Assembly (NCBI GenBank): GCA_003223895.1
Contig: QHXD01000015.1
Location: 441 to 43,110 of the forward strand
DNA: 42,670 bases
DNA from: Acidobacteriota bacterium
Lineage (GTDB): Bacteria > Acidobacteriota > Terriglobia > 20CM-2-55-15
Reading direction: 5' to 3'
The notes under the pieces were generated by a model. The model saw only the letters and a list, made by a program, of their open reading frames with translations. It ran no database searches and had not been told where the DNA came from. A program made the position numbers and the translations under genes. This document shows, piece by piece, positions 1 to 42,670 of the stretch. Numbering within the stretch: position 1 is the stretch's first letter; the number at the start of each line of letters is the position of its first letter.

Positions 1-33
1 CCCTCCTCTCCGAGGAGGGGAACACCCTTCCCT
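1..33. repeat. Window-edge partial copy of the CCCCTCC-loop-GGAGGGG-AACACCCT palindromic repeat family
   Basis: ccctcct-ctccg-aggagggg-aacaccct at 1-28 matches cccctcct-gttcc-aggagggg-aacaccct at 6086-6114 except in the hairpin loop. Confidence 0.5.
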
Positions 34-80
34 GCAATTCATTCACACCTTCGTAGCGCGCCACTACAGCGCGAGGACGC

Positions 81-1160
81 ATGTCGATTGCGATTATCAC
101 AGGTTCGGCAGGACTGATAGGCAGCGAGGCGGCCTCGTTTCTACACGAAAAGGGAATGAGCATTGTCGGCATCGACAATGATCTTCGAAGTTATTTCTTC
201 GGAACCGAAGCGGCCACCACATGGAAAGCCGAAGAACTGAAAAGCCGGCTTCGCAATTACAGGCATTGGTCGATAGACATACGAGACAGCGGGAAGATCT
301 TCCAGTTGTTCGAGGATCTGGGACGCGATATCTCGCTGATCGTTCATGCCGCTGCGCAACCAAGTCACGACTGGGCTGCCAGGGAGCCATTCACGGACTT
401 CACCGTGAATGCAAATGGAACCCTCGTGATGCTGGAGGCCACACGCCGCTACTGCCCTGACGCTGTTTTCATCTTTACATCGACGAACAAGGTCTATGGC
501 GACAGGCCGAACAGCCTGCCTCTGGTCGAAATGGATACGCGATGGGAGATCGACTCCAATCATGCCTACTTCAACGGCATCGACGAAAACATGCCCATCG
601 ACGGTTCCATGCACAGCCTGTTTGGAGTCAGCAAAGCGGCAGCCGATCTCATGGCGCAGGAATACGGGCGATACTTCGGTTTGAAGACCGGAATATTCCG
701 CGGCGGATGCCTCACGGGTCCTGCCCATTCGGCTGCAGAGCTTCATGGTTTCCTGGCCTACCTCGTCAAATGCGCGATGAATGGCTCGCCTTACACAATT
801 TTTGGTTACAAAGGCAAACAGGTGAGGGACAACATTCACTCGTTTGACCTCGTGAATGCCTTCTGGCACTTTTATCGGAACCCCCGATGCGGTGAGGTGT
901 ATAACATGGGCGGGTCCAGGCGCAGCAACTGCTCGACGCTGGAGGCAATCGGTCTCATCGAAGAGATATCGGGGAAGAGCATCCGTTTCTCGATTTCCGA
1001 CAAAGCCCGCATGGGAGATCACATCTGGTGGATCAGCGATGTCTCAAGGTTTCAACGGCACTATCCGGAATGGAACTTCGACTATGATCTTCAGGAAATG
1101 ATTGCGGAGATTGTCGACGTCACTTCACGACGCTCTAAGAAAGCTGCTCGGGGTGTTTGA
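81..1160 (+). CDS. NAD-dependent sugar epimerase/dehydratase (extended SDR, CDP-paratose 2-epimerase/Tyv-like)
   Basis: 359-aa ORF. It has an N-terminal Rossmann motif [10 protein letters not shown] and an STNKVYGD motif. The SK of the YxxxK motif is present, but the motif reads FGVSK. GAGGA lies just upstream of the ATG, and the stop is 1 nt before the next gene. Confidence 0.85.
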
Positions 1161-1161
1161 C

Positions 1162-1932
1162 ATGAAGCTCTCCATTGTCATCCCGGCACACAACGAGTCC
1201 GTCGATATTGAGTTCACCGTACTTCATCTCCATGAGCGCCTGGCCACCGAGCAGATCGATCACGAAATTCTCGTCGTTAATGACCATTCGACGGATGGAA
1301 CAGAGGAAATCCTGGCTGGATTGTGCCGCCGGCTGCCTGCGGTTCGTTGCCTGAACAATCCTTATTCACCGGGTTTCGGGTTGGCTGTTCGCTGGGGACT
1401 GGAGAATTTCACGGGCGACGCGGTCGCCATTTACATGGGCGACGCGTCGGACCGGCCTGAGGATGTGGCCGCCTTCTTTCGAACAATGATCGAGGATGGA
1501 GTGGACTGCGTGTTCGGGTCGCGCTTCGTCGAGGGCGGGCGGGTGGTGGATTACCCCTACCCGAAGCTTGTTTTGAACCGAATCGTGAACCACGGGATCC
1601 GTCTGCTCTTCAATCTTCGCTACAACGATGTGACCAATGCGTTCAAGCTGTACCGGCGGCACGTCATCGCCGGTGTACAGCCAATCCTGAGTCACCATTT
1701 CAATCTCACCGTCGAGCTGCCGTTGAAAGCCATCATTCGCGGGTATACGTTTTCTGTCGTCCCGAATCACTGGATTAATCGGAAGACCGGCGAGTCGAAA
1801 TTGAAAATCAAGGAAATGGGGTCACGTTACCTGTTCATCATTCTGTATTGCTTCATTGAAAAGTGGCTCTCGCGCGGCGACTATGTCTCGAAGCGAGAAA
1901 AATTAAAGAGTCGAGGCGGCCAGCCCATTTGA
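1162..1932 (+). CDS. Family 2 glycosyltransferase (polyprenol-phosphate glycosyltransferase-like)
   Basis: The ORF-track start at 1102 is TTG and overlaps the upstream gene. The ATG at 1162 gives MKLSIVIPAHNES, a typical GT2 N-terminus. VVNDHSTDGT and GDASD motifs are present. Confidence 0.85.
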   Translation: MKLSIVIPAHNESVDIEFTVLHLHERLATEQIDHEILVVNDHSTDGTEEILAGLCRRLPAVRCLNNPYSPGFGLAVRWGLENFTGDAVAIYMGDASDRPEDVAAFFRTMIEDGVDCVFGSRFVEGGRVVDYPYPKLVLNRIVNHGIRLLFNLRYNDVTNAFKLYRRHVIAGVQPILSHHFNLTVELPLKAIIRGYTFSVVPNHWINRKTGESKLKIKEMGSRYLFIILYCFIEKWLSRGDYVSKREKLKSRGGQPI

Positions 1933-1957
1933 GTTTTGGAGCTCCCCACAGCGGACT

Positions 1958-2046
1958 CGTAGCCGTGGGCTTTATGCCCGCGTTCAAGTACCGCCAGAAG
2001 AATTCTTTAATTGTGTTTGAACGCGGGCATAAAGCCCACGGCTACG
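1958..2046. repeat. Perfect 30-bp inverted repeat (hairpin) between convergent genes; variant of the GCGGGC-TAAA-GCCCGC family; probable bidirectional terminator
   Basis: cgtagccgtgggctttatgcccgcgttcaa at 1958-1987 is the exact reverse complement of 2017-2046. The loop is 29 nt. The repeat lies between the stop at 1932 (+) and the stop at 2088 (-). Confidence 0.85.
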
Positions 2047-2087
2047 TGCAGACCGCCGATGTTTTCCTTTTGGGCGACAGGCCCTCG

Positions 2088-3110
2088 CTACGTCCCAAGT
2101 GTCAGGGCTCGAAGCGTGATTCTGTGTTTGCGGATTAAGTTCGTAAAATCACGGTCACTCAATCTGGCGAAGCGGCGGATCTTTCTTCGGGACCGCCACA
2201 TCTCCGGGAACAACTTCAACCCGGACCAATACGCCTTGAGGATCATCACGGCAAGCCGCGTGCGCGAGCATTCGGCGGCGTACTGACCCGAAGAACCAAC
2301 CAGGAAGAGCGACCCGTACGCGTGGTAGGCGAACCTGATCAGAGTAAAGACCGGCGACGCCAGCAGCAGCGACAGTGGAAATGTTTTTACCGCCACCCAG
2401 ATTCGATTGCGCTCAATTAGAAATGCCTTCAGTGGTGAGAACTCCCCGGCAGTCGCCGAATGCACGTGATAGACGACAGCGGTAGGAATGTACAAACACG
2501 TCCAGCCGGCAAGCCGCCCGCGAAGTCCCACATCGGCATCGTCGCCATAGGCGAAGAAATGCTCGTCAAAGAGGCCGATGACATCGAACATTTCGCGGCG
2601 ATACAGCGCGGCGGCGGCGTCGGGAAACAGGACTTCTTCGCGCCGCTCGAACTGGCCCCGATCCGGCTCGCCGGATCCACGGCCGTGATTCAACCCATCG
2701 GGATAAATCAAGTGGCCGGCTTTGTCGATGCGGTTCCGGTCGTCACGGAACAGGATCTTGCTGGCGCACATGCCCACGCCCGGGTTGGATTCGACTCCTT
2801 CGACGAGTTCCTCGAGCCATCGCGGCTCCGCCTCCGCGTCATTGTTCAATGTTGCGATGTAGCGGCCTTCCGCACGCGCAATGCCGGCATTGCATCCGCC
2901 GGCGAATCCCTTGTTGGAGGGCAGGACAACAATCTGCAGACGCGGCTGCCGTATCGACTGCAGGAATTCCAGTGAACCATCCGACGAAGCGTTGTCCACG
3001 ACGATGACTTCGAAGCCGGAAAACGTCTGCTTCCACAAGCTCTCGAGGCAACGGCCGAGAAGGTCCCGGCGATTGAGATTCACAATAACGACGGAAACCG
3101 CGGCGCTCAT
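2088..3110 (-). CDS. Family 2 glycosyltransferase (rhamnosyltransferase-like)
   Basis: 340-aa ORF with N-terminus VSVVIVNLNRRDLLGRCLESL...VIVVDNASSDGS and a later DDAD motif. There is a 4-nt overlap with the upstream methyltransferase stop. Confidence 0.85.
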   Translation of the reverse strand: MSAAVSVVIVNLNRRDLLGRCLESLWKQTFSGFEVIVVDNASSDGSLEFLQSIRQPRLQIVVLPSNKGFAGGCNAGIARAEGRYIATLNNDAEAEPRWLEELVEGVESNPGVGMCASKILFRDDRNRIDKAGHLIYPDGLNHGRGSGEPDRGQFERREEVLFPDAAAALYRREMFDVIGLFDEHFFAYGDDADVGLRGRLAGWTCLYIPTAVVYHVHSATAGEFSPLKAFLIERNRIWVAVKTFPLSLLLASPVFTLIRFAYHAYGSLFLVGSSGQYAAECSRTRLAVMILKAYWSGLKLFPEMWRSRRKIRRFARLSDRDFTNLIRKHRITLRALTLGT

Positions 3111-4057
3111 CTCCTTCGCGCCTCGATCATTATTGTGGCGCCATGACCAAACGCCGATTCGAGAATTGCCAGCGGGTAAGCGCCGATCACCAGCATCAGA
3201 TACAGCAGATGCCGCGACCAGGCTGCAGGCGCCGATTCGTGAACCTTGCGCCTGCGCTGCCGGACAGCACGGCTTACGGGATCCAGGGATGGCAGGAGGC
3301 TCGAGACGAGAGCCGGCGCGTTATCGCGCAGATTGAAGTGGCGCACACGCTGAACCGCGAATCCGGCGTCCGCGAGCAGCTTGAGGATTGCGTCTTTGGA
3401 GTAATCGATAACATGGCGCGGGATATCGAGCCCGTACCACTTCCCTCCCAAAACCTTGAACTGCCAGCTATCGATATTCGGGACTTGAAGCACGATGGCG
3501 CCCCCGGGCCGCAGGATCCGAAACACTTCCGCCAGCACTTCGCGCGGGTTGGTGACGTGCTCCATCACGTGAAACAGCGTCACGACGTCGAACGATTGAT
3601 CCGGGAAACGAGCCTCGCCGAGCGATCCGGCAACAACCTGTACGCCATTCTCCACTTCAGCCACCCTGGCGGCTTCGGGAGAAAAATCCACACCCATGAC
3701 TCGAAACCCGCGTTGCTTGAGCAGTCCGAGCAAGGTGCCGCTGCCACAGCCCACATCAAGCAAATCGACTCCCGTCCTGTTGGCCGCTTTTGTGATGAAT
3801 GAAACGTGATCGCGAAGAGCAATCCGCCGGTAAATCGATTCGAGAGTTTTCAGCGTGCCGCGCCCGGCGGTGTTCCACCAGTATTGAGTGGGGTAGAAAC
3901 CGGCGATCTCGTCATTACCCGGCATTGGATTCAGGAAAAGGCAGCGGCAGGCCGGGCACAAATCCAGAGTGAACGTTCGCGATGTCGTCTCGAAAAGTAG
4001 ATCGGTTCCGGTAATCGCCGGAGCCGTCGCTGGATTCAGGCACACCGGACAGTTCAT
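3107..4057 (-). CDS. Class I SAM-dependent methyltransferase with N-terminal Cys4 zinc ribbon
   Basis: It has a DVGCGSGTL SAM-binding motif and CPVC...CPAC near the N-terminus. I chose the start at 4057 (MNCPVC) because it forms an ATGA overlap with the stop of the upstream gene at 4054; the longest ORF start is 4114. Confidence 0.8.
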   Translation of the reverse strand: MNCPVCLNPATAPAITGTDLLFETTSRTFTLDLCPACRCLFLNPMPGNDEIAGFYPTQYWWNTAGRGTLKTLESIYRRIALRDHVSFITKAANRTGVDLLDVGCGSGTLLGLLKQRGFRVMGVDFSPEAARVAEVENGVQVVAGSLGEARFPDQSFDVVTLFHVMEHVTNPREVLAEVFRILRPGGAIVLQVPNIDSWQFKVLGGKWYGLDIPRHVIDYSKDAILKLLADAGFAVQRVRHFNLRDNAPALVSSLLPSLDPVSRAVRQRRRKVHESAPAAWSRHLLYLMLVIGAYPLAILESAFGHGATIMIEARRR

Positions 4058-5805
4058 TGAAGCGAATAAGTAACGATAAGGCGAATGCTCCGATTGCCCG
4101 GTTTGAACGACCACTTCTTGACGGCGGTTAGCGTAGCGGCATCCATCTCCGGCACCTGCGAACTTGCGATCACCGCGGTCTTCACTTTGCCGTCGGGGCC
4201 GACGTCCACGCGCAGGGCAATATTGCCGGCGGCGCGCTTGCTGCGCAGAGCCTCGGGATAATCGGGATAGATCGCCTCGAGAACCTCAATGGCGGCCCGC
4301 GCCTGGATCTGGTAGCTGATACTTCCAGTTGGGACCGGCGGCGGAGGTGGCGCAGGCTTTGGCGGAGGCGGGTCCCGGAGAACGGCCTTTTCGGCGACTT
4401 CCTTTCGGATCTCCGTCAGTTCCCGCTCGTCGATCTGCCGGCGGGCGTTTTCGATCTTTTTGCGAAGCTCCGATACCTTGAGGAGGTAACGCTCCACGGA
4501 AGATCTATCGGTGTGCGGCAGAGCCGAGGCCAGGTTGATGTCACGAAACGCCGGGTCGAATCGACCCAGCGCAAGATCTACGTCCCCGCGAATCGCATAG
4601 AACTGATCGCCGAATTCCGGCTCAAGGTCCAGCGCTCGCGCGATCATCGGAAGCGCCTTCTCGGCCTGTCCGTTGAGCGTATAGACGCGCGCCAGCTCGG
4701 CGCAGGCGCGGCCCATCAGCGGCAGCAACTGGACGGCGCGTTCGAGCGCAACAACCTGCGACTGAATGTCTTTTTTGTCCTGCGTCTGCATTGCGCCGAA
4801 GTGGTACTGCGCAAGACCGTTGTCCGGAGTTTCCCGCGCAACGCGATCGAGCAGACGGATTGCCTCCAGCGGCGGACGGGAGAATCGAGCGACGATCGCA
4901 CGCGCCACACGCGCGTCTTTCGAGTCCCCGTTATACAGGCGCCCGGCGTCCGACTCGCGGCCGGTAGCGACCAGAACGTCTCCCCGATGGACGTTTAGTC
5001 TGGCGACATCTGCCTCAATCGACTGGATCGCGGGAGCCGTTGGGGGCGCCTTCACCACCGTCTCGACGTAGTCTTTCAATCTGGAGTCGATGGCTTCGGC
5101 GTCGATCGGCATCCGCGGAACGTCTTCCGACTCGGTTCGCAGCGCCTGCATGTATTGCTTCAGGGCATCCGGACGTTCATCGAGCAAAATCCGAAGAAGG
5201 CGATAGGCCTGCACACGAAACGCACCGCCGGGCTCGCTGTCGTTGTAATTCTGGCTCCGCACGATCGTGATCAGTTCGACTGCGGAGAATCCTTCATCGT
5301 CAGGAACCTTCTTCGTGTCCGGCCCACGGCCGACCTTCCTGACGTACTCAGCCGCGCCTTCGGCCAGCCAGAACGGCCGCCACAAGACGTACCTTTCGAA
5401 CAGCGCGTGTCCCAGCGCATGGCCCACGTCGTTTGCGATATCGTCGGGCGATTTGTCCTTGGCGACGATGAACAACCGGTCCGGCCCATGGAGCAGATAT
5501 GCAGACTTGATGCTGACCACTTCCTGGCCCTGCGTGCGCGGCAGGGTCTCGACGTAATCCGGTTCGTTCTTGAAGAGAAAGATCTCGATCGGGAACTGCC
5601 GTGGCGGAACCTTGCCAAAGACCTGAGAGAAAGCCGACACCCGGTTTTCGAAATCCACCAGCAGCCTGCGGCCCTTCGCTTCCCCTGCGTCCGTGAAAAG
5701 GAGGAAATGCTCGGAGGAAAGCTCGAACCACTTTTCGTCTTTGGCCAGGAGCAGGGCCTGGCCCAGGATCAAGAGCAGTCCGACCAGGATTGCGCGGTGT
5801 CGCAT
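4054..5805 (-). CDS. Secreted multidomain protein: peptidase-MA-like/DUF1570-like N-domain, TPR-like region, Pro-rich linker, TonB C-terminal domain
   Basis: 583-aa ORF. It has a signal-like N-terminus MRHRAILVGLLLILGQALLLA, a GHALGHALFERY segment, a PPPPKPAPPPPPVP linker, and a C-terminal YPDYPEALRSKRAAGNIALRVDVGPDGKV...KKWSFKPG typical of TonB_C. Confidence 0.7.
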   Translation of the reverse strand: MRHRAILVGLLLILGQALLLAKDEKWFELSSEHFLLFTDAGEAKGRRLLVDFENRVSAFSQVFGKVPPRQFPIEIFLFKNEPDYVETLPRTQGQEVVSIKSAYLLHGPDRLFIVAKDKSPDDIANDVGHALGHALFERYVLWRPFWLAEGAAEYVRKVGRGPDTKKVPDDEGFSAVELITIVRSQNYNDSEPGGAFRVQAYRLLRILLDERPDALKQYMQALRTESEDVPRMPIDAEAIDSRLKDYVETVVKAPPTAPAIQSIEADVARLNVHRGDVLVATGRESDAGRLYNGDSKDARVARAIVARFSRPPLEAIRLLDRVARETPDNGLAQYHFGAMQTQDKKDIQSQVVALERAVQLLPLMGRACAELARVYTLNGQAEKALPMIARALDLEPEFGDQFYAIRGDVDLALGRFDPAFRDINLASALPHTDRSSVERYLLKVSELRKKIENARRQIDERELTEIRKEVAEKAVLRDPPPPKPAPPPPPVPTGSISYQIQARAAIEVLEAIYPDYPEALRSKRAAGNIALRVDVGPDGKVKTAVIASSQVPEMDAATLTAVKKWSFKPGNRSIRLIVTYSLQ

Positions 5806-5834
5806 GCTCCGATTATAGCGGATTGCGTGAAGTT

Positions 5835-6178
5835 GGAATTAAACACAAAGACATAAATCTGTAAGTTTTAGTTTTTTTGACAAAGTCTTTCGTGGGTCAA
5901 GGAAGATCGTGAGGCGAGGGTCTTCCCCTCCTGGAACAGGAGGGGTGGCTGCGCCATAAAGAAAAAGATCCCGTTCCGACGCGGCGCAGACGGGGTGGTC
6001 GCTCACACGAAATGTTTCGCCGAACTGACCACCCCGGCCGCGCCTTCAAAGGAGGCTTCGCGGCATTTTCTTGATGGCGCGTCCACCCCTCCTGTTCCAG
6101 GAGGGGAACACCCTCGCCTGATGCCCATCTCAGAAATTTGGTTGCGGTTCTGCCGCGCTAGTCTTTGTGTTTAGTTCC
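5835..6178. repeat. Composite nested-palindrome element filling the intergenic gap (MITE-like, no ORF)
   Basis: The outer 18-bp inverted repeat is ggaattaaacacaaagac at 5835-5852 against gtctttgtgtttagttcc at 6161-6178 (17/18). It encloses the 206-nt palindrome at 5913-6118. Confidence 0.5.
5913..6118. repeat. Long imperfect palindrome (rod-like hairpin) of the CCCCTCC...GGAGGGG family
   Basis: The 45-nt arms at 5913-5957 and 6074-6118 are reverse complements with 3 mismatches. The pairing continues inward (aagaaaa/ttttctt). The inner stem is cggggtggtc at 5991-6000 against gaccaccccg at 6027-6036. Each arm also contains its own 7-bp hairpin, cccctcc-N7-ggagggg. Confidence 0.85.
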
Positions 6179-6179
6179 G

Positions 6180-6515
6180 TCATTTTTCGGCCCGGTAGTG
6201 GATAACCCGGACTTTCTCGAGCGTCACAAGGCCTTCGAGCACCATGGTGTCGAGCGTGGGAAGAAAGGCTTCGATCTTTTCAAGGCTATCCACGATCTCG
6301 ATGACCATTGGCAGATCTTCCGATAAACGCAGGATCTTGGCGGTATGCAGAACACTGCGCTTCCCAAAACCCATCAAACCGCGGAGTACGGTGGCTCCGG
6401 CCATGCCCGCTTCCCTGGCTTTCAAAACGATGGCCTCGTAAAGCGGAATGTGGCCCTGCTTGTCGCTCTCTCCGACAAAAACTCTTAGCAGATAACCCTC
6501 TTCAGGAATCTTCAT
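6180..6515 (-). CDS. DUF190 domain protein (commonly partnered with CrcB)
   Basis: The ATG at 6515 gives MKIPEEGYLLRVFVGESDK...GATVLRGLMGFG, typical of DUF190. The longest ORF (to 6740) would overlap crcB and is rejected. The gene starts 8 nt after the crcB stop. Confidence 0.8.
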   Translation of the reverse strand: MKIPEEGYLLRVFVGESDKQGHIPLYEAIVLKAREAGMAGATVLRGLMGFGKRSVLHTAKILRLSEDLPMVIEIVDSLEKIEAFLPTLDTMVLEGLVTLEKVRVIHYRAEK

Positions 6516-6522
6516 GACGACC

Positions 6523-6897
6523 TCACAAGGACTTCGAAACGGCGTACCCGATCCAAACCAAAAGGAGACCTGCGACGTTGGACACGAGAACGTTGACGCC
6601 CGCGAGAAAGATCTCTCCGTCCCGCAGAAGGTTGAACGTCTGAACTCCGAACGATGAAAAAGTCGTGAACCCCCCCAGAAAGCCAATGAGAACTGCCGAT
6701 CGCAGGACAGGATCGACCAGGTATTTCTCTTCGGTGGCATGAAACAAAAAACCGATGAGGAGGCAGCCGACTAAATTCACAATCAAGGTGCCAATCGGAA
6801 ACGAGGCCCCCCACCGCTCATCTGCCCATCCGGACAGCCAGTATCGTCCCAGAGTCCCTAGCAGACCGGCTACCCCAATGAAAAGAATTTTGTTCAT
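6523..6897 (-). CDS. crcB: Fluoride ion channel CrcB/FluC
   Basis: 124-aa, four-TM-like small membrane protein with GTLGRYWLS and GFLGGFTTFSSF motifs characteristic of CrcB. AAGGAG lies upstream of the ATG. Confidence 0.9.
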   Translation of the reverse strand: MNKILFIGVAGLLGTLGRYWLSGWADERWGASFPIGTLIVNLVGCLLIGFLFHATEEKYLVDPVLRSAVLIGFLGGFTTFSSFGVQTFNLLRDGEIFLAGVNVLVSNVAGLLLVWIGYAVSKSL

Positions 6898-7019
6898 GAA
6901 TGCGCTCCTTTTATCGATGGCTGCGCCCTATCGGGCTTGCATTCGCAGCCGCTCATTGCGGACCACGTTAGATTATTAGGCCTCCAATTCGAATCATTCG
7001 TGTTCTAATTGCCGGATAT

Positions 7020-8003
7020 ATGACGCCGAGCGAAATTCTCCGCGCATGGCAACGCATCCTGGCGGGACGCCCCCCCTCCTTGTCGATTGAGCTGACGAAA
7101 GAGTGCCCTCTGCAGTGCCCCGGATGTTACGCCTATGGCGACGAACATCTTGGCGGAGGGATCGTACTCAATCAGGTTAGCGATTTCAAAGGCCGGGAGC
7201 TTGTGGACCGGTTCATGCAACTCGTGGATCGTCACCAACCCTTGCACGTTTCTATTGTCGGCGGCGAGCCGCTTGTCCGGTTCCGCGAGCTGAATGAGAT
7301 TTTGCCGCAGCTGAACTCGCGACGGATTCGTACGCAGCTCGTCACGAGTGCCGTACGGCCGATTCCGGTCGAATGGGCGGAGTATAAGGAGCTGAAAGTT
7401 GTGGTCTCGATCGACGGCCTGCCGGCCGAACACGATGTTCGCCGCAAACCCGCCACGTACGAGCGCATTCTGAAAAATATCGAGGGTCACTCGATCACCG
7501 TCCACTGTACGGTGACCCGGCAAATGACCGAACGGCCAGGGTACCTGCGCGAGTTCCTGGATTTCTGGTGCGGCCGCAGCGGAACGCACCAGGTGTGGGT
7601 CAGCCTCTACACGCCGCAGATCGGCGAGACGAGCTACGAGATTATTCCGCCTTCTGCCCGCAAGCAGATAGTGTGCGACCTGTTGGAACTTCGCCAGAGC
7701 CATCCGAAACTCACGATGACGAAGGGCACGATTGAAGGCTTCCTGATCACGCCTTCAAGCCCGGACCTTTGCGTCTTCGCCAAGACCACACGATCGATGA
7801 CTGCAGATCTCAAGACCCAGCTAAGCCCCTGCCAGTTCGGCGGCAATCCGGACTGCTCGCAGTGCGGCTGCATCGCGTCGGCCGGCCTGAACTCGCTGAC
7901 CCGGGTGAAGCTGCCCGGCGGAGTTCCTCTCGGCTGGGTTTACGATGCTTCCATTAAAGTCGGAAGCGTTGTGGCCGCCATGCGCGGTGAGAACGCGGGC
8001 TAA
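7020..8003 (+). CDS. Radical SAM protein of unknown function with C-terminal Cys cluster
   Basis: CPLQCPGC (CX3CX2C) lies near the N-terminus and CQFGGNPDCSQCGC near the C-terminus. The gene is divergent from crcB. Its last codons and TAA stop lie inside the repeat at 7991-8019. Confidence 0.8.
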   Translation: MTPSEILRAWQRILAGRPPSLSIELTKECPLQCPGCYAYGDEHLGGGIVLNQVSDFKGRELVDRFMQLVDRHQPLHVSIVGGEPLVRFRELNEILPQLNSRRIRTQLVTSAVRPIPVEWAEYKELKVVVSIDGLPAEHDVRRKPATYERILKNIEGHSITVHCTVTRQMTERPGYLREFLDFWCGRSGTHQVWVSLYTPQIGETSYEIIPPSARKQIVCDLLELRQSHPKLTMTKGTIEGFLITPSSPDLCVFAKTTRSMTADLKTQLSPCQFGGNPDCSQCGCIASAGLNSLTRVKLPGGVPLGWVYDASIKVGSVVAAMRGENAG

Positions 8004-8089
8004 AGCCCGCGACTACATTTTGGGATCATGATCGGCATTTTGGGATCAATGTTCGTCCCCAATGTAGTCGCGGGCTTTAGCCCGCGTTC
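7991..8089. repeat. Perfect 29-bp inverted repeat (GAACGCGGGCTAAAGCCCGCGACTACATT family) between convergent genes; probable bidirectional terminator
   Basis: 7991-8019 is the exact reverse complement of 8061-8089. The loop carries a direct duplication of cattttgggatca (8016-8028 and 8036-8048). The arms are identical to those at 10427-10502. Confidence 0.9.
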
Positions 8090-8093
8090 GTTC

Positions 8094-9653
8094 CTACAGC
8101 GGGATGTTGCCGTGTTTCTTCGGCGGGTTGGTATCGCGTTTCGTGTTGAGCATTCGAAGGGCGGTGATCAGCTTTCGCCGCGTATATTTCGGTTCGATGA
8201 CTTCATCGATGAAACCGTGCTGGGCGGCGATGTAAGGATTTGCAAACTTCTCCCGAAATTCTTCCACCTTCTCCCGCCGTTGTTTCTCCACATCTTCTGC
8301 CGCCGCGAGCTCTCGCCGATAAATGATATTCACCGCGCCTTCGGGCCCCATCACGGCAATCTCGGCAGTCGGGTAGGCGAAATTCACATCCGTCCGGATG
8401 TGTTTACTCGACATGACGCAGTAGGCGCCGCCGTATGCCTTCCGCGTAATAACCGTCAGCTTCGGGACCGTGGCTTCGGCAAATGCAAACAGCAGCTTCG
8501 CTCCGTGCTTGATGATCCCGCCGAATTCCTGGTTCGTGCCGGGCAGAAATCCCGGAACATCTTCGAATGTAACGAGCGGAATATTGAAGGCATCGCAGAA
8601 CCGGACGAAGCGCGCGCCTTTAATGGAACCTGCGATGTCGAGACAACCCGCCAGGAACGCGGGTTGATTCGCGACGATTCCCACGGGCCGCCCGTCCAGA
8701 CGGGCGAAGCCAATGACCAGATTTTTCGCGTAATACTCCTGAACCTCGAAGAAGTAATTCTCGTCGACAATCGCATGGATGACGTCCTTCATGTCGTACG
8801 GAACGTTCGACTCCGTAGGCACCATTGTGTCCAGGGCTTCTTCAACGCGGTCCCAGGAATCGTTCGTTGCCCGGCGCGGCGGATCTTCCAGGTTGTTGGA
8901 CGGGATGAACGAAAACAGCTCGCGCAGAAGCAGCAGGCACTCTTCGTCGTTGCGGGAAAGGAAATGCGCCACGCCGCTGGTGCTGTTATGGGTCATGGCG
9001 CCGCCGAGCTCGTCCTTCGTGACTTCCTCGTGAGTGACGGTCTTGATGACGTCGGGGCCCGTCACGAACATATAGCTGGTTTTGTCGACCATCGCGATGA
9101 AGTCCGTTATGGCGGGCGAGTACACCGCGCCGCCGGCGCACGGCCCCATGATCGCGGAGATCTGAGGGATCACGCCTGAAGCGACCGTATTTCTAAGAAA
9201 AATATCGGCATAGCCGGCAAGCGAGACAACGCCTTCCTGGATTCTGGCGCCGCCCGAGTCGTTCAGCCCGATGACAGGCGCGCCCATCTTCATGGCGAGG
9301 TCCATGACTTTGCAGATTTTTTGTGCATTGGTTTCGCTCAGCGAACCGCCGAAAACGGTGAAGTCCTGCGCAAAGACGTAGACGAGGCGGCCGTCAATGC
9401 GGCCGTATCCGGAAACGACGCCGTCGCCGGGATACTGCTGCTCCTGCATCCCGAAATCCAGACATCGATGCGTGACGAACTTGTCGAGTTCTTCGAAGGA
9501 GTCCTTGTCCAGCAGCAGCGCGATCCGCTCGCGCGCCGTCATCTTGCCTTCGGCTTTCTGCCGCTCCAGGCGCTGCCGGCCACCGCCAGACTCAGCGGCG
9601 CGATTCAATTCGATGAGCTGCTCGATGCGATCGGATGCGGTGACCTTGGCCAT
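8094..9653 (-). CDS. pccB: Acyl-CoA carboxylase carboxyltransferase subunit (propionyl-CoA carboxylase beta / methylmalonyl-CoA carboxyltransferase family)
   Basis: The ORF is full-length with family-typical segments: [38 protein letters not shown] and RKAYGGAY. I chose the ATG at 9653 ([10 protein letters not shown]). The TTG extension to 9683 lies inside a palindrome. Confidence 0.9.
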
Positions 9654-9660
9654 AGCCACA

Positions 9661-9738
9661 AAATGACAATTGACTATCGACAAGTGACCATTGACAAAGC
9701 TTTGTAAATGGTCACTTGTCGATAGTCAATTGTCATTT
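9661..9738. repeat. 78-nt near-perfect AT-rich palindrome between the tal stop and the pccB start
   Basis: The 32-bp arm at 9661-9692 is the exact reverse complement of 9707-9738. The 14-nt centre contains the 12-nt palindrome acaaagctttgt. The tal TAA stop overlaps the right arm. Confidence 0.9.
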
Positions 9739-10387
9739 ACTTGATTACCGGGACCTTTTCCCAGTCTTTGAGGAACTGTTCGATGCCTTTATCCGTCAAC
9801 GGATGTTTCATGAGCTGATCGAAGACCTTTGCCGGCATCGTGCAGATATCGGCACCCATCAAGCCGGCCTCGACAATATGGATGGGATTGCGAACGGAAG
9901 CGACTAGCACTTCGGTCTTGAATTCGTAGTTGTTGAAGATCGTCACGATATCGTGGATGAGTTCCATCCCATTTTCACCGACGTCGTCCAGCCGGCCGAC
10001 AAACGGGCTCACGAAATAAGCGCCGGCCTTGGCTGCCATAATGGCCTGCGGTGCCGAGAACACGAGCGTCACATTGACGCGAATATGCTCGTCGGTGAGC
10101 ATCTTTGTGGCTTTCAGCCCTTCCTTCGTCATCGGACACTTCACAACGATGTTGCGATGAAGCTTCGCCAGATGCCGGCCCTCCTCGACCATGCCCGCCG
10201 CGTCACGGCTTACGGTTTCCGCGCTGACAGGCCCGTCTACTATCGAGCAAATCTTAAGAAGCTGGTCTTCGAACGAATTCCCTTCTTTCGAAATCAGTGT
10301 GGGATTCGTGGTAATACCATCGAGAACGCCTGTGCTGGCGGCGTCGCGGATCTCTTCGATGTTTGCAGTATCAAGGAAGAATTTCAT
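9737..10387 (-). CDS. tal: Transaldolase type 3B / fructose-6-phosphate aldolase family
   Basis: 216-aa ORF starting [14 protein letters not shown], with IVVKCP (Schiff-base Lys region) and SPFVGRLDD motifs. Confidence 0.9.
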
Positions 10388-10426
10388 GGCTCATCTCCTA
10401 TCAGATACTTCTATTGTAGCAAGAAT

Positions 10427-10502
10427 GAACGCGGGCTAAAGCCCGCGACTACATTCAGAGCGAAGATTTCCCAAATGTAGTCGCGGGCTTTAGCCCGCGT
10501 TC
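10427..10502. repeat. Second copy of the 29-bp-arm GAACGCGGGCTAAAGCCCGCGACTACATT hairpin
   Basis: 10427-10455 is the exact reverse complement of 10474-10502, with an 18-nt loop. The arms are identical to 7991-8019 and 8061-8089. The repeat lies between the lipoprotein stop (10512) and the tal start (10387). Confidence 0.9.
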
Positions 10503-10511
10503 AAGGCGCGT

Positions 10512-11447
10512 TCAAGGGGCCTGAAGCGGCGCCGATCGAGCGCTTTCGTTTCCAAATTCATCAACAGCGGAGACAGAGTAATACACACCTGGTCGATATC
10601 CAGGGTCAAAGAATCCGCTGGTCGGGTTCAGGCGTTCTGTAATCGGCCGGAAGGTTCCGTTGGCGCTCTCGCTGCGAAAAACCCGGTATCCGGCCAGATC
10701 TTCTTCCGAATTATCGTTCCAGGAGAGAAACGCTCCCGTGTCGGACGGAACGATATCGAGTCCGGTGGGAACCTGCGGAGGAGTCTTGTCTTCAGCAATA
10801 ACGGTAATCGCCGCCGGCTCGATGCCTGGAACCGTACCACCTTGAACATTCCGTAGCGCCGTAACCTGGTACGAGTAACTTCTGCCGGGCTGGTAACGGC
10901 TGTCCTCGTATCGTGTATCCGAAACCACCTGCGGTTCGTCCGCGGGATCGATCCGGTTTACCAGGTAGGCGTTCGCCAGCTCCGGATGTACCTGCGGCCT
11001 GTCCCACTGCAGCGTGATTCGCCTTTGATCGACAAGAGCGCGAAGAGCGGTAACTCTCCCGGGAACTTCCACAGGTGTGACTGAAGCACTATTCGAAATT
11101 CGAGAAAGCTTGCCCCGGCTTGTTTCCAGTTGCACGCTGAAAGAGCGTTCTGGCCCAGGCGCTGAACCGAGCGGAATCTCATAAGACTGCGCTCGTCCCG
11201 GAGCATTCACGTTGACGGTACCGATAACAGCATTGTTGCTGAAGATCTGAACTCGCGCGAGATCGTCCGCTGCGGAACCATCGATGTTCTTTGCCGGATT
11301 GGTCCACGTCAGAACCAGATTCTGTCCATTCTGGCGAGCGGCGAGATCGCTGACTGGTACCGGAACCCGGATGAATGGTGGAAGCGGGTCGCCCACTTTG
11401 CCACAACCCACAAGAAGCAGGAAGAGCACCAAAACGGCGTGGCGCAT
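10512..11447 (-). CDS. Lipoprotein with fibronectin-III-like repeats (function unknown)
   Basis: It has a signal peptide plus lipobox (LLLVGC GK). The body is beta-rich and repetitive with WxxP-type Fn3-like segments. It starts 3 nt after the hslU stop. Confidence 0.6.
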   Translation of the reverse strand: MRHAVLVLFLLLVGCGKVGDPLPPFIRVPVPVSDLAARQNGQNLVLTWTNPAKNIDGSAADDLARVQIFSNNAVIGTVNVNAPGRAQSYEIPLGSAPGPERSFSVQLETSRGKLSRISNSASVTPVEVPGRVTALRALVDQRRITLQWDRPQVHPELANAYLVNRIDPADEPQVVSDTRYEDSRYQPGRSYSYQVTALRNVQGGTVPGIEPAAITVIAEDKTPPQVPTGLDIVPSDTGAFLSWNDNSEEDLAGYRVFRSESANGTFRPITERLNPTSGFFDPGYRPGVYYSVSAVDEFGNESARSAPLQAP

Positions 11448-11450
11448 TTC

Positions 11451-12830
11451 TCACAAGATGTAGCGGCTGAGGTCCTGGTCCTTGACGATTTCGGCAAGCA
11501 TCTTCTGCACGTAAGCCGCGTCGATGCGGATGGACTTCTTCTTGAGGTCCGGCCCTTCAAAAGAGATTTCGTCGAGAAGCTTTTCCATGATTGTGTGCAG
11601 GCGGCGTGCACCAATGTTTTCGGTGCTCTCGTTCACAGTGGCCGCGAAACGGGCGATCTCCTGCACGGCATCGTCGAGAAAGGTCAGTTTGACTCCTTCG
11701 GTTTCAAGTAACGCCACGTATTGCTTGATGAGCGCGTTCTGCGGCTCCGTCAGGATCCTTACGAAATCTTCAACGGTGAGCGAATCCAGTTCGACGCGGA
11801 TGGGAAAACGGCCCTGCAGCTCTGGAATCAAATCGGCTGGCTTGCTGACGTGGAAGGCGCCTGCGGCGATGAACAGGATGTGATCGGTGCGCACCATGCC
11901 GTACCGGGTGTTGACGGTGGTCCCTTCGACGATCGGCAGGATGTCGCGCTGGACTCCCTCGCGGCTGACGTCGGGACCATGTCCCGATTCGCGACCGGCG
12001 ATTTTGTCGATTTCGTCGAGGAAGATGATGCCGCTGTTTTCAACCCGCTCAACGGCAAGGCGTGTGACCTGGTCCATGTCCACGAGCTTCGATTCTTCTT
12101 CCTGGATCAGGTAGTCGATGGCTTCGGCGACCTTCATCTTGCGTTTCTTTGTACGCTGTCCGAGAAAGCCCGGAAGGATATCCTTGATGTTGATATCCAT
12201 CTCCTCGATTCCCTGGTTGCTGATGATCTCAAATGCAGGAAAATTCCGCTCCTTCACTTCGATTTCAACAGTCCGGTCATCGAGTTTGCCGTCTCGAAGC
12301 TGGGCGCGCAGTTTCTCCCGCGTGCGATTCCACTGGTCGGAGGCTGCGCGGCTGCTGTCGTCTGCGGAAGCGACCGGCATGGGCGGCAGCAGAAGATCGA
12401 GGATTCGCTCTTCAGCGTTGGTGTCGGCCTTATCGGCCACCTCTTCGAGCTTCTCGTTGCGGACCATCTCGATTGAGATCTCGACGAGATCGCGAATCAT
12501 CGACTCCACGTCGCGGCCGACGTACCCGACTTCAGTAAATTTTGAAGCTTCCACTTTGAGGAAAGGCGAATTGGCGAGCTTTGCAAGACGCCGCGCGATT
12601 TCGGTCTTACCCACGCCGGTGGGACCGATCATGATGATGTTCTTGGGCATGATCTCTTCCGCCATCTCGGGCGAGAGCTTCTGGCGGCGGATGCGATTTC
12701 TAAGCGCGATGGCCACGGCCCGCTTGGCGCCGGCCTGCCCGATAACGTACTTGTCGAGCTCGCGAACAATCTCGCGCGGGGTCAGTTCGTCCAGGTGGGG
12801 CGTTTCGTCTACTGTCTCCGATACGTACAT
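11451..12830 (-). CDS. hslU: ATP-dependent protease ATPase subunit HslU
   Basis: It has Walker [16 protein letters not shown], plus [19 protein letters not shown]-like, and a C-terminal DLSRYIL. Near-colinear with E. coli HslU as I recall it. Confidence 0.95.
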
Positions 12831-12859
12831 ACAAGTTCGATTCTAACAGGAATGCATCC

Positions 12860-12886
12860 GCGGATTACGCGGATTACGCGGATTAC
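12860..12886. repeat. Tandem 9-mer (GCGGATTAC) x3 in the hslV-hslU spacer
   Basis: Three exact head-to-tail copies at 12860-12868, 12869-12877 and 12878-12886. Confidence 0.8.
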
Positions 12887-12893
12887 ACGGCTT

Positions 12894-13430
12894 CTATAAT
12901 TCTTCAATCGTTATGCTTTCATTGGTATAGATACAAATCTTTCCCGCAATCTGCATGGCTTCCAGCGCAATTTCGCGCGCGCCCAGGTCCGTAAACTTGT
13001 TCAGGGCCCGAGCGGCGGCCAGCGCGTAGGCGCCGCCTGAGCCAATACCGGCAAGACCATCGTCCGGCTCGATCAGGTCGCCGTTCCCCGAGATGAGAAA
13101 CGTATTCTTGTCATCGGCAACGATCATCACGGCTTCCAGGTGTCGCAGCGACCGGTCCGTTCTCCAGTCCTTCGCAAGCTCGACGGCCGCGCGGCTCAGG
13201 TTTCCGTGAAACTGTTCGAGCTTCGCTTCGAAGCGTGAGAACAGGGCAAAGGAGTCCGCAGACGAGCCGGCAAACCCGGCGATGATCTTGTCGTTGTAGA
13301 GGCGCCGGATCTTCTTGGCGCCGTGCTTGATGACGGTGTCGCCCAGTGTCACCTGGCCGTCGCCCGCAATGGCCACTTTGTTCTTCTTGCGGACGCAAAG
13401 AATCGTCGTCGCTTGAATAGAAGGATTCAT
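12894..13430 (-). CDS. hslV: ATP-dependent protease subunit HslV
   Basis: The ATG at 13430 gives [15 protein letters not shown] (TT active-site Thr region), followed by GDGQVT and GSGG motifs. The longest ORF (to 13523) would overlap the upstream gene. Confidence 0.92.
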
Positions 13431-13434
13431 TCGC

Positions 13435-14187
13435 CTATTTTGTCGCCGGGGGTGAGAAGAGATTGTCTGAAAGTCCGGAATTATAAGCCGCCGTCTCGGC
13501 ACGGATCTCCATGATCTTAACACCGTCTTTGTAGCGGCCTACAAAAAGAGGTGTCATCACTCCCTGAAATTTATGCCAGTTGCCATATTGCTCTTCGTTG
13601 AGTTTGGTCTCATCAGATCTACGGATCTGCATCTTGACCGGCAGTTTTGTTTCCCGATCGACGTAAAAACGAATGCGATTCTTGGCCGGATCGCGCAATT
13701 CCACCACGTCCGTCCGTTTGAAATCGATGATCTCGCTGGAAAGACTTTGAATTGTCGTCTGGGGCTGCTTGACGACGAACCGCAGCACGTAATCGAAGCT
13801 TGTCTTGAAATTCGCGAGAAATTCTTCGCCTGCCTTGACCGGCATCGGCTGAGGCTCCTTCTCCTTCGGTTCGATCTTCCAGCCTTCCGTTCCCCGGTTG
13901 ATCGTGATCGACTTGTTCTTGCCGAACCCGAACTCTGTGCGTTCCATGTCCGGAAACTTGATGTAATCCGCGAAAATGTCCGAGCCGCTCAGTTCGCCCT
14001 TCGTGAATGCGAAAAACCGGCCGCCGGTCTGGATCTCTTTCACATCCACGAATGCCGGGCCTCCGAGCGCCTGAATCATCTGGTCCATAACCGGGTTGGA
14101 CCGCGACTGCGCCGTGGCAGGCGGGCCGGCAAGCGATAGCGCCGCGGCAATTACGATCGTAGTGATAAGCCAGGATAGTCTACTCAT
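13435..14187 (-). CDS. Secreted hypothetical protein (tentatively LolA/outer-membrane lipoprotein-sorting fold)
   Basis: The ATG at 14187 gives a clear signal peptide, [27 protein letters not shown]. The fold assignment is only my impression of the sequence style. There is an 8-nt overlap with the upstream gene end. Confidence 0.5.
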
Positions 14188-14917
14188 TGAAGTTGGAATT
14201 ATTATAACGAACGAGCGCTTGTTCGATAAACGATGTGAACAGCGCCTTCGAAAACGGATCTTTCTTCCATTCCCTCTCCGGATGCCATTGTACGCCGATA
14301 ATGAAGCGTCCAGTCGTATCTTCAATCGCTTCGATTACTCCATCGGGCGCAAAAGCAACCGCCCGCAGATTGCGTCCCGGTGTCTCGACGGCTTGATGGT
14401 GAGAGCTGTTGACCTCGACTTCAGACCGGCCGGCGAGGCGGGCGATCAGGCTGCCTTCATCCAGGCGGACATGGTGCCGGGCGGGCGGCCGGTCATTCTC
14501 TTCATCGTGGATCAACGGCCCGGAAACCAGCGAGGGAATGTCCTGCACCAGCGTACCACCCCGATGAACATTGAGGCTCTGTACACCGAAGCAGATTCCC
14601 AGTACGGGCAGGGCCTTTCGGTCGGCGTGCTCGAGGAGCGTGAAGTCTGTGTCATCACGCTCCGGAAAAAGGCGGCCGAGTTTGTCGTGCCGGGCGGCCC
14701 CGTAGTGTGCCGGATCGATATCGGTTGGACTGCCCGGCAGGAGAATGCCATGCACACGCTTGATATAGTCGTGCACGATCTCGCAATCGCCTAAACACGG
14801 AATCAGGAGAGGCAGGCCGCCCGCCCAGAGCACCGCATCGACGTAGTGGCGGATCTGGCCGATGTACTCAGTCTTTTCGTGATAACGAGTAGGAATTCCG
14901 ATCCAGGGTTTTGCCAT
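14180..14917 (-). CDS. Class I glutamine amidotransferase, peptidase C26 / gamma-glutamyl-GABA hydrolase-like
   Basis: It has GICFGVQSLN (nucleophile Cys), VQWHPE (His/Glu), and a WIGIPT N-terminus typical of the family. Confidence 0.8.
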   Translation of the reverse strand: MAKPWIGIPTRYHEKTEYIGQIRHYVDAVLWAGGLPLLIPCLGDCEIVHDYIKRVHGILLPGSPTDIDPAHYGAARHDKLGRLFPERDDTDFTLLEHADRKALPVLGICFGVQSLNVHRGGTLVQDIPSLVSGPLIHDEENDRPPARHHVRLDEGSLIARLAGRSEVEVNSSHHQAVETPGRNLRAVAFAPDGVIEAIEDTTGRFIIGVQWHPEREWKKDPFSKALFTSFIEQALVRYNNSNFNE

Positions 14918-15632
14918 GATTAAACGCTCTGACTATTTCCTCGCGAACGCGATTTGCAAGGTCGTTGCTGGAGAGTCCCTCCGCGGGAATAGGTTTTCCA
15001 ACAATCACCTCGACCGATCCTCCATGCACGTGGTACGTCGTTGGCACCAGCACCGATCGCGATCCGCGAATCGTCACCGGAACCGCCGCGGCATTCGCTT
15101 TCATCGCCAGCATAAAACCCCCGCCCTTGAAGGGTTTGAGGCTGCCATCGCGGCTGGTTCCGCCTTCGGGAAAGATCATCACGGGCGTTCCACCCTTGAT
15201 CGCGTCCGCCGCCTGGTGAAGTGATTTGACGGCCGCATGAGGATTTTCTCTATCAATCGGCACGTGGCCGGACCGGCGCAGGTGCCATCCAAGAAACGGA
15301 TAACGGAACAACTGCTTCTTCGCCGCAAACCGGAATTGGAACGGCAGCGCGGCCAGAAGGATCGGGATGTCCATATGACTCTGATGGTTCACGCAAAGCA
15401 CATAGGGAGCATGCGGCCTGATGTGCTCGACACCCTTCACGCTCAGGCGGACTCGAGAAGTCCAAAGAATCATCCGAGCCCATATCCTGGCGCAGGCATG
15501 CTGCATCCGCCCACGGGCGTCCAGCAGCGAACTGGCGACCGAAATCGACGCCATGATGCCTGTGTACAGGAAAATTAATGGCGCTGTGATCAGCAGAGAG
15601 CGCGCATAGCTGAGCCTGGTTCCGACGGCCAT
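14868..15632 (-). CDS. plsC: 1-acyl-sn-glycerol-3-phosphate acyltransferase
   Basis: It has NHQSHMD (HX4D) and FPEGGTSRDG motifs and an N-terminal TM segment. There is a 50-nt overlap with the downstream gene start. Confidence 0.85.
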   Translation of the reverse strand: MAVGTRLSYARSLLITAPLIFLYTGIMASISVASSLLDARGRMQHACARIWARMILWTSRVRLSVKGVEHIRPHAPYVLCVNHQSHMDIPILLAALPFQFRFAAKKQLFRYPFLGWHLRRSGHVPIDRENPHAAVKSLHQAADAIKGGTPVMIFPEGGTSRDGSLKPFKGGGFMLAMKANAAAVPVTIRGSRSVLVPTTYHVHGGSVEVIVGKPIPAEGLSSNDLANRVREEIVRAFNHGKTLDRNSYSLSRKD

Positions 15633-15635
15633 GGC

Positions 15636-16835
15636 TTACTGTAGCATGGCGCGTGCCTCGCCAATCAGGTACAGCGAACCGCAAATGAGGACGGGGTAGC
15701 CGGCGGGGGCGTGCGCCCGAGCGAAGTGAATCGCATCCGTCACCGAAGGTTCTACGCGCGAGCCGGGAACCAGCTCTTGAAGAGCCGCCGGATCCTTGGC
15801 CCGGGTGCTGTTTGGCTTCGTAAAGATGAACTGGCTCGCATGCGGCTCGAGGATCGCGATCATTTCTTCGAACTGCTTATCGGCCATTGCGCCAAAAATG
15901 ATCCACACGTGCGGGTAAAACTCTTCAAGGAACCGCGCGAGCGCTTTCGCCGCGGCGACGTTGTGGGCGCCATCGAGCAGAAAGTGGCCGATTCTTTCCA
16001 ACCGGCCCGGCCAGGTTGCGGTATTGACGCCGCGAATAATGTCGTCCTCAGCGAGACCCAGACACTCCGCTGCACGAACCGCAATCGTCACGTTTTCGAC
16101 CTGGTGACGGCCTGCCAGCCGCGGTCTGAGATTGCGATACCGCCCGATGTCCAGCTCAAAGTAGCCGTCGCCCAAAGACCGGACTTCTTGTTTCAGGTCT
16201 GCAGCCCGAACGAGCCTTGCTCCGGCCTTCTCTCGTATCGCGGGCAAATCCGCCGCCGGACCGATGACAACCGGCTCGTCGTCTTTGATGATGCCGGCTT
16301 TTTCAGCAGCGATCGCTTCTATGGTTGTCCCGAGGTATTCCTGGTGGTCGAGGCCAATGCTGGTAATGACGGATACCTCCTGCCGGACGATGTTGGTCGC
16401 ATCGAGCCTTCCTCCAAGCCCCACCTCGAGCACTGCAAACTTCACCCGGTCCCGGAAGTAGAGAAACGCCATCGCCGTCACGATTTCAAAGTAGGTGGGC
16501 GGATAGAGCAGCTCCTTCGCCGTGGCGGTGGCGGCCTTCACGTGGTCGAACACATCCTTCAGGTCGCCGTCGGAAATCTCCTTTTCCCCGATCCGAATTC
16601 TCTCGTTCAATCGCGTCAGATGCGGCGACGTGTACAACGCTGCTTCCGGCATCATCGCGGAGAGAAGCCTTGCGACAGAGCCTTTGCCATTCGTCCCTGC
16701 AATGAGCACAGACCTGAACGCTTTCTGCGGATTTCCAAGCGCGGAGGCCAATGCCGCCATATTGCGCAGGTCATAGCGGATCGATCGATATTCGTTTGTG
16801 AGAGAAAACAGATAGGCAAGATCGTCAGGAGACAT
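15636..16835 (-). CDS. folC: Bifunctional folylpolyglutamate synthase / dihydrofolate synthase
   Basis: It has a GTNGKGS P-loop and Mur-ligase-like architecture. I chose the ATG at 16835 (MSPDDLAYLFSL). The longer ORF start at 16898 reads through the heptamer repeat and into the neighbouring gene. Confidence 0.9.
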   Translation of the reverse strand: MSPDDLAYLFSLTNEYRSIRYDLRNMAALASALGNPQKAFRSVLIAGTNGKGSVARLLSAMMPEAALYTSPHLTRLNERIRIGEKEISDGDLKDVFDHVKAATATAKELLYPPTYFEIVTAMAFLYFRDRVKFAVLEVGLGGRLDATNIVRQEVSVITSIGLDHQEYLGTTIEAIAAEKAGIIKDDEPVVIGPAADLPAIREKAGARLVRAADLKQEVRSLGDGYFELDIGRYRNLRPRLAGRHQVENVTIAVRAAECLGLAEDDIIRGVNTATWPGRLERIGHFLLDGAHNVAAAKALARFLEEFYPHVWIIFGAMADKQFEEMIAILEPHASQFIFTKPNSTRAKDPAALQELVPGSRVEPSVTDAIHFARAHAPAGYPVLICGSLYLIGEARAMLQ

Positions 16836-16838
16836 GTT

Positions 16839-16875
16839 GGGGAGGAAGCCAGAAGCCAGAAGCCAGAAGCCAGAA
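16839..16875. repeat. Heptanucleotide microsatellite GGGGAGGAA-(GCCAGAA)x4
   Basis: Exact units at 16848-16854, 16855-16861, 16862-16868 and 16869-16875. This array is the reverse complement of the array at 17257-17291. Confidence 0.9.
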
Positions 16876-16879
16876 GGAG

Positions 16880-17242
16880 CTAGTTGAGACGAATACACGC
16901 AATGTAGCGTTCAAGTAAGCGAGAAATCTCCTCAATGTGGTCGAGCAGTGTTGCATTGTCCAGATACCCCAAGTCGTCGGCAAGGATTAGATAATAGCGC
17001 GCCTCCTCTAACGATCCTTGCGCGATATTCATAAGGCGTGCCTTGTCCGGTTTGCCACGTTTTACAAAACCCTCAGCGATATTAGCTGGCACAGAGACAG
17101 CAGCCCGCCGCAATTGGGAGGTTAGTCCGAAAATCTCGGTTCTCGGAAATGACGCAGATTCCCGATAAACCGTTAGCACAAACTCGTGTGCCTTCCTCCA
17201 AACGATAAGATCTTGGAAAGTTCTTGAGGGCGATCTCGACAT
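16880..17242 (-). CDS. Four-helix-bundle protein (23S rRNA intervening-sequence protein / Avd family)
   Basis: 120-aa ORF with FQDLIVWRKAHEF, FGLTSQLRRAAVSVPANIAEGF and GSLEEARYYLILADDLGY. These are signature segments of the TIGR02436/PF05635-type family as I know it. Confidence 0.85.
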   Translation of the reverse strand: MSRSPSRTFQDLIVWRKAHEFVLTVYRESASFPRTEIFGLTSQLRRAAVSVPANIAEGFVKRGKPDKARLMNIAQGSLEEARYYLILADDLGYLDNATLLDHIEEISRLLERYIACIRLN

Positions 17243-17253
17243 TCAAGTACGTG

Positions 17254-17296
17254 TTCTTCTGGCTTCTGGCTTCTGGCTTCTGGCTTCTGGCTTCTC
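17254..17296. repeat. Heptanucleotide microsatellite (TTCTGGC)x5 plus partial units
   Basis: Five exact units run from 17257 to 17291, flanked by partial units. The array ends exactly at the topA stop codon (17297-17299). Confidence 0.9.
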
Positions 17297-19738
17297 TTAC
17301 GACGATACCTCTTCGGTTTCCACCTGAACCTTGTACTTGCAGGATTCCTCGTTGCAGTAACGGATGGGTCCTTCGCGCTTGGTGGTTTTTTCCAACAAGT
17401 AGGGAGAACCGCATTGCGGGCACTGTTCGGGAACGGGCTTGTTCCAGACGACGAAATCGCAATCCGGGTATTTCAAGCAGCCGTAAAAGACCTTACCGCG
17501 CTTTGAACGGCGCTCGATAAGCTCGCCGCCACAACCCGGCTTGGGACAGGGTACGCCGACAGTCTTGGGCTTGATGTATTTACATTTGGGATAATTGCTG
17601 CACGCCGTGAACTCGCCGAATCGTCCGTCCTTCACGACAAGCTTGGCCAGGCCGCATTGCGGGCACGTTTCGTCCAGAACCACGTCGGGTTTCTTTGGAG
17701 TTTTAGTTCCTTGCGCGATCTTGCGGGTGGTCTTGCACTCGGGATATCCGGTGCAGGCCAGGAACTGTCCGAAACGCCCGCGCTTGAGTGCCATGGGCTT
17801 GCCGCAATTCTCGCAGGGTTCCGGTTCGGCTTCGGCTGCGGCTTCACCTTCCTTGGGCGGCTCCTCGAGCGCGATTTCCTTCGTGTTCTTGCACTCGGGA
17901 TACGCCGAACACGCGAGGAAACTTCCGAACTGTCCCCACTTCTTGACCATCGGGCTGCCGCACTTCTCGCAGATCTCGTCGGTGGGTAACTCCTGGCGCT
18001 TGAGGTTCTCCATGTTCTTGGTGGCCTTCTTCAGGTCCTTCTCGAACTTCTTGTAGAACTCGTCGAGCGCCTCGACCCATGTCATCTTTCCTTCTTCGAC
18101 CTCGTCCAGTTCCTCCTCCATTCGAGCGGTGTACTGGATATCGAAGATGTCTTCGAAGTGTTTCACGAGCAGGTCCGTCACGACCGTGCCCAGTTCTGTG
18201 GGCTTGAACTTCCCCTGATCCTTTGTCACATACTCGCGATCCTGAATGGTCGTGAGAATCGTCGCGTAGGTTGATGGACGGCCGATGCCCTTCTCTTCGA
18301 GCGCTTTGACGAGGGATGCTTCGGTGAATCGCGGCGGCGGTTCCGTGAAATGCTGTTTCGGTGTGATATCCAGCAGCCGCAGCTTTTCGCCAACGGTCAG
18401 CGGAGGAAGCGCAATGTCGTCCTCTTCATCTCCAGTTGGTTTGGCGTGGATCTCGTCATCGGCGGATTCCTCATAAACTCTCAGGAAGCCGTCGAATTTC
18501 ATGACGCGCCCGTTTTCCCGGAACAGGTAATCCTTCGCCGAAATCTCAACGGTCGTTTGATCGTAGACCGCAGGGTTCATCTGCGAAGCGACGAATCGAG
18601 TCCAGATCAGGCGATAGAGCTTCAGCTCATCCTCGGAGAGAAACGGCTTCAGGTCGTCGGGAGTCCGGCCGACGAAGGTCGGACGAATGGCCTCATGGGC
18701 ATCCTGGGCGTCCTTTTTGCTCTTATAGAAAACCGGTTTCTCAGGCAGGTAATTCGGGCCGTAAACGTCGGACACATACGACCGCACCATCTGCATCGCC
18801 TCGTCGGAAACGCGCGTGGAATCGGTACGCATGTATGAGATCAAACCAACGCGGCCTTCCTCGCCGCCCAGTTCGATTCCTTCGTACAGCTTCTGTGCGA
18901 CCATCATGGTCTTCTTGACCGTGAAGCGCAGCCGGCGCGCGGCATCCTGTTGAAGTTTGCTGGTCGTGAACGGAGGAACCGGATTTCGCTTCTTCTCCTT
19001 GGTGACGACGGAGTCGACGAGGAAGTCCGACTTCCTTACAACGTCGAGAATGTGATCGGCCTCAGCCTGGTTCCGGACTTCCACGTTCTTGCCCTTGAAC
19101 TTCACCAGCCTGGCACTGAATGGAGGAGGCTCGTGGCCTTCGAGGTTTGCCGTGACCGACCAGTATTCTTCAGGCGTGAAGGCCAGGACCTCACGTTCGC
19201 GTTCCACGATCAGCCGAAGCGCGACTGTCTGCACCCGGCCGGCGGAGATGCCGCGGCGTACCTTGTCCCAGAGCAACGGGCTGATCTTGTAGCCCACCAG
19301 ACGATCGAGGATTCGCCGGGCCTGCTGTGCATCGACGATATGCTGATTGATTCGGCCGGGATGCTCCATCGCGGCGCGAATTGCCTTCGGCGTGATTTCG
19401 TTGAAAAGGACGCGAAAGACTTCGGCCTTGTTGCCGTCGAGGATTTCTTTGAGATGCTGGCAGATCGCTTCGCCTTCCCGATCCGGGTCGGCAGCGAGAA
19501 AGATACGCCCTGCAGTCTTCGCCGCAGTGCGGAGTTCTTTGATGACTTTTTCTTTCCCGGGTATGAGTTCGTAGACGGGTTCGAAATCGTTATCGAGATC
19601 AACTCCCAGCTTGCTCTTGGGCAGATCCTTCACGTGGCCGAGCGAAGCCTTCACGACGAAGTCCTTGCCCAGATATTTATTGATCGTGTTCGCTTTCGCG
19701 GGTGATTCGACAATCACCAATGACTTTTTTATCGGCAT
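17297..19738 (-). CDS. topA: DNA topoisomerase I with multiple C-terminal zinc ribbons
   Basis: It has a TOPRIM N-terminus (LVIVESPAKA, DPDREGE), active-site YMRTDS, and repeated CxxC...C..C zinc-ribbon modules at the C-terminus. Confidence 0.95.
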   Translation of the reverse strand: MPIKKSLVIVESPAKANTINKYLGKDFVVKASLGHVKDLPKSKLGVDLDNDFEPVYELIPGKEKVIKELRTAAKTAGRIFLAADPDREGEAICQHLKEILDGNKAEVFRVLFNEITPKAIRAAMEHPGRINQHIVDAQQARRILDRLVGYKISPLLWDKVRRGISAGRVQTVALRLIVEREREVLAFTPEEYWSVTANLEGHEPPPFSARLVKFKGKNVEVRNQAEADHILDVVRKSDFLVDSVVTKEKKRNPVPPFTTSKLQQDAARRLRFTVKKTMMVAQKLYEGIELGGEEGRVGLISYMRTDSTRVSDEAMQMVRSYVSDVYGPNYLPEKPVFYKSKKDAQDAHEAIRPTFVGRTPDDLKPFLSEDELKLYRLIWTRFVASQMNPAVYDQTTVEISAKDYLFRENGRVMKFDGFLRVYEESADDEIHAKPTGDEEDDIALPPLTVGEKLRLLDITPKQHFTEPPPRFTEASLVKALEEKGIGRPSTYATILTTIQDREYVTKDQGKFKPTELGTVVTDLLVKHFEDIFDIQYTARMEEELDEVEEGKMTWVEALDEFYKKFEKDLKKATKNMENLKRQELPTDEICEKCGSPMVKKWGQFGSFLACSAYPECKNTKEIALEEPPKEGEAAAEAEPEPCENCGKPMALKRGRFGQFLACTGYPECKTTRKIAQGTKTPKKPDVVLDETCPQCGLAKLVVKDGRFGEFTACSNYPKCKYIKPKTVGVPCPKPGCGGELIERRSKRGKVFYGCLKYPDCDFVVWNKPVPEQCPQCGSPYLLEKTTKREGPIRYCNEESCKYKVQVETEEVSS

Positions 19739-19803
19739 ATCTTTCAGACCGCCATGGTCTATCTAATAAGTCGTGTGCGCCGAAAAAGCAACAACGCCTT
19801 TCG

Positions 19804-20916
19804 TCAGAGCCGCCGAATGTATTTCTTTCCAGGCAGTTGGCGGACATACTCGCTGATCTCCAGACCGAGCAGCGCACTATAGACTTCCGACGTGGGCAAT
19901 GGCAACTTAGCGAGCAAGGTATCGAGGGAAATCGCTTCCTGAACCGACAAAAGTTTCCATACCCTGGCCTCGGCCCCTTCGAGCTTCGGCTCAGGCGCAG
20001 CCTGCATTTGAGCCACCAGCGGCGCAAGAATTTTTTCGCGAATCGGGTGTGGGAGCTCCTCCACGACGTCCTGCCAGCCCGCGACGAGTTTGGCGCCCTG
20101 GCGGATCAGAACATGCGGCCCGAAACTGTTGGCCGACGTGATATTCCCGGGCACCGCAAAAATCTCCCGCCCGGATTCCAGCGCTAGCCGGACCGTGATC
20201 AGCGACCCGGAATATTCCGCCGCTTCGACCACGGTAACGCCCAGCGACATGCCCGCAATTATTCGATTCCGGATCGGAAAATTTTGTGGCGAAGGCGGCG
20301 TGCCCAGCGGGAATTCCGAGATAATCGCGCCATTTTCGATCACGAAGTCGGCGAGTTTGCGATTTTCCTTTGGATAGACGAAGTCGAGTCCGCTTCCGAA
20401 AACCGCATACGTGATGCCCGCCCGCAGCGCCCCGCGGTGCGCAGCCGCGTCGAGCCCTCTGGCCAAACCGGACGTGATGGCCAGGCCGCGTGCCGCAAGG
20501 TCCTCTGCGAGACGTTCGGCGCAGTTGATGCCATAACCCGTCGGCCGCCTGGTCCCGACGATCGCCAGCTGCGGCAACTCCGGATTCCATTTCTTCCCGC
20601 GAATATAGAGGACAATCGGGGGATCGTATATTTCGCGCAGGAGCGGTGGATACGCGGAGCTGAGGATATCCACAACGTCCACGCCAAGCTCCACCGTTTT
20701 CGTCCACTCTTCCTCCGCCCGTTGGGCAGACTTCTTCGAGAGCACGTCGTCCGCGACATCCGGCGGAATCCCCAGCGCTTCCAGTTCAGGCCGGCTCGAC
20801 CCAAACACAGCCTGTGGATCTTTAAAGTGCCGCATTAGCGTGTTCGCGGACCGCAATCCCAGTCCGCTCACCAGAAAGAGTCTCAGCGCCGCTTTGGTAC
20901 GATTCTCTTCGTTCAT
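19804..20916 (-). CDS. dprA: DNA-processing protein DprA (Smf)
   Basis: It has LAIVGTRRPT, SGLARGLDAAAH and TVVVEA..SGSLIT motifs. I chose the ATG at 20916 (MNEENR) because GGAGGAGAG lies 5 nt upstream (13 nt from the first G to the ATG). dprA-topA linkage is widely conserved. Confidence 0.9.
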   Translation of the reverse strand: MNEENRTKAALRLFLVSGLGLRSANTLMRHFKDPQAVFGSSRPELEALGIPPDVADDVLSKKSAQRAEEEWTKTVELGVDVVDILSSAYPPLLREIYDPPIVLYIRGKKWNPELPQLAIVGTRRPTGYGINCAERLAEDLAARGLAITSGLARGLDAAAHRGALRAGITYAVFGSGLDFVYPKENRKLADFVIENGAIISEFPLGTPPSPQNFPIRNRIIAGMSLGVTVVEAAEYSGSLITVRLALESGREIFAVPGNITSANSFGPHVLIRQGAKLVAGWQDVVEELPHPIREKILAPLVAQMQAAPEPKLEGAEARVWKLLSVQEAISLDTLLAKLPLPTSEVYSALLGLEISEYVRQLPGKKYIRRL

Positions 20917-21006
20917 AGTTCTCTCCTCCATGTAACATGCAAGGGTTCGACCAAAACGGACAGTTGTGAGAGAATTTGGACCATCCTGCACCGAGGAGAC
21001 CTATAT

Positions 21007-21531
21007 ATGTTTGCCAGGCTGATACTCGCGTTCTTACTTACAGGCAGCGTCGCGTGGGCACAACATGCGGACGACGTCTTTGTCGGGCAGAAGGCGCCGG
21101 AGCTCAAGAGTTCCGAGACCTGGATCAACACGGCTCCACTGAAACTGGAGCAGCTTCGCGGCAAAGTCGTGCTGATCGATTTCTGGGCGTTTGATTGTCC
21201 CTATTGCGCGGAAGCCATGCCCCATGTCAAGGAGCTCTACGACAAGTACGCAAAGGATGGGCTCGTGATCATCGGCGTCCACACGCCGCGGCTCGACTAC
21301 GAAAAGGAAATTCCCAAGATCAAGGAAGCTGTGGCGAAAAAGGGCATCAAGTATCCGGTTGTCGTGGACAACAAGTACGACATCTGGTCGGACTATCTTT
21401 GCAACACCTGGCCCAGCCACTTCGTCGTCGACCAGAACGGTGTGATCCAGCTCAGCCATTCGGGAACGGGCCGTTACGAAGATACCGAAGCGGTCGTCAA
21501 AAGGCTTTTGACCAAAAAGAATGGGAATTAG
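21007..21531 (+). CDS. Secreted thioredoxin-fold redoxin (TlpA/DipZ-C-like)
   Basis: It has a signal peptide, MFARLILAFLLTGSVAWA, and FWAFDCPYC (CxxC). Confidence 0.8.
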   Translation: MFARLILAFLLTGSVAWAQHADDVFVGQKAPELKSSETWINTAPLKLEQLRGKVVLIDFWAFDCPYCAEAMPHVKELYDKYAKDGLVIIGVHTPRLDYEKEIPKIKEAVAKKGIKYPVVVDNKYDIWSDYLCNTWPSHFVVDQNGVIQLSHSGTGRYEDTEAVVKRLLTKKNGN

Positions 21532-21877
21532 CCGGCGCAAGCATGTCGTTGTCTGTGTCCTTTGTGCCTTTTGTGGTTATTCGCTCCTTGCTCAAACGAA
21601 CTATTCCTTAATTAAAGGAACGGTCTTCACAGCCGAAGGCCAATCTTTTCAGGGCGCGAAGGTCACAGTCATCCGGATGGATATCGATGCAAAGCAGCAG
21701 AAGAAAACCCGCAGAGAGGCCGTCAGTGACCGGCTCGGCGAATTTGCATTCCGCCTGGCAGTCGGCCCCGCAAAGTTTCATTTGACTGTTGAAGCGGCTG
21801 GATTCCCGAAGCAGGAAAAAGATGTTGAGATTTTAGGCGATGAACGTGCAGATGTTTCGATTGTTCTCAAAAAGTAG
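21521..21877 (+). CDS. Small secreted carboxypeptidase-regulatory-like (CarboxypepD_reg) domain protein
   Basis: It has a signal-like N-terminus, followed by IKGTVFTAEGQSFQGAKVTV...GEFAFR...Y-type pattern typical of the beta-sandwich domain. There is an 11-nt overlap with the upstream gene. Confidence 0.6.
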   Translation: MGISRRKHVVVCVLCAFCGYSLLAQTNYSLIKGTVFTAEGQSFQGAKVTVIRMDIDAKQQKKTRREAVSDRLGEFAFRLAVGPAKFHLTVEAAGFPKQEKDVEILGDERADVSIVLKK

Positions 21878-22901
21878 CGTTATTCTTCTCCTTCTCGTCT
21901 CAATGAGTCTACCGCTCGGGGCGCAGTTGTTCCCCCGCGGGCGGAAGGATACCGGGCCCAAGCCGAAGAACATTCATGGCGCCGTTCAGGATGCCCGCGG
22001 CAAAGTGATTGTCGGCGCGCGCGTCTACGTACGGGACATGAAAACGAATGTCGTGCGGACGCTGACAACCGACCAGGAAGGCCTTTACAAGGTTTATGCG
22101 CTGCCCCCAACGGCGGACTACGAGGTCTATGCCGAGTTGAAAGGGAAGGCTTCGGAGAAAAAGGTCGTCAGCTCCTTCCTGAACCGCGAAGACAACGTCA
22201 TCAACTTCCAACTCGATGTCGACGTGGTTGCGGGCGGAGGTCGGGAGGCCGATGACGCCGGGCCGGAATTCAAAACGTACGACCTCGTCGAACTGCACGC
22301 CTCTTTTGAAATGCCCGTCGGAGTTCCAGCTCCCGTTCCCTCCGTCCTGTTGCTTCATGGATACGGCGAAGATCGTGCTGTTTGGAATGCTTTTACTCGC
22401 GAGTTGCTGAACCGCGGCTGGGCTGTGATGGCCCTGGACCTGCGGGGTCACGGCGAGAGCAAGACAAAGAACCAGAGGCCCATCCAGGCGACACAGGAAT
22501 GGCGAACCAGCCTCCATGAATTCCCGCTCGATATCGATCCCGCCCTCGACTGGCTCAAGGCTCAACCGCGAATCAACAACAGCAGGATCGTCGTTATTGG
22601 AAGCGATGTCGGCGCCAATCTCGCGCTGATCTCGAGCGGCAGGTTTCCGGAAGTTCGTACGGTTGTCGCGATCCAGCCCAAGTTGAGCGAGAGCCTCGCC
22701 ATGGCCGGCAGCGCCCAGGACTTCAAACCCAAGTCCGCGCTGATCATCGTTGCCGACGAAGCTGAAGGAAACCGGGTGAAGACGGCCGTGGCCAATCCTT
22801 CACGCGTTCAGGTCGTTCCCCTTTCCGGCGGCACATCGCAGTGGGTTGCCGACAAGCGCGTCGCGGATGCCGTGTTTCAGTGGCTCAAGGAAACGTACTA
22901 A
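21840..22901 (+). CDS. Secreted CarboxypepD_reg domain fused to an alpha/beta hydrolase fold
   Basis: It has a signal peptide, IHGAVQDARGKVIVGARVYV...GLYKVYALP, then LLLHGYGEDR...DLRGHGES, and a nucleophile elbow reading GSDVGA (Asp at the nucleophile position, as in GHDxGA enzymes). The start could be 21840 or 21852. Confidence 0.7.
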   Translation: MNVQMFRLFSKSSVILLLLVSMSLPLGAQLFPRGRKDTGPKPKNIHGAVQDARGKVIVGARVYVRDMKTNVVRTLTTDQEGLYKVYALPPTADYEVYAELKGKASEKKVVSSFLNREDNVINFQLDVDVVAGGGREADDAGPEFKTYDLVELHASFEMPVGVPAPVPSVLLLHGYGEDRAVWNAFTRELLNRGWAVMALDLRGHGESKTKNQRPIQATQEWRTSLHEFPLDIDPALDWLKAQPRINNSRIVVIGSDVGANLALISSGRFPEVRTVVAIQPKLSESLAMAGSAQDFKPKSALIIVADEAEGNRVKTAVANPSRVQVVPLSGGTSQWVADKRVADAVFQWLKETY

Positions 22902-23052
22902 GGGGAGGAAGCCAGAAGCCAAGAAGCCAGAAGCCAGAATGGGATCGTTCACTAGGCTCCATTCTGGCTTCTGGCTTCTGGCTTCTGGCTTCTGGCTTCT
23001 GGCTTCTGGCTTCTGGCTTCTGGCTTCTGGCTTCTGGCTTTCACGATCCCAT
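22902..23052. repeat. Heptamer hairpin without cargo: GGGGAGGAA-(GCCAGAA)x4, 22-nt loop, (TTCTGGC)x11; probable bidirectional terminator
   Basis: Left units span 22911-22939, with one 8-nt variant (gccaagaa). The loop is 22940-22961. Eleven exact TTCTGGC units span 22962-23038. In addition, atgggatcgt (22939-22948) is the reverse complement of 23043-23052, which overlaps the rlmN stop. Confidence 0.9.
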
Positions 23053-24060
23053 TTTTGCCAATTGGCCACAGGCAGCCGAAATATCGTTGCCGCGGTTTTT
23101 CCGCACGAAGGCTGAGATGTTGTGGTCGGCGAGGACTTGCTGAAACCGCTCGACTGCGGCATCCGGCGGCCGCCTGTAACTGAGTTCATCGGCTTCGTTC
23201 AAGGGAATCAAGTTGACCTTCGCGCGAAGTCCCTTCAGCAGCTTCACGAGATTCAACGCATCGTCTGTCGAGTCCGTGACTCCTTTGAGCAGAACGTACT
23301 CGAAGGTCACGCGCTGCCGATGCTTGAGCGGAAATCGGCGGACTGTGTCGAGCAATTGTTCTATCGGATATTTGCGATTGATCGGCATCAATTCGTTTCG
23401 CTTCTCGTTCGTGGCACCCGTAAGCGAAATAGCGAGATTCGGAATCATCGGCTCATCGGCGAGCCGCTCAATTCCCGGCAGGAGCCCGGCGGTGGAAAGC
23501 GTGATCCGCGACATGGATATGTTCAATCCGTGCTCATCGTGCAGGATCCGGATTGCCTTCATGACATTGTCGTAGTTGTGCAGGGGTTCCCCCATGCCCA
23601 TCAGAACGATATTGAAACTGTCGCGCATTTCCCAGGAGAGGTTGTCACGCTGGGCCACCAGCACCTGCGTCACGATTTCGCCCGGGCGCAGGTGCCGGAT
23701 GAGACCGATCTGGCCCGTCAGGCAGAACTTGCAGTCGAGCGCGCAGCCGATCTGCGATGAAATGCAGATCGTATTGCGGCTTTCTTCGGGAATGAAAACG
23801 GTTTCTGCAAACTCGCCGTCGTCGAGACGGACCAGGTAACGGCGGGTTCCGTCCACGGAATCGAATCTTCGGTGAACGGCCGGCAGGTGAATGTTCCATT
23901 CTTCGGCAAGCGAAGCGCGAAACGCCTTTGGCAAATCGGTCATCAGCTCGAAGCTATCGAACCAGCGCTGATAGACAGATTTGTAGATCTGCGTCGCCCG
24001 GAAAGGCGGACTGAGGATTTCGGCCAGCTCGTGCCGTTCATAATCGAAGAAAACTCGCAT
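23041..24060 (-). CDS. rlmN: 23S rRNA/tRNA (adenine-C2)-methyltransferase RlmN (radical SAM)
   Basis: It has CALDCKFC (CX3CX2C), MGMGEPL, and a C-terminal SAACGQL with the conserved Cys. Confidence 0.92.
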   Translation of the reverse strand: MRVFFDYERHELAEILSPPFRATQIYKSVYQRWFDSFELMTDLPKAFRASLAEEWNIHLPAVHRRFDSVDGTRRYLVRLDDGEFAETVFIPEESRNTICISSQIGCALDCKFCLTGQIGLIRHLRPGEIVTQVLVAQRDNLSWEMRDSFNIVLMGMGEPLHNYDNVMKAIRILHDEHGLNISMSRITLSTAGLLPGIERLADEPMIPNLAISLTGATNEKRNELMPINRKYPIEQLLDTVRRFPLKHRQRVTFEYVLLKGVTDSTDDALNLVKLLKGLRAKVNLIPLNEADELSYRRPPDAAVERFQQVLADHNISAFVRKNRGNDISAACGQLAKMGS

Positions 24061-24078
24061 TGGATCAGCCGGCGGCTC

Positions 24079-24630
24079 TTAATCGGAGACTTTTTGCGCT
24101 TGTTCCTGCGGGATGAGGGACTCGAGATACGCTATGACACGCGGGTCGGTCCAGCGCTCGCGCCAGGTGTGCTTTACGACGTAGCCATTGGCATCGATGA
24201 GGAACGTTTCCGGCCAGCCTGTCACCTTATAGATGCCTTTAGCGACCTGCACCCCTCCGGGATCCAGGGCTGTTGGAATCGTGAGGTTGTACTTTTTGTA
24301 GAACTGTTTGATGGGGTCCCAATCAAGATCCACGCTGACTGCGAGCATCTGGAACTTTCGATCCTTCAATCTGTTCTTCAACACTTCCATTTCGGGCATT
24401 TCCTCGATGCAAGGCTCACACCATGTTGCCCAGAAATTCAGGAATACCACTTTGCCGCGATAATCGCTCAGCTTTACCTCTTTGCCGTTCTCATCTTTGA
24501 GCGAGAAATCCGGTGCCTGCGAGCCGATGTTGACGACGCCGGATTTGCCAGTTCCTGTTGCTTCCCTGTACACAAAATAACCCGCAAGGGAACCCACGAT
24601 CAGAAAGAAGATGATCGGCTTTATTCGCAT
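24079..24630 (-). CDS. TlpA/ResA-family thiol:disulfide oxidoreductase, membrane-anchored
   Basis: It has an N-terminal TM segment and FWATWCEPC (CxxC). It ends 18 nt before the rlmN start. Confidence 0.85.
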   Translation of the reverse strand: MRIKPIIFFLIVGSLAGYFVYREATGTGKSGVVNIGSQAPDFSLKDENGKEVKLSDYRGKVVFLNFWATWCEPCIEEMPEMEVLKNRLKDRKFQMLAVSVDLDWDPIKQFYKKYNLTIPTALDPGGVQVAKGIYKVTGWPETFLIDANGYVVKHTWRERWTDPRVIAYLESLIPQEQAQKVSD

Positions 24631-24694
24631 GCCGCTATTGTATCAAAAGGATACGCGTAGCTGGATACCCTTTCCGCCCAGAGTGGGCAAGACG

Positions 24695-25570
24695 CTAATG
24701 CTTGCGAATAAAATCAAGAACCGCACGATTAAAGACCTCCGGCTTTTCCCAGTACGAAGAATGTCCAGCTTCGGGAACGATTAAGGACTCAGAATTCTTG
24801 ATCCGGGCCTTGAAGAGGGGCACCAGCGGAGGCGGCGCGTACATGTCGGCGTCTCCGGTGAGCAGAAGCGTCGGCACTTTTATGGTTTCGAGCAGAGAAA
24901 ATGTCATCCTGTTCCGAAACGTCTGCGCAGGTGCCGGCGGTCCTTCCGGCCGGCTCAGGCGTTGAAGTTCTACCCAACGGCGTGTTCCCTCGGCATTGGC
25001 TGCGCGGTACGACGGGCCCAGTTCGCGGATCTCGGGGGGCAAAGCGTCGAACTGTGGTGGCCGGAGCCGGCGGCCGAGTTCCAGATAGTCTTCGTCCTGA
25101 ACCCCAACGATGCTGTTGGCAATCACCACGCTTCGAAGCCGCTGCGGAAAGGACAGCGCGTAGTCCAGGGACACGAATCCTCCGGCGGCTGTGCCGACCA
25201 GATGGAAGCGGTCAACGTTCAGATAATTCATCAAGCCCTGGAGGTCGTCTGCCGCAGTGCCCGGCGGCGAACCTGCAGGATCGCTTACAGAGCGGCCCCA
25301 GCCTCGCCGGTCGTACGCGATGAATCGGTAACCGGCAGCCGTGAACACCGGAATTTGGTTGTCCCAGTTCCGGCTGCTTCCTGTCGCGGCGTGCATGAAT
25401 ACAACGGGGATGCCACTTCCCCCGGTGTCGCGAAACCAGATGCGCACACCGGGAAGATCGGCATACGTCTCCCGTGCAGGCGCCGGGGGCCGGTTCGATG
25501 TTTGAGGCGACGCAAAACCCAACGTCAATACCGCTACAGTCACAAGACTTAATTTTATCCTCAGGTCCAT
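24695..25570 (-). CDS. Secreted alpha/beta-hydrolase-fold protein (nucleophile elbow reads GTAAG)
   Basis: The ATG at 25570 gives a signal peptide, MDLRIKLSLVTVAVLTLGFA. VVFMHAATGS, YDRRGWGRS, HLVGTAAGG and PEAGHSSYWEKPE match the AB_hydrolase_1 layout. The longest ORF (to 25768) would overlap the GNAT gene. Confidence 0.8.
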   Translation of the reverse strand: MDLRIKLSLVTVAVLTLGFASPQTSNRPPAPARETYADLPGVRIWFRDTGGSGIPVVFMHAATGSSRNWDNQIPVFTAAGYRFIAYDRRGWGRSVSDPAGSPPGTAADDLQGLMNYLNVDRFHLVGTAAGGFVSLDYALSFPQRLRSVVIANSIVGVQDEDYLELGRRLRPPQFDALPPEIRELGPSYRAANAEGTRRWVELQRLSRPEGPPAPAQTFRNRMTFSLLETIKVPTLLLTGDADMYAPPPLVPLFKARIKNSESLIVPEAGHSSYWEKPEVFNRAVLDFIRKH

Positions 25571-25583
25571 ATATCCCTTCTTT

Positions 25584-26123
25584 TCACGGAAGCACTTTGG
25601 CGTAACAGAGGACGTCACAGATCTCGCTCGGCGCGAGATTCGGAAATTCCGAGTGACAGCGAAGGATGCCTTCACGAATGAATCCGCACTTCTCGAGAAC
25701 CCGCCAGGAGGCACAATGTTCGGTATGGCAGAGCGCATACAGACGCCGGACGCCGACGGAGCGGGCAACCTCTACCATGGCTTGAAGCGCCTCGGTCGCG
25801 TAACCGTGCCCCCACGAATCTTTGGCGAGTGCATACCCGGTCACCGCTCGATAAGGCGTTTCGAAGGAAAGCCCGGTAGACCCCAGCAGCGCGCCGGTCT
25901 CACGCGAGCACACGAGGTATGGTCCCGCCGGCCAGTGGTGCCATTCTGCATCGCTGAACCTAATGAACTTGCGCGTATCCGCCGGCGACTGATGACGGGG
26001 CCAGCCGAGGAATCGCGTGACGTCCGGGTCGCTCGAGTATCGGGCAAACATCGTCTTGACGTCCTTAACTGCCGGGCGGCGCAGCACCAGCCTGGCTGTC
26101 TCGAGTCTCTCTGAGGCCTTCAC
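25584..26123 (-). CDS. GNAT family N-acetyltransferase (RimJ/RimL-like)
   Basis: It has LETARLVLRRP, then a ...WGHGYATEAL...CHTEHCASWRVLEKCGF pattern. The start codon is GTG. Confidence 0.85.
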   Translation of the reverse strand: MKASERLETARLVLRRPAVKDVKTMFARYSSDPDVTRFLGWPRHQSPADTRKFIRFSDAEWHHWPAGPYLVCSRETGALLGSTGLSFETPYRAVTGYALAKDSWGHGYATEALQAMVEVARSVGVRRLYALCHTEHCASWRVLEKCGFIREGILRCHSEFPNLAPSEICDVLCYAKVLP

Positions 26124-26129
26124 CAGCCG

Positions 26130-26738
26130 TTACCAGATCTCGGTGACGTTGAAAACGAATCCGGGAAGGACAGGATCGCCGCTGATGGTGGTGGGGTTCT
26201 CCAGGGTCTCGAATCGTTGACCGGGACGGTAGATGTACACGTGCTTCTCATAAGGATCGATTAGCCATCCAAGTCGTGCGCCGTTGGCGATGTATTCGGT
26301 CATTTTGGCGTGTAGTTCCGCCAGTGTGTTGCTGGGCGACATCAACTCCAGGGCAAAATCGGGATAGGTATGCGCGAATTTTTCTCTCTCTTCTTTAGGA
26401 ATAGCCTCCCAACGCTCACGAGGCATCCAGGAGGCATCCGGCGCACGGACGGCACCGTTGGGCAGGGTGTAGCCGGCGGTAGGTCCGAGCGCTATTCCTG
26501 TTCCATCCTTTAAAGCCCAGTCCGCAAGGCGGTAAATGATTTTGGTCTCGCGCCAACCGCTCTCGATTCCAGCAGGAGCCATGATGACCAACTCTTTCTG
26601 GGCCGTGAGTTCCATGCTGATTTCGCGATTGTCGCTACAAAGGCGGAAGAATTGTTCCGGAGTTAAGCCGACTGATTTGAGACTCAGGACCAGTCTGCCG
26701 GTCGCAACCTCTTCTTTCGTCAACGGCAAGCGCGCCAT
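26130..26738 (-). CDS. Uma2 family (DUF820) putative endonuclease
   Basis: 202-aa ORF with ELTAQKELVIMAP and PDFALEL...W.IDP segments typical of Uma2 proteins. Confidence 0.75.
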   Translation of the reverse strand: MARLPLTKEEVATGRLVLSLKSVGLTPEQFFRLCSDNREISMELTAQKELVIMAPAGIESGWRETKIIYRLADWALKDGTGIALGPTAGYTLPNGAVRAPDASWMPRERWEAIPKEEREKFAHTYPDFALELMSPSNTLAELHAKMTEYIANGARLGWLIDPYEKHVYIYRPGQRFETLENPTTISGDPVLPGFVFNVTEIW

Positions 26739-26822
26739 TGTTCAACCTCCTGCCCATGATTGTATCGCACGCGATCTTCCCAGTCCCCTATCCTGTCCGA
26801 TGTATCGGAGATAGTGCGAAGC

Positions 26823-27608
26823 ATGGCGATAATGGTGTCCGTTCTCGCAAGTGGAAGCCGGGGCAATGCGACGTTTGTGCGGACGGAACGCGTTCGGCTG
26901 CTCATCGATGCGGGATTGAGCCGCAGGGAAATCGCAAAGCGGTTGGAAGCCATTGGAGAAGATCCGGACGGAATCGACGCTGTGCTGGTCACACACGAGC
27001 ATAACGACCACGCATCCGGAGTAAGAACGCTGGTCAAGGAGCTGCCGCTGACTGCTTACCTGACGTGGGGAACCGGCCGGGCGCTTCAGGCCAGCGAATT
27101 CGAGCTGAACGGATCCCGTATTACGACGATCATACCGGGAGTCGCTTTCACAATTGGTGATGCCGATATCGTTCCGTTTCGCGTCCCCCATGATGCCGCA
27201 GAGCCGGTCGCTTTCAGCATCACCAGCGGCGGCGTGAAAATCACGCAGCTTACCGACGTTGGTTATATGCCCGATCACGTCGCGGCCCGGCTTTCCGGAT
27301 CGCACATGCTGATCCTGGAATCCAACCATGACCTCGAGATGCTTCGCGTTGGTCCGTATCCCTGGAACTTGAAGCAGCGGCTGATGGGCCGGCACGGACA
27401 TCTGTCGAACTACGCGGTCGGGCGTTTCATCCGGGAACAATACGACGGCATGGCCGAGCACGTTGTGCTCGCACACCTGAGCTCAAAAAACAATCATCCG
27501 GAGCTTGCGCGGCAGGAAGCGGCGCGCGCTCTGCGGGATCGGGGCCTCTCGCCGGCCCTTTTGAAACTGACGTCACAGGACCAGCCGACCGATCCGGTTC
27601 AGTTATAG
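26823..27608 (+). CDS. MBL-fold metallo-hydrolase (YycJ-like)
   Basis: The ATG at 26823 gives MAIMVSVLASGSRGNATFV. An HEHNDH (HxHxDH) motif is present. Confidence 0.8.
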   Translation: MAIMVSVLASGSRGNATFVRTERVRLLIDAGLSRREIAKRLEAIGEDPDGIDAVLVTHEHNDHASGVRTLVKELPLTAYLTWGTGRALQASEFELNGSRITTIIPGVAFTIGDADIVPFRVPHDAAEPVAFSITSGGVKITQLTDVGYMPDHVAARLSGSHMLILESNHDLEMLRVGPYPWNLKQRLMGRHGHLSNYAVGRFIREQYDGMAEHVVLAHLSSKNNHPELARQEAARALRDRGLSPALLKLTSQDQPTDPVQL

Positions 27609-27615
27609 TTACAAG

Positions 27616-28905
27616 ATGATACCGCGCTACACACGTCCGCGAATGGGCCGGATCTGGGAAGACCAGAACAAATACCAGCGCTGGCTTGACGTCGAGCTTG
27701 CCGTCACGGAGACGCTGGCACAGGAAGGGATCATCCCCAGGGACGCCGCGGCTGAAATCAAAACCAGGGCCGCATTTTCGGTCGATCGAATCAATGAAAT
27801 AGAAGCGGAAGTGAAACACGACGTGATCGCCTTTACTCAATCGGTGGCGGAATATGTCGGGCCGGCGTCGCGTTATTTTCATTTCGGCCTTACGTCGTCG
27901 GACGTCCTCGACACGGCCATGGCTCTTCAGGTGGCTGAAGCCTCCACCATCATTCTCGAAGACATTCAACGGCTGCTCGATGTTCTGAAGAAACGCGCGC
28001 ATGAATTCAAGACAACCGTGATCGTCGGCCGGACTCACGGGATTCATGCGGAACCAACGACATTTGGATTGAAGCTGGCGCTGCTGTACGACGAAGTTGG
28101 ACGCCAGCAGGGACGATTCAAGGAAGCGGTCGAAACCATGCGTGTCGGAAAGCTCTCCGGCGCGGTCGGCACTTTCGCGCATCTTTCTCCCGATACCGAG
28201 GAGAAAGTGATGCGCAAGCTGAACCTGAAACCGGCGCCGGCCGCCTCGCAAGTCATTCAGCGCGATCGTCATGCGCACTACATTTCATCGCTTGCCCTGA
28301 TCGCCACAACGCTCGAGAAGATCGCGCTCGAAATAAGACACCTGCAGCGGACGGAAGTGCGGGAGGCCGAGGAATACTTGTCGGCCGGGCAAAAGGGCTC
28401 GTCCGCAATGCCGCACAAACGCAACCCGATCACATCCGAGCAGATAGCGGGGTTGGCGCGTGTGCTTCGCAGCAATGCAATGGCGGCCATGGAGAACGTC
28501 GCACTCTGGCATGAGCGGGACATTTCGCATTCGTCTGTGGAGCGCATCATCTTCCCGGATTCGACTATCCTGACTGATTACCTGCTCGACAAAACGGCAA
28601 CGCTCATCGAAAGGCTCGTCGTGTATCCGGATCGGATGAAGGAGAATCTCGAACTGACTCACGGGCTGATCTATTCTGGCGAGTTGCTGCTGGAACTCGT
28701 CGCCAGGGGTGTCACGCGCGAGGATGCGTACCGCTGGGTTCAACGGAATGCGATGCGCGTCTGGGACGAGGGCGGAACTTTCAAGGAGAAGGTCCTGAAC
28801 GACGCCGACATCAAGCAGAAACTGACGGCGGCTGATGTCGACAAGGTTTTTGATTCGAGCCGGCTGCTGGCGAACGTGGATCGAATCTTCCAGAGGGTCT
28901 TTTAA
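27616..28905 (+). CDS. purB: Adenylosuccinate lyase
   Basis: It starts MIPRYTRPRM and has GRTHGIHAEPTTFG and GSSAMPHKRNP signature segments. Colinear with B. subtilis PurB as recalled. Confidence 0.95.
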   Translation: MIPRYTRPRMGRIWEDQNKYQRWLDVELAVTETLAQEGIIPRDAAAEIKTRAAFSVDRINEIEAEVKHDVIAFTQSVAEYVGPASRYFHFGLTSSDVLDTAMALQVAEASTIILEDIQRLLDVLKKRAHEFKTTVIVGRTHGIHAEPTTFGLKLALLYDEVGRQQGRFKEAVETMRVGKLSGAVGTFAHLSPDTEEKVMRKLNLKPAPAASQVIQRDRHAHYISSLALIATTLEKIALEIRHLQRTEVREAEEYLSAGQKGSSAMPHKRNPITSEQIAGLARVLRSNAMAAMENVALWHERDISHSSVERIIFPDSTILTDYLLDKTATLIERLVVYPDRMKENLELTHGLIYSGELLLELVARGVTREDAYRWVQRNAMRVWDEGGTFKEKVLNDADIKQKLTAADVDKVFDSSRLLANVDRIFQRVF

Positions 28906-28946
28906 CCACGACGACACAAGGACATGGAGAAATGTTACGATCAGCC

Positions 28947-29177
28947 ATGAAAGCGACTGTCATTGTTTCATTGAAACCCACGGTTCTCGATCCTCAGGGC
29001 ATGACGATCCATCGAAGCCTCGCTTCACTCGGCCTGACGAATATCAGTGATGTGCGGCAGGGCAAGATCTTCGACGTGAGCATCAAGGATGGAGCCTCGC
29101 GCCAGGAGGTGGAACGGCTCGCGAAAGAAGTTTTGACGAATCCTGTGATCGAGGAATATCGAATCATCTGGGAGTGA
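28947..29177 (+). CDS. purS: Phosphoribosylformylglycinamidine synthase subunit PurS
   Basis: MKATVIVSLKPTVLDPQG aligns with the PurS N-terminus (MYKVKVYVSLKESVLDPQG in B. subtilis). The ORF-track start is 28932. Confidence 0.88.
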   Translation: MKATVIVSLKPTVLDPQGMTIHRSLASLGLTNISDVRQGKIFDVSIKDGASRQEVERLAKEVLTNPVIEEYRIIWE

Positions 29178-29273
29178 CAGGGCGTGGGGGGACCGGCCAT
29201 TGCCCAATCAAAAAGGCCGCGAAGCGGTGTACCGAAATGGGCTGGCCGGTGGGCCCGACGCTAAGGAGATGCC

Positions 29274-29972
29274 ATGAAATTCGGTGTTGTTATATTTCCG
29301 GGATCGAACTGCGAACACGATTGCTATTACGTGGTCGAGTCCGTGATCGGACAGCCTGTCGAATTCATCTGGCATCAGGACACATCTGTGAAGGGGTTCG
29401 ATGCCGTGATTCTGCCCGGCGGATTTGCCTATGGCGATTACCTGCGGACCGGTGCACTGGCGAAGTTCTCGCCTGTGATGAAGGCCATCGGAGATTTCGC
29501 GAAGCAGGGCGGCCTGGTTTTCGGCATCTGCAACGGTTTTCAGATCCTGGCAGAAGCGGGATTATTGCCTGGGGCTCTGCTGCGCAATGTCGGACTGAAA
29601 TATGTGTGCAAGTTCCTGCACCTGCGCACTGAGACCACGGACACGCCCTATTCGAATATCTTGAAAAAGAACCAGCTGCTTCGAATTCCTGTCGGCCATG
29701 GCGATGGAAACTACTTCGCGGATCCGGAAACACTGAAACGTATCGAAGACAACGGCCAGGTGGTTTTCCGTTACGCGACGGCGAGTGGCGAAATCACGCC
29801 TGAAGCGAATCCCAACGGTTCACTCCACAACATTGCCGGAATTGTAAACGAACAGCGCAACGTGCTCGGAATGATGCCGCATCCCGACCGCTCCAGCGAA
29901 AGCCTTCTGGGCAGCGCCGACGGTAAATTGATTTTTGAATCGATGGTTAACGCATTGGTCCGCGCCGGCTAA
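29274..29972 (+). CDS. purQ: Phosphoribosylformylglycinamidine synthase glutaminase subunit PurQ
   Basis: It has FPGSNC, GICNGFQ (nucleophile Cys) and MMPHPDR. AAGGAG lies upstream of the ATG. Confidence 0.95.
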
Positions 29973-29983
29973 AGCCGGCGCGG
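29960..29983 (+). other. 10-bp GC-rich hairpin with TAAA loop whose loop supplies the purQ stop codon
   Basis: ccgcgccggc-taaa-gccggcgcgg. The TAA at 29970-29972 is the purQ stop. The purL ATG is 15 nt downstream of the hairpin. Confidence 0.5.
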
Positions 29984-29997
29984 CCGGAAGGGCTTCA

Positions 29998-32157
29998 ATG
30001 GTCTCAGAAGAACTTCTAACGCAGCACAACCTGACCGAAAGCGAGTACCAGAAGATCGTCGACATCCTGAAGCGCCAGCCGACCCTGACGGAACTTGGAA
30101 TCTTCAGCGTCATGTGGAGCGAGCACTGCAGCTACAAAAGCTCGCGCGTTCATCTGCGGCGCCTTCCCACCCGCGGGCCCGCGGTGCTTCAGGGTCCAGG
30201 CGAAAACGCAGGCATCATTGACATTGGCGATGGTCTGGCCGTCGCTTTCAAGATTGAATCGCACAATCATCCTTCGTTCATCGAGCCTTTTCAGGGCGCG
30301 GCAACCGGAGTGGGCGGTATTCTGCGGGATATCTTCACGATGGGTGCGCGGCCGATCGCTGCGATGAACAGCTTGCGATTCGGTCCGCTCCACAAACAGC
30401 AGAACAAACGAATACTCGAAGGCGTTGTAGGCGGCATTGCATTCTACGGAAATTGTTTTGGTGTGCCGACCGTCGGGGGCGAAATCTACTTCGCGGATTG
30501 CTATTCGCAGAACCCGCTGGTGAATGCTTTCGCCCTGGGGATTTTTGAAAAGGACAAGATCTTCTACGGGCGCGCACACGGTGTGGGCAATCCCGTCATC
30601 TATGTGGGCGCGAAGACCGGCCGTGACGGTATTCACGGCGCGACCATGGCATCGGCCGGTTTCGGCGAGGATGCCGGGGCCAAGCGGCCAAATGTTCAGA
30701 TCGGCGACCCGTTCATGGAAAAGCTGCTGCTCGAGGCCTGCCTCGAAGCCATGCAAAAGGGGTTGATCGTCGGCATCCAGGACATGGGAGCCGCCGGCCT
30801 GACCTGCTCGAGCTGCGAAATGGGGGCACGAGCCGGGACGGGTGTCGAGCTGGAGCTCGATGATGTGCCGCAGCGCGAATCCGAAATGACGGCCTACGAG
30901 ATCATGCCCAACAAGAAGAAGGAAAAAGAAGTCTTCGACGTCTTCCACAAGTGGGGACTCGATGTCGTCACCGTCGGCCGCGTGACCGATGATGGACTGC
31001 TGCGGGTCCGGCAGCACGGAAAAGTCGTTGCAGAAATCCCTAATGGCGCACTGGCCGACGACGCCCCCCTTTATCAGCGGCCGCTGTTGCCGCCCAAATC
31101 CATCATTTCTTCACGCCTGGAGCACTACAGTTTTCTGGATGGTTGCGAGCCCGCAATGATCGAAAGTTTCCTTTCCGCCAACCCGGACTGCAGCCGGCTT
31201 CTGAAACTCGCCGTTTCGTCTCCCAATCTTGCGTGCCGCCAATGGGTCTGGGAACAGTACGACCACATGGTTCAATCCAATACCATGGTGGGACCTGGTT
31301 CGGACGCCGCCGTTGTTAGAGTGAAAGGCACAAAGAAGGCGTTGGCGATGACCCTGGATGGCCCCGCTTATCGAGTTGCACGGCATCCTCGGGAAGGTGC
31401 GAAACTGGCAGTCGCGGAATCATGCCGCAACATCGTATGTGCAGGCGGGCGCCCGATAGCCGCAACGAATTGTCTGAATTTCGGGAACCCGGAGCATCCG
31501 GAGGTGATGTGGCAATTCAGCGAGGTCGTCGACGGAATGAGCGAGGCGTGCAACTTTTTTGGGACGCCGATCACAGGCGGCAACGTGAGTTTCTATAACG
31601 AAACATTTGGCGACGACATTTATCCCACGCCGGTTTTGGGTATGGTCGGATTGATCGAAGATCTTTCGCTCGTGACCCGATCGGCGTTTCAGGACTCCGG
31701 CGACTCCATCGTCTTCGTCGAAACCGTAAACCGTCTGGTGGGAAGAATCGATCTTGAAGACGAACGTGCAATTCAAAATTTCATTTCCTCCGCAATTCGC
31801 GATCGGCTGGTGAAGTCCGCCCACGATATCAGTGAAGGCGGGCTTGCCGTGGCTCTGGCCGAATGTTGTTATTCGAATTTTCAGCGCGGCGCGATCGGCG
31901 CCGAAGTGCGGGTTCCCTCGCACCTGGAACTCGTCAAGGACTTGTTCGGGGAATTCGCAACGGGCGTTCTGCTGAGCACCATCCATGCTGCAGAGCTTTG
32001 CAGGCGCGCCGAACAGGTGGGTTTGAAATCTTACGATCTCGGAAAGGTCGGCGGTAACCGGCTGATCCTGAACTACGAAGGCGAGCGCGCGGTAGATATC
32101 GCGATGGATGAGCTGGAATCCGCGTGGCGACAGGGTCTGCCGAAGCTGTTATCATGA
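29998..32157 (+). CDS. purL: Phosphoribosylformylglycinamidine synthase subunit PurL (apparently lacking the SESQERM segment)
   Basis: I chose the ATG at 29998 ([12 protein letters not shown]). It has [21 protein letters not shown] and [13 protein letters not shown] motifs. GGAAGGG lies upstream of the ATG. Confidence 0.9.
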
Positions 32158-32175
32158 AAAGCCTGGAGTAACTCA

Positions 32176-33544
32176 ATGTGTGGAATCTTTGGGATCGCGA
32201 ATCATTCCGACCCGGCCCGAATGGCATATCTCGGCCTTTATGCTCTGCAACACCGCGGCCAGGAAAGCACTGGTATGTCTTCGTCTGACGGCAATCAAGT
32301 GTACACGCACAAGGCGATGGGCTATGTCGCCGACGTCTATGACGAGGATGTTTTCGCGAAGCTCAAGGGCTCGAACGCCATCGGTCATACGCGTTATTCC
32401 ACGGCCGGCGAGAGCAGCGAGGGTAATGCGCAGCCTATCGTTGTGAAATGCACCTACGGAACAGTTGCGCTCGTTCACAACGGGAACCTGATCAATGCCG
32501 TCGGCCTGCGTAAGGAACTCGAACGGCAGGGAGCCATCTTCCAGTCCACCAGCGACAGTGAAGTCATTCTTCACCTTTTGGCGCGATCGCAAACCCATGA
32601 CCTCCTGGATGCGCTGGCCGAGACGCTGGCAAAGGTTCAAGGGGCCTTTTCGCTTCTGCTGCTGACCGAAGATGCGCTGATCGGGGTGCGCGATCCGAAC
32701 GGCTTCCGTCCTTTGTCTATCGGGAAATTTCGATCTCATCGGGGCAACTTATCTTCGCGAGGTGGAACCGGGCGAAATTGTTCACATCCGCGGTGAGGAA
32801 CTGCGGTCCGTCAGGGCGCTGCACGCGCCGAGGCTTGCCAAATGTATTTTCGAGCACGTCTATTTCTCGCGTCCGGACAGCATCGTGTTCGGACGGACGG
32901 TTCAGACCAGCCGTGACCTGATGGGACGGATTCTCGCCGAGGAAAGTCCTGTCGATGCCGATCTCGTCGTGCCGATTCCCGACTCCGGGGTATCTGCGGC
33001 GATTGGATATTCGCAGCAATCCGGCATTCCATTCGCCTTCGGATTGATTCGTAACCACTACGTCGGCCGCACATTCATCGAGCCGAAAACGACGATTCGG
33101 CACTTTGGTGTGAAGGTGAAACTGAATCCGATTAAAGAGCTGCTGACCGGGAAGCGCGTGGTCCTCATCGATGATTCCATCGTCCGTGGAACGACCAGCC
33201 GGAAAATCGTCAAGATGGTGCGCGCCGCGGGCGCGAAAGAAGTCCACATGCGGATCAGTTGCCCGCCGACGCTGTCTCCCTGCTTTTACGGAATCGATAC
33301 GCCCACGAAGAAAGAACTGATCGCATCCAGCCACACCGTCCAGGAAATCTGCAAATACATCGAAGCCGACTCGCTCGCATATCTGAGCCTGCCCGGCTTG
33401 ATACGCGCGGTCGGCGGAAAAGAAAACGAGTTCTGCACCGCGTGCTATACCGGCCAATATCCGCTGGACTTTGCGGATATGTTCCCCGATGCGAAGGCCG
33501 AGGATCGGCAGCTCGATCTGTGGGAAGCCAGCTTGAAGGAATGA
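32176..33544 (+). pseudogene. purF: Amidophosphoribosyltransferase PurF, interrupted by an internal deletion plus +1 frame change near 32727-32731
   Basis: The N-terminal ORF (32176-32796) starts MCGIFGI and matches PurF up to [13 protein letters not shown], then reads out of frame to a stop. The second ORF (32762-33544) continues PurF, and its frame reads [18 protein letters not shown] from 32729. The intervening G-D-x-Y-V-x-A-S-E-T-C-A segment is absent. Confidence 0.75.
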
Positions 33545-33564
33545 GAAGGCGCGGCTTATAACGC

Positions 33565-34587
33565 ATGGGCATTACGTATAAAGATTCCGGCGTCGACATC
33601 GATGCTTCAAACGCAGCGAAGAAGCGCATTCGAGAACTGGCGCGGAATACCTTCACGCCCGGGGTTCTTTCCGACATCGGCTCGTTCGGGGGAATGTTCG
33701 CCTGCGACTTTGGCGGTTTAAAGAATCCGGTGCTCGTTTCCAGCACGGATGGGGTCGGCACTAAGCTGAAAATCGCGGTCATGATGAACCGGCACACTAC
33801 AGTCGGGGCGGATCTTGTCAATCACTGCGTCAACGACATTCTTGTACAGGGCGCGCGGCCGCTTTTCTTCATGGATTACGTCGCTACCGGGCGGCTCGAC
33901 GCCGACGTTATCGTCTCCGTTGTCGAAGGTGTTGCGCGAGGTTGCAAAGAGGCCGGCTGCGCCCTGATCGGTGGTGAGACGGCCGAAATGCCGGGCTTTT
34001 ATGCGGACGGCGAATATGAGGTCGCCGGCTTCATCGTTGGCATCGTCGATCGCTCCCGGATTCTCGATGGGAAGTCCATTCGCCACGGCGACCTGCTTAT
34101 TGGCCTGCCTTCGGTTGGCCTTCACACAAATGGATATTCATTAGCACGAAAGGTGTTCTTCGAACTGGCGAAGCTCACGCCGAACTCACGGGTTGATGGC
34201 CTGGAAGGCACGGTGGGGGATGAATTGTTGAAACCGCACGTCAATTATGAGCCGATCGTTCGGGTCGCGCTGGCTCGGAATCTTGTCGAGAGACTCGCTC
34301 ACATTACCGGCGGCGGTATTACAGAGAACCTGAATCGGATTCTTCCCGACAATTGTCAGGCCGAAGTGCGGCCTGGATCGTGGCCGGTGTTGCCGCTCTG
34401 CCAGCTGATGGCGAGGCTGGGCGGGATCGAACGCGATGAGATGCTGCGCTCGACGAACATGGGCATCGGCATGGTGATTGTCGTTCGTCCCTCGAATCTG
34501 GCGGCGTTGACGGCCACGTTGAGCACGCCCTGGTATCAGATCGGACAGATCATTCCCGGAGAACCGCGGGTTACCTACCGTTCATGA
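33565..34587 (+). CDS. purM: Phosphoribosylformylglycinamidine cyclo-ligase
   Basis: It has YKDSGVDID, STDGVGTKL, GGETAEMPG and HITGGG motifs. Confidence 0.95.
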   Translation: MGITYKDSGVDIDASNAAKKRIRELARNTFTPGVLSDIGSFGGMFACDFGGLKNPVLVSSTDGVGTKLKIAVMMNRHTTVGADLVNHCVNDILVQGARPLFFMDYVATGRLDADVIVSVVEGVARGCKEAGCALIGGETAEMPGFYADGEYEVAGFIVGIVDRSRILDGKSIRHGDLLIGLPSVGLHTNGYSLARKVFFELAKLTPNSRVDGLEGTVGDELLKPHVNYEPIVRVALARNLVERLAHITGGGITENLNRILPDNCQAEVRPGSWPVLPLCQLMARLGGIERDEMLRSTNMGIGMVIVVRPSNLAALTATLSTPWYQIGQIIPGEPRVTYRS

Positions 34588-35201
34588 GAATCCAGCCGGC
34601 CAACCGCAGGCTCGGCATTCTTCTTTCCGGCCGAGGCTCCAATTTCGAAGCGATCGCGGATCGCATTGCGTCGGGCAAACTGAACGCCGAGATCGCCGTG
34701 GTTATCAGCAACATCGAATCGGCGCCGGGTTTCGAGCGGGCGCGGGCGAGGGGGCTGACGACTGTATACATTCCGTCGCAGCGGCGTCCGAGGGAGGAAT
34801 TCGATCGCGAAGTTGTTGAGCAACTTCGAAAACACAATGTCTCGCTGGTCGTGTTGGCCGGCTTTATGCGGCTTCTGAGCCGTGTTTTCCTCGAGGCATT
34901 CCCGTACGGTATCCTCAATATTCACCCAGCGCTCCTGCCGGCTTTCCCTGGAATGGACGTTCAGCGGCAGGCGCTGGAATATGGGGCGAAGTTCAGCGGT
35001 TGCACGGTTCACTTCGTCGATGACACGCTGGACGGCGGGCCGATCATCCTTCAGGCCGTGGTGCCCGTTCGGGACGATGACACGACGGAAACGCTTTCGG
35101 CCCGAATCCTGAAGGAAGAACACCGGATCTATTCGGAGGCGATAGATCTTGTCCTGTCCGGCCATTGTGAGATCGAGAGCAGACGCGTCCTTGTTAAATG
35201 A
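34584..35201 (+). CDS. purN: Phosphoribosylglycinamide formyltransferase
   Basis: It has ILLSGRGSN, NIHPALLP and GCTVHFVD motifs. There is an ATGA overlap with the purM stop. Confidence 0.93.
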   Translation: MRIQPANRRLGILLSGRGSNFEAIADRIASGKLNAEIAVVISNIESAPGFERARARGLTTVYIPSQRRPREEFDREVVEQLRKHNVSLVVLAGFMRLLSRVFLEAFPYGILNIHPALLPAFPGMDVQRQALEYGAKFSGCTVHFVDDTLDGGPIILQAVVPVRDDDTTETLSARILKEEHRIYSEAIDLVLSGHCEIESRRVLVK

Positions 35202-35207
35202 AGTCAA

Positions 35208-36440
35208 ATGAGAGATTTCAAAACAATTCCAGCCGAGGAACAGCTCGCACAGATCCGTCGTGGCAGTGTTGAAATCATCCGCGAAGAGGAGCTGGTCGAA
35301 AAATTGAAGCGCGCCCAGAAAACGGGCAAGCCGTTACGCGTCAAAGCCGGCTTCGATCCCACGGCGCCCGATCTTCATGTCGGCCACACTGTTCTGATCC
35401 GAAAGATGAAACATTTCCAGGATCTGGGTCACACTGCAATCTTCCTCATTGGTGACTTCACCGGACTCATCGGCGATCCATCTGGCCGCTCGGCAACCCG
35501 GAAGCAGCTTACGAAAGAACAGGTGCTGGAAAATGCGGAAACCTACAAGCTGCAAATCTTCAAAATTCTGGACCCGGACAAGACCGTCATCGATTTCAAC
35601 AGCCGGTGGCTCATGGCTCTGGGGTCCGATGGGTTCATTCGCCTGGCAGCCAAATACACTGTCGCGCGCATTCTCGAACGTGAAGACTTTTCCAATCGGT
35701 TGAAAAACCAGCTGCCTATTGCGATGCACGAGATTTTGTATCCGATCGTTCAAGGATATGACTCGGTCGCTCTGAAAGCCGACGTCGAGCTCGGAGGTAC
35801 AGACCAGAAGGTCAATCTGCTGGTGGGCCGCGATCTTCAGCGCGAGTACGGCCAGGAATCCCAGATCGTGCTTACGATGCCGCTGCTTGAAGGCCTGGAC
35901 GGGGTGCAGAAAATGAGCAAGTCGCTTGGAAATTACATCGGTATCAACGAAGATCCGAAGGATCAATTCGGCAAGGTCATGTCTATTTCTGACGAGCTTA
36001 TGTTCCGCTATTACGAGCTCCTGACAGAAATTCCCCTGGCCGAAATCCAGACACTACGCCGGGAGATCGCCTCCGGCAAACGACATCCGATGGAAATCAA
36101 AGGAGATTTGGCTGTCCGCATCATTACGGATTACCACGGTGCCGACGCCGCAAACGCAGCACGGGAGGAATTCAATCGAATCTTCAGAAAGCGGGAGATT
36201 CCGGAAGACATCGAAACGAAAGAGATCTCTCTGGGGTCAGGCCCCATGCGCCTCAGCAAACTCATGGCCGCCGTCAATCTCGCCCCTTCGGTCACCGAGG
36301 CCCAGCGCCTGCTTGAGTCCGGGGCGGTCCACATGAACGATCAACGCATAACGGATGTCAAGGCGGAGATCTCCGCTCCCGGCGAGTATTTCTTCAAGGT
36401 TGGGAAGCGGCGCTTCCTTCGGCTGCTCGTCCGCGACTGA
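35208..36440 (+). CDS. tyrS: Tyrosine--tRNA ligase (type with C-terminal S4-like domain)
   Basis: It has an HVGH (HIGH) motif, a KMSKS motif and GGTDQ. Confidence 0.93.
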
Positions 36441-36494
36441 TGGAATCTCGAGTGCTAGTACGTTATCGGCTTTTTGAGCCGGAAGGGCACTCGA

Positions 36495-37109
36495 ATGACA
36501 GAGCAACTGGTTACGCAGTGGATCGTCCATTACGGATACTTCGCTGTGTTTTTTCTTCTCATTTTTGGAATTATCGGGTTGCCCATTCCTGATGAATGGC
36601 TGCTGGTTCTTGCGGGTTATCTCGTATTTAGAGATATTTTAGCTTTTGCTCCCACGGTTCTGGTCGCGGGCCTGGGCAGCATTTGCGGCCTCACCGCCAG
36701 TTATTTTTTCGGCAGGACATCCACCAATCTTGTATTTGGCCGTCATGGACGCTGGTTCTCCATCAGCGAAGAGAGCCTCCAGCGTGCGGAACACTGGTTC
36801 CAAAACCTGGGCCGATGGACCCTGGTTGTGGGCCCATTTATTCCGGGCATCCGCAACCTCATGGGATACGTGGCCGGAGCGTCGCGAGTGAAACTGCACG
36901 TTTTTGCGCGGTTCGCCTATACGGGCGCCGTGATCTCGTCGCTAACCTTCATAACCTTCGGATACTTTGCTGGAAAGCACGTCACGTGGGCTTATTCCAA
37001 GACCGGGCTGATTGCGTTACCCGGGGCGATCCTGCTCGGCCTGTGTGCAGGTGTGCCTTTTGGGAAGCGTGCTATCAGAAAGTGGAAACCGCCTACCACT
37101 GCATTATGA
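36495..37109 (+). CDS. DedA family membrane protein
   Basis: It is multi-TM, with GIIGLPIPDE and F.PG.R segments typical of DedA/SNARE-associated proteins. I preferred the ATG at 36495 over the TTG at 36474. Confidence 0.75.
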   Translation: MTEQLVTQWIVHYGYFAVFFLLIFGIIGLPIPDEWLLVLAGYLVFRDILAFAPTVLVAGLGSICGLTASYFFGRTSTNLVFGRHGRWFSISEESLQRAEHWFQNLGRWTLVVGPFIPGIRNLMGYVAGASRVKLHVFARFAYTGAVISSLTFITFGYFAGKHVTWAYSKTGLIALPGAILLGLCAGVPFGKRAIRKWKPPTTAL

Positions 37110-37129
37110 TTTGAAGCCGGGAGGCTGGC

Positions 37130-38599
37130 GTGAAACACCAGTGGATCGGCGGACGAGAAGTTCAAAGCAAGGGTCAGGCGCTCGAAGTCATCAATCCTGC
37201 AACGGAAGACATCATCGATGAAGTGACCCGCGGAACCATAGATGACGCGGGTCACGCCGTCAGCGCGGCGCGGCAGGCCTTTCAAAAGTGGCGATGGATT
37301 CCCGGCGCGGAAAAAGCTCAAGCCCTCCATCGAATTGCTTCGAATCTGCGCGGGCATCAGAAGGAACTCGCAACACTGATGACCCTGGAGGGTGGGAAGC
37401 CATTCTGTGAAAACCGCGACGAAGTGGAGTGGACGGCCTCCTGTTTCGACTATTACGCCGAAATCGGCCGGAACTCCCGCGGCACGTCGCTACCGCCCGT
37501 TTTCGAGCACCAGGTAAATTTCACGATCAAAGAACCTTACGGCGTTGTCGCGGCTATCATTCCCTGGAATTACCCGCTGCTTCTCCTGTCATGGAAAGTC
37601 GCGCCGGCGCTGGCTGCGGGAAACACTGTGGTCATCAAGCCGAGCGAGGAAACGCCGCTGGCGACGCTTGCACTTGCCGAAGTATTTGCTGAGCTTCCGC
37701 CAGGCGTCGTGAACATCGTAACCGGCTTCGGCGAGGAAGTTGGCGAGGCGCTGGTACGTCATAAAGGAACGGACCTGATCGCGCTGACGGGATCGGTCGA
37801 GACCGGCAAGCGCGTCGCACAGAGCTGCGCTGCTGAGATCAAGAAAACACATCTCGAGCTAGGCGGCAACGATCCCTTCATCGTGTGCAGTGACGCCGAT
37901 CTGGAAGTCGTCACGCGTGCAGCGTGTTGGGCGGCGTATTTGAATGCGGGTCAAGTCTGCACGGGGGCGAAACGCTTCTATGTCTTCGATGCCATCGCGG
38001 ACGATTTCACCGACCGCGTCGTCCGATTTACGCGTTCGTTGAAACTGGGCGACGGGATGGACCCAAATACCGACATCGGGCCAGCCATTAATCTGACACA
38101 GCTCCAGGACGTACATTCGCGCGTGGAAGAAGCCGTCCGAGATGGCGCGCGGATTCTCACGGGTGGGAGTCGATCTACCATTTTCAAAAAGGGATTCTTT
38201 TACGAACCAACCGTCATGGTGGATGTCCGGCAGGAGATGCGTTTGGTCCAGACCGAGACTTTTGGCCCTGTCCTTCCCATCATGCGAGTTCGCGACATCG
38301 ACCACGCCATCGAGCTGGCGAATGATTCCACTTATGGACTGGGCGCAAACATCTACACCAACAACATGGAGTGGGCCATGAAGGCCATGGAACGGATCAC
38401 GGCCGGCACGTTCTGGATCAACGATCCGTTGACCGACAACGATGCCGGTCCTTTTGGAGGCATGCGTCAGACCGGCCATTCTCGAGAACTGGGCGAAGAG
38501 GGCCTGGACGAATTCCGAGAAACGAAGCATGTCCACCTGGACTACAAACAAGAGATTAAGCCTTACTGGTACCCTTATTCGGAATACAACAAGAGGTGA
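37130..38599 (+). CDS. NAD(P)+-dependent aldehyde dehydrogenase
   Basis: GTG start with GGGAGG upstream. It has ELGGNDP (catalytic Glu) and GQVCTGAKR (catalytic Cys), plus WNYPL and PFGG motifs. Confidence 0.9.
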   Translation: MKHQWIGGREVQSKGQALEVINPATEDIIDEVTRGTIDDAGHAVSAARQAFQKWRWIPGAEKAQALHRIASNLRGHQKELATLMTLEGGKPFCENRDEVEWTASCFDYYAEIGRNSRGTSLPPVFEHQVNFTIKEPYGVVAAIIPWNYPLLLLSWKVAPALAAGNTVVIKPSEETPLATLALAEVFAELPPGVVNIVTGFGEEVGEALVRHKGTDLIALTGSVETGKRVAQSCAAEIKKTHLELGGNDPFIVCSDADLEVVTRAACWAAYLNAGQVCTGAKRFYVFDAIADDFTDRVVRFTRSLKLGDGMDPNTDIGPAINLTQLQDVHSRVEEAVRDGARILTGGSRSTIFKKGFFYEPTVMVDVRQEMRLVQTETFGPVLPIMRVRDIDHAIELANDSTYGLGANIYTNNMEWAMKAMERITAGTFWINDPLTDNDAGPFGGMRQTGHSRELGEEGLDEFRETKHVHLDYKQEIKPYWYPYSEYNKR

Positions 38600-39702
38600 G
38601 AAGCTTCGTCGTCCTTGGCGCGGGTGCGATTGGCCGGGTGATTGTGCGCGACCTTTTCGAGTCGCATCCAAAAAACAAGATCCTGGTTGCGGATTTGGAC
38701 CTCGCGTCGGCGCGCCGGTTGGCATCCGGCTTTCGGTCGAAGCGGGTGGAAGCTGCATTCGCAGACGCCTCTGATCCCCGGCATCTGCGCGGCGTCATAG
38801 GCGGTCACAAAGTCATTATCAATTCCACGCGCCATCATTTGAACCTTGGCGTCATGGCGGCAGCTCTCGACGCCAGGGTCCACTACGTCGATCTCGGGGG
38901 TCTTTTCACCTGGACCCGGCGACAGCTCCGGCTGCATCGTCGATTCCGGGAACGGGGCGTCCTTGCGATTCTTGGCATGGGTTGCGCTCCAGGCCTGACG
39001 AATCTGCTCGCTATAGCTGCCGCAGAGCAGCTCGACCGCGTGGAAGCGGTTCGAATTCGCGTAGGTTCCGCGGATTTCAACACGATGTCGGACTCGTTTT
39101 CTTTTGCCTATTCCGCTGAGACGATCATCGAAGAACTCACGCTAAAGCCCTGGAAATGGAGCCGGGGCCGCTTTGCTCAAGTGCCGGCACGAAGCGGATG
39201 GGAGATGGTGCGGTTCGGGCCGCCGGTCGGCGACCGATGGGTTGTTACAACCCGTCACAGTGAGATCGCCACGTTGCCGCGGGTGCTGCGGAAGCGAGGA
39301 CTTGCATATGCCGATTTCAAAGTCAGCTTCGACCGGGCATTTGTCCGCGAGTTGGTTCGGCGGCTTCGCATAGGATGGACTATTCCCGAGCTGGCGAAGC
39401 TTACAACCACACGTTCGCAAGCTAACGACTACGAGATCGCTCGCGTCGAAGTATCCGGACGTGCAGAGGGATCGAAGCGCCGTTGCATTGCAGAATGTCA
39501 CGCTCGCGCCAATTCAAAGTGGAACGCGAGCGCGGGCGATATCGATACGGCATGTCCTGCATCGATAGTTGCCCAGATGATTGCCAGCGGAGAGATTGAC
39601 CGCCGCGGTGTCTTTGCGCCGGAAGACGTAGCGAATCCAAACAGGGTTTTCGACGAATGCCGGAACAGAGGAATGAAGTTTAGTTTTTCCGGTCCTCTGT
39701 AG
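38596..39702 (+). CDS. Saccharopine dehydrogenase-like NAD(P)-binding oxidoreductase
   Basis: VVLGAGAIGRVIVRDL Rossmann N-terminus and a domain layout like Sacchrp_dh. The GTG start overlaps the ALDH stop (GTGA). Confidence 0.7.
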   Translation: MRSFVVLGAGAIGRVIVRDLFESHPKNKILVADLDLASARRLASGFRSKRVEAAFADASDPRHLRGVIGGHKVIINSTRHHLNLGVMAAALDARVHYVDLGGLFTWTRRQLRLHRRFRERGVLAILGMGCAPGLTNLLAIAAAEQLDRVEAVRIRVGSADFNTMSDSFSFAYSAETIIEELTLKPWKWSRGRFAQVPARSGWEMVRFGPPVGDRWVVTTRHSEIATLPRVLRKRGLAYADFKVSFDRAFVRELVRRLRIGWTIPELAKLTTTRSQANDYEIARVEVSGRAEGSKRRCIAECHARANSKWNASAGDIDTACPASIVAQMIASGEIDRRGVFAPEDVANPNRVFDECRNRGMKFSFSGPL

Positions 39703-40393
39703 CTGTCTGGACCGATTCGTAGGAATATTCGATCGACAATACCGACTGGCCGGCAATCAGGATGTTGCTCGACGAGTCGAGGCGATCCGGAAGCCACATG
39801 TCGTTGATCTTCCTGTACCGGCGATCTATTTCAGTATGGAGGGTCCAGAACGAGGGCCGCTTTGCAGGCGATCCGTGGATTCGAACAATGCTGTAGTCTT
39901 CGGCGTCGATCCAGACTTCGCCGTCCAAAGAGTATTTATCGCGCCGCTTGGGCGAAATCGTCAGATGGAAGCAGGCTCGTCCGTTGCATTCTTCGGACCC
40001 TTCGAGCTGGAAACTATAGTTAGCGGGAATAATGTCGACCAGCTGCTTTGCCTTTCTGGTGTGCGTCTCACTTTCCGCTTCAAGAATCCTATCGAACACT
40101 CGCGAACGAATAAGCTTCGAACCTTCCTGAGAGGTCACAGTCGATTGCATCTCGTCCGGACGCCGGAAGGTTGTCTGCACGTGCATCGTGGAATCGGTCT
40201 TGAAACGGGAGTTGATGGCATAAAACTTACGCTGGGCCCGAAATTCGAGGAGCTTGCGCTGCTGCACTTCGTTTCGGGCCATCATCCTGTCGAGAATTTG
40301 CGAGAGTGATATATTGGTGTCCGGATTCCCGGGAGTTTGAGCCTGGGCATGACTGGAAAAAAAGAGCAAAAGAGCAAGGCACCAGAATTTCAT
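39680..40393 (-). CDS. Secreted hypothetical protein (tentatively outer-membrane lipoprotein-sorting / LolA-like fold)
   Basis: It has a signal peptide, MKFWCLALLLFFSSHAQA. The fold call is a weak impression only. Its 3' end overlaps the convergent gene by 23 nt. Confidence 0.5.
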   Translation of the reverse strand: MKFWCLALLLFFSSHAQAQTPGNPDTNISLSQILDRMMARNEVQQRKLLEFRAQRKFYAINSRFKTDSTMHVQTTFRRPDEMQSTVTSQEGSKLIRSRVFDRILEAESETHTRKAKQLVDIIPANYSFQLEGSEECNGRACFHLTISPKRRDKYSLDGEVWIDAEDYSIVRIHGSPAKRPSFWTLHTEIDRRYRKINDMWLPDRLDSSSNILIAGQSVLSIEYSYESVQTATEDRKN

Positions 40394-40433
40394 TCTGCGC
40401 TATTATAGCCGCGACAAACCCTATGGAGTCTAT

Positions 40434-41081
40434 GTGTTCCTTTCACTGCTCAAGTTGCACTCCAATAAACCGATCTTAGCCGGGCTGTTCGCAGGTCTAT
40501 TCGTTCTTGTCGCTCCGAAGTGGGCGGACGCCGCACACAAAGGCGTCTCCTACCACGCGACCGTCGGCCGGGATCTTGACGGCGACCACATACCCGAAAC
40601 TGCCACGGTCCATCAGAGCGGGTCCGTTTACCGGGTCAGCATCCATTTCACCAGTGGCCGTCCCCGGCTGAGGCTCACGGTCTACCGCCCAGAAGGCGAA
40701 GCTGGTCTCAGTTTTGAGGCAAGGGACATCGATAATGACCACAACACAGACCTGGTCATCACCAGCGCCACTTCGCTGCAGCCTCTTGCCGTATGGCTGA
40801 ATCGGGGCAAAGCGAAATTTCAGAAAGTACGTCCGTGGCCCTATGGCCGATTTGGCAACTATACGGGTCCTTCGCTGAATCATCACCGGACCACACACCA
40901 GCCGTGTCCGGCTGTGAGCAGTTCCAGCGACCTGTTGGCCCACCCGGTGGAAATGGACCACCTGTCCCATAGCGGACCGGATGTCCAGCATGCAGGTCAT
41001 TCGGATCCCGAACACCGAGGCTCCGATCTCATCCTTCGACAGGTTTCCCCCAGAGGTCCTCCGCTTCACATCGCGCTCTGA
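40434..41081 (+). CDS. Hypothetical exported protein with FG-GAP/calcium-loop-like DxDxDxxxD segments and a His-rich C-terminus
   Basis: GTG start with a hydrophobic N-terminus, ILAGLFAGLFVLVAP. It has DLDGDHIPE and DIDNDHNTDLVI segments. No family was recognised. Confidence 0.4.
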   Translation: MFLSLLKLHSNKPILAGLFAGLFVLVAPKWADAAHKGVSYHATVGRDLDGDHIPETATVHQSGSVYRVSIHFTSGRPRLRLTVYRPEGEAGLSFEARDIDNDHNTDLVITSATSLQPLAVWLNRGKAKFQKVRPWPYGRFGNYTGPSLNHHRTTHQPCPAVSSSSDLLAHPVEMDHLSHSGPDVQHAGHSDPEHRGSDLILRQVSPRGPPLHIAL

Positions 41082-41159
41082 AAGTACGGTTCGCCGAAAG
41101 GAAACGCCTGCAGCACGCGCTTCCTTTTCAAGTTGCTCATTCTTTCGTGTGGAGGCTCT

Positions 41160-42566
41160 ATGCGTGTTGTACTCGCCGATCTCAAAGGACGCGGCGGTTT
41201 TGTGAACAAAGATACGGTTGTCGGAGGCTACGGATCGCGATTTCGAGGATTTTCATGGACGACCCGGTGGGTAGAGCGTGCCCGAAAGCTCTATCAGAAT
41301 GTGCCGAGTATTCACGTCGCTTATCTGGCGGCGATCTTTGCGGACGCCGGTCATGACGTCCGGATTACACATGAAAAAGCCGTCGAGGGAGACGTTGCTC
41401 TGGTCTTGAGCTCCATGGTGGACCACCGCCATGAGGTGGAATGGGCGGAAGAAACGAAGCGAAAGTTCCGAATGCCCGTGGGATTTTTTGGAGCACCCGC
41501 GACCCACACACCCGAACTCTTGGCAAATCATGCCGATTTCCTGATTAAAGGAGAGCCGGAACACGCCGTGATGCGGATGGCCGCGGGCGAAACAATGACA
41601 GGCATTGTACAGAGTCCCGCAATTTCGAACCTGGACACACTGCCCTTTCCGGCCTGGGATTTGTTTCCGCGCGGCCGCGTGCGTCACGCCATCGGCCGTT
41701 CGCTGTTGGCAGCGCATTCGGCATTTCCGGTGCTATCGAGCAGAAGTTGTCCCGAGTTCTGTACATATTGCCCACATCGAATCACGGCGCCTTATCGGTC
41801 ACGATCGCCTGAAAACGTCGTCGCAGAAATCGAAGAAATCTGCCGCCAGAACAATCGGGCATACCTGATTTTCCGCGACCCTCTCTTCACGAAGGAAAGA
41901 GACCGCAGCATGGGCATCGCCGAGGGGATCATCCGCAAAGGCCTGCCGGTGCGGTTCGAATGCGAGACGCGGCTGGACGACCTGGATAAAGACCTGATCG
42001 ATCTGCTGCATCGCGCCGGCCTCGCAACAGTAACGTTTGGAGTGGAAGCCTTAGACCCGGCAACGCTAAAAAAAGTGGGGCGCCGGCCAATTCCTCCGGA
42101 GCATCAGCGTGAGATCGTGGCATACTGCCGTGCCAAAGGGATCTCGACTGAGGGCTTCTACGTTCTTGGGTTTCTTACAGACACGGTTGAGAGCATACGC
42201 GCCTCGATCGAATATTCGGTGGATCTGGGAAGCACGCTGGCCCTCTATAAGATCCTGACCCCTTATCCGGGAACGCCGTTGTACAAGCACATGAAGCCCC
42301 TGATCACGGAAACCGACCCGGAAAAGTTCGATGGTTATACCCCTACTTTCCAGCATCCGAATCTGAGCGCGGATGATCTCAGGTACCTCCTCGCAGCCGC
42401 GTATGCCAGGTTTTACTTTCGGCCGTCATGGGGCGTGAACTATCTGGGACTCGGACGTTGGCATCTCAGCGCGTTGCGTCGCCTCGAGGCTTACCTTCAG
42501 CGCCGGCACGTCGAACATCACATCGCATTTTTCGGAGCGCCGGGCTCAAAGGCAAACCAGCAATGA
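41160..42566 (+). CDS. B12-binding-domain-type radical SAM protein
   Basis: The ATG at 41160 is preceded by GGAGG. It has CPEFCTYC (CX3CX2C) after an N-terminal Rossmann-like domain. The overall layout resembles class B / HpnJ-like radical SAM enzymes. Confidence 0.8.
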   Translation: MRVVLADLKGRGGFVNKDTVVGGYGSRFRGFSWTTRWVERARKLYQNVPSIHVAYLAAIFADAGHDVRITHEKAVEGDVALVLSSMVDHRHEVEWAEETKRKFRMPVGFFGAPATHTPELLANHADFLIKGEPEHAVMRMAAGETMTGIVQSPAISNLDTLPFPAWDLFPRGRVRHAIGRSLLAAHSAFPVLSSRSCPEFCTYCPHRITAPYRSRSPENVVAEIEEICRQNNRAYLIFRDPLFTKERDRSMGIAEGIIRKGLPVRFECETRLDDLDKDLIDLLHRAGLATVTFGVEALDPATLKKVGRRPIPPEHQREIVAYCRAKGISTEGFYVLGFLTDTVESIRASIEYSVDLGSTLALYKILTPYPGTPLYKHMKPLITETDPEKFDGYTPTFQHPNLSADDLRYLLAAAYARFYFRPSWGVNYLGLGRWHLSALRRLEAYLQRRHVEHHIAFFGAPGSKANQQ

Positions 42567-42670
42567 TTCGCACAATAGCGCGTTATGGCGTTCGTCACAT
42601 TCCGGGCTCGACGTGGACTGCACTCAAAGCACTCGCGCGCGGGGATGGAGTTCGGGGGCCGGCCATTCGC
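42563..42670 (+). CDS. 5' end of an unidentified ORF, translationally coupled (ATGA) to the radical SAM gene and truncated by the window edge
   Basis: The ATG at 42563 overlaps the TGA at 42564-42566. The frame stays open to the window end (MIRTIARYGVRHIPGSTWTALKALARG...). Confidence 0.3.
   Translation, partial: MIRTIARYGVRHIPGSTWTALKALARGDGVRGPAIR

Follow-up and report, generated by a model that had tools for sequence, protein, structure and literature searches.

A four-helix-bundle gene within an inverted heptanucleotide-repeat hairpin between topA and folC of a soil Acidobacteriota MAG

Anatomy of the topA-folC spacer

In the 42,670-nt stretch of DNA analysed here (the window), topA (17297..19738, minus strand) and folC (15636..16835, minus strand) are co-oriented cistrons, and the whole gap from the topA stop to the folC start is occupied by a single cassette. 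The upstream host cistron was identified by the Pfam Toprim/Topoisom_bac domains and the downstream one by the Mur_ligase domains of the orthologous contigs, whose gene calls also back the start position of folC. The initial annotation had described exact reverse-complement arrays bracketing one gene, and (GCCAGAA)x4 at 16848-16875 and (TTCTGGC)x5 at 17257-17291 indeed enclose a sole ORF of 120 aa at 16880-17242 on the minus strand. The arrays also abut their neighbours, as had been claimed. Partial TTCTGGC units extend the right-hand array as far as 17295, the topA stop codon (17297-17299, minus strand) lies 5 nt past the last full unit, and the folC ATG (16833-16835, minus strand) is separated by 3 nt from GGGGAGGAA (16839-16847), which adjoins (GCCAGAA)x4.

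Read along the coding (minus) strand, the 5' arm (17257..17295) consists of (GCCAGAA)x5 with the partial units and begins right at the topA stop. It is followed by a 14-nt spacer, GAACACGTACTTGA (17243..17256), which leads to the ATG, contains no clear Shine-Dalgarno sequence and is partly kept in orthologues as GGACCTAT.CG. The four-helix-bundle (4HB) gene (16880..17242) occupies the loop, the 3' arm (16848..16879) reads CTCC + (TTCTGGC)x4, and the terminal motif TTCCTCCCC, which is GGGGAGGAA on the plus strand (16839..16847), stops 3 nt short of the folC ATG. GGGGAGGAA occurs only twice in the window, each time joined to an array, and the 14-mer GCCAGAAGCCAGAA occurs 18 times with at most one mismatch, against 0.03 expected for the whole window. 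A MITE or transposon-like element would have terminal inverted repeats, a target-site duplication and several near-identical copies. Here the arms are inverted, the window has one gene-carrying and one gene-less copy with a common end motif, and no direct (target-site) duplication is visible at the cassette ends, either at this site or in the orthologues.

The ORF had been assigned to the 23S-IVS/Avd family, and profile searches matched it to PF05635 (E 4.5e-34, 117.3 bits against a cut-off of 33.8) and TIGR02436 (E 2.9e-32, 111.1 bits against 24), the S23p / 23S rRNA IVS protein family. When a profile built from 32 relatives was compared with known structures, it matched PDB 2GSC (XCC0516, a pentameric four-helix-bundle toroid) with E 4e-27 over 113 positions, and 2RLD with E 2e-7. 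The dN/dS of the 4HB gene among the topA-folC orthologues is 0.02-0.12, showing that strong purifying selection acts on the protein, and on this ground we consider that it is made and used. The Avd protein of diversity-generating retroelements was rejected as an identity, considering that the match to NF033474 (E 5e-5, 23.5 bits) is far under the family cut-off of 80 and that the immediate neighbours are topA and folC. While the two proteins share a distant homology, retroelements of this kind have a reverse transcriptase and template/variable repeats, and a flanking heptamer hairpin is not one of their features. At a guess, the 4HB protein may bind nucleic acid like its relative Avd.

The stem that had been proposed to close around the ORF was recovered in the minimum free energy fold of the RNA at 16830-17305 (minus strand), where the arrays form a stem of about 33 bp (-175.8 kcal/mol, with z = -5.1 relative to shuffles); the four complete units of the 3' arm, the shorter one, account for 28 bp. 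Neither arm holds a terminator-like site (a G+C-rich hairpin with a U-tract); the stems are followed by TTCCTCCCCAAC and TTTCACGATCCC, with no U-tract, and the sole terminator-like match falls within topA, outside the spacers. The promoter scan gave no promoter-like match for the cassette.

A second array pair, overlooked in the initial annotation, lies at 22902-23038 and has no gene between its arms. The arrays are the same as those of the topA-folC cassette: the first arm (22902-22939) is GGGGAGGAA followed by GCCAGAA GCCAAGAA GCCAGAA GCCAGAA (about four units), the loop is 22 nt long (22940-22961), and the second arm (22962-23038) is (TTCTGGC)x11. This hairpin, to which no strand was assigned, is located between the convergent genes of a hydrolase (stop ending at 22901) and rlmN (stop 23041-23043), and its fold reaches -88.6 kcal/mol with z -8.2. 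Across populations the rlmN-side arm has 2, 4, 8, 10 or 11 units, and in another lineage an unrelated palindrome stands at the rlmN site in place of the heptamer hairpin. We considered whether the gene-less hairpin is a deleted cassette, as its loop, TCGT-TC-ACTAGGCTCC, resembles the cassette 3' end, TCGTCTCAACTA-GCTCC. The resemblance reached a p of only about 0.05 against shuffles, did not match the orthologues, and was in the opposite orientation relative to the shared TTCCTCCCC end. We regard the likeness as chance or inconclusive. Rfam returned for this hairpin only sub-threshold matches to eukaryotic miRNA precursors, a generic effect of long hairpins. More gene-less hairpins with the same arms were found at 6771-6845 of a locus in another Acidobacteriota MAG (L040) and at about 20 other places, which indicates that the hairpin is independent of the gene.

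Orthologous sites and relatives

At the orthologous topA-folC sites, the same flanks are retained: the arrays are kept in orthologues of 78-89% identity, and the cassette is conserved there despite saturated synonymous change. The suggestion that repeat number could vary was also borne out. Contigs encoding an identical protein carry 5, 6, 7, 10, 13 and at least 14 units in the 5' arm, and the range among the orthologues at 78-89% identity is 1-15. The 3' arm had four units in 11 of 11 population contigs and three to four interrupted units in these orthologues. Slippage alters the number of units in the arms; the 5' arm, a perfect array, is hypervariable, and the shorter, interrupted 3' arm sets the effective stem length. 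More distant relatives lack the cassette at dprA-topA-folC and have a different hairpin at each site, a presence/absence pattern that fits gain or loss.

To see how general the arrangement is, we turned to 78 relatives of 60-79% identity at unrelated metagenomic sites. Systematic bracketing by arrays, which the first reading had proposed to check, was confirmed in that period-7 arrays accompany 74 of the 78 on at least one side (both sides in 45, one side in 29, neither in 4). The array density is 2.39 per kb near 4HB genes and falls to 0.227 per kb in the rest of these loci. The two arms co-vary: a unit-spectrum test scored a unit overlap of 0.30 for arms of one locus and of 0.09 for arms of different loci (p = 5e-14), different loci also having units in common. 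The aligned length of the two arms has a median of 36 nt in 57 cassettes. The purine-rich arm always comes first. Both neighbours were called for 34 cassettes; 23 of these run in the direction of both flanking genes and 2 against both, and the median gaps to the neighbours are 57 and 43 nt.

The combination of a heptamer stem and a 4HB gene was found in Acidobacteriota, Cyanobacteriota, Gemmatimonadota and Pseudomonadota. Cultured carriers include Nostoc (for example N. punctiforme NPUN_RS35280, on pNPUN02), Anabaena (A. variabilis AVA_RS28115), Picosynechococcus (AWQ21_RS15215 of PCC 7003, located between cmr2 and cmr3) and Gemmatirosa, and some of their cassettes lie inside cas operons; copies are also present on conjugative plasmids and in rRNA. 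The Acidobacteriota and Nostocales plasmid copies share 60-67% protein identity. A Pseudanabaena relative has arrays that are direct rather than inverted.

The exact unit GCCAGAA was rejected as a diagnostic, as a scan of species-representative genomes yielded 119 loci that include single arrays without a partner. Such partnerless arrays occur, among others, in Aggregatibacter, Streptomyces, Pseudomonas, Vibrio and Zymobacter. Searching these 119 loci for 4HB genes, phmmer found none and a custom HMM found only that of L040, which is very distant and likewise lies between GCCAGAA/TTCTGGC arrays. Widely spaced array pairs were put down to chance in L081 (977 nt, holding an unrelated 293-aa ORF) and L087. 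Between the paired arrays of L163 (253-710), the cassette-sense strand has no ORF that reaches 70 aa.

Comparison with rRNA intervening sequences and other repeats

An rRNA intervening sequence (IVS) is defined by its insertion in helix 9, 25 or 45 of the 23S/16S rRNA gene and its transcription within the precursor. The topA-folC cassette departs from this definition, since no rRNA match was found in 16300-23400 and its host site is a spacer between protein-coding cistrons rather than an rRNA helix. Its anatomy recurs in a genuine 23S rRNA IVS, which supports the proposal that an IVS-style cassette with a 23S-IVS/Avd-family gene has settled in a protein-coding operon. The IVS of Azospirillum lipoferum 4B (L237, placed in LSU rRNA by Rfam) has CAGAGGA CGGATGA CAGAGGA CGGAGGA CAGAAAG upstream of its 4HB ORF and TCCGTCC TCTGTCT TCTGTCA TCCGTCT downstream, and these arrays form the terminal stem. 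The Coxiella burnetii IVS in helix 45 carries (GACAGAT)2-3 and GACAGAA before its S23p ORF, with a heptamer copy number that differs by strain; it has a terminal stem of 28 bp and is excised by RNase III, the cleavage having been mapped by RACE, and its ORF is decaying, apparently being neither expressed nor translated (Warrier et al. 2016, PMC4990558).

The ORF family S23p / PF05635 is thus common to the cassette and the 23S rRNA IVSs of Coxiella, Leptospira and Azospirillum, as are terminal inverted repeats that enclose the ORF in a long stem (about 28 bp in Coxiella). The tandem heptamers 5' of the ORF are also of one type, being GACAGAT/GACAGAA in Coxiella, CAGAGGA/CGGAGGA in Azospirillum and GCCAGAA here, where (GCCAGAA)n with n = 1-15 parallels the strain-variable GACAGAN-type copy number. 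Both kinds of element are sporadically distributed among relatives and lack a promoter of their own. They differ in that the cassette arms are perfect microsatellites of up to 15 units at topA-folC and 28 in relatives, in that the ORF is under strong purifying selection in the topA-folC cassette whereas it decays in Coxiella, and in that RNase III excision is established for the rRNA IVS and presumed for the cassette. The initial annotation knew of no description of this architecture. This holds for sites outside rRNA, where our literature search found neither the architecture nor its generality described, but not for rRNA, as the heptamers of the Coxiella IVS were already on record.

REP sequences flank RAYT genes, so that short intergenic repeats surround one gene type and also form many gene-less hairpins. 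The cassettes are similar in that their repeats occur both around one gene type and alone; however, neither a nuclease nor a transposase fold is present in the 4HB protein, and REP/REPIN sequences are fixed palindromes whereas the cassette repeats are microsatellite arrays in inverted pairs. The heptamer repeats of cyanobacteria (STRR) and the TAACTGA repeats of Beggiatoaceae are, like the cassette arrays, tandem heptamers abundant in intergenic DNA beside start codons, and the TAACTGA repeats, one inverted case apart, are direct (PMC4679880). The hmw genes of Haemophilus influenzae provide a transcribed (ATCTTTC)n hairpin in the 5'-UTR that undergoes RNase III processing and determines expression (Rapun-Araiz et al. 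2025, PMC12721329). As in the cassette, a heptanucleotide microsatellite of polymorphic repeat number is one arm of a long hairpin, but the second arm is a G-rich region instead of the inverted microsatellite, and the loop has no gene and the system no 4HB protein, the hairpin regulating the downstream adhesin (PMC12721329).

Interpretation and alternatives

The reading that we find moderately probable places the topA-folC cassette in a widespread class of cassettes carried on hairpins, whose known representatives are the ORF-containing 23S rRNA IVSs. The cargo is a promoter-less gene for a small 4HB protein (S23p / PF05635, homologous to pentameric XCC0516) placed in the loop of a long hairpin, and the arms are inverted heptanucleotide microsatellites, purine-rich and of the NNCAGRA type at the 5' side (here GCCAGAA) and complementary, TYCTGNN, at the 3' side (here TTCTGGC). 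Considering the lack of promoter and terminator matches and the strong co-orientation with neighbouring genes, we infer that the cassette is transcribed by read-through with the host operon. The arms of the transcript would then base-pair without mismatches over about 28-33 bp and so offer the type of substrate that RNase III cuts. By homology with the rRNA elements, RNase III may process the cassette transcript, and cleavage would free the 4HB message and uncouple the topA from the folC message. A single Acidobacteriota lineage probably acquired the cassette, at a spacer where all relatives examined have a hairpin of some kind.

Much more tentatively, and with doubt prevailing, most free-standing PF05635 genes in at least four phyla may be carried by a single, unrecognised class of hairpin-borne cassettes, in which the ORF-bearing 23S rRNA IVSs are the rRNA-resident minority. 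Such cassettes would settle in the hairpin loops of transcribed DNA (rRNA helices, inter-cistron spacers and cas operons) on self-renewing inverted heptamer arms, and the pentamer would have its own repeat hairpin as a target, in spreading or maintaining that hairpin or in controlling how RNase III processes it, forming a REPIN/RAYT-like pair with the dispersed gene-less hairpins. The origin and meaning of the rRNA IVS and its conserved ORF have been questions since the early 1990s, and "four helix bundle protein" is among the commonest unexplained annotations of bacterial genomes. Our observations link the two, as one and the same element, a heptamer-repeat stem with a 4HB gene, resides in rRNA, in the gaps separating ordinary cistrons and within CRISPR-cas operons, and they give the PF05635 family a concrete, testable anatomy. 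Insertion into cas operons may explain part of the reported statistical link between "23S rRNA IVP" and CRISPR loci. Genetically tractable carriers are at hand in Nostoc punctiforme PCC 73102, Anabaena variabilis ATCC 29413 and Picosynechococcus PCC 7003.

The stems themselves bear on whether RNA or DNA is the level that matters. Among the transition mismatches in the stems of the 57 cassettes, 118 give G·U in the sense transcript and 120 give A·C. As there is no sense-strand excess of G·U, selection for pairing in the sense RNA is not demonstrated, and these counts agree equally well with an origin or role of the inverted arrays in DNA. The RNase III model is retained on grounds of homology. 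Also counting against the hairpin-borne cassette reading are the gene-less hairpins with the same arms, the direct arrays of the Pseudanabaena relative and the decaying ORF of Coxiella. The absence of bias would suit a cassette mobile at the DNA level, whose inverted arrays serve as terminal inverted repeats or recombination sites (through recognition of the conserved CAG core or homologous exchange between like hairpins), the RNA stem being incidental. Presence or absence at orthologous sites, the 60-67% identity of Acidobacteriota proteins to those encoded on Nostocales plasmids, the spread over conjugative plasmids, cas operons and rRNA, the asymmetric end motif TTCCTCCCC common to the two window elements and the constant position of the purine-rich arm all agree with such mobility. 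We nevertheless hold it unlikely as an alternative, because no transposase, integrase or reverse transcriptase adjoins the cassettes examined, no target-site duplication is visible, and no case was found of one cassette at two sites of one genome. Furthermore, the protein is conserved while the arm sequences vary by locus, and the topA-folC orthologues were inherited vertically across saturated synonymous divergence.

Two further explanations seem improbable. One takes the structure as a generic intergenic hairpin, REP-like or terminator-like, that stabilises mRNA 3' ends or terminates transcription, with the 4HB gene as an unrelated passenger. Gene-less hairpins with identical arms do occur at the 3' ends of convergent genes, some hairpin is present in every topA-folC spacer of the relatives, and at the rlmN site of another lineage an unrelated palindrome takes the place of the heptamer hairpin. 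However, arrays in 74 of 78 relatives and a 10-fold local enrichment place the association with 4HB genes far beyond chance, the stems have no following U-tract, and the same layout exists within 23S rRNA, where a terminator would be harmful. The other explanation, to which we give just as little credence, is a tuning switch built on simple sequence repeats, in which the unit number of the 5' arm sets the expression of 4HB or folC as a phase switch or rheostat and the hairpin senses repeat length. The 1-15 units at one orthologous site and the H. influenzae precedent of the (ATCTTTC)n hairpin (PMC12721329) favour it; promoter spacing, however, is not involved, and the shorter and stable 3' arm caps the stem at about 28 bp, so that extra 5' units mainly add choices of register. 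A switch of this kind would also be compatible with the hairpin-borne cassette explanation and does not exclude it. The topA-folC locus is in any case a natural instance of paired, inverted, hypervariable microsatellites that yield an RNA stem with adjustable register.

Anatomy of the topA-folC cassette and a gene-less hairpin

The window is part of a soil Acidobacteriota MAG. On its minus strand, the topA stop codon TAA (17299-17297) is followed by GAGAA, a 5' arm of (GCCAGAA)x5 (17291-17257), a 14-nt spacer and a four-helix-bundle (4HB) ORF of 363 nt (17242-16880). CTCC then leads into the 3' arm, (TTCTGGC)x4 (16875-16848), which is followed by TTCCTCCCC (16847-16839), AAC and the folC ATG (16835). 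When the RNA was folded, the arrays paired into a stem of ~33 bp that encloses the whole ORF (z = -5.1), and sequence and fold together bore out every detail of arrays, ORF, neighbours and stem described in the initial annotation. A profile search likewise confirmed the proposed protein family, with clear matches to PF05635 (E 4.5e-34) and TIGR02436 (E 2.9e-32); the match to the profile of Avd from diversity-generating retroelements was faint (23.5 bits, cut-off 80). The profile of the cassette protein and 31 relatives matched XCC0516, a pentameric 4HB protein (PDB 2GSC), at E 4e-27.

A second pair of GCCAGAA/TTCTGGC arrays, overlooked at first, lies without a gene between the stop codons of rlmN and a convergent hydrolase gene. 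Its left arm (22902-22939) consists of the end motif GGGGAGGAA, as read on the plus strand, and GCCAGAA GCCAAGAA GCCAGAA GCCAGAA, and is separated by a 22-nt loop from the right arm, (TTCTGGC)x11 (22962-23038). The fold is near-perfect (-88.6 kcal/mol, z = -8.2). The window contains just two copies of GGGGAGGAA, both joined to an array, so the cassette and the gene-less hairpin are related. No second 4HB gene was found by tblastn across the whole window.

The loop of this hairpin opens with TGGGATCGT (22940-22948), complementary to ACGATCCCA (23043-23051), which lies just past the (TTCTGGC)11 arm within the final codons of rlmN. Other populations (contigs L219, L222-L224) keep this pairing, which may be what is left of an earlier stem or may offer an alternative to the present one. 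At the rlmN/hydrolase junction that corresponds to window 22902-23040, another lineage (contigs L220 and L221; GCA_036752225.1) has, in place of the heptamer hairpin, a perfect palindrome of ~38 bp that is unrelated to it and composed of CGCGAATGA repeats; at this site, the hairpin is retained and its sequence replaced.

The topA-folC site in other populations and species

The topA-4HB-folC arrangement was common to all ten population contigs, nine metagenomic contigs with an identical 4HB protein and one with an identical folC, at 90-98% nucleotide identity. Their upstream arms contain 5, 5, 5, 6, 7, at least 7, at least 10, 13 and at least 14 units, and the downstream arm has 4 units in every contig. 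Orthologues with 78-89% protein identity (loci L129-L137) occupy the same site and keep both arrays; the upstream array has 1, 2, 3, 5, 11, 14 or 15 units, and the downstream one is shorter and interrupted. The variability predicted for the repeat number is thus a demonstrated polymorphism, ranging from 5 to at least 14 upstream units among populations and from 1 to 15 among the orthologues. Since synonymous sites in L129-L137 are at or near saturation and dN/dS is 0.02-0.12, the 4HB protein is under purifying selection, and both arrays have persisted through that divergence. A tandem 105-bp unit, in two or three copies, was present in six of the eleven topA-folC sequences (the window and ten population contigs). 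The carriers are L001, L002, L003, L005, L006 and L217, and the unit, orthologous to window 16848-16950, joins the final ~70 nt of the 4HB ORF to the (TTCTGGC)4 arm. Several alternative 3' arms would therefore be available in these transcripts.

In more distant relatives (FolC 72-77% identical), the dprA-topA-folC-plsC synteny is kept and the cassette is absent; their topA-folC spacers of 203, 60 and 46 nt (L226 3298-3500, L227 3441-3500 and L225 3455-3500) each hold a different hairpin. Comparison of spacers across relatives, as the initial annotation had suggested, therefore shows that the cassette, present in closer orthologues, was gained or lost at an orthologous site. No target-site duplication was visible at the topA-folC site. 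The 203-nt spacer forms a nested palindrome (-141.8 kcal/mol), and another carries a hairpin with octamer-repeat arms, CTTTGTGT / CACAAAGA.

Distribution of array-flanked 4HB genes

An alignment of relatives, used to scan metagenome contigs, yielded 80 loci (60-79% identity) at many unrelated genomic sites. Among the 78 4HB genes with sufficient flank, period-7 arrays were found on both sides in 45, upstream only in 11, downstream only in 18 and on neither side in 4, establishing that the bracketing suspected from the window is systematic. Array density was 2.39 per kb within 200 nt of 4HB genes versus 0.227 per kb in the remainder of those loci. The units vary by locus (GTCAGGA, GTCAGAA, GACAGAA, TCCAGAA, GGCAGGA, GCCAGAA, TTCAGAA, GCAAGAA, GTGACGA), most fitting the consensus NNCAGRA, and the downstream array is complementary to the upstream one (unit-spectrum overlap 0.30 within versus 0.09 between loci, p = 5e-14; median arm alignment 36 nt). 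The downstream array often starts in the last codons of the 4HB gene and provides its stop codon. Where both neighbours were called, 23 of 34 cassettes were co-oriented with both and 2 opposed to both, with median gaps of 57 and 43 nt consisting essentially of array sequence; the typical cassette therefore lacks its own promoter and is packed tightly between two cistrons that belong to a single transcription unit.

Species-representative genomes contained 119 loci with the (GCCAGAA)x3 pattern (L010-L128), many in Acidobacteriota and Planctomycetota. Arrays were paired in 24 of these; the order was always 5'-GCCAGAA...TTCTGGC-3', and the loops, 9-185 nt long, held no gene. In another Acidobacteriota MAG (locus L040), a very distant 4HB ORF between radA and alr is flanked by (GCCAGAA)4(GCTAGAA)2 and (TTCTGGC)8, and a gene-less hairpin lies close by, between rplI and dnaB. 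On either strand, the purine-rich array of the inverted pairs was always 5' of the pyrimidine-rich one and never the reverse, yet either order would give hairpins. Partnerless (GCCAGAA)n arrays (loci including L050, L078, L120 and L012) occur in unrelated bacteria, namely Zymobacter (x22), Pseudomonas syringae (x8), Vibrio (x11) and Aggregatibacter (x3), so the unit alone is not diagnostic of the cassette.

A tblastn search against plasmids returned 25 records. On Nostoc punctiforme PCC 73102 pNPUN02 and Anabaena variabilis ATCC 29413 plasmid C, arrays of the type ATCAGGA GTCAGGA GTCAGAA GTCAGGA GTCAGAA stand directly 5' of the ATG, and complementary arrays extend across the stop codon. In cultured cyanobacteria, 4HB cassettes also occur within CRISPR-cas operons (L231 1195-1551, L233 483-851, L236 498-857): the one in Picosynechococcus PCC 7003 separates cmr2 from cmr3, and those in Anabaena sp. 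90 and Pseudanabaena galeata separate cas6 from cas4. Such cassettes may account in part for the statistical link by which '23S rRNA IVP' was placed among CRISPR-linked domains (PMC10910872). The arrays of P. galeata (L236) are direct, (AAGCTAA)x15 upstream (~370-497) and (AAAGCCA)x9 downstream (858-960), which makes an enclosing stem impossible and constitutes an exception to the inverted rule. More distant members carry GGGAAAA/TTTTCCC units (Nostoc ATCC 53789 and Geminocystis), GGCAGAA/TTCTGCC units (Stanieria) or octamers, GGCAGGAG/CTCCTGCC (Gemmatirosa).

Likeness to rRNA intervening sequences and possible processing

The match on the AZO_p2 plasmid of Azospirillum lipoferum 4B lies inside a 23S rRNA gene (Rfam LSU_rRNA_bacteria) and is a genuine intervening sequence (IVS). 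CAGAGGA CGGATGA CAGAGGA CGGAGGA CAGAAAG precedes its 4HB ORF and TCCGTCC TCTGTCT TCTGTCA TCCGTCT TCTGA follows it, and the fold has a terminal stem built of these heptamer arrays (z = -10.4). According to Warrier et al. 2016 (PMC4990558), terminal inverted repeats of the Coxiella burnetii IVS form a 28-bp stem that RNase III cuts in vitro, the ends having been determined by RACE; directly 5' of the S23p ORF stand GACAGAT heptamers in tandem, two or three of them, and a GACAGAA, in strain-dependent number. Protein family, enclosing stem, heptamer type and copy-number polymorphism are thus common to the window cassette and rRNA IVS; all that the window cassette lacks is the defining location, an rRNA gene. 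These likenesses support the initial reading of an IVS-style cassette in a protein-coding operon, and we assign the window element with high confidence to this class, as a cassette of IVS type that resides in an mRNA. Its architecture is widespread; in the mainly openly accessible literature, we found no account of non-rRNA 4HB genes flanked by inverted heptamer arrays, nor these repeat sequences in a bacterial context. TAACTGA direct repeats have been described in Beggiatoaceae and cyanobacteria (PMC4679880), and heptamer repeats near start codons in Nostoc (bioRxiv 10.1101/2022.06.06.494920).

The cassette scan gave no promoter-like match and, in the spacers, no terminator-like match, which together with the tight packing and co-orientation suggests that topA, the 4HB gene and folC are co-transcribed. 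By homology with rRNA IVS, RNase III would cleave the ~28-bp duplex of the arms, releasing the 4HB message and separating those of topA and folC. A precedent is the H. influenzae hmw 5'-UTR, where a transcribed heptamer microsatellite hairpin is processed by RNase III and repeat-number change requires the enzyme (PMC12721329). Our confidence in RNase III processing of the cassette, and in its mobility, is moderate.

The main alternative is a mobile cassette whose arms are recombination sites, the arrays acting at the DNA level. In its favour, RNA-level selection on the stems was not supported: G·U-type and A·C-type mismatches were equally frequent (118 versus 120), so the inverted arrays may have arisen, or may act, at the level of DNA. 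A generic host hairpin with a passenger gene would fit the gene-less hairpins and the presence of some hairpin in the topA-folC spacer of every relative, but so strong an association between arrays and 4HB genes contradicts it.

Follow-up and report, generated by a model that had tools for sequence, protein, structure and literature searches.

The hairpin that separates a hydrolase gene from rlmN, at positions 22902-23052 of the window (the whole 42,670-nucleotide stretch of a soil Acidobacteriota bacterium analyzed here), is probably one allele of a dispersed, lineage-specific repeat with heptamer arms, which would have been inserted after speciation and which combines a slipping arm with a mosaic structure. 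This class of element is already known in Xanthomonas and cyanobacteria, and the hairpin is not a new kind of element.

The element sits precisely between two convergent stop codons. On one side is the hydrolase gene of the ORF list (21840-22901, + strand), which encodes an alpha/beta-hydrolase with a CarboxypepD_reg domain (Pfam PF00561 and PF13620) and whose stop codon TAA (22899-22901) abuts the hairpin. An exact-protein look-up of the hydrolase gave no match on record. On the other side is rlmN (23041-24060, - strand), assigned by Pfam as a radical-SAM 23S rRNA methyltransferase, whose stop is read directly as TCA on the + strand (23041-23043). Starting from the hydrolase, the element consists of GGGGAGGAA (22902-22910), a purine-rich outer extension of the left arm that is a feature of the family; the interrupted left arm GCCAGAA GCCAAGAA GCCAGAA GCCAGAA (22911-22939), which is a subfamily-2 arm as defined below; a 22-nt loop, TGGGATCGTTCACTAGGCTCCA (22940-22961); and the pure array (TTCTGGC)x11 (22962-23038), the hypervariable arm, for which Tandem Repeats Finder gave 11.3 copies at 100% match. 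Only TT lies between the end of the pure array and the rlmN stop. The left part of the loop belongs to a module called X', and its right part, CTCACTAGGCTCCA, is similar to the 3' end of a four-helix-bundle ORF plus CTCC. The sequence-only reading had placed the element between the two stop codons, with the GGGGAGGAA prefix directly behind the hydrolase stop, four left units including one of 8 nt, a 22-nt spacer and 11 exact right units, and a check of the sequence agreed on every point. It had also reported a 10-nt inverted repeat at the rlmN stop; the complement is exact, but its length is 11 nt. The copy X, ACGATCCCATT (23043-23053), overlaps the rlmN stop, and X', AATGGGATCGT (22938-22948), is the inverted copy of this rlmN-end module. 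In the sense of rlmN, the order is X, pure array, loop, X' and interrupted arm, a non-nested arrangement, and the block formed by the array and TGGAGCCTAG is bounded by a TGAA direct repeat (TTCA on the + strand).

When the region was folded as RNA, one long hairpin was obtained for either strand, with a minimum free energy of -94.4 kcal/mol on the + strand (z = -8.6) and -84.6 kcal/mol on the - strand (z = -7.6). None of 200 shuffled sequences folded as well, and the main hairpin is far beyond chance expectation. A perfect stem of about 29 bp is predicted from the transcript of either strand. In a series of folds with 1-15 units, the energy reached a plateau after four units (-73.3 kcal/mol at 4 units and -89.4 kcal/mol at 15). 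Since the short arm can pair with no more than about four units, further units are nearly neutral for stability and may drift. The X/X' pairing reached -55 kcal/mol on the + strand and -36 kcal/mol on the - strand, a deficit of about 40-48 kcal/mol relative to the main hairpin, and was ruled out on energy as a working RNA structure. The sequence-only reading had already noted that the array-array stem and the X/X' stem cannot nest.

The genome of the window (7.09 Mb in 914 contigs, 91% complete) was scanned for the repeat, and about 75 loci were found where GCCAGAA or TTCTGGC stands in two or more tandem units. This genome has 68 perfect heptamer arrays with a minimum of three units, of which 66 are built from GCCAGAA, and perfect arrays of period 5, 6 and 8-11 number 0-11 each. 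Close pairs (120 nt or less) occur 54 times in the order GCCAGAA-loop-TTCTGGC and never in the reverse order. Copies of subfamily 1 have four pure units per arm and locus-specific loops of 18-60 nt, and they include the ORF-bearing copy at 16.8 kb. Copies of subfamily 2 have the left arm GCCAGAA GCCAAGAA GCCAGAA GCCAGAA, a loop of 12-14 nt of the form T(A/G)GG..CCCA and the mirrored right arm TTCTGGC TTCTGGC TTCTTGGC TTCTGGC. The 8-nt unit GCCAAGAA and its mirror TTCTTGGC recur together in dozens of copies, which rules out a local mutation. The left arm at the rlmN locus is a subfamily-2 arm, and the 8-nt unit is therefore a hallmark of that subfamily and not a local variant. The shared GCCAGAA/TTCTGGC arms bear out the earlier proposal that the rlmN locus and the 16.8-kb cassette belong to one repeat family. 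The same proposal described the rlmN-locus copy as a decayed or empty form of the cassette. It is indeed empty, but decay is not needed to explain this since about 74 of the 75 loci are empty and the ORF-bearing copy is the only one in the genome; because the empty state is normal in the family, the rlmN-locus copy need not derive from the ORF-bearing copy.

Rough ORF calls placed 32 copies between convergent genes, 31 between tandem genes and 2 between divergent genes. In 70 copies, the 16 nt upstream contain 47% A and 31% G (genome A about 21%), the 16 nt downstream contain 49% T and 28% C (genome T about 21%), and the consensus of the flanks is ..AA(G/A)GAA-arms-TTC(C/T)TTTT. The loop sequences vary from locus to locus, which is not what a plain copy-and-paste element predicts. 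A link to a Y1 transposase was sought, and no GCCAGAA unit lies closer than 1.5 kb to the single PF01797 hit in the assembly (contig C452). Of the marks of a MITE (terminal inverted repeats, a target-site duplication of fixed length and a parent with a transposase), the arms behave as inverted repeats, and only a possible 4-nt TGAA/TTCA repeat brackets the array module at the rlmN locus. We infer that the hairpin repeat is selfish or neutral in origin.

Searches for exact protein matches to RlmN and to three proteins of its 90% cluster yielded 14 further contigs from independent assemblies. Each encodes an RlmN of 339 aa, either identical to that of the window or within its cluster at 90% identity or more. 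The heptamer hairpin is present in 10 loci including the window, with the same flanks and a near-identical loop that differs between strains by a few SNPs. The pure array has 11, at least 7, 4, 8, 2, 10, 5, 15, at least 10 and 6 units in the ten assemblies, counts that come from short-read assemblies, which may misjudge tandem repeats, and several of the contigs break inside the array. The 11 units of the window are one allele among at least eight. An expansion of this array relative to the 16.8-kb locus had been noticed in the sequence, and the length variation of the pure array is real, covering 2-15 units among the ten assemblies. The interrupted arm reads two units, TTCTTGGC and one unit in five of the seven complete alleles, four units, a variant and one unit in another, and a single unit in the last. 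At the 16.8-kb copy, the array on the topA side likewise ranges from 4 to 13 units across strains. The uninterrupted arm would thus act as a microsatellite, most likely through replication slippage, and the arm interrupted by GCCAAGAA would stay fairly stable. Interruptions are known to stabilize microsatellites in other systems, and the same may be inferred here.

Five other contigs of the same species have a non-heptamer sequence between the same two stop codons. Three of them (L048, L049 and L055) contain a palindrome of about 105 nt with arms of GCGAATGAC units around GCCAAATGGGCGCAT, which we call family B, and in the other two (L058 and L059) the spacer is 37 nt long and resembles a deletion product of this palindrome. 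In the genome of the window, family B is present in at least 37 copies, typically with mirrored flanks. The copies at contigs C167 and C368 are bracketed by AATGGGATCGTCGCC / GGCGACGATCCCAT, and the module AAAAATGGGATCGT(GAAA) forms the outer stem also at C511, C531 and C662. The repeat at the rlmN stop is not local: the X module recurs at these five contigs, in family-B and other palindromes, and the 11-nt X/X' repeat is thus the outer layer of another repeat family rather than a chance feature of the rlmN locus. X and X' also co-vary across alleles, as seen in the pairs TGGGATCGT / ACGATCCCA, TGGGGTCGTAG / CTACGACCCC and TGGGGTCATAG / CTATGACCCC. A strain tree based on rlmN and the DNA upstream of it has two subclades, each with heptamer and second-type alleles, and this mixture suggests either that strains have recombined or that the polymorphism is old. 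The short form of L058 and L059 nests with L055 within the family-B allele clade, which rules it out as the ancestral empty site. The locus is a mosaic: its left arm is of subfamily 2, its right array is pure and has an inner junction of the CTAG-CTCC type, similar to that of the ORF-bearing copy, and its outer stem is X/X'. The TGAA-flanked block would fit a single-armed module inserted in the tetraloop of an X hairpin.

The hairpin probably arrived at this junction recently. The 21-mer (GCCAGAA)x3 is absent from the 8 congeners and 24 same-family genomes searched, and among the 40 relatives searched it occurs in one genome only, from another family of the same class. In the syntenic congeners L039 and L040, the 3' ends of the hydrolase gene and rlmN overlap with no hairpin between them. 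RlmN of the window ends in ...ACGQLAKMGS followed by the stop, and the congeners have ...ACGQLKKKWADEP... at the corresponding place. The overlapping gene ends and the tail beyond ACGQL in the congeners suggest that the insertion shortened and re-coded the RlmN tail. The proposed sequence of events is an insertion into the rlmN/hydrolase junction after the species split from its congeners, which would have abolished the ancestral overlap of the gene ends, re-coded the last residues of RlmN and shortened its tail 3' of the conserved ACGQL motif.

The sibling copy at 16.8 kb (16845-17295, - strand) lies between topA and folC and consists of (GCCAGAA)4.6 and (TTCTGGC)5.7 around an ORF of 120 aa (16880-17242, - strand), in agreement with its earlier description. 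The ORF product matches PF05635 (23S_rRNA_IVP) with an E-value of 4.5e-34. This layout is kept in other strains, where the ORF 3' end and the array are tandemly duplicated; several strains have two or three such copies of a unit made up of the final ~75 nt of the ORF, CTCC and (TTCTGGC)4, so modules of this kind are copied. Look-ups with topA and folC for a strain without the ORF at 16.8 kb gave ORF-bearing contigs only.

The resemblance of the rlmN-locus loop to the ORF end, which the sequence-only reading had proposed, is suggestive. In an anchored alignment, fixed at the edge of the TTCTGGC array, the loop end CTCA-CTAGGCTCCA and the ORF end CTCAACTAG-CTCC match with p = 0.0004-0.002 (about 0.001) against shuffles, in a comparison chosen post hoc; the score is 11, and none of 61 other family loops, tried in both orientations, exceeds 6. 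In free local alignment against both inner ends of the cassette, the loop gave p = 0.01 with lenient scoring and p = 0.23 with blastn-like scoring, which is not significant. None of the other 60 loops is similar to the ORF ends. The concern that the shared prefix and the ORF-end similarity imply opposite orientations of the two loci vanishes, because the arms and the purine-rich extension are palindromic: GGGGAGGAA on the left of the rlmN-locus element is the mirror of TTCCTCCCC on the right of the 16.8-kb array in the sense of the ORF.

All three PF05635 genes in the genome lie in or beside a dispersed hairpin family, namely GCCAGAA, TTTGAAATTGGACGAATCC (36 hits) and GACCATTGAC (26 hits). When species genomes were scanned for (GCCAGAA)x4, over 115 stretches came up, spread across many phyla. 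The same arms surround a 122-aa PF05635 ORF in the genome of an uncultured Acidobacteriota member (L082/L202), which also has empty hairpins; a Blastocatellia genome (L200) contains another arm-enclosed PF05635 cassette, and on a Planctomycetota contig a PF05635 gene adjoins (GCCAGAA)16. In three other array-bearing genomes examined, no PF05635 cassette was found. The PF05635 proteins of the window and of L082 are about 36% identical over 56 residues, and those of the congeners, whose genes end directly in other heptamer arrays, reach at most 53% identity. A strict model in which the protein recognizes its own arms is weakened by this divergence of the cargo despite identical GCCAGAA arms.

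PF05635 is typical of intervening sequences (IVSs), and the Coxiella IVS has a 28-bp stem, is cleaved by RNase III and occurs in ORF-bearing and ORF-less forms (PMC4990558). IVSs take the place of helix tetraloops (PMC4990558). The elements described here are similar to the IVS (Warrier et al. 2016, PMC4990558) in the long terminal stem, which is 28 bp in Coxiella and about 29 bp here; in a loop with or without a PF05635 ORF, both forms being present in each system; and in sporadic distribution and insertion at the tip of an existing helix. They differ from it in lying outside rRNA and in having arms of tandem heptamers (PMC4990558). The terminal inverted repeats do form the long stem expected of an IVS (about 29 bp, -94.4 kcal/mol), but the element lies between protein-coding genes and not in helix 9, 25 or 45 of 23S rRNA. 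An Rfam scan of the hairpin gave no rRNA match and only sub-threshold hits to miRNA precursors, which are generic for long hairpins. The PF05635 family of the gene-bearing copy is not a known transposase family. We consider it improbable that the heptamer hairpins are ORF-less, non-autonomous members of an IVS-like mobile class outside rRNA with the PF05635 copy as their 'master'. If this were true, the product of the master would aid the spread or persistence of the hairpins, which would spread by insertion at the tips of existing hairpins, and it would supply a function for the long-unexplained S23p/IVS protein and a reason for the excess of 7-nt repeats in bacterial genomes.

Several other explanations of the rlmN-locus hairpin were weighed against that of an inserted and slipping repeat. 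That the array or its length results from mis-assembly can practically be dismissed: contigs do break frequently in the arrays (there is a gap in L046, L056 and L057 stop at the array, and C214 begins inside one), but ten independent assemblies from several pipelines recover the identical architecture, loop and flanks, which largely refutes an artefact, and their SNPs fit the strain tree. The wide spread in unit number between strains could also suggest a phase-variation (contingency) repeat that tunes the expression of rlmN or the hydrolase gene. This is very unlikely, as contingency repeats lie in a reading frame or promoter and this array is located 3' of the two stop codons, so that both proteins stay the same whatever the unit number; in addition, the hairpin energy is nearly flat past four units, and ~75 similar loci lie behind unrelated genes. 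A decayed cargo cassette is possible but doubtful. According to this explanation, the rlmN-locus copy lost its PF05635 gene, or acquired an 'ORF 3' end + array' module by recombination, and CTCA-CTAG-GCTCC-A was left beside the array with nearly all of the ORF gone. The anchored comparison, made with the last 25 nt before the 16.8-kb array (score 11, p = 0.0004-0.002), is in its favor; the commonest loop allele elsewhere, with CGC for the CGT of the window, fits equally or slightly better, and the tandem duplications in other strains indicate that modules of ORF tail and array get copied. The two loci are 5.6 kb apart, the same arms enclose PF05635 genes in two other Acidobacteriota (L082/L202 and L200), and PF05635 genes of congeners end directly in heptamer arrays. 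However, the alignment costs four single-base indels over ~20 columns in a comparison selected post hoc, the free local alignment against the ORF ends was not significant, and the other 60 loops have no such resemblance. The left third of the loop is accounted for by the X' module, and loop ends of CTCCA or TCCCA beside TTCTGGC are common across the family.

Other explanations concern what the inserted repeat does at its site. Its most likely effect would be to provide a 3'-end structure for both convergent transcripts, through termination, insulation or RNA processing. A-rich sequence upstream, a perfect stem and T-rich sequence downstream would together give the shape of a bidirectional terminator from either strand. 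It is conceivable, though we hold this tentatively, that the hairpin is a selected bidirectional terminator or insulator, predicted to end the convergent transcripts and to block collision and antisense read-through. Its position exactly between two stop codons, the strong bias of the family toward gene 3' ends, the uniform polarity of the copies with A-rich upstream and T-rich downstream flanks on both strands, and the very stable stem are consistent with this role, and the X module resembles a classical bidirectional terminator stem in having an A-run and a T-run. However, a consensus terminator scan of positions 22500-23500 called no site, the tails after the stem at the rlmN-locus copy are not clean U-tracts, and the element departs from the canonical intrinsic terminator with its short GC-rich stem, loop of 3-8 nt and U-tract. 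In the congeners, overlapping gene ends without a hairpin are evidently sufficient, and in other strains an unrelated palindrome or a 37-nt remnant occupies the site, so the GCCAGAA hairpin itself is not required. By analogy with the IVS, the hairpin might instead be a putative RNase III processing site, an ORF-less IVS equivalent outside rRNA that would trim 3' UTRs, but we regard this as rather unlikely. The stem of ~29 bp matches the 28-bp, RNase III-cleaved stem of the Coxiella IVS (PMC4990558), the sibling copy holds an IVS-type PF05635 ORF, and all three PF05635 genes of the genome lie in or beside dispersed hairpin families. The array module also lies between the halves of the X stem with the TGAA/TTCA direct repeat around it, comparable to the replacement of tetraloops by IVSs. 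Against this, the hairpin is not located in rRNA, and RNase III would act on any long perfect hairpin, so cleavage would imply no purpose.

As an inserted, slipping repeat, the hairpin is closest to the heptamer repeats of Xanthomonas and Nostoc. The GGGAATC repeats of Xanthomonas occupy 186 loci, including 70-75 convergent pairs, with arrays mostly of four units (range 2-26) at a mean of 28 nt past the upstream ORF, and they vary between close relatives (PMC4692102). The GCCAGAA family is similar to Xanthomonas GGGAATC and Nostoc GGGGAYT (Rehm et al. 2015, PMC4692102) in its 7-nt units with about four as the commonest number and a wide range, in the dispersal over intergenic loci, which number hundreds in those repeats, with convergent pairs capable of forming stem-loops, in lying close behind an upstream ORF, and in being polymorphic in length and sequence among relatives. 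Like them, it has tandem 7-nt units at dispersed loci (here ~75), convergent pairs and a length polymorphism (here 2-15 units). Unlike those repeats (PMC4692102), GCCAGAA is not G-rich and has no G-run, so no G-quadruplex is possible, a feature that marks the subtype of Rehm et al. and not the wider class; nearly every locus is paired and of one polarity; one copy bears a PF05635 gene; and the host is an acidobacterium. The cyanobacterial STRR sequences (Calothrix, cited in PMC4692102) and the TAACTGA repeats of Beggiatoaceae (MacGregor 2015, PMC4679880) are also lineage-specific heptamers scattered between genes. They are mostly direct arrays upstream of start codons, with one inverted set among 170 for TAACTGA (PMC4679880), whereas inverted pairs at gene 3' ends are found here. 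REP/REPIN and TIR-tagged palindromic repeats mobilized by RAYT (Y1) transposases (Bertels & Rainey 2011, PMC3116915; Di Nocera et al. 2013, PMC3733652) resemble the family in having tens of palindromic extragenic copies per genome, a 3'-end bias and replacement between strains. The GCCAGAA copies differ from REP/REPIN (PMC3116915; PMC3733652) in their microsatellite arms and unconserved loops; neither a flanking Y1 transposase nor the GTAG/CGTC tag was found in this assembly, which is 91% complete.

Particular to the rlmN locus are the allelic series of 2-15 units, the mosaic with a second family and the suggestive trace of an ORF junction. The locus provides a population record in which one arm appears as a fast microsatellite among strains that share RlmN and unrelated palindromes replace one another at a single gene junction. 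The insertion would also have re-coded the end of RlmN, an rRNA methyltransferase of essential type, without harm. In practical terms, heptamer arrays break short-read assemblies and can yield false ORFs. With this family, the Acidobacteria join the lineages with paired heptamer repeats, and the recurring physical link between hairpins and PF05635 genes is strengthened, which bears on the over-representation of 7-nt repeats and on the role of the intervening-sequence protein.

In three conspecific strains (L048, L049 and L055), the rlmN-hydrolase junction carries a palindrome of a second family, family B, in place of the heptamer hairpin, at the site equivalent to window 22902-23040. The arms of family B are composed of the 9-mers GCGAATGAC and GCGAATTAC, and the centre is GCCAAATGGGCGCAT. 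At least 37 copies were found in the window's own genome, among them those at C167:2617-2724 and C368:985-1087, and nearly all family-B copies have mirrored flanks that are locus-specific. The gene ends at this junction were compared as well. The hydrolase C-terminus reads KETY-stop with heptamer alleles; KETF-stop accompanies family-B alleles and is also found in the congener L040. The C-terminal tail of RlmN is QLAKMGS-stop in the window (23041-23060), whereas it continues as QLKKKWADEP in the congeners compared (L035-L041), in which the 3' ends of rlmN and hydrolase overlap.

Units of the CACAAAGA type form a further layer outside both heptamer hairpins and family-B cores, as perfectly mirrored extensions of 25-30 bp (own-genome contigs C410:26264, C607:4530, C613:8322 and C856:6317; also C556:1700 and C638:408), so the palindromes look as if they were constructed in nested layers. 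At other expanded heptamer loci of the same genome (C552:11292-11438, C711:8704-8855, C164:17940-18077 and C582:15278-15459), one arm is interrupted and the other is a pure array of 11-16 units. A 19-nt stretch is internally duplicated in two of the loops (3 x 19 nt at C552 and 2 x 19 nt at C711), and the C164 loop includes what looks like an older, decayed arm.

The counterparts of the PF05635 cassette between topA and folC (window 16839-17296) in other strains (L060-L065) have 4-13 units in the topA-side array, and in several strains a block made up of the final ~75 nt of the PF05635 ORF, CTCC and (TTCTGGC)4 has been duplicated in tandem, two or three times, upstream of folC. Elsewhere in the window's own genome, two more PF05635 genes (C120:6915-7196 = L033; C532:10714-11004 = L032), which complete its set of three, are likewise embedded in repeat hairpins: one is flanked by ~55-nt inverted arms (TTTGAAATTGGACGAATCC...) with 36 matches in the genome, and the second has a full CATTGAC-type hairpin element on either side, the two copies being in direct orientation. 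In an uncultured Acidobacteriota genome (L082:3755-4260 = L202) and a Blastocatellia genome (L200), divergent PF05635 genes are framed by the GCCAGAA/TTCTGGC arms known from the window, and (GCCAGAA)16 adjoins a PF05635 gene on a Planctomycetota contig (L135). Arrays of (GCCAGAA)x4 occur in many phyla.

Spurious ORFs run through the heptamer arrays, translating as ...ARSQKPE..., and contig starts, contig ends or N-gaps fall within the arrays (C214:1-34 in the window's own genome; conspecific strains L046, L056 and L057). The heptamer arrays are one contributor to the fragmented short-read assemblies of the host organism.
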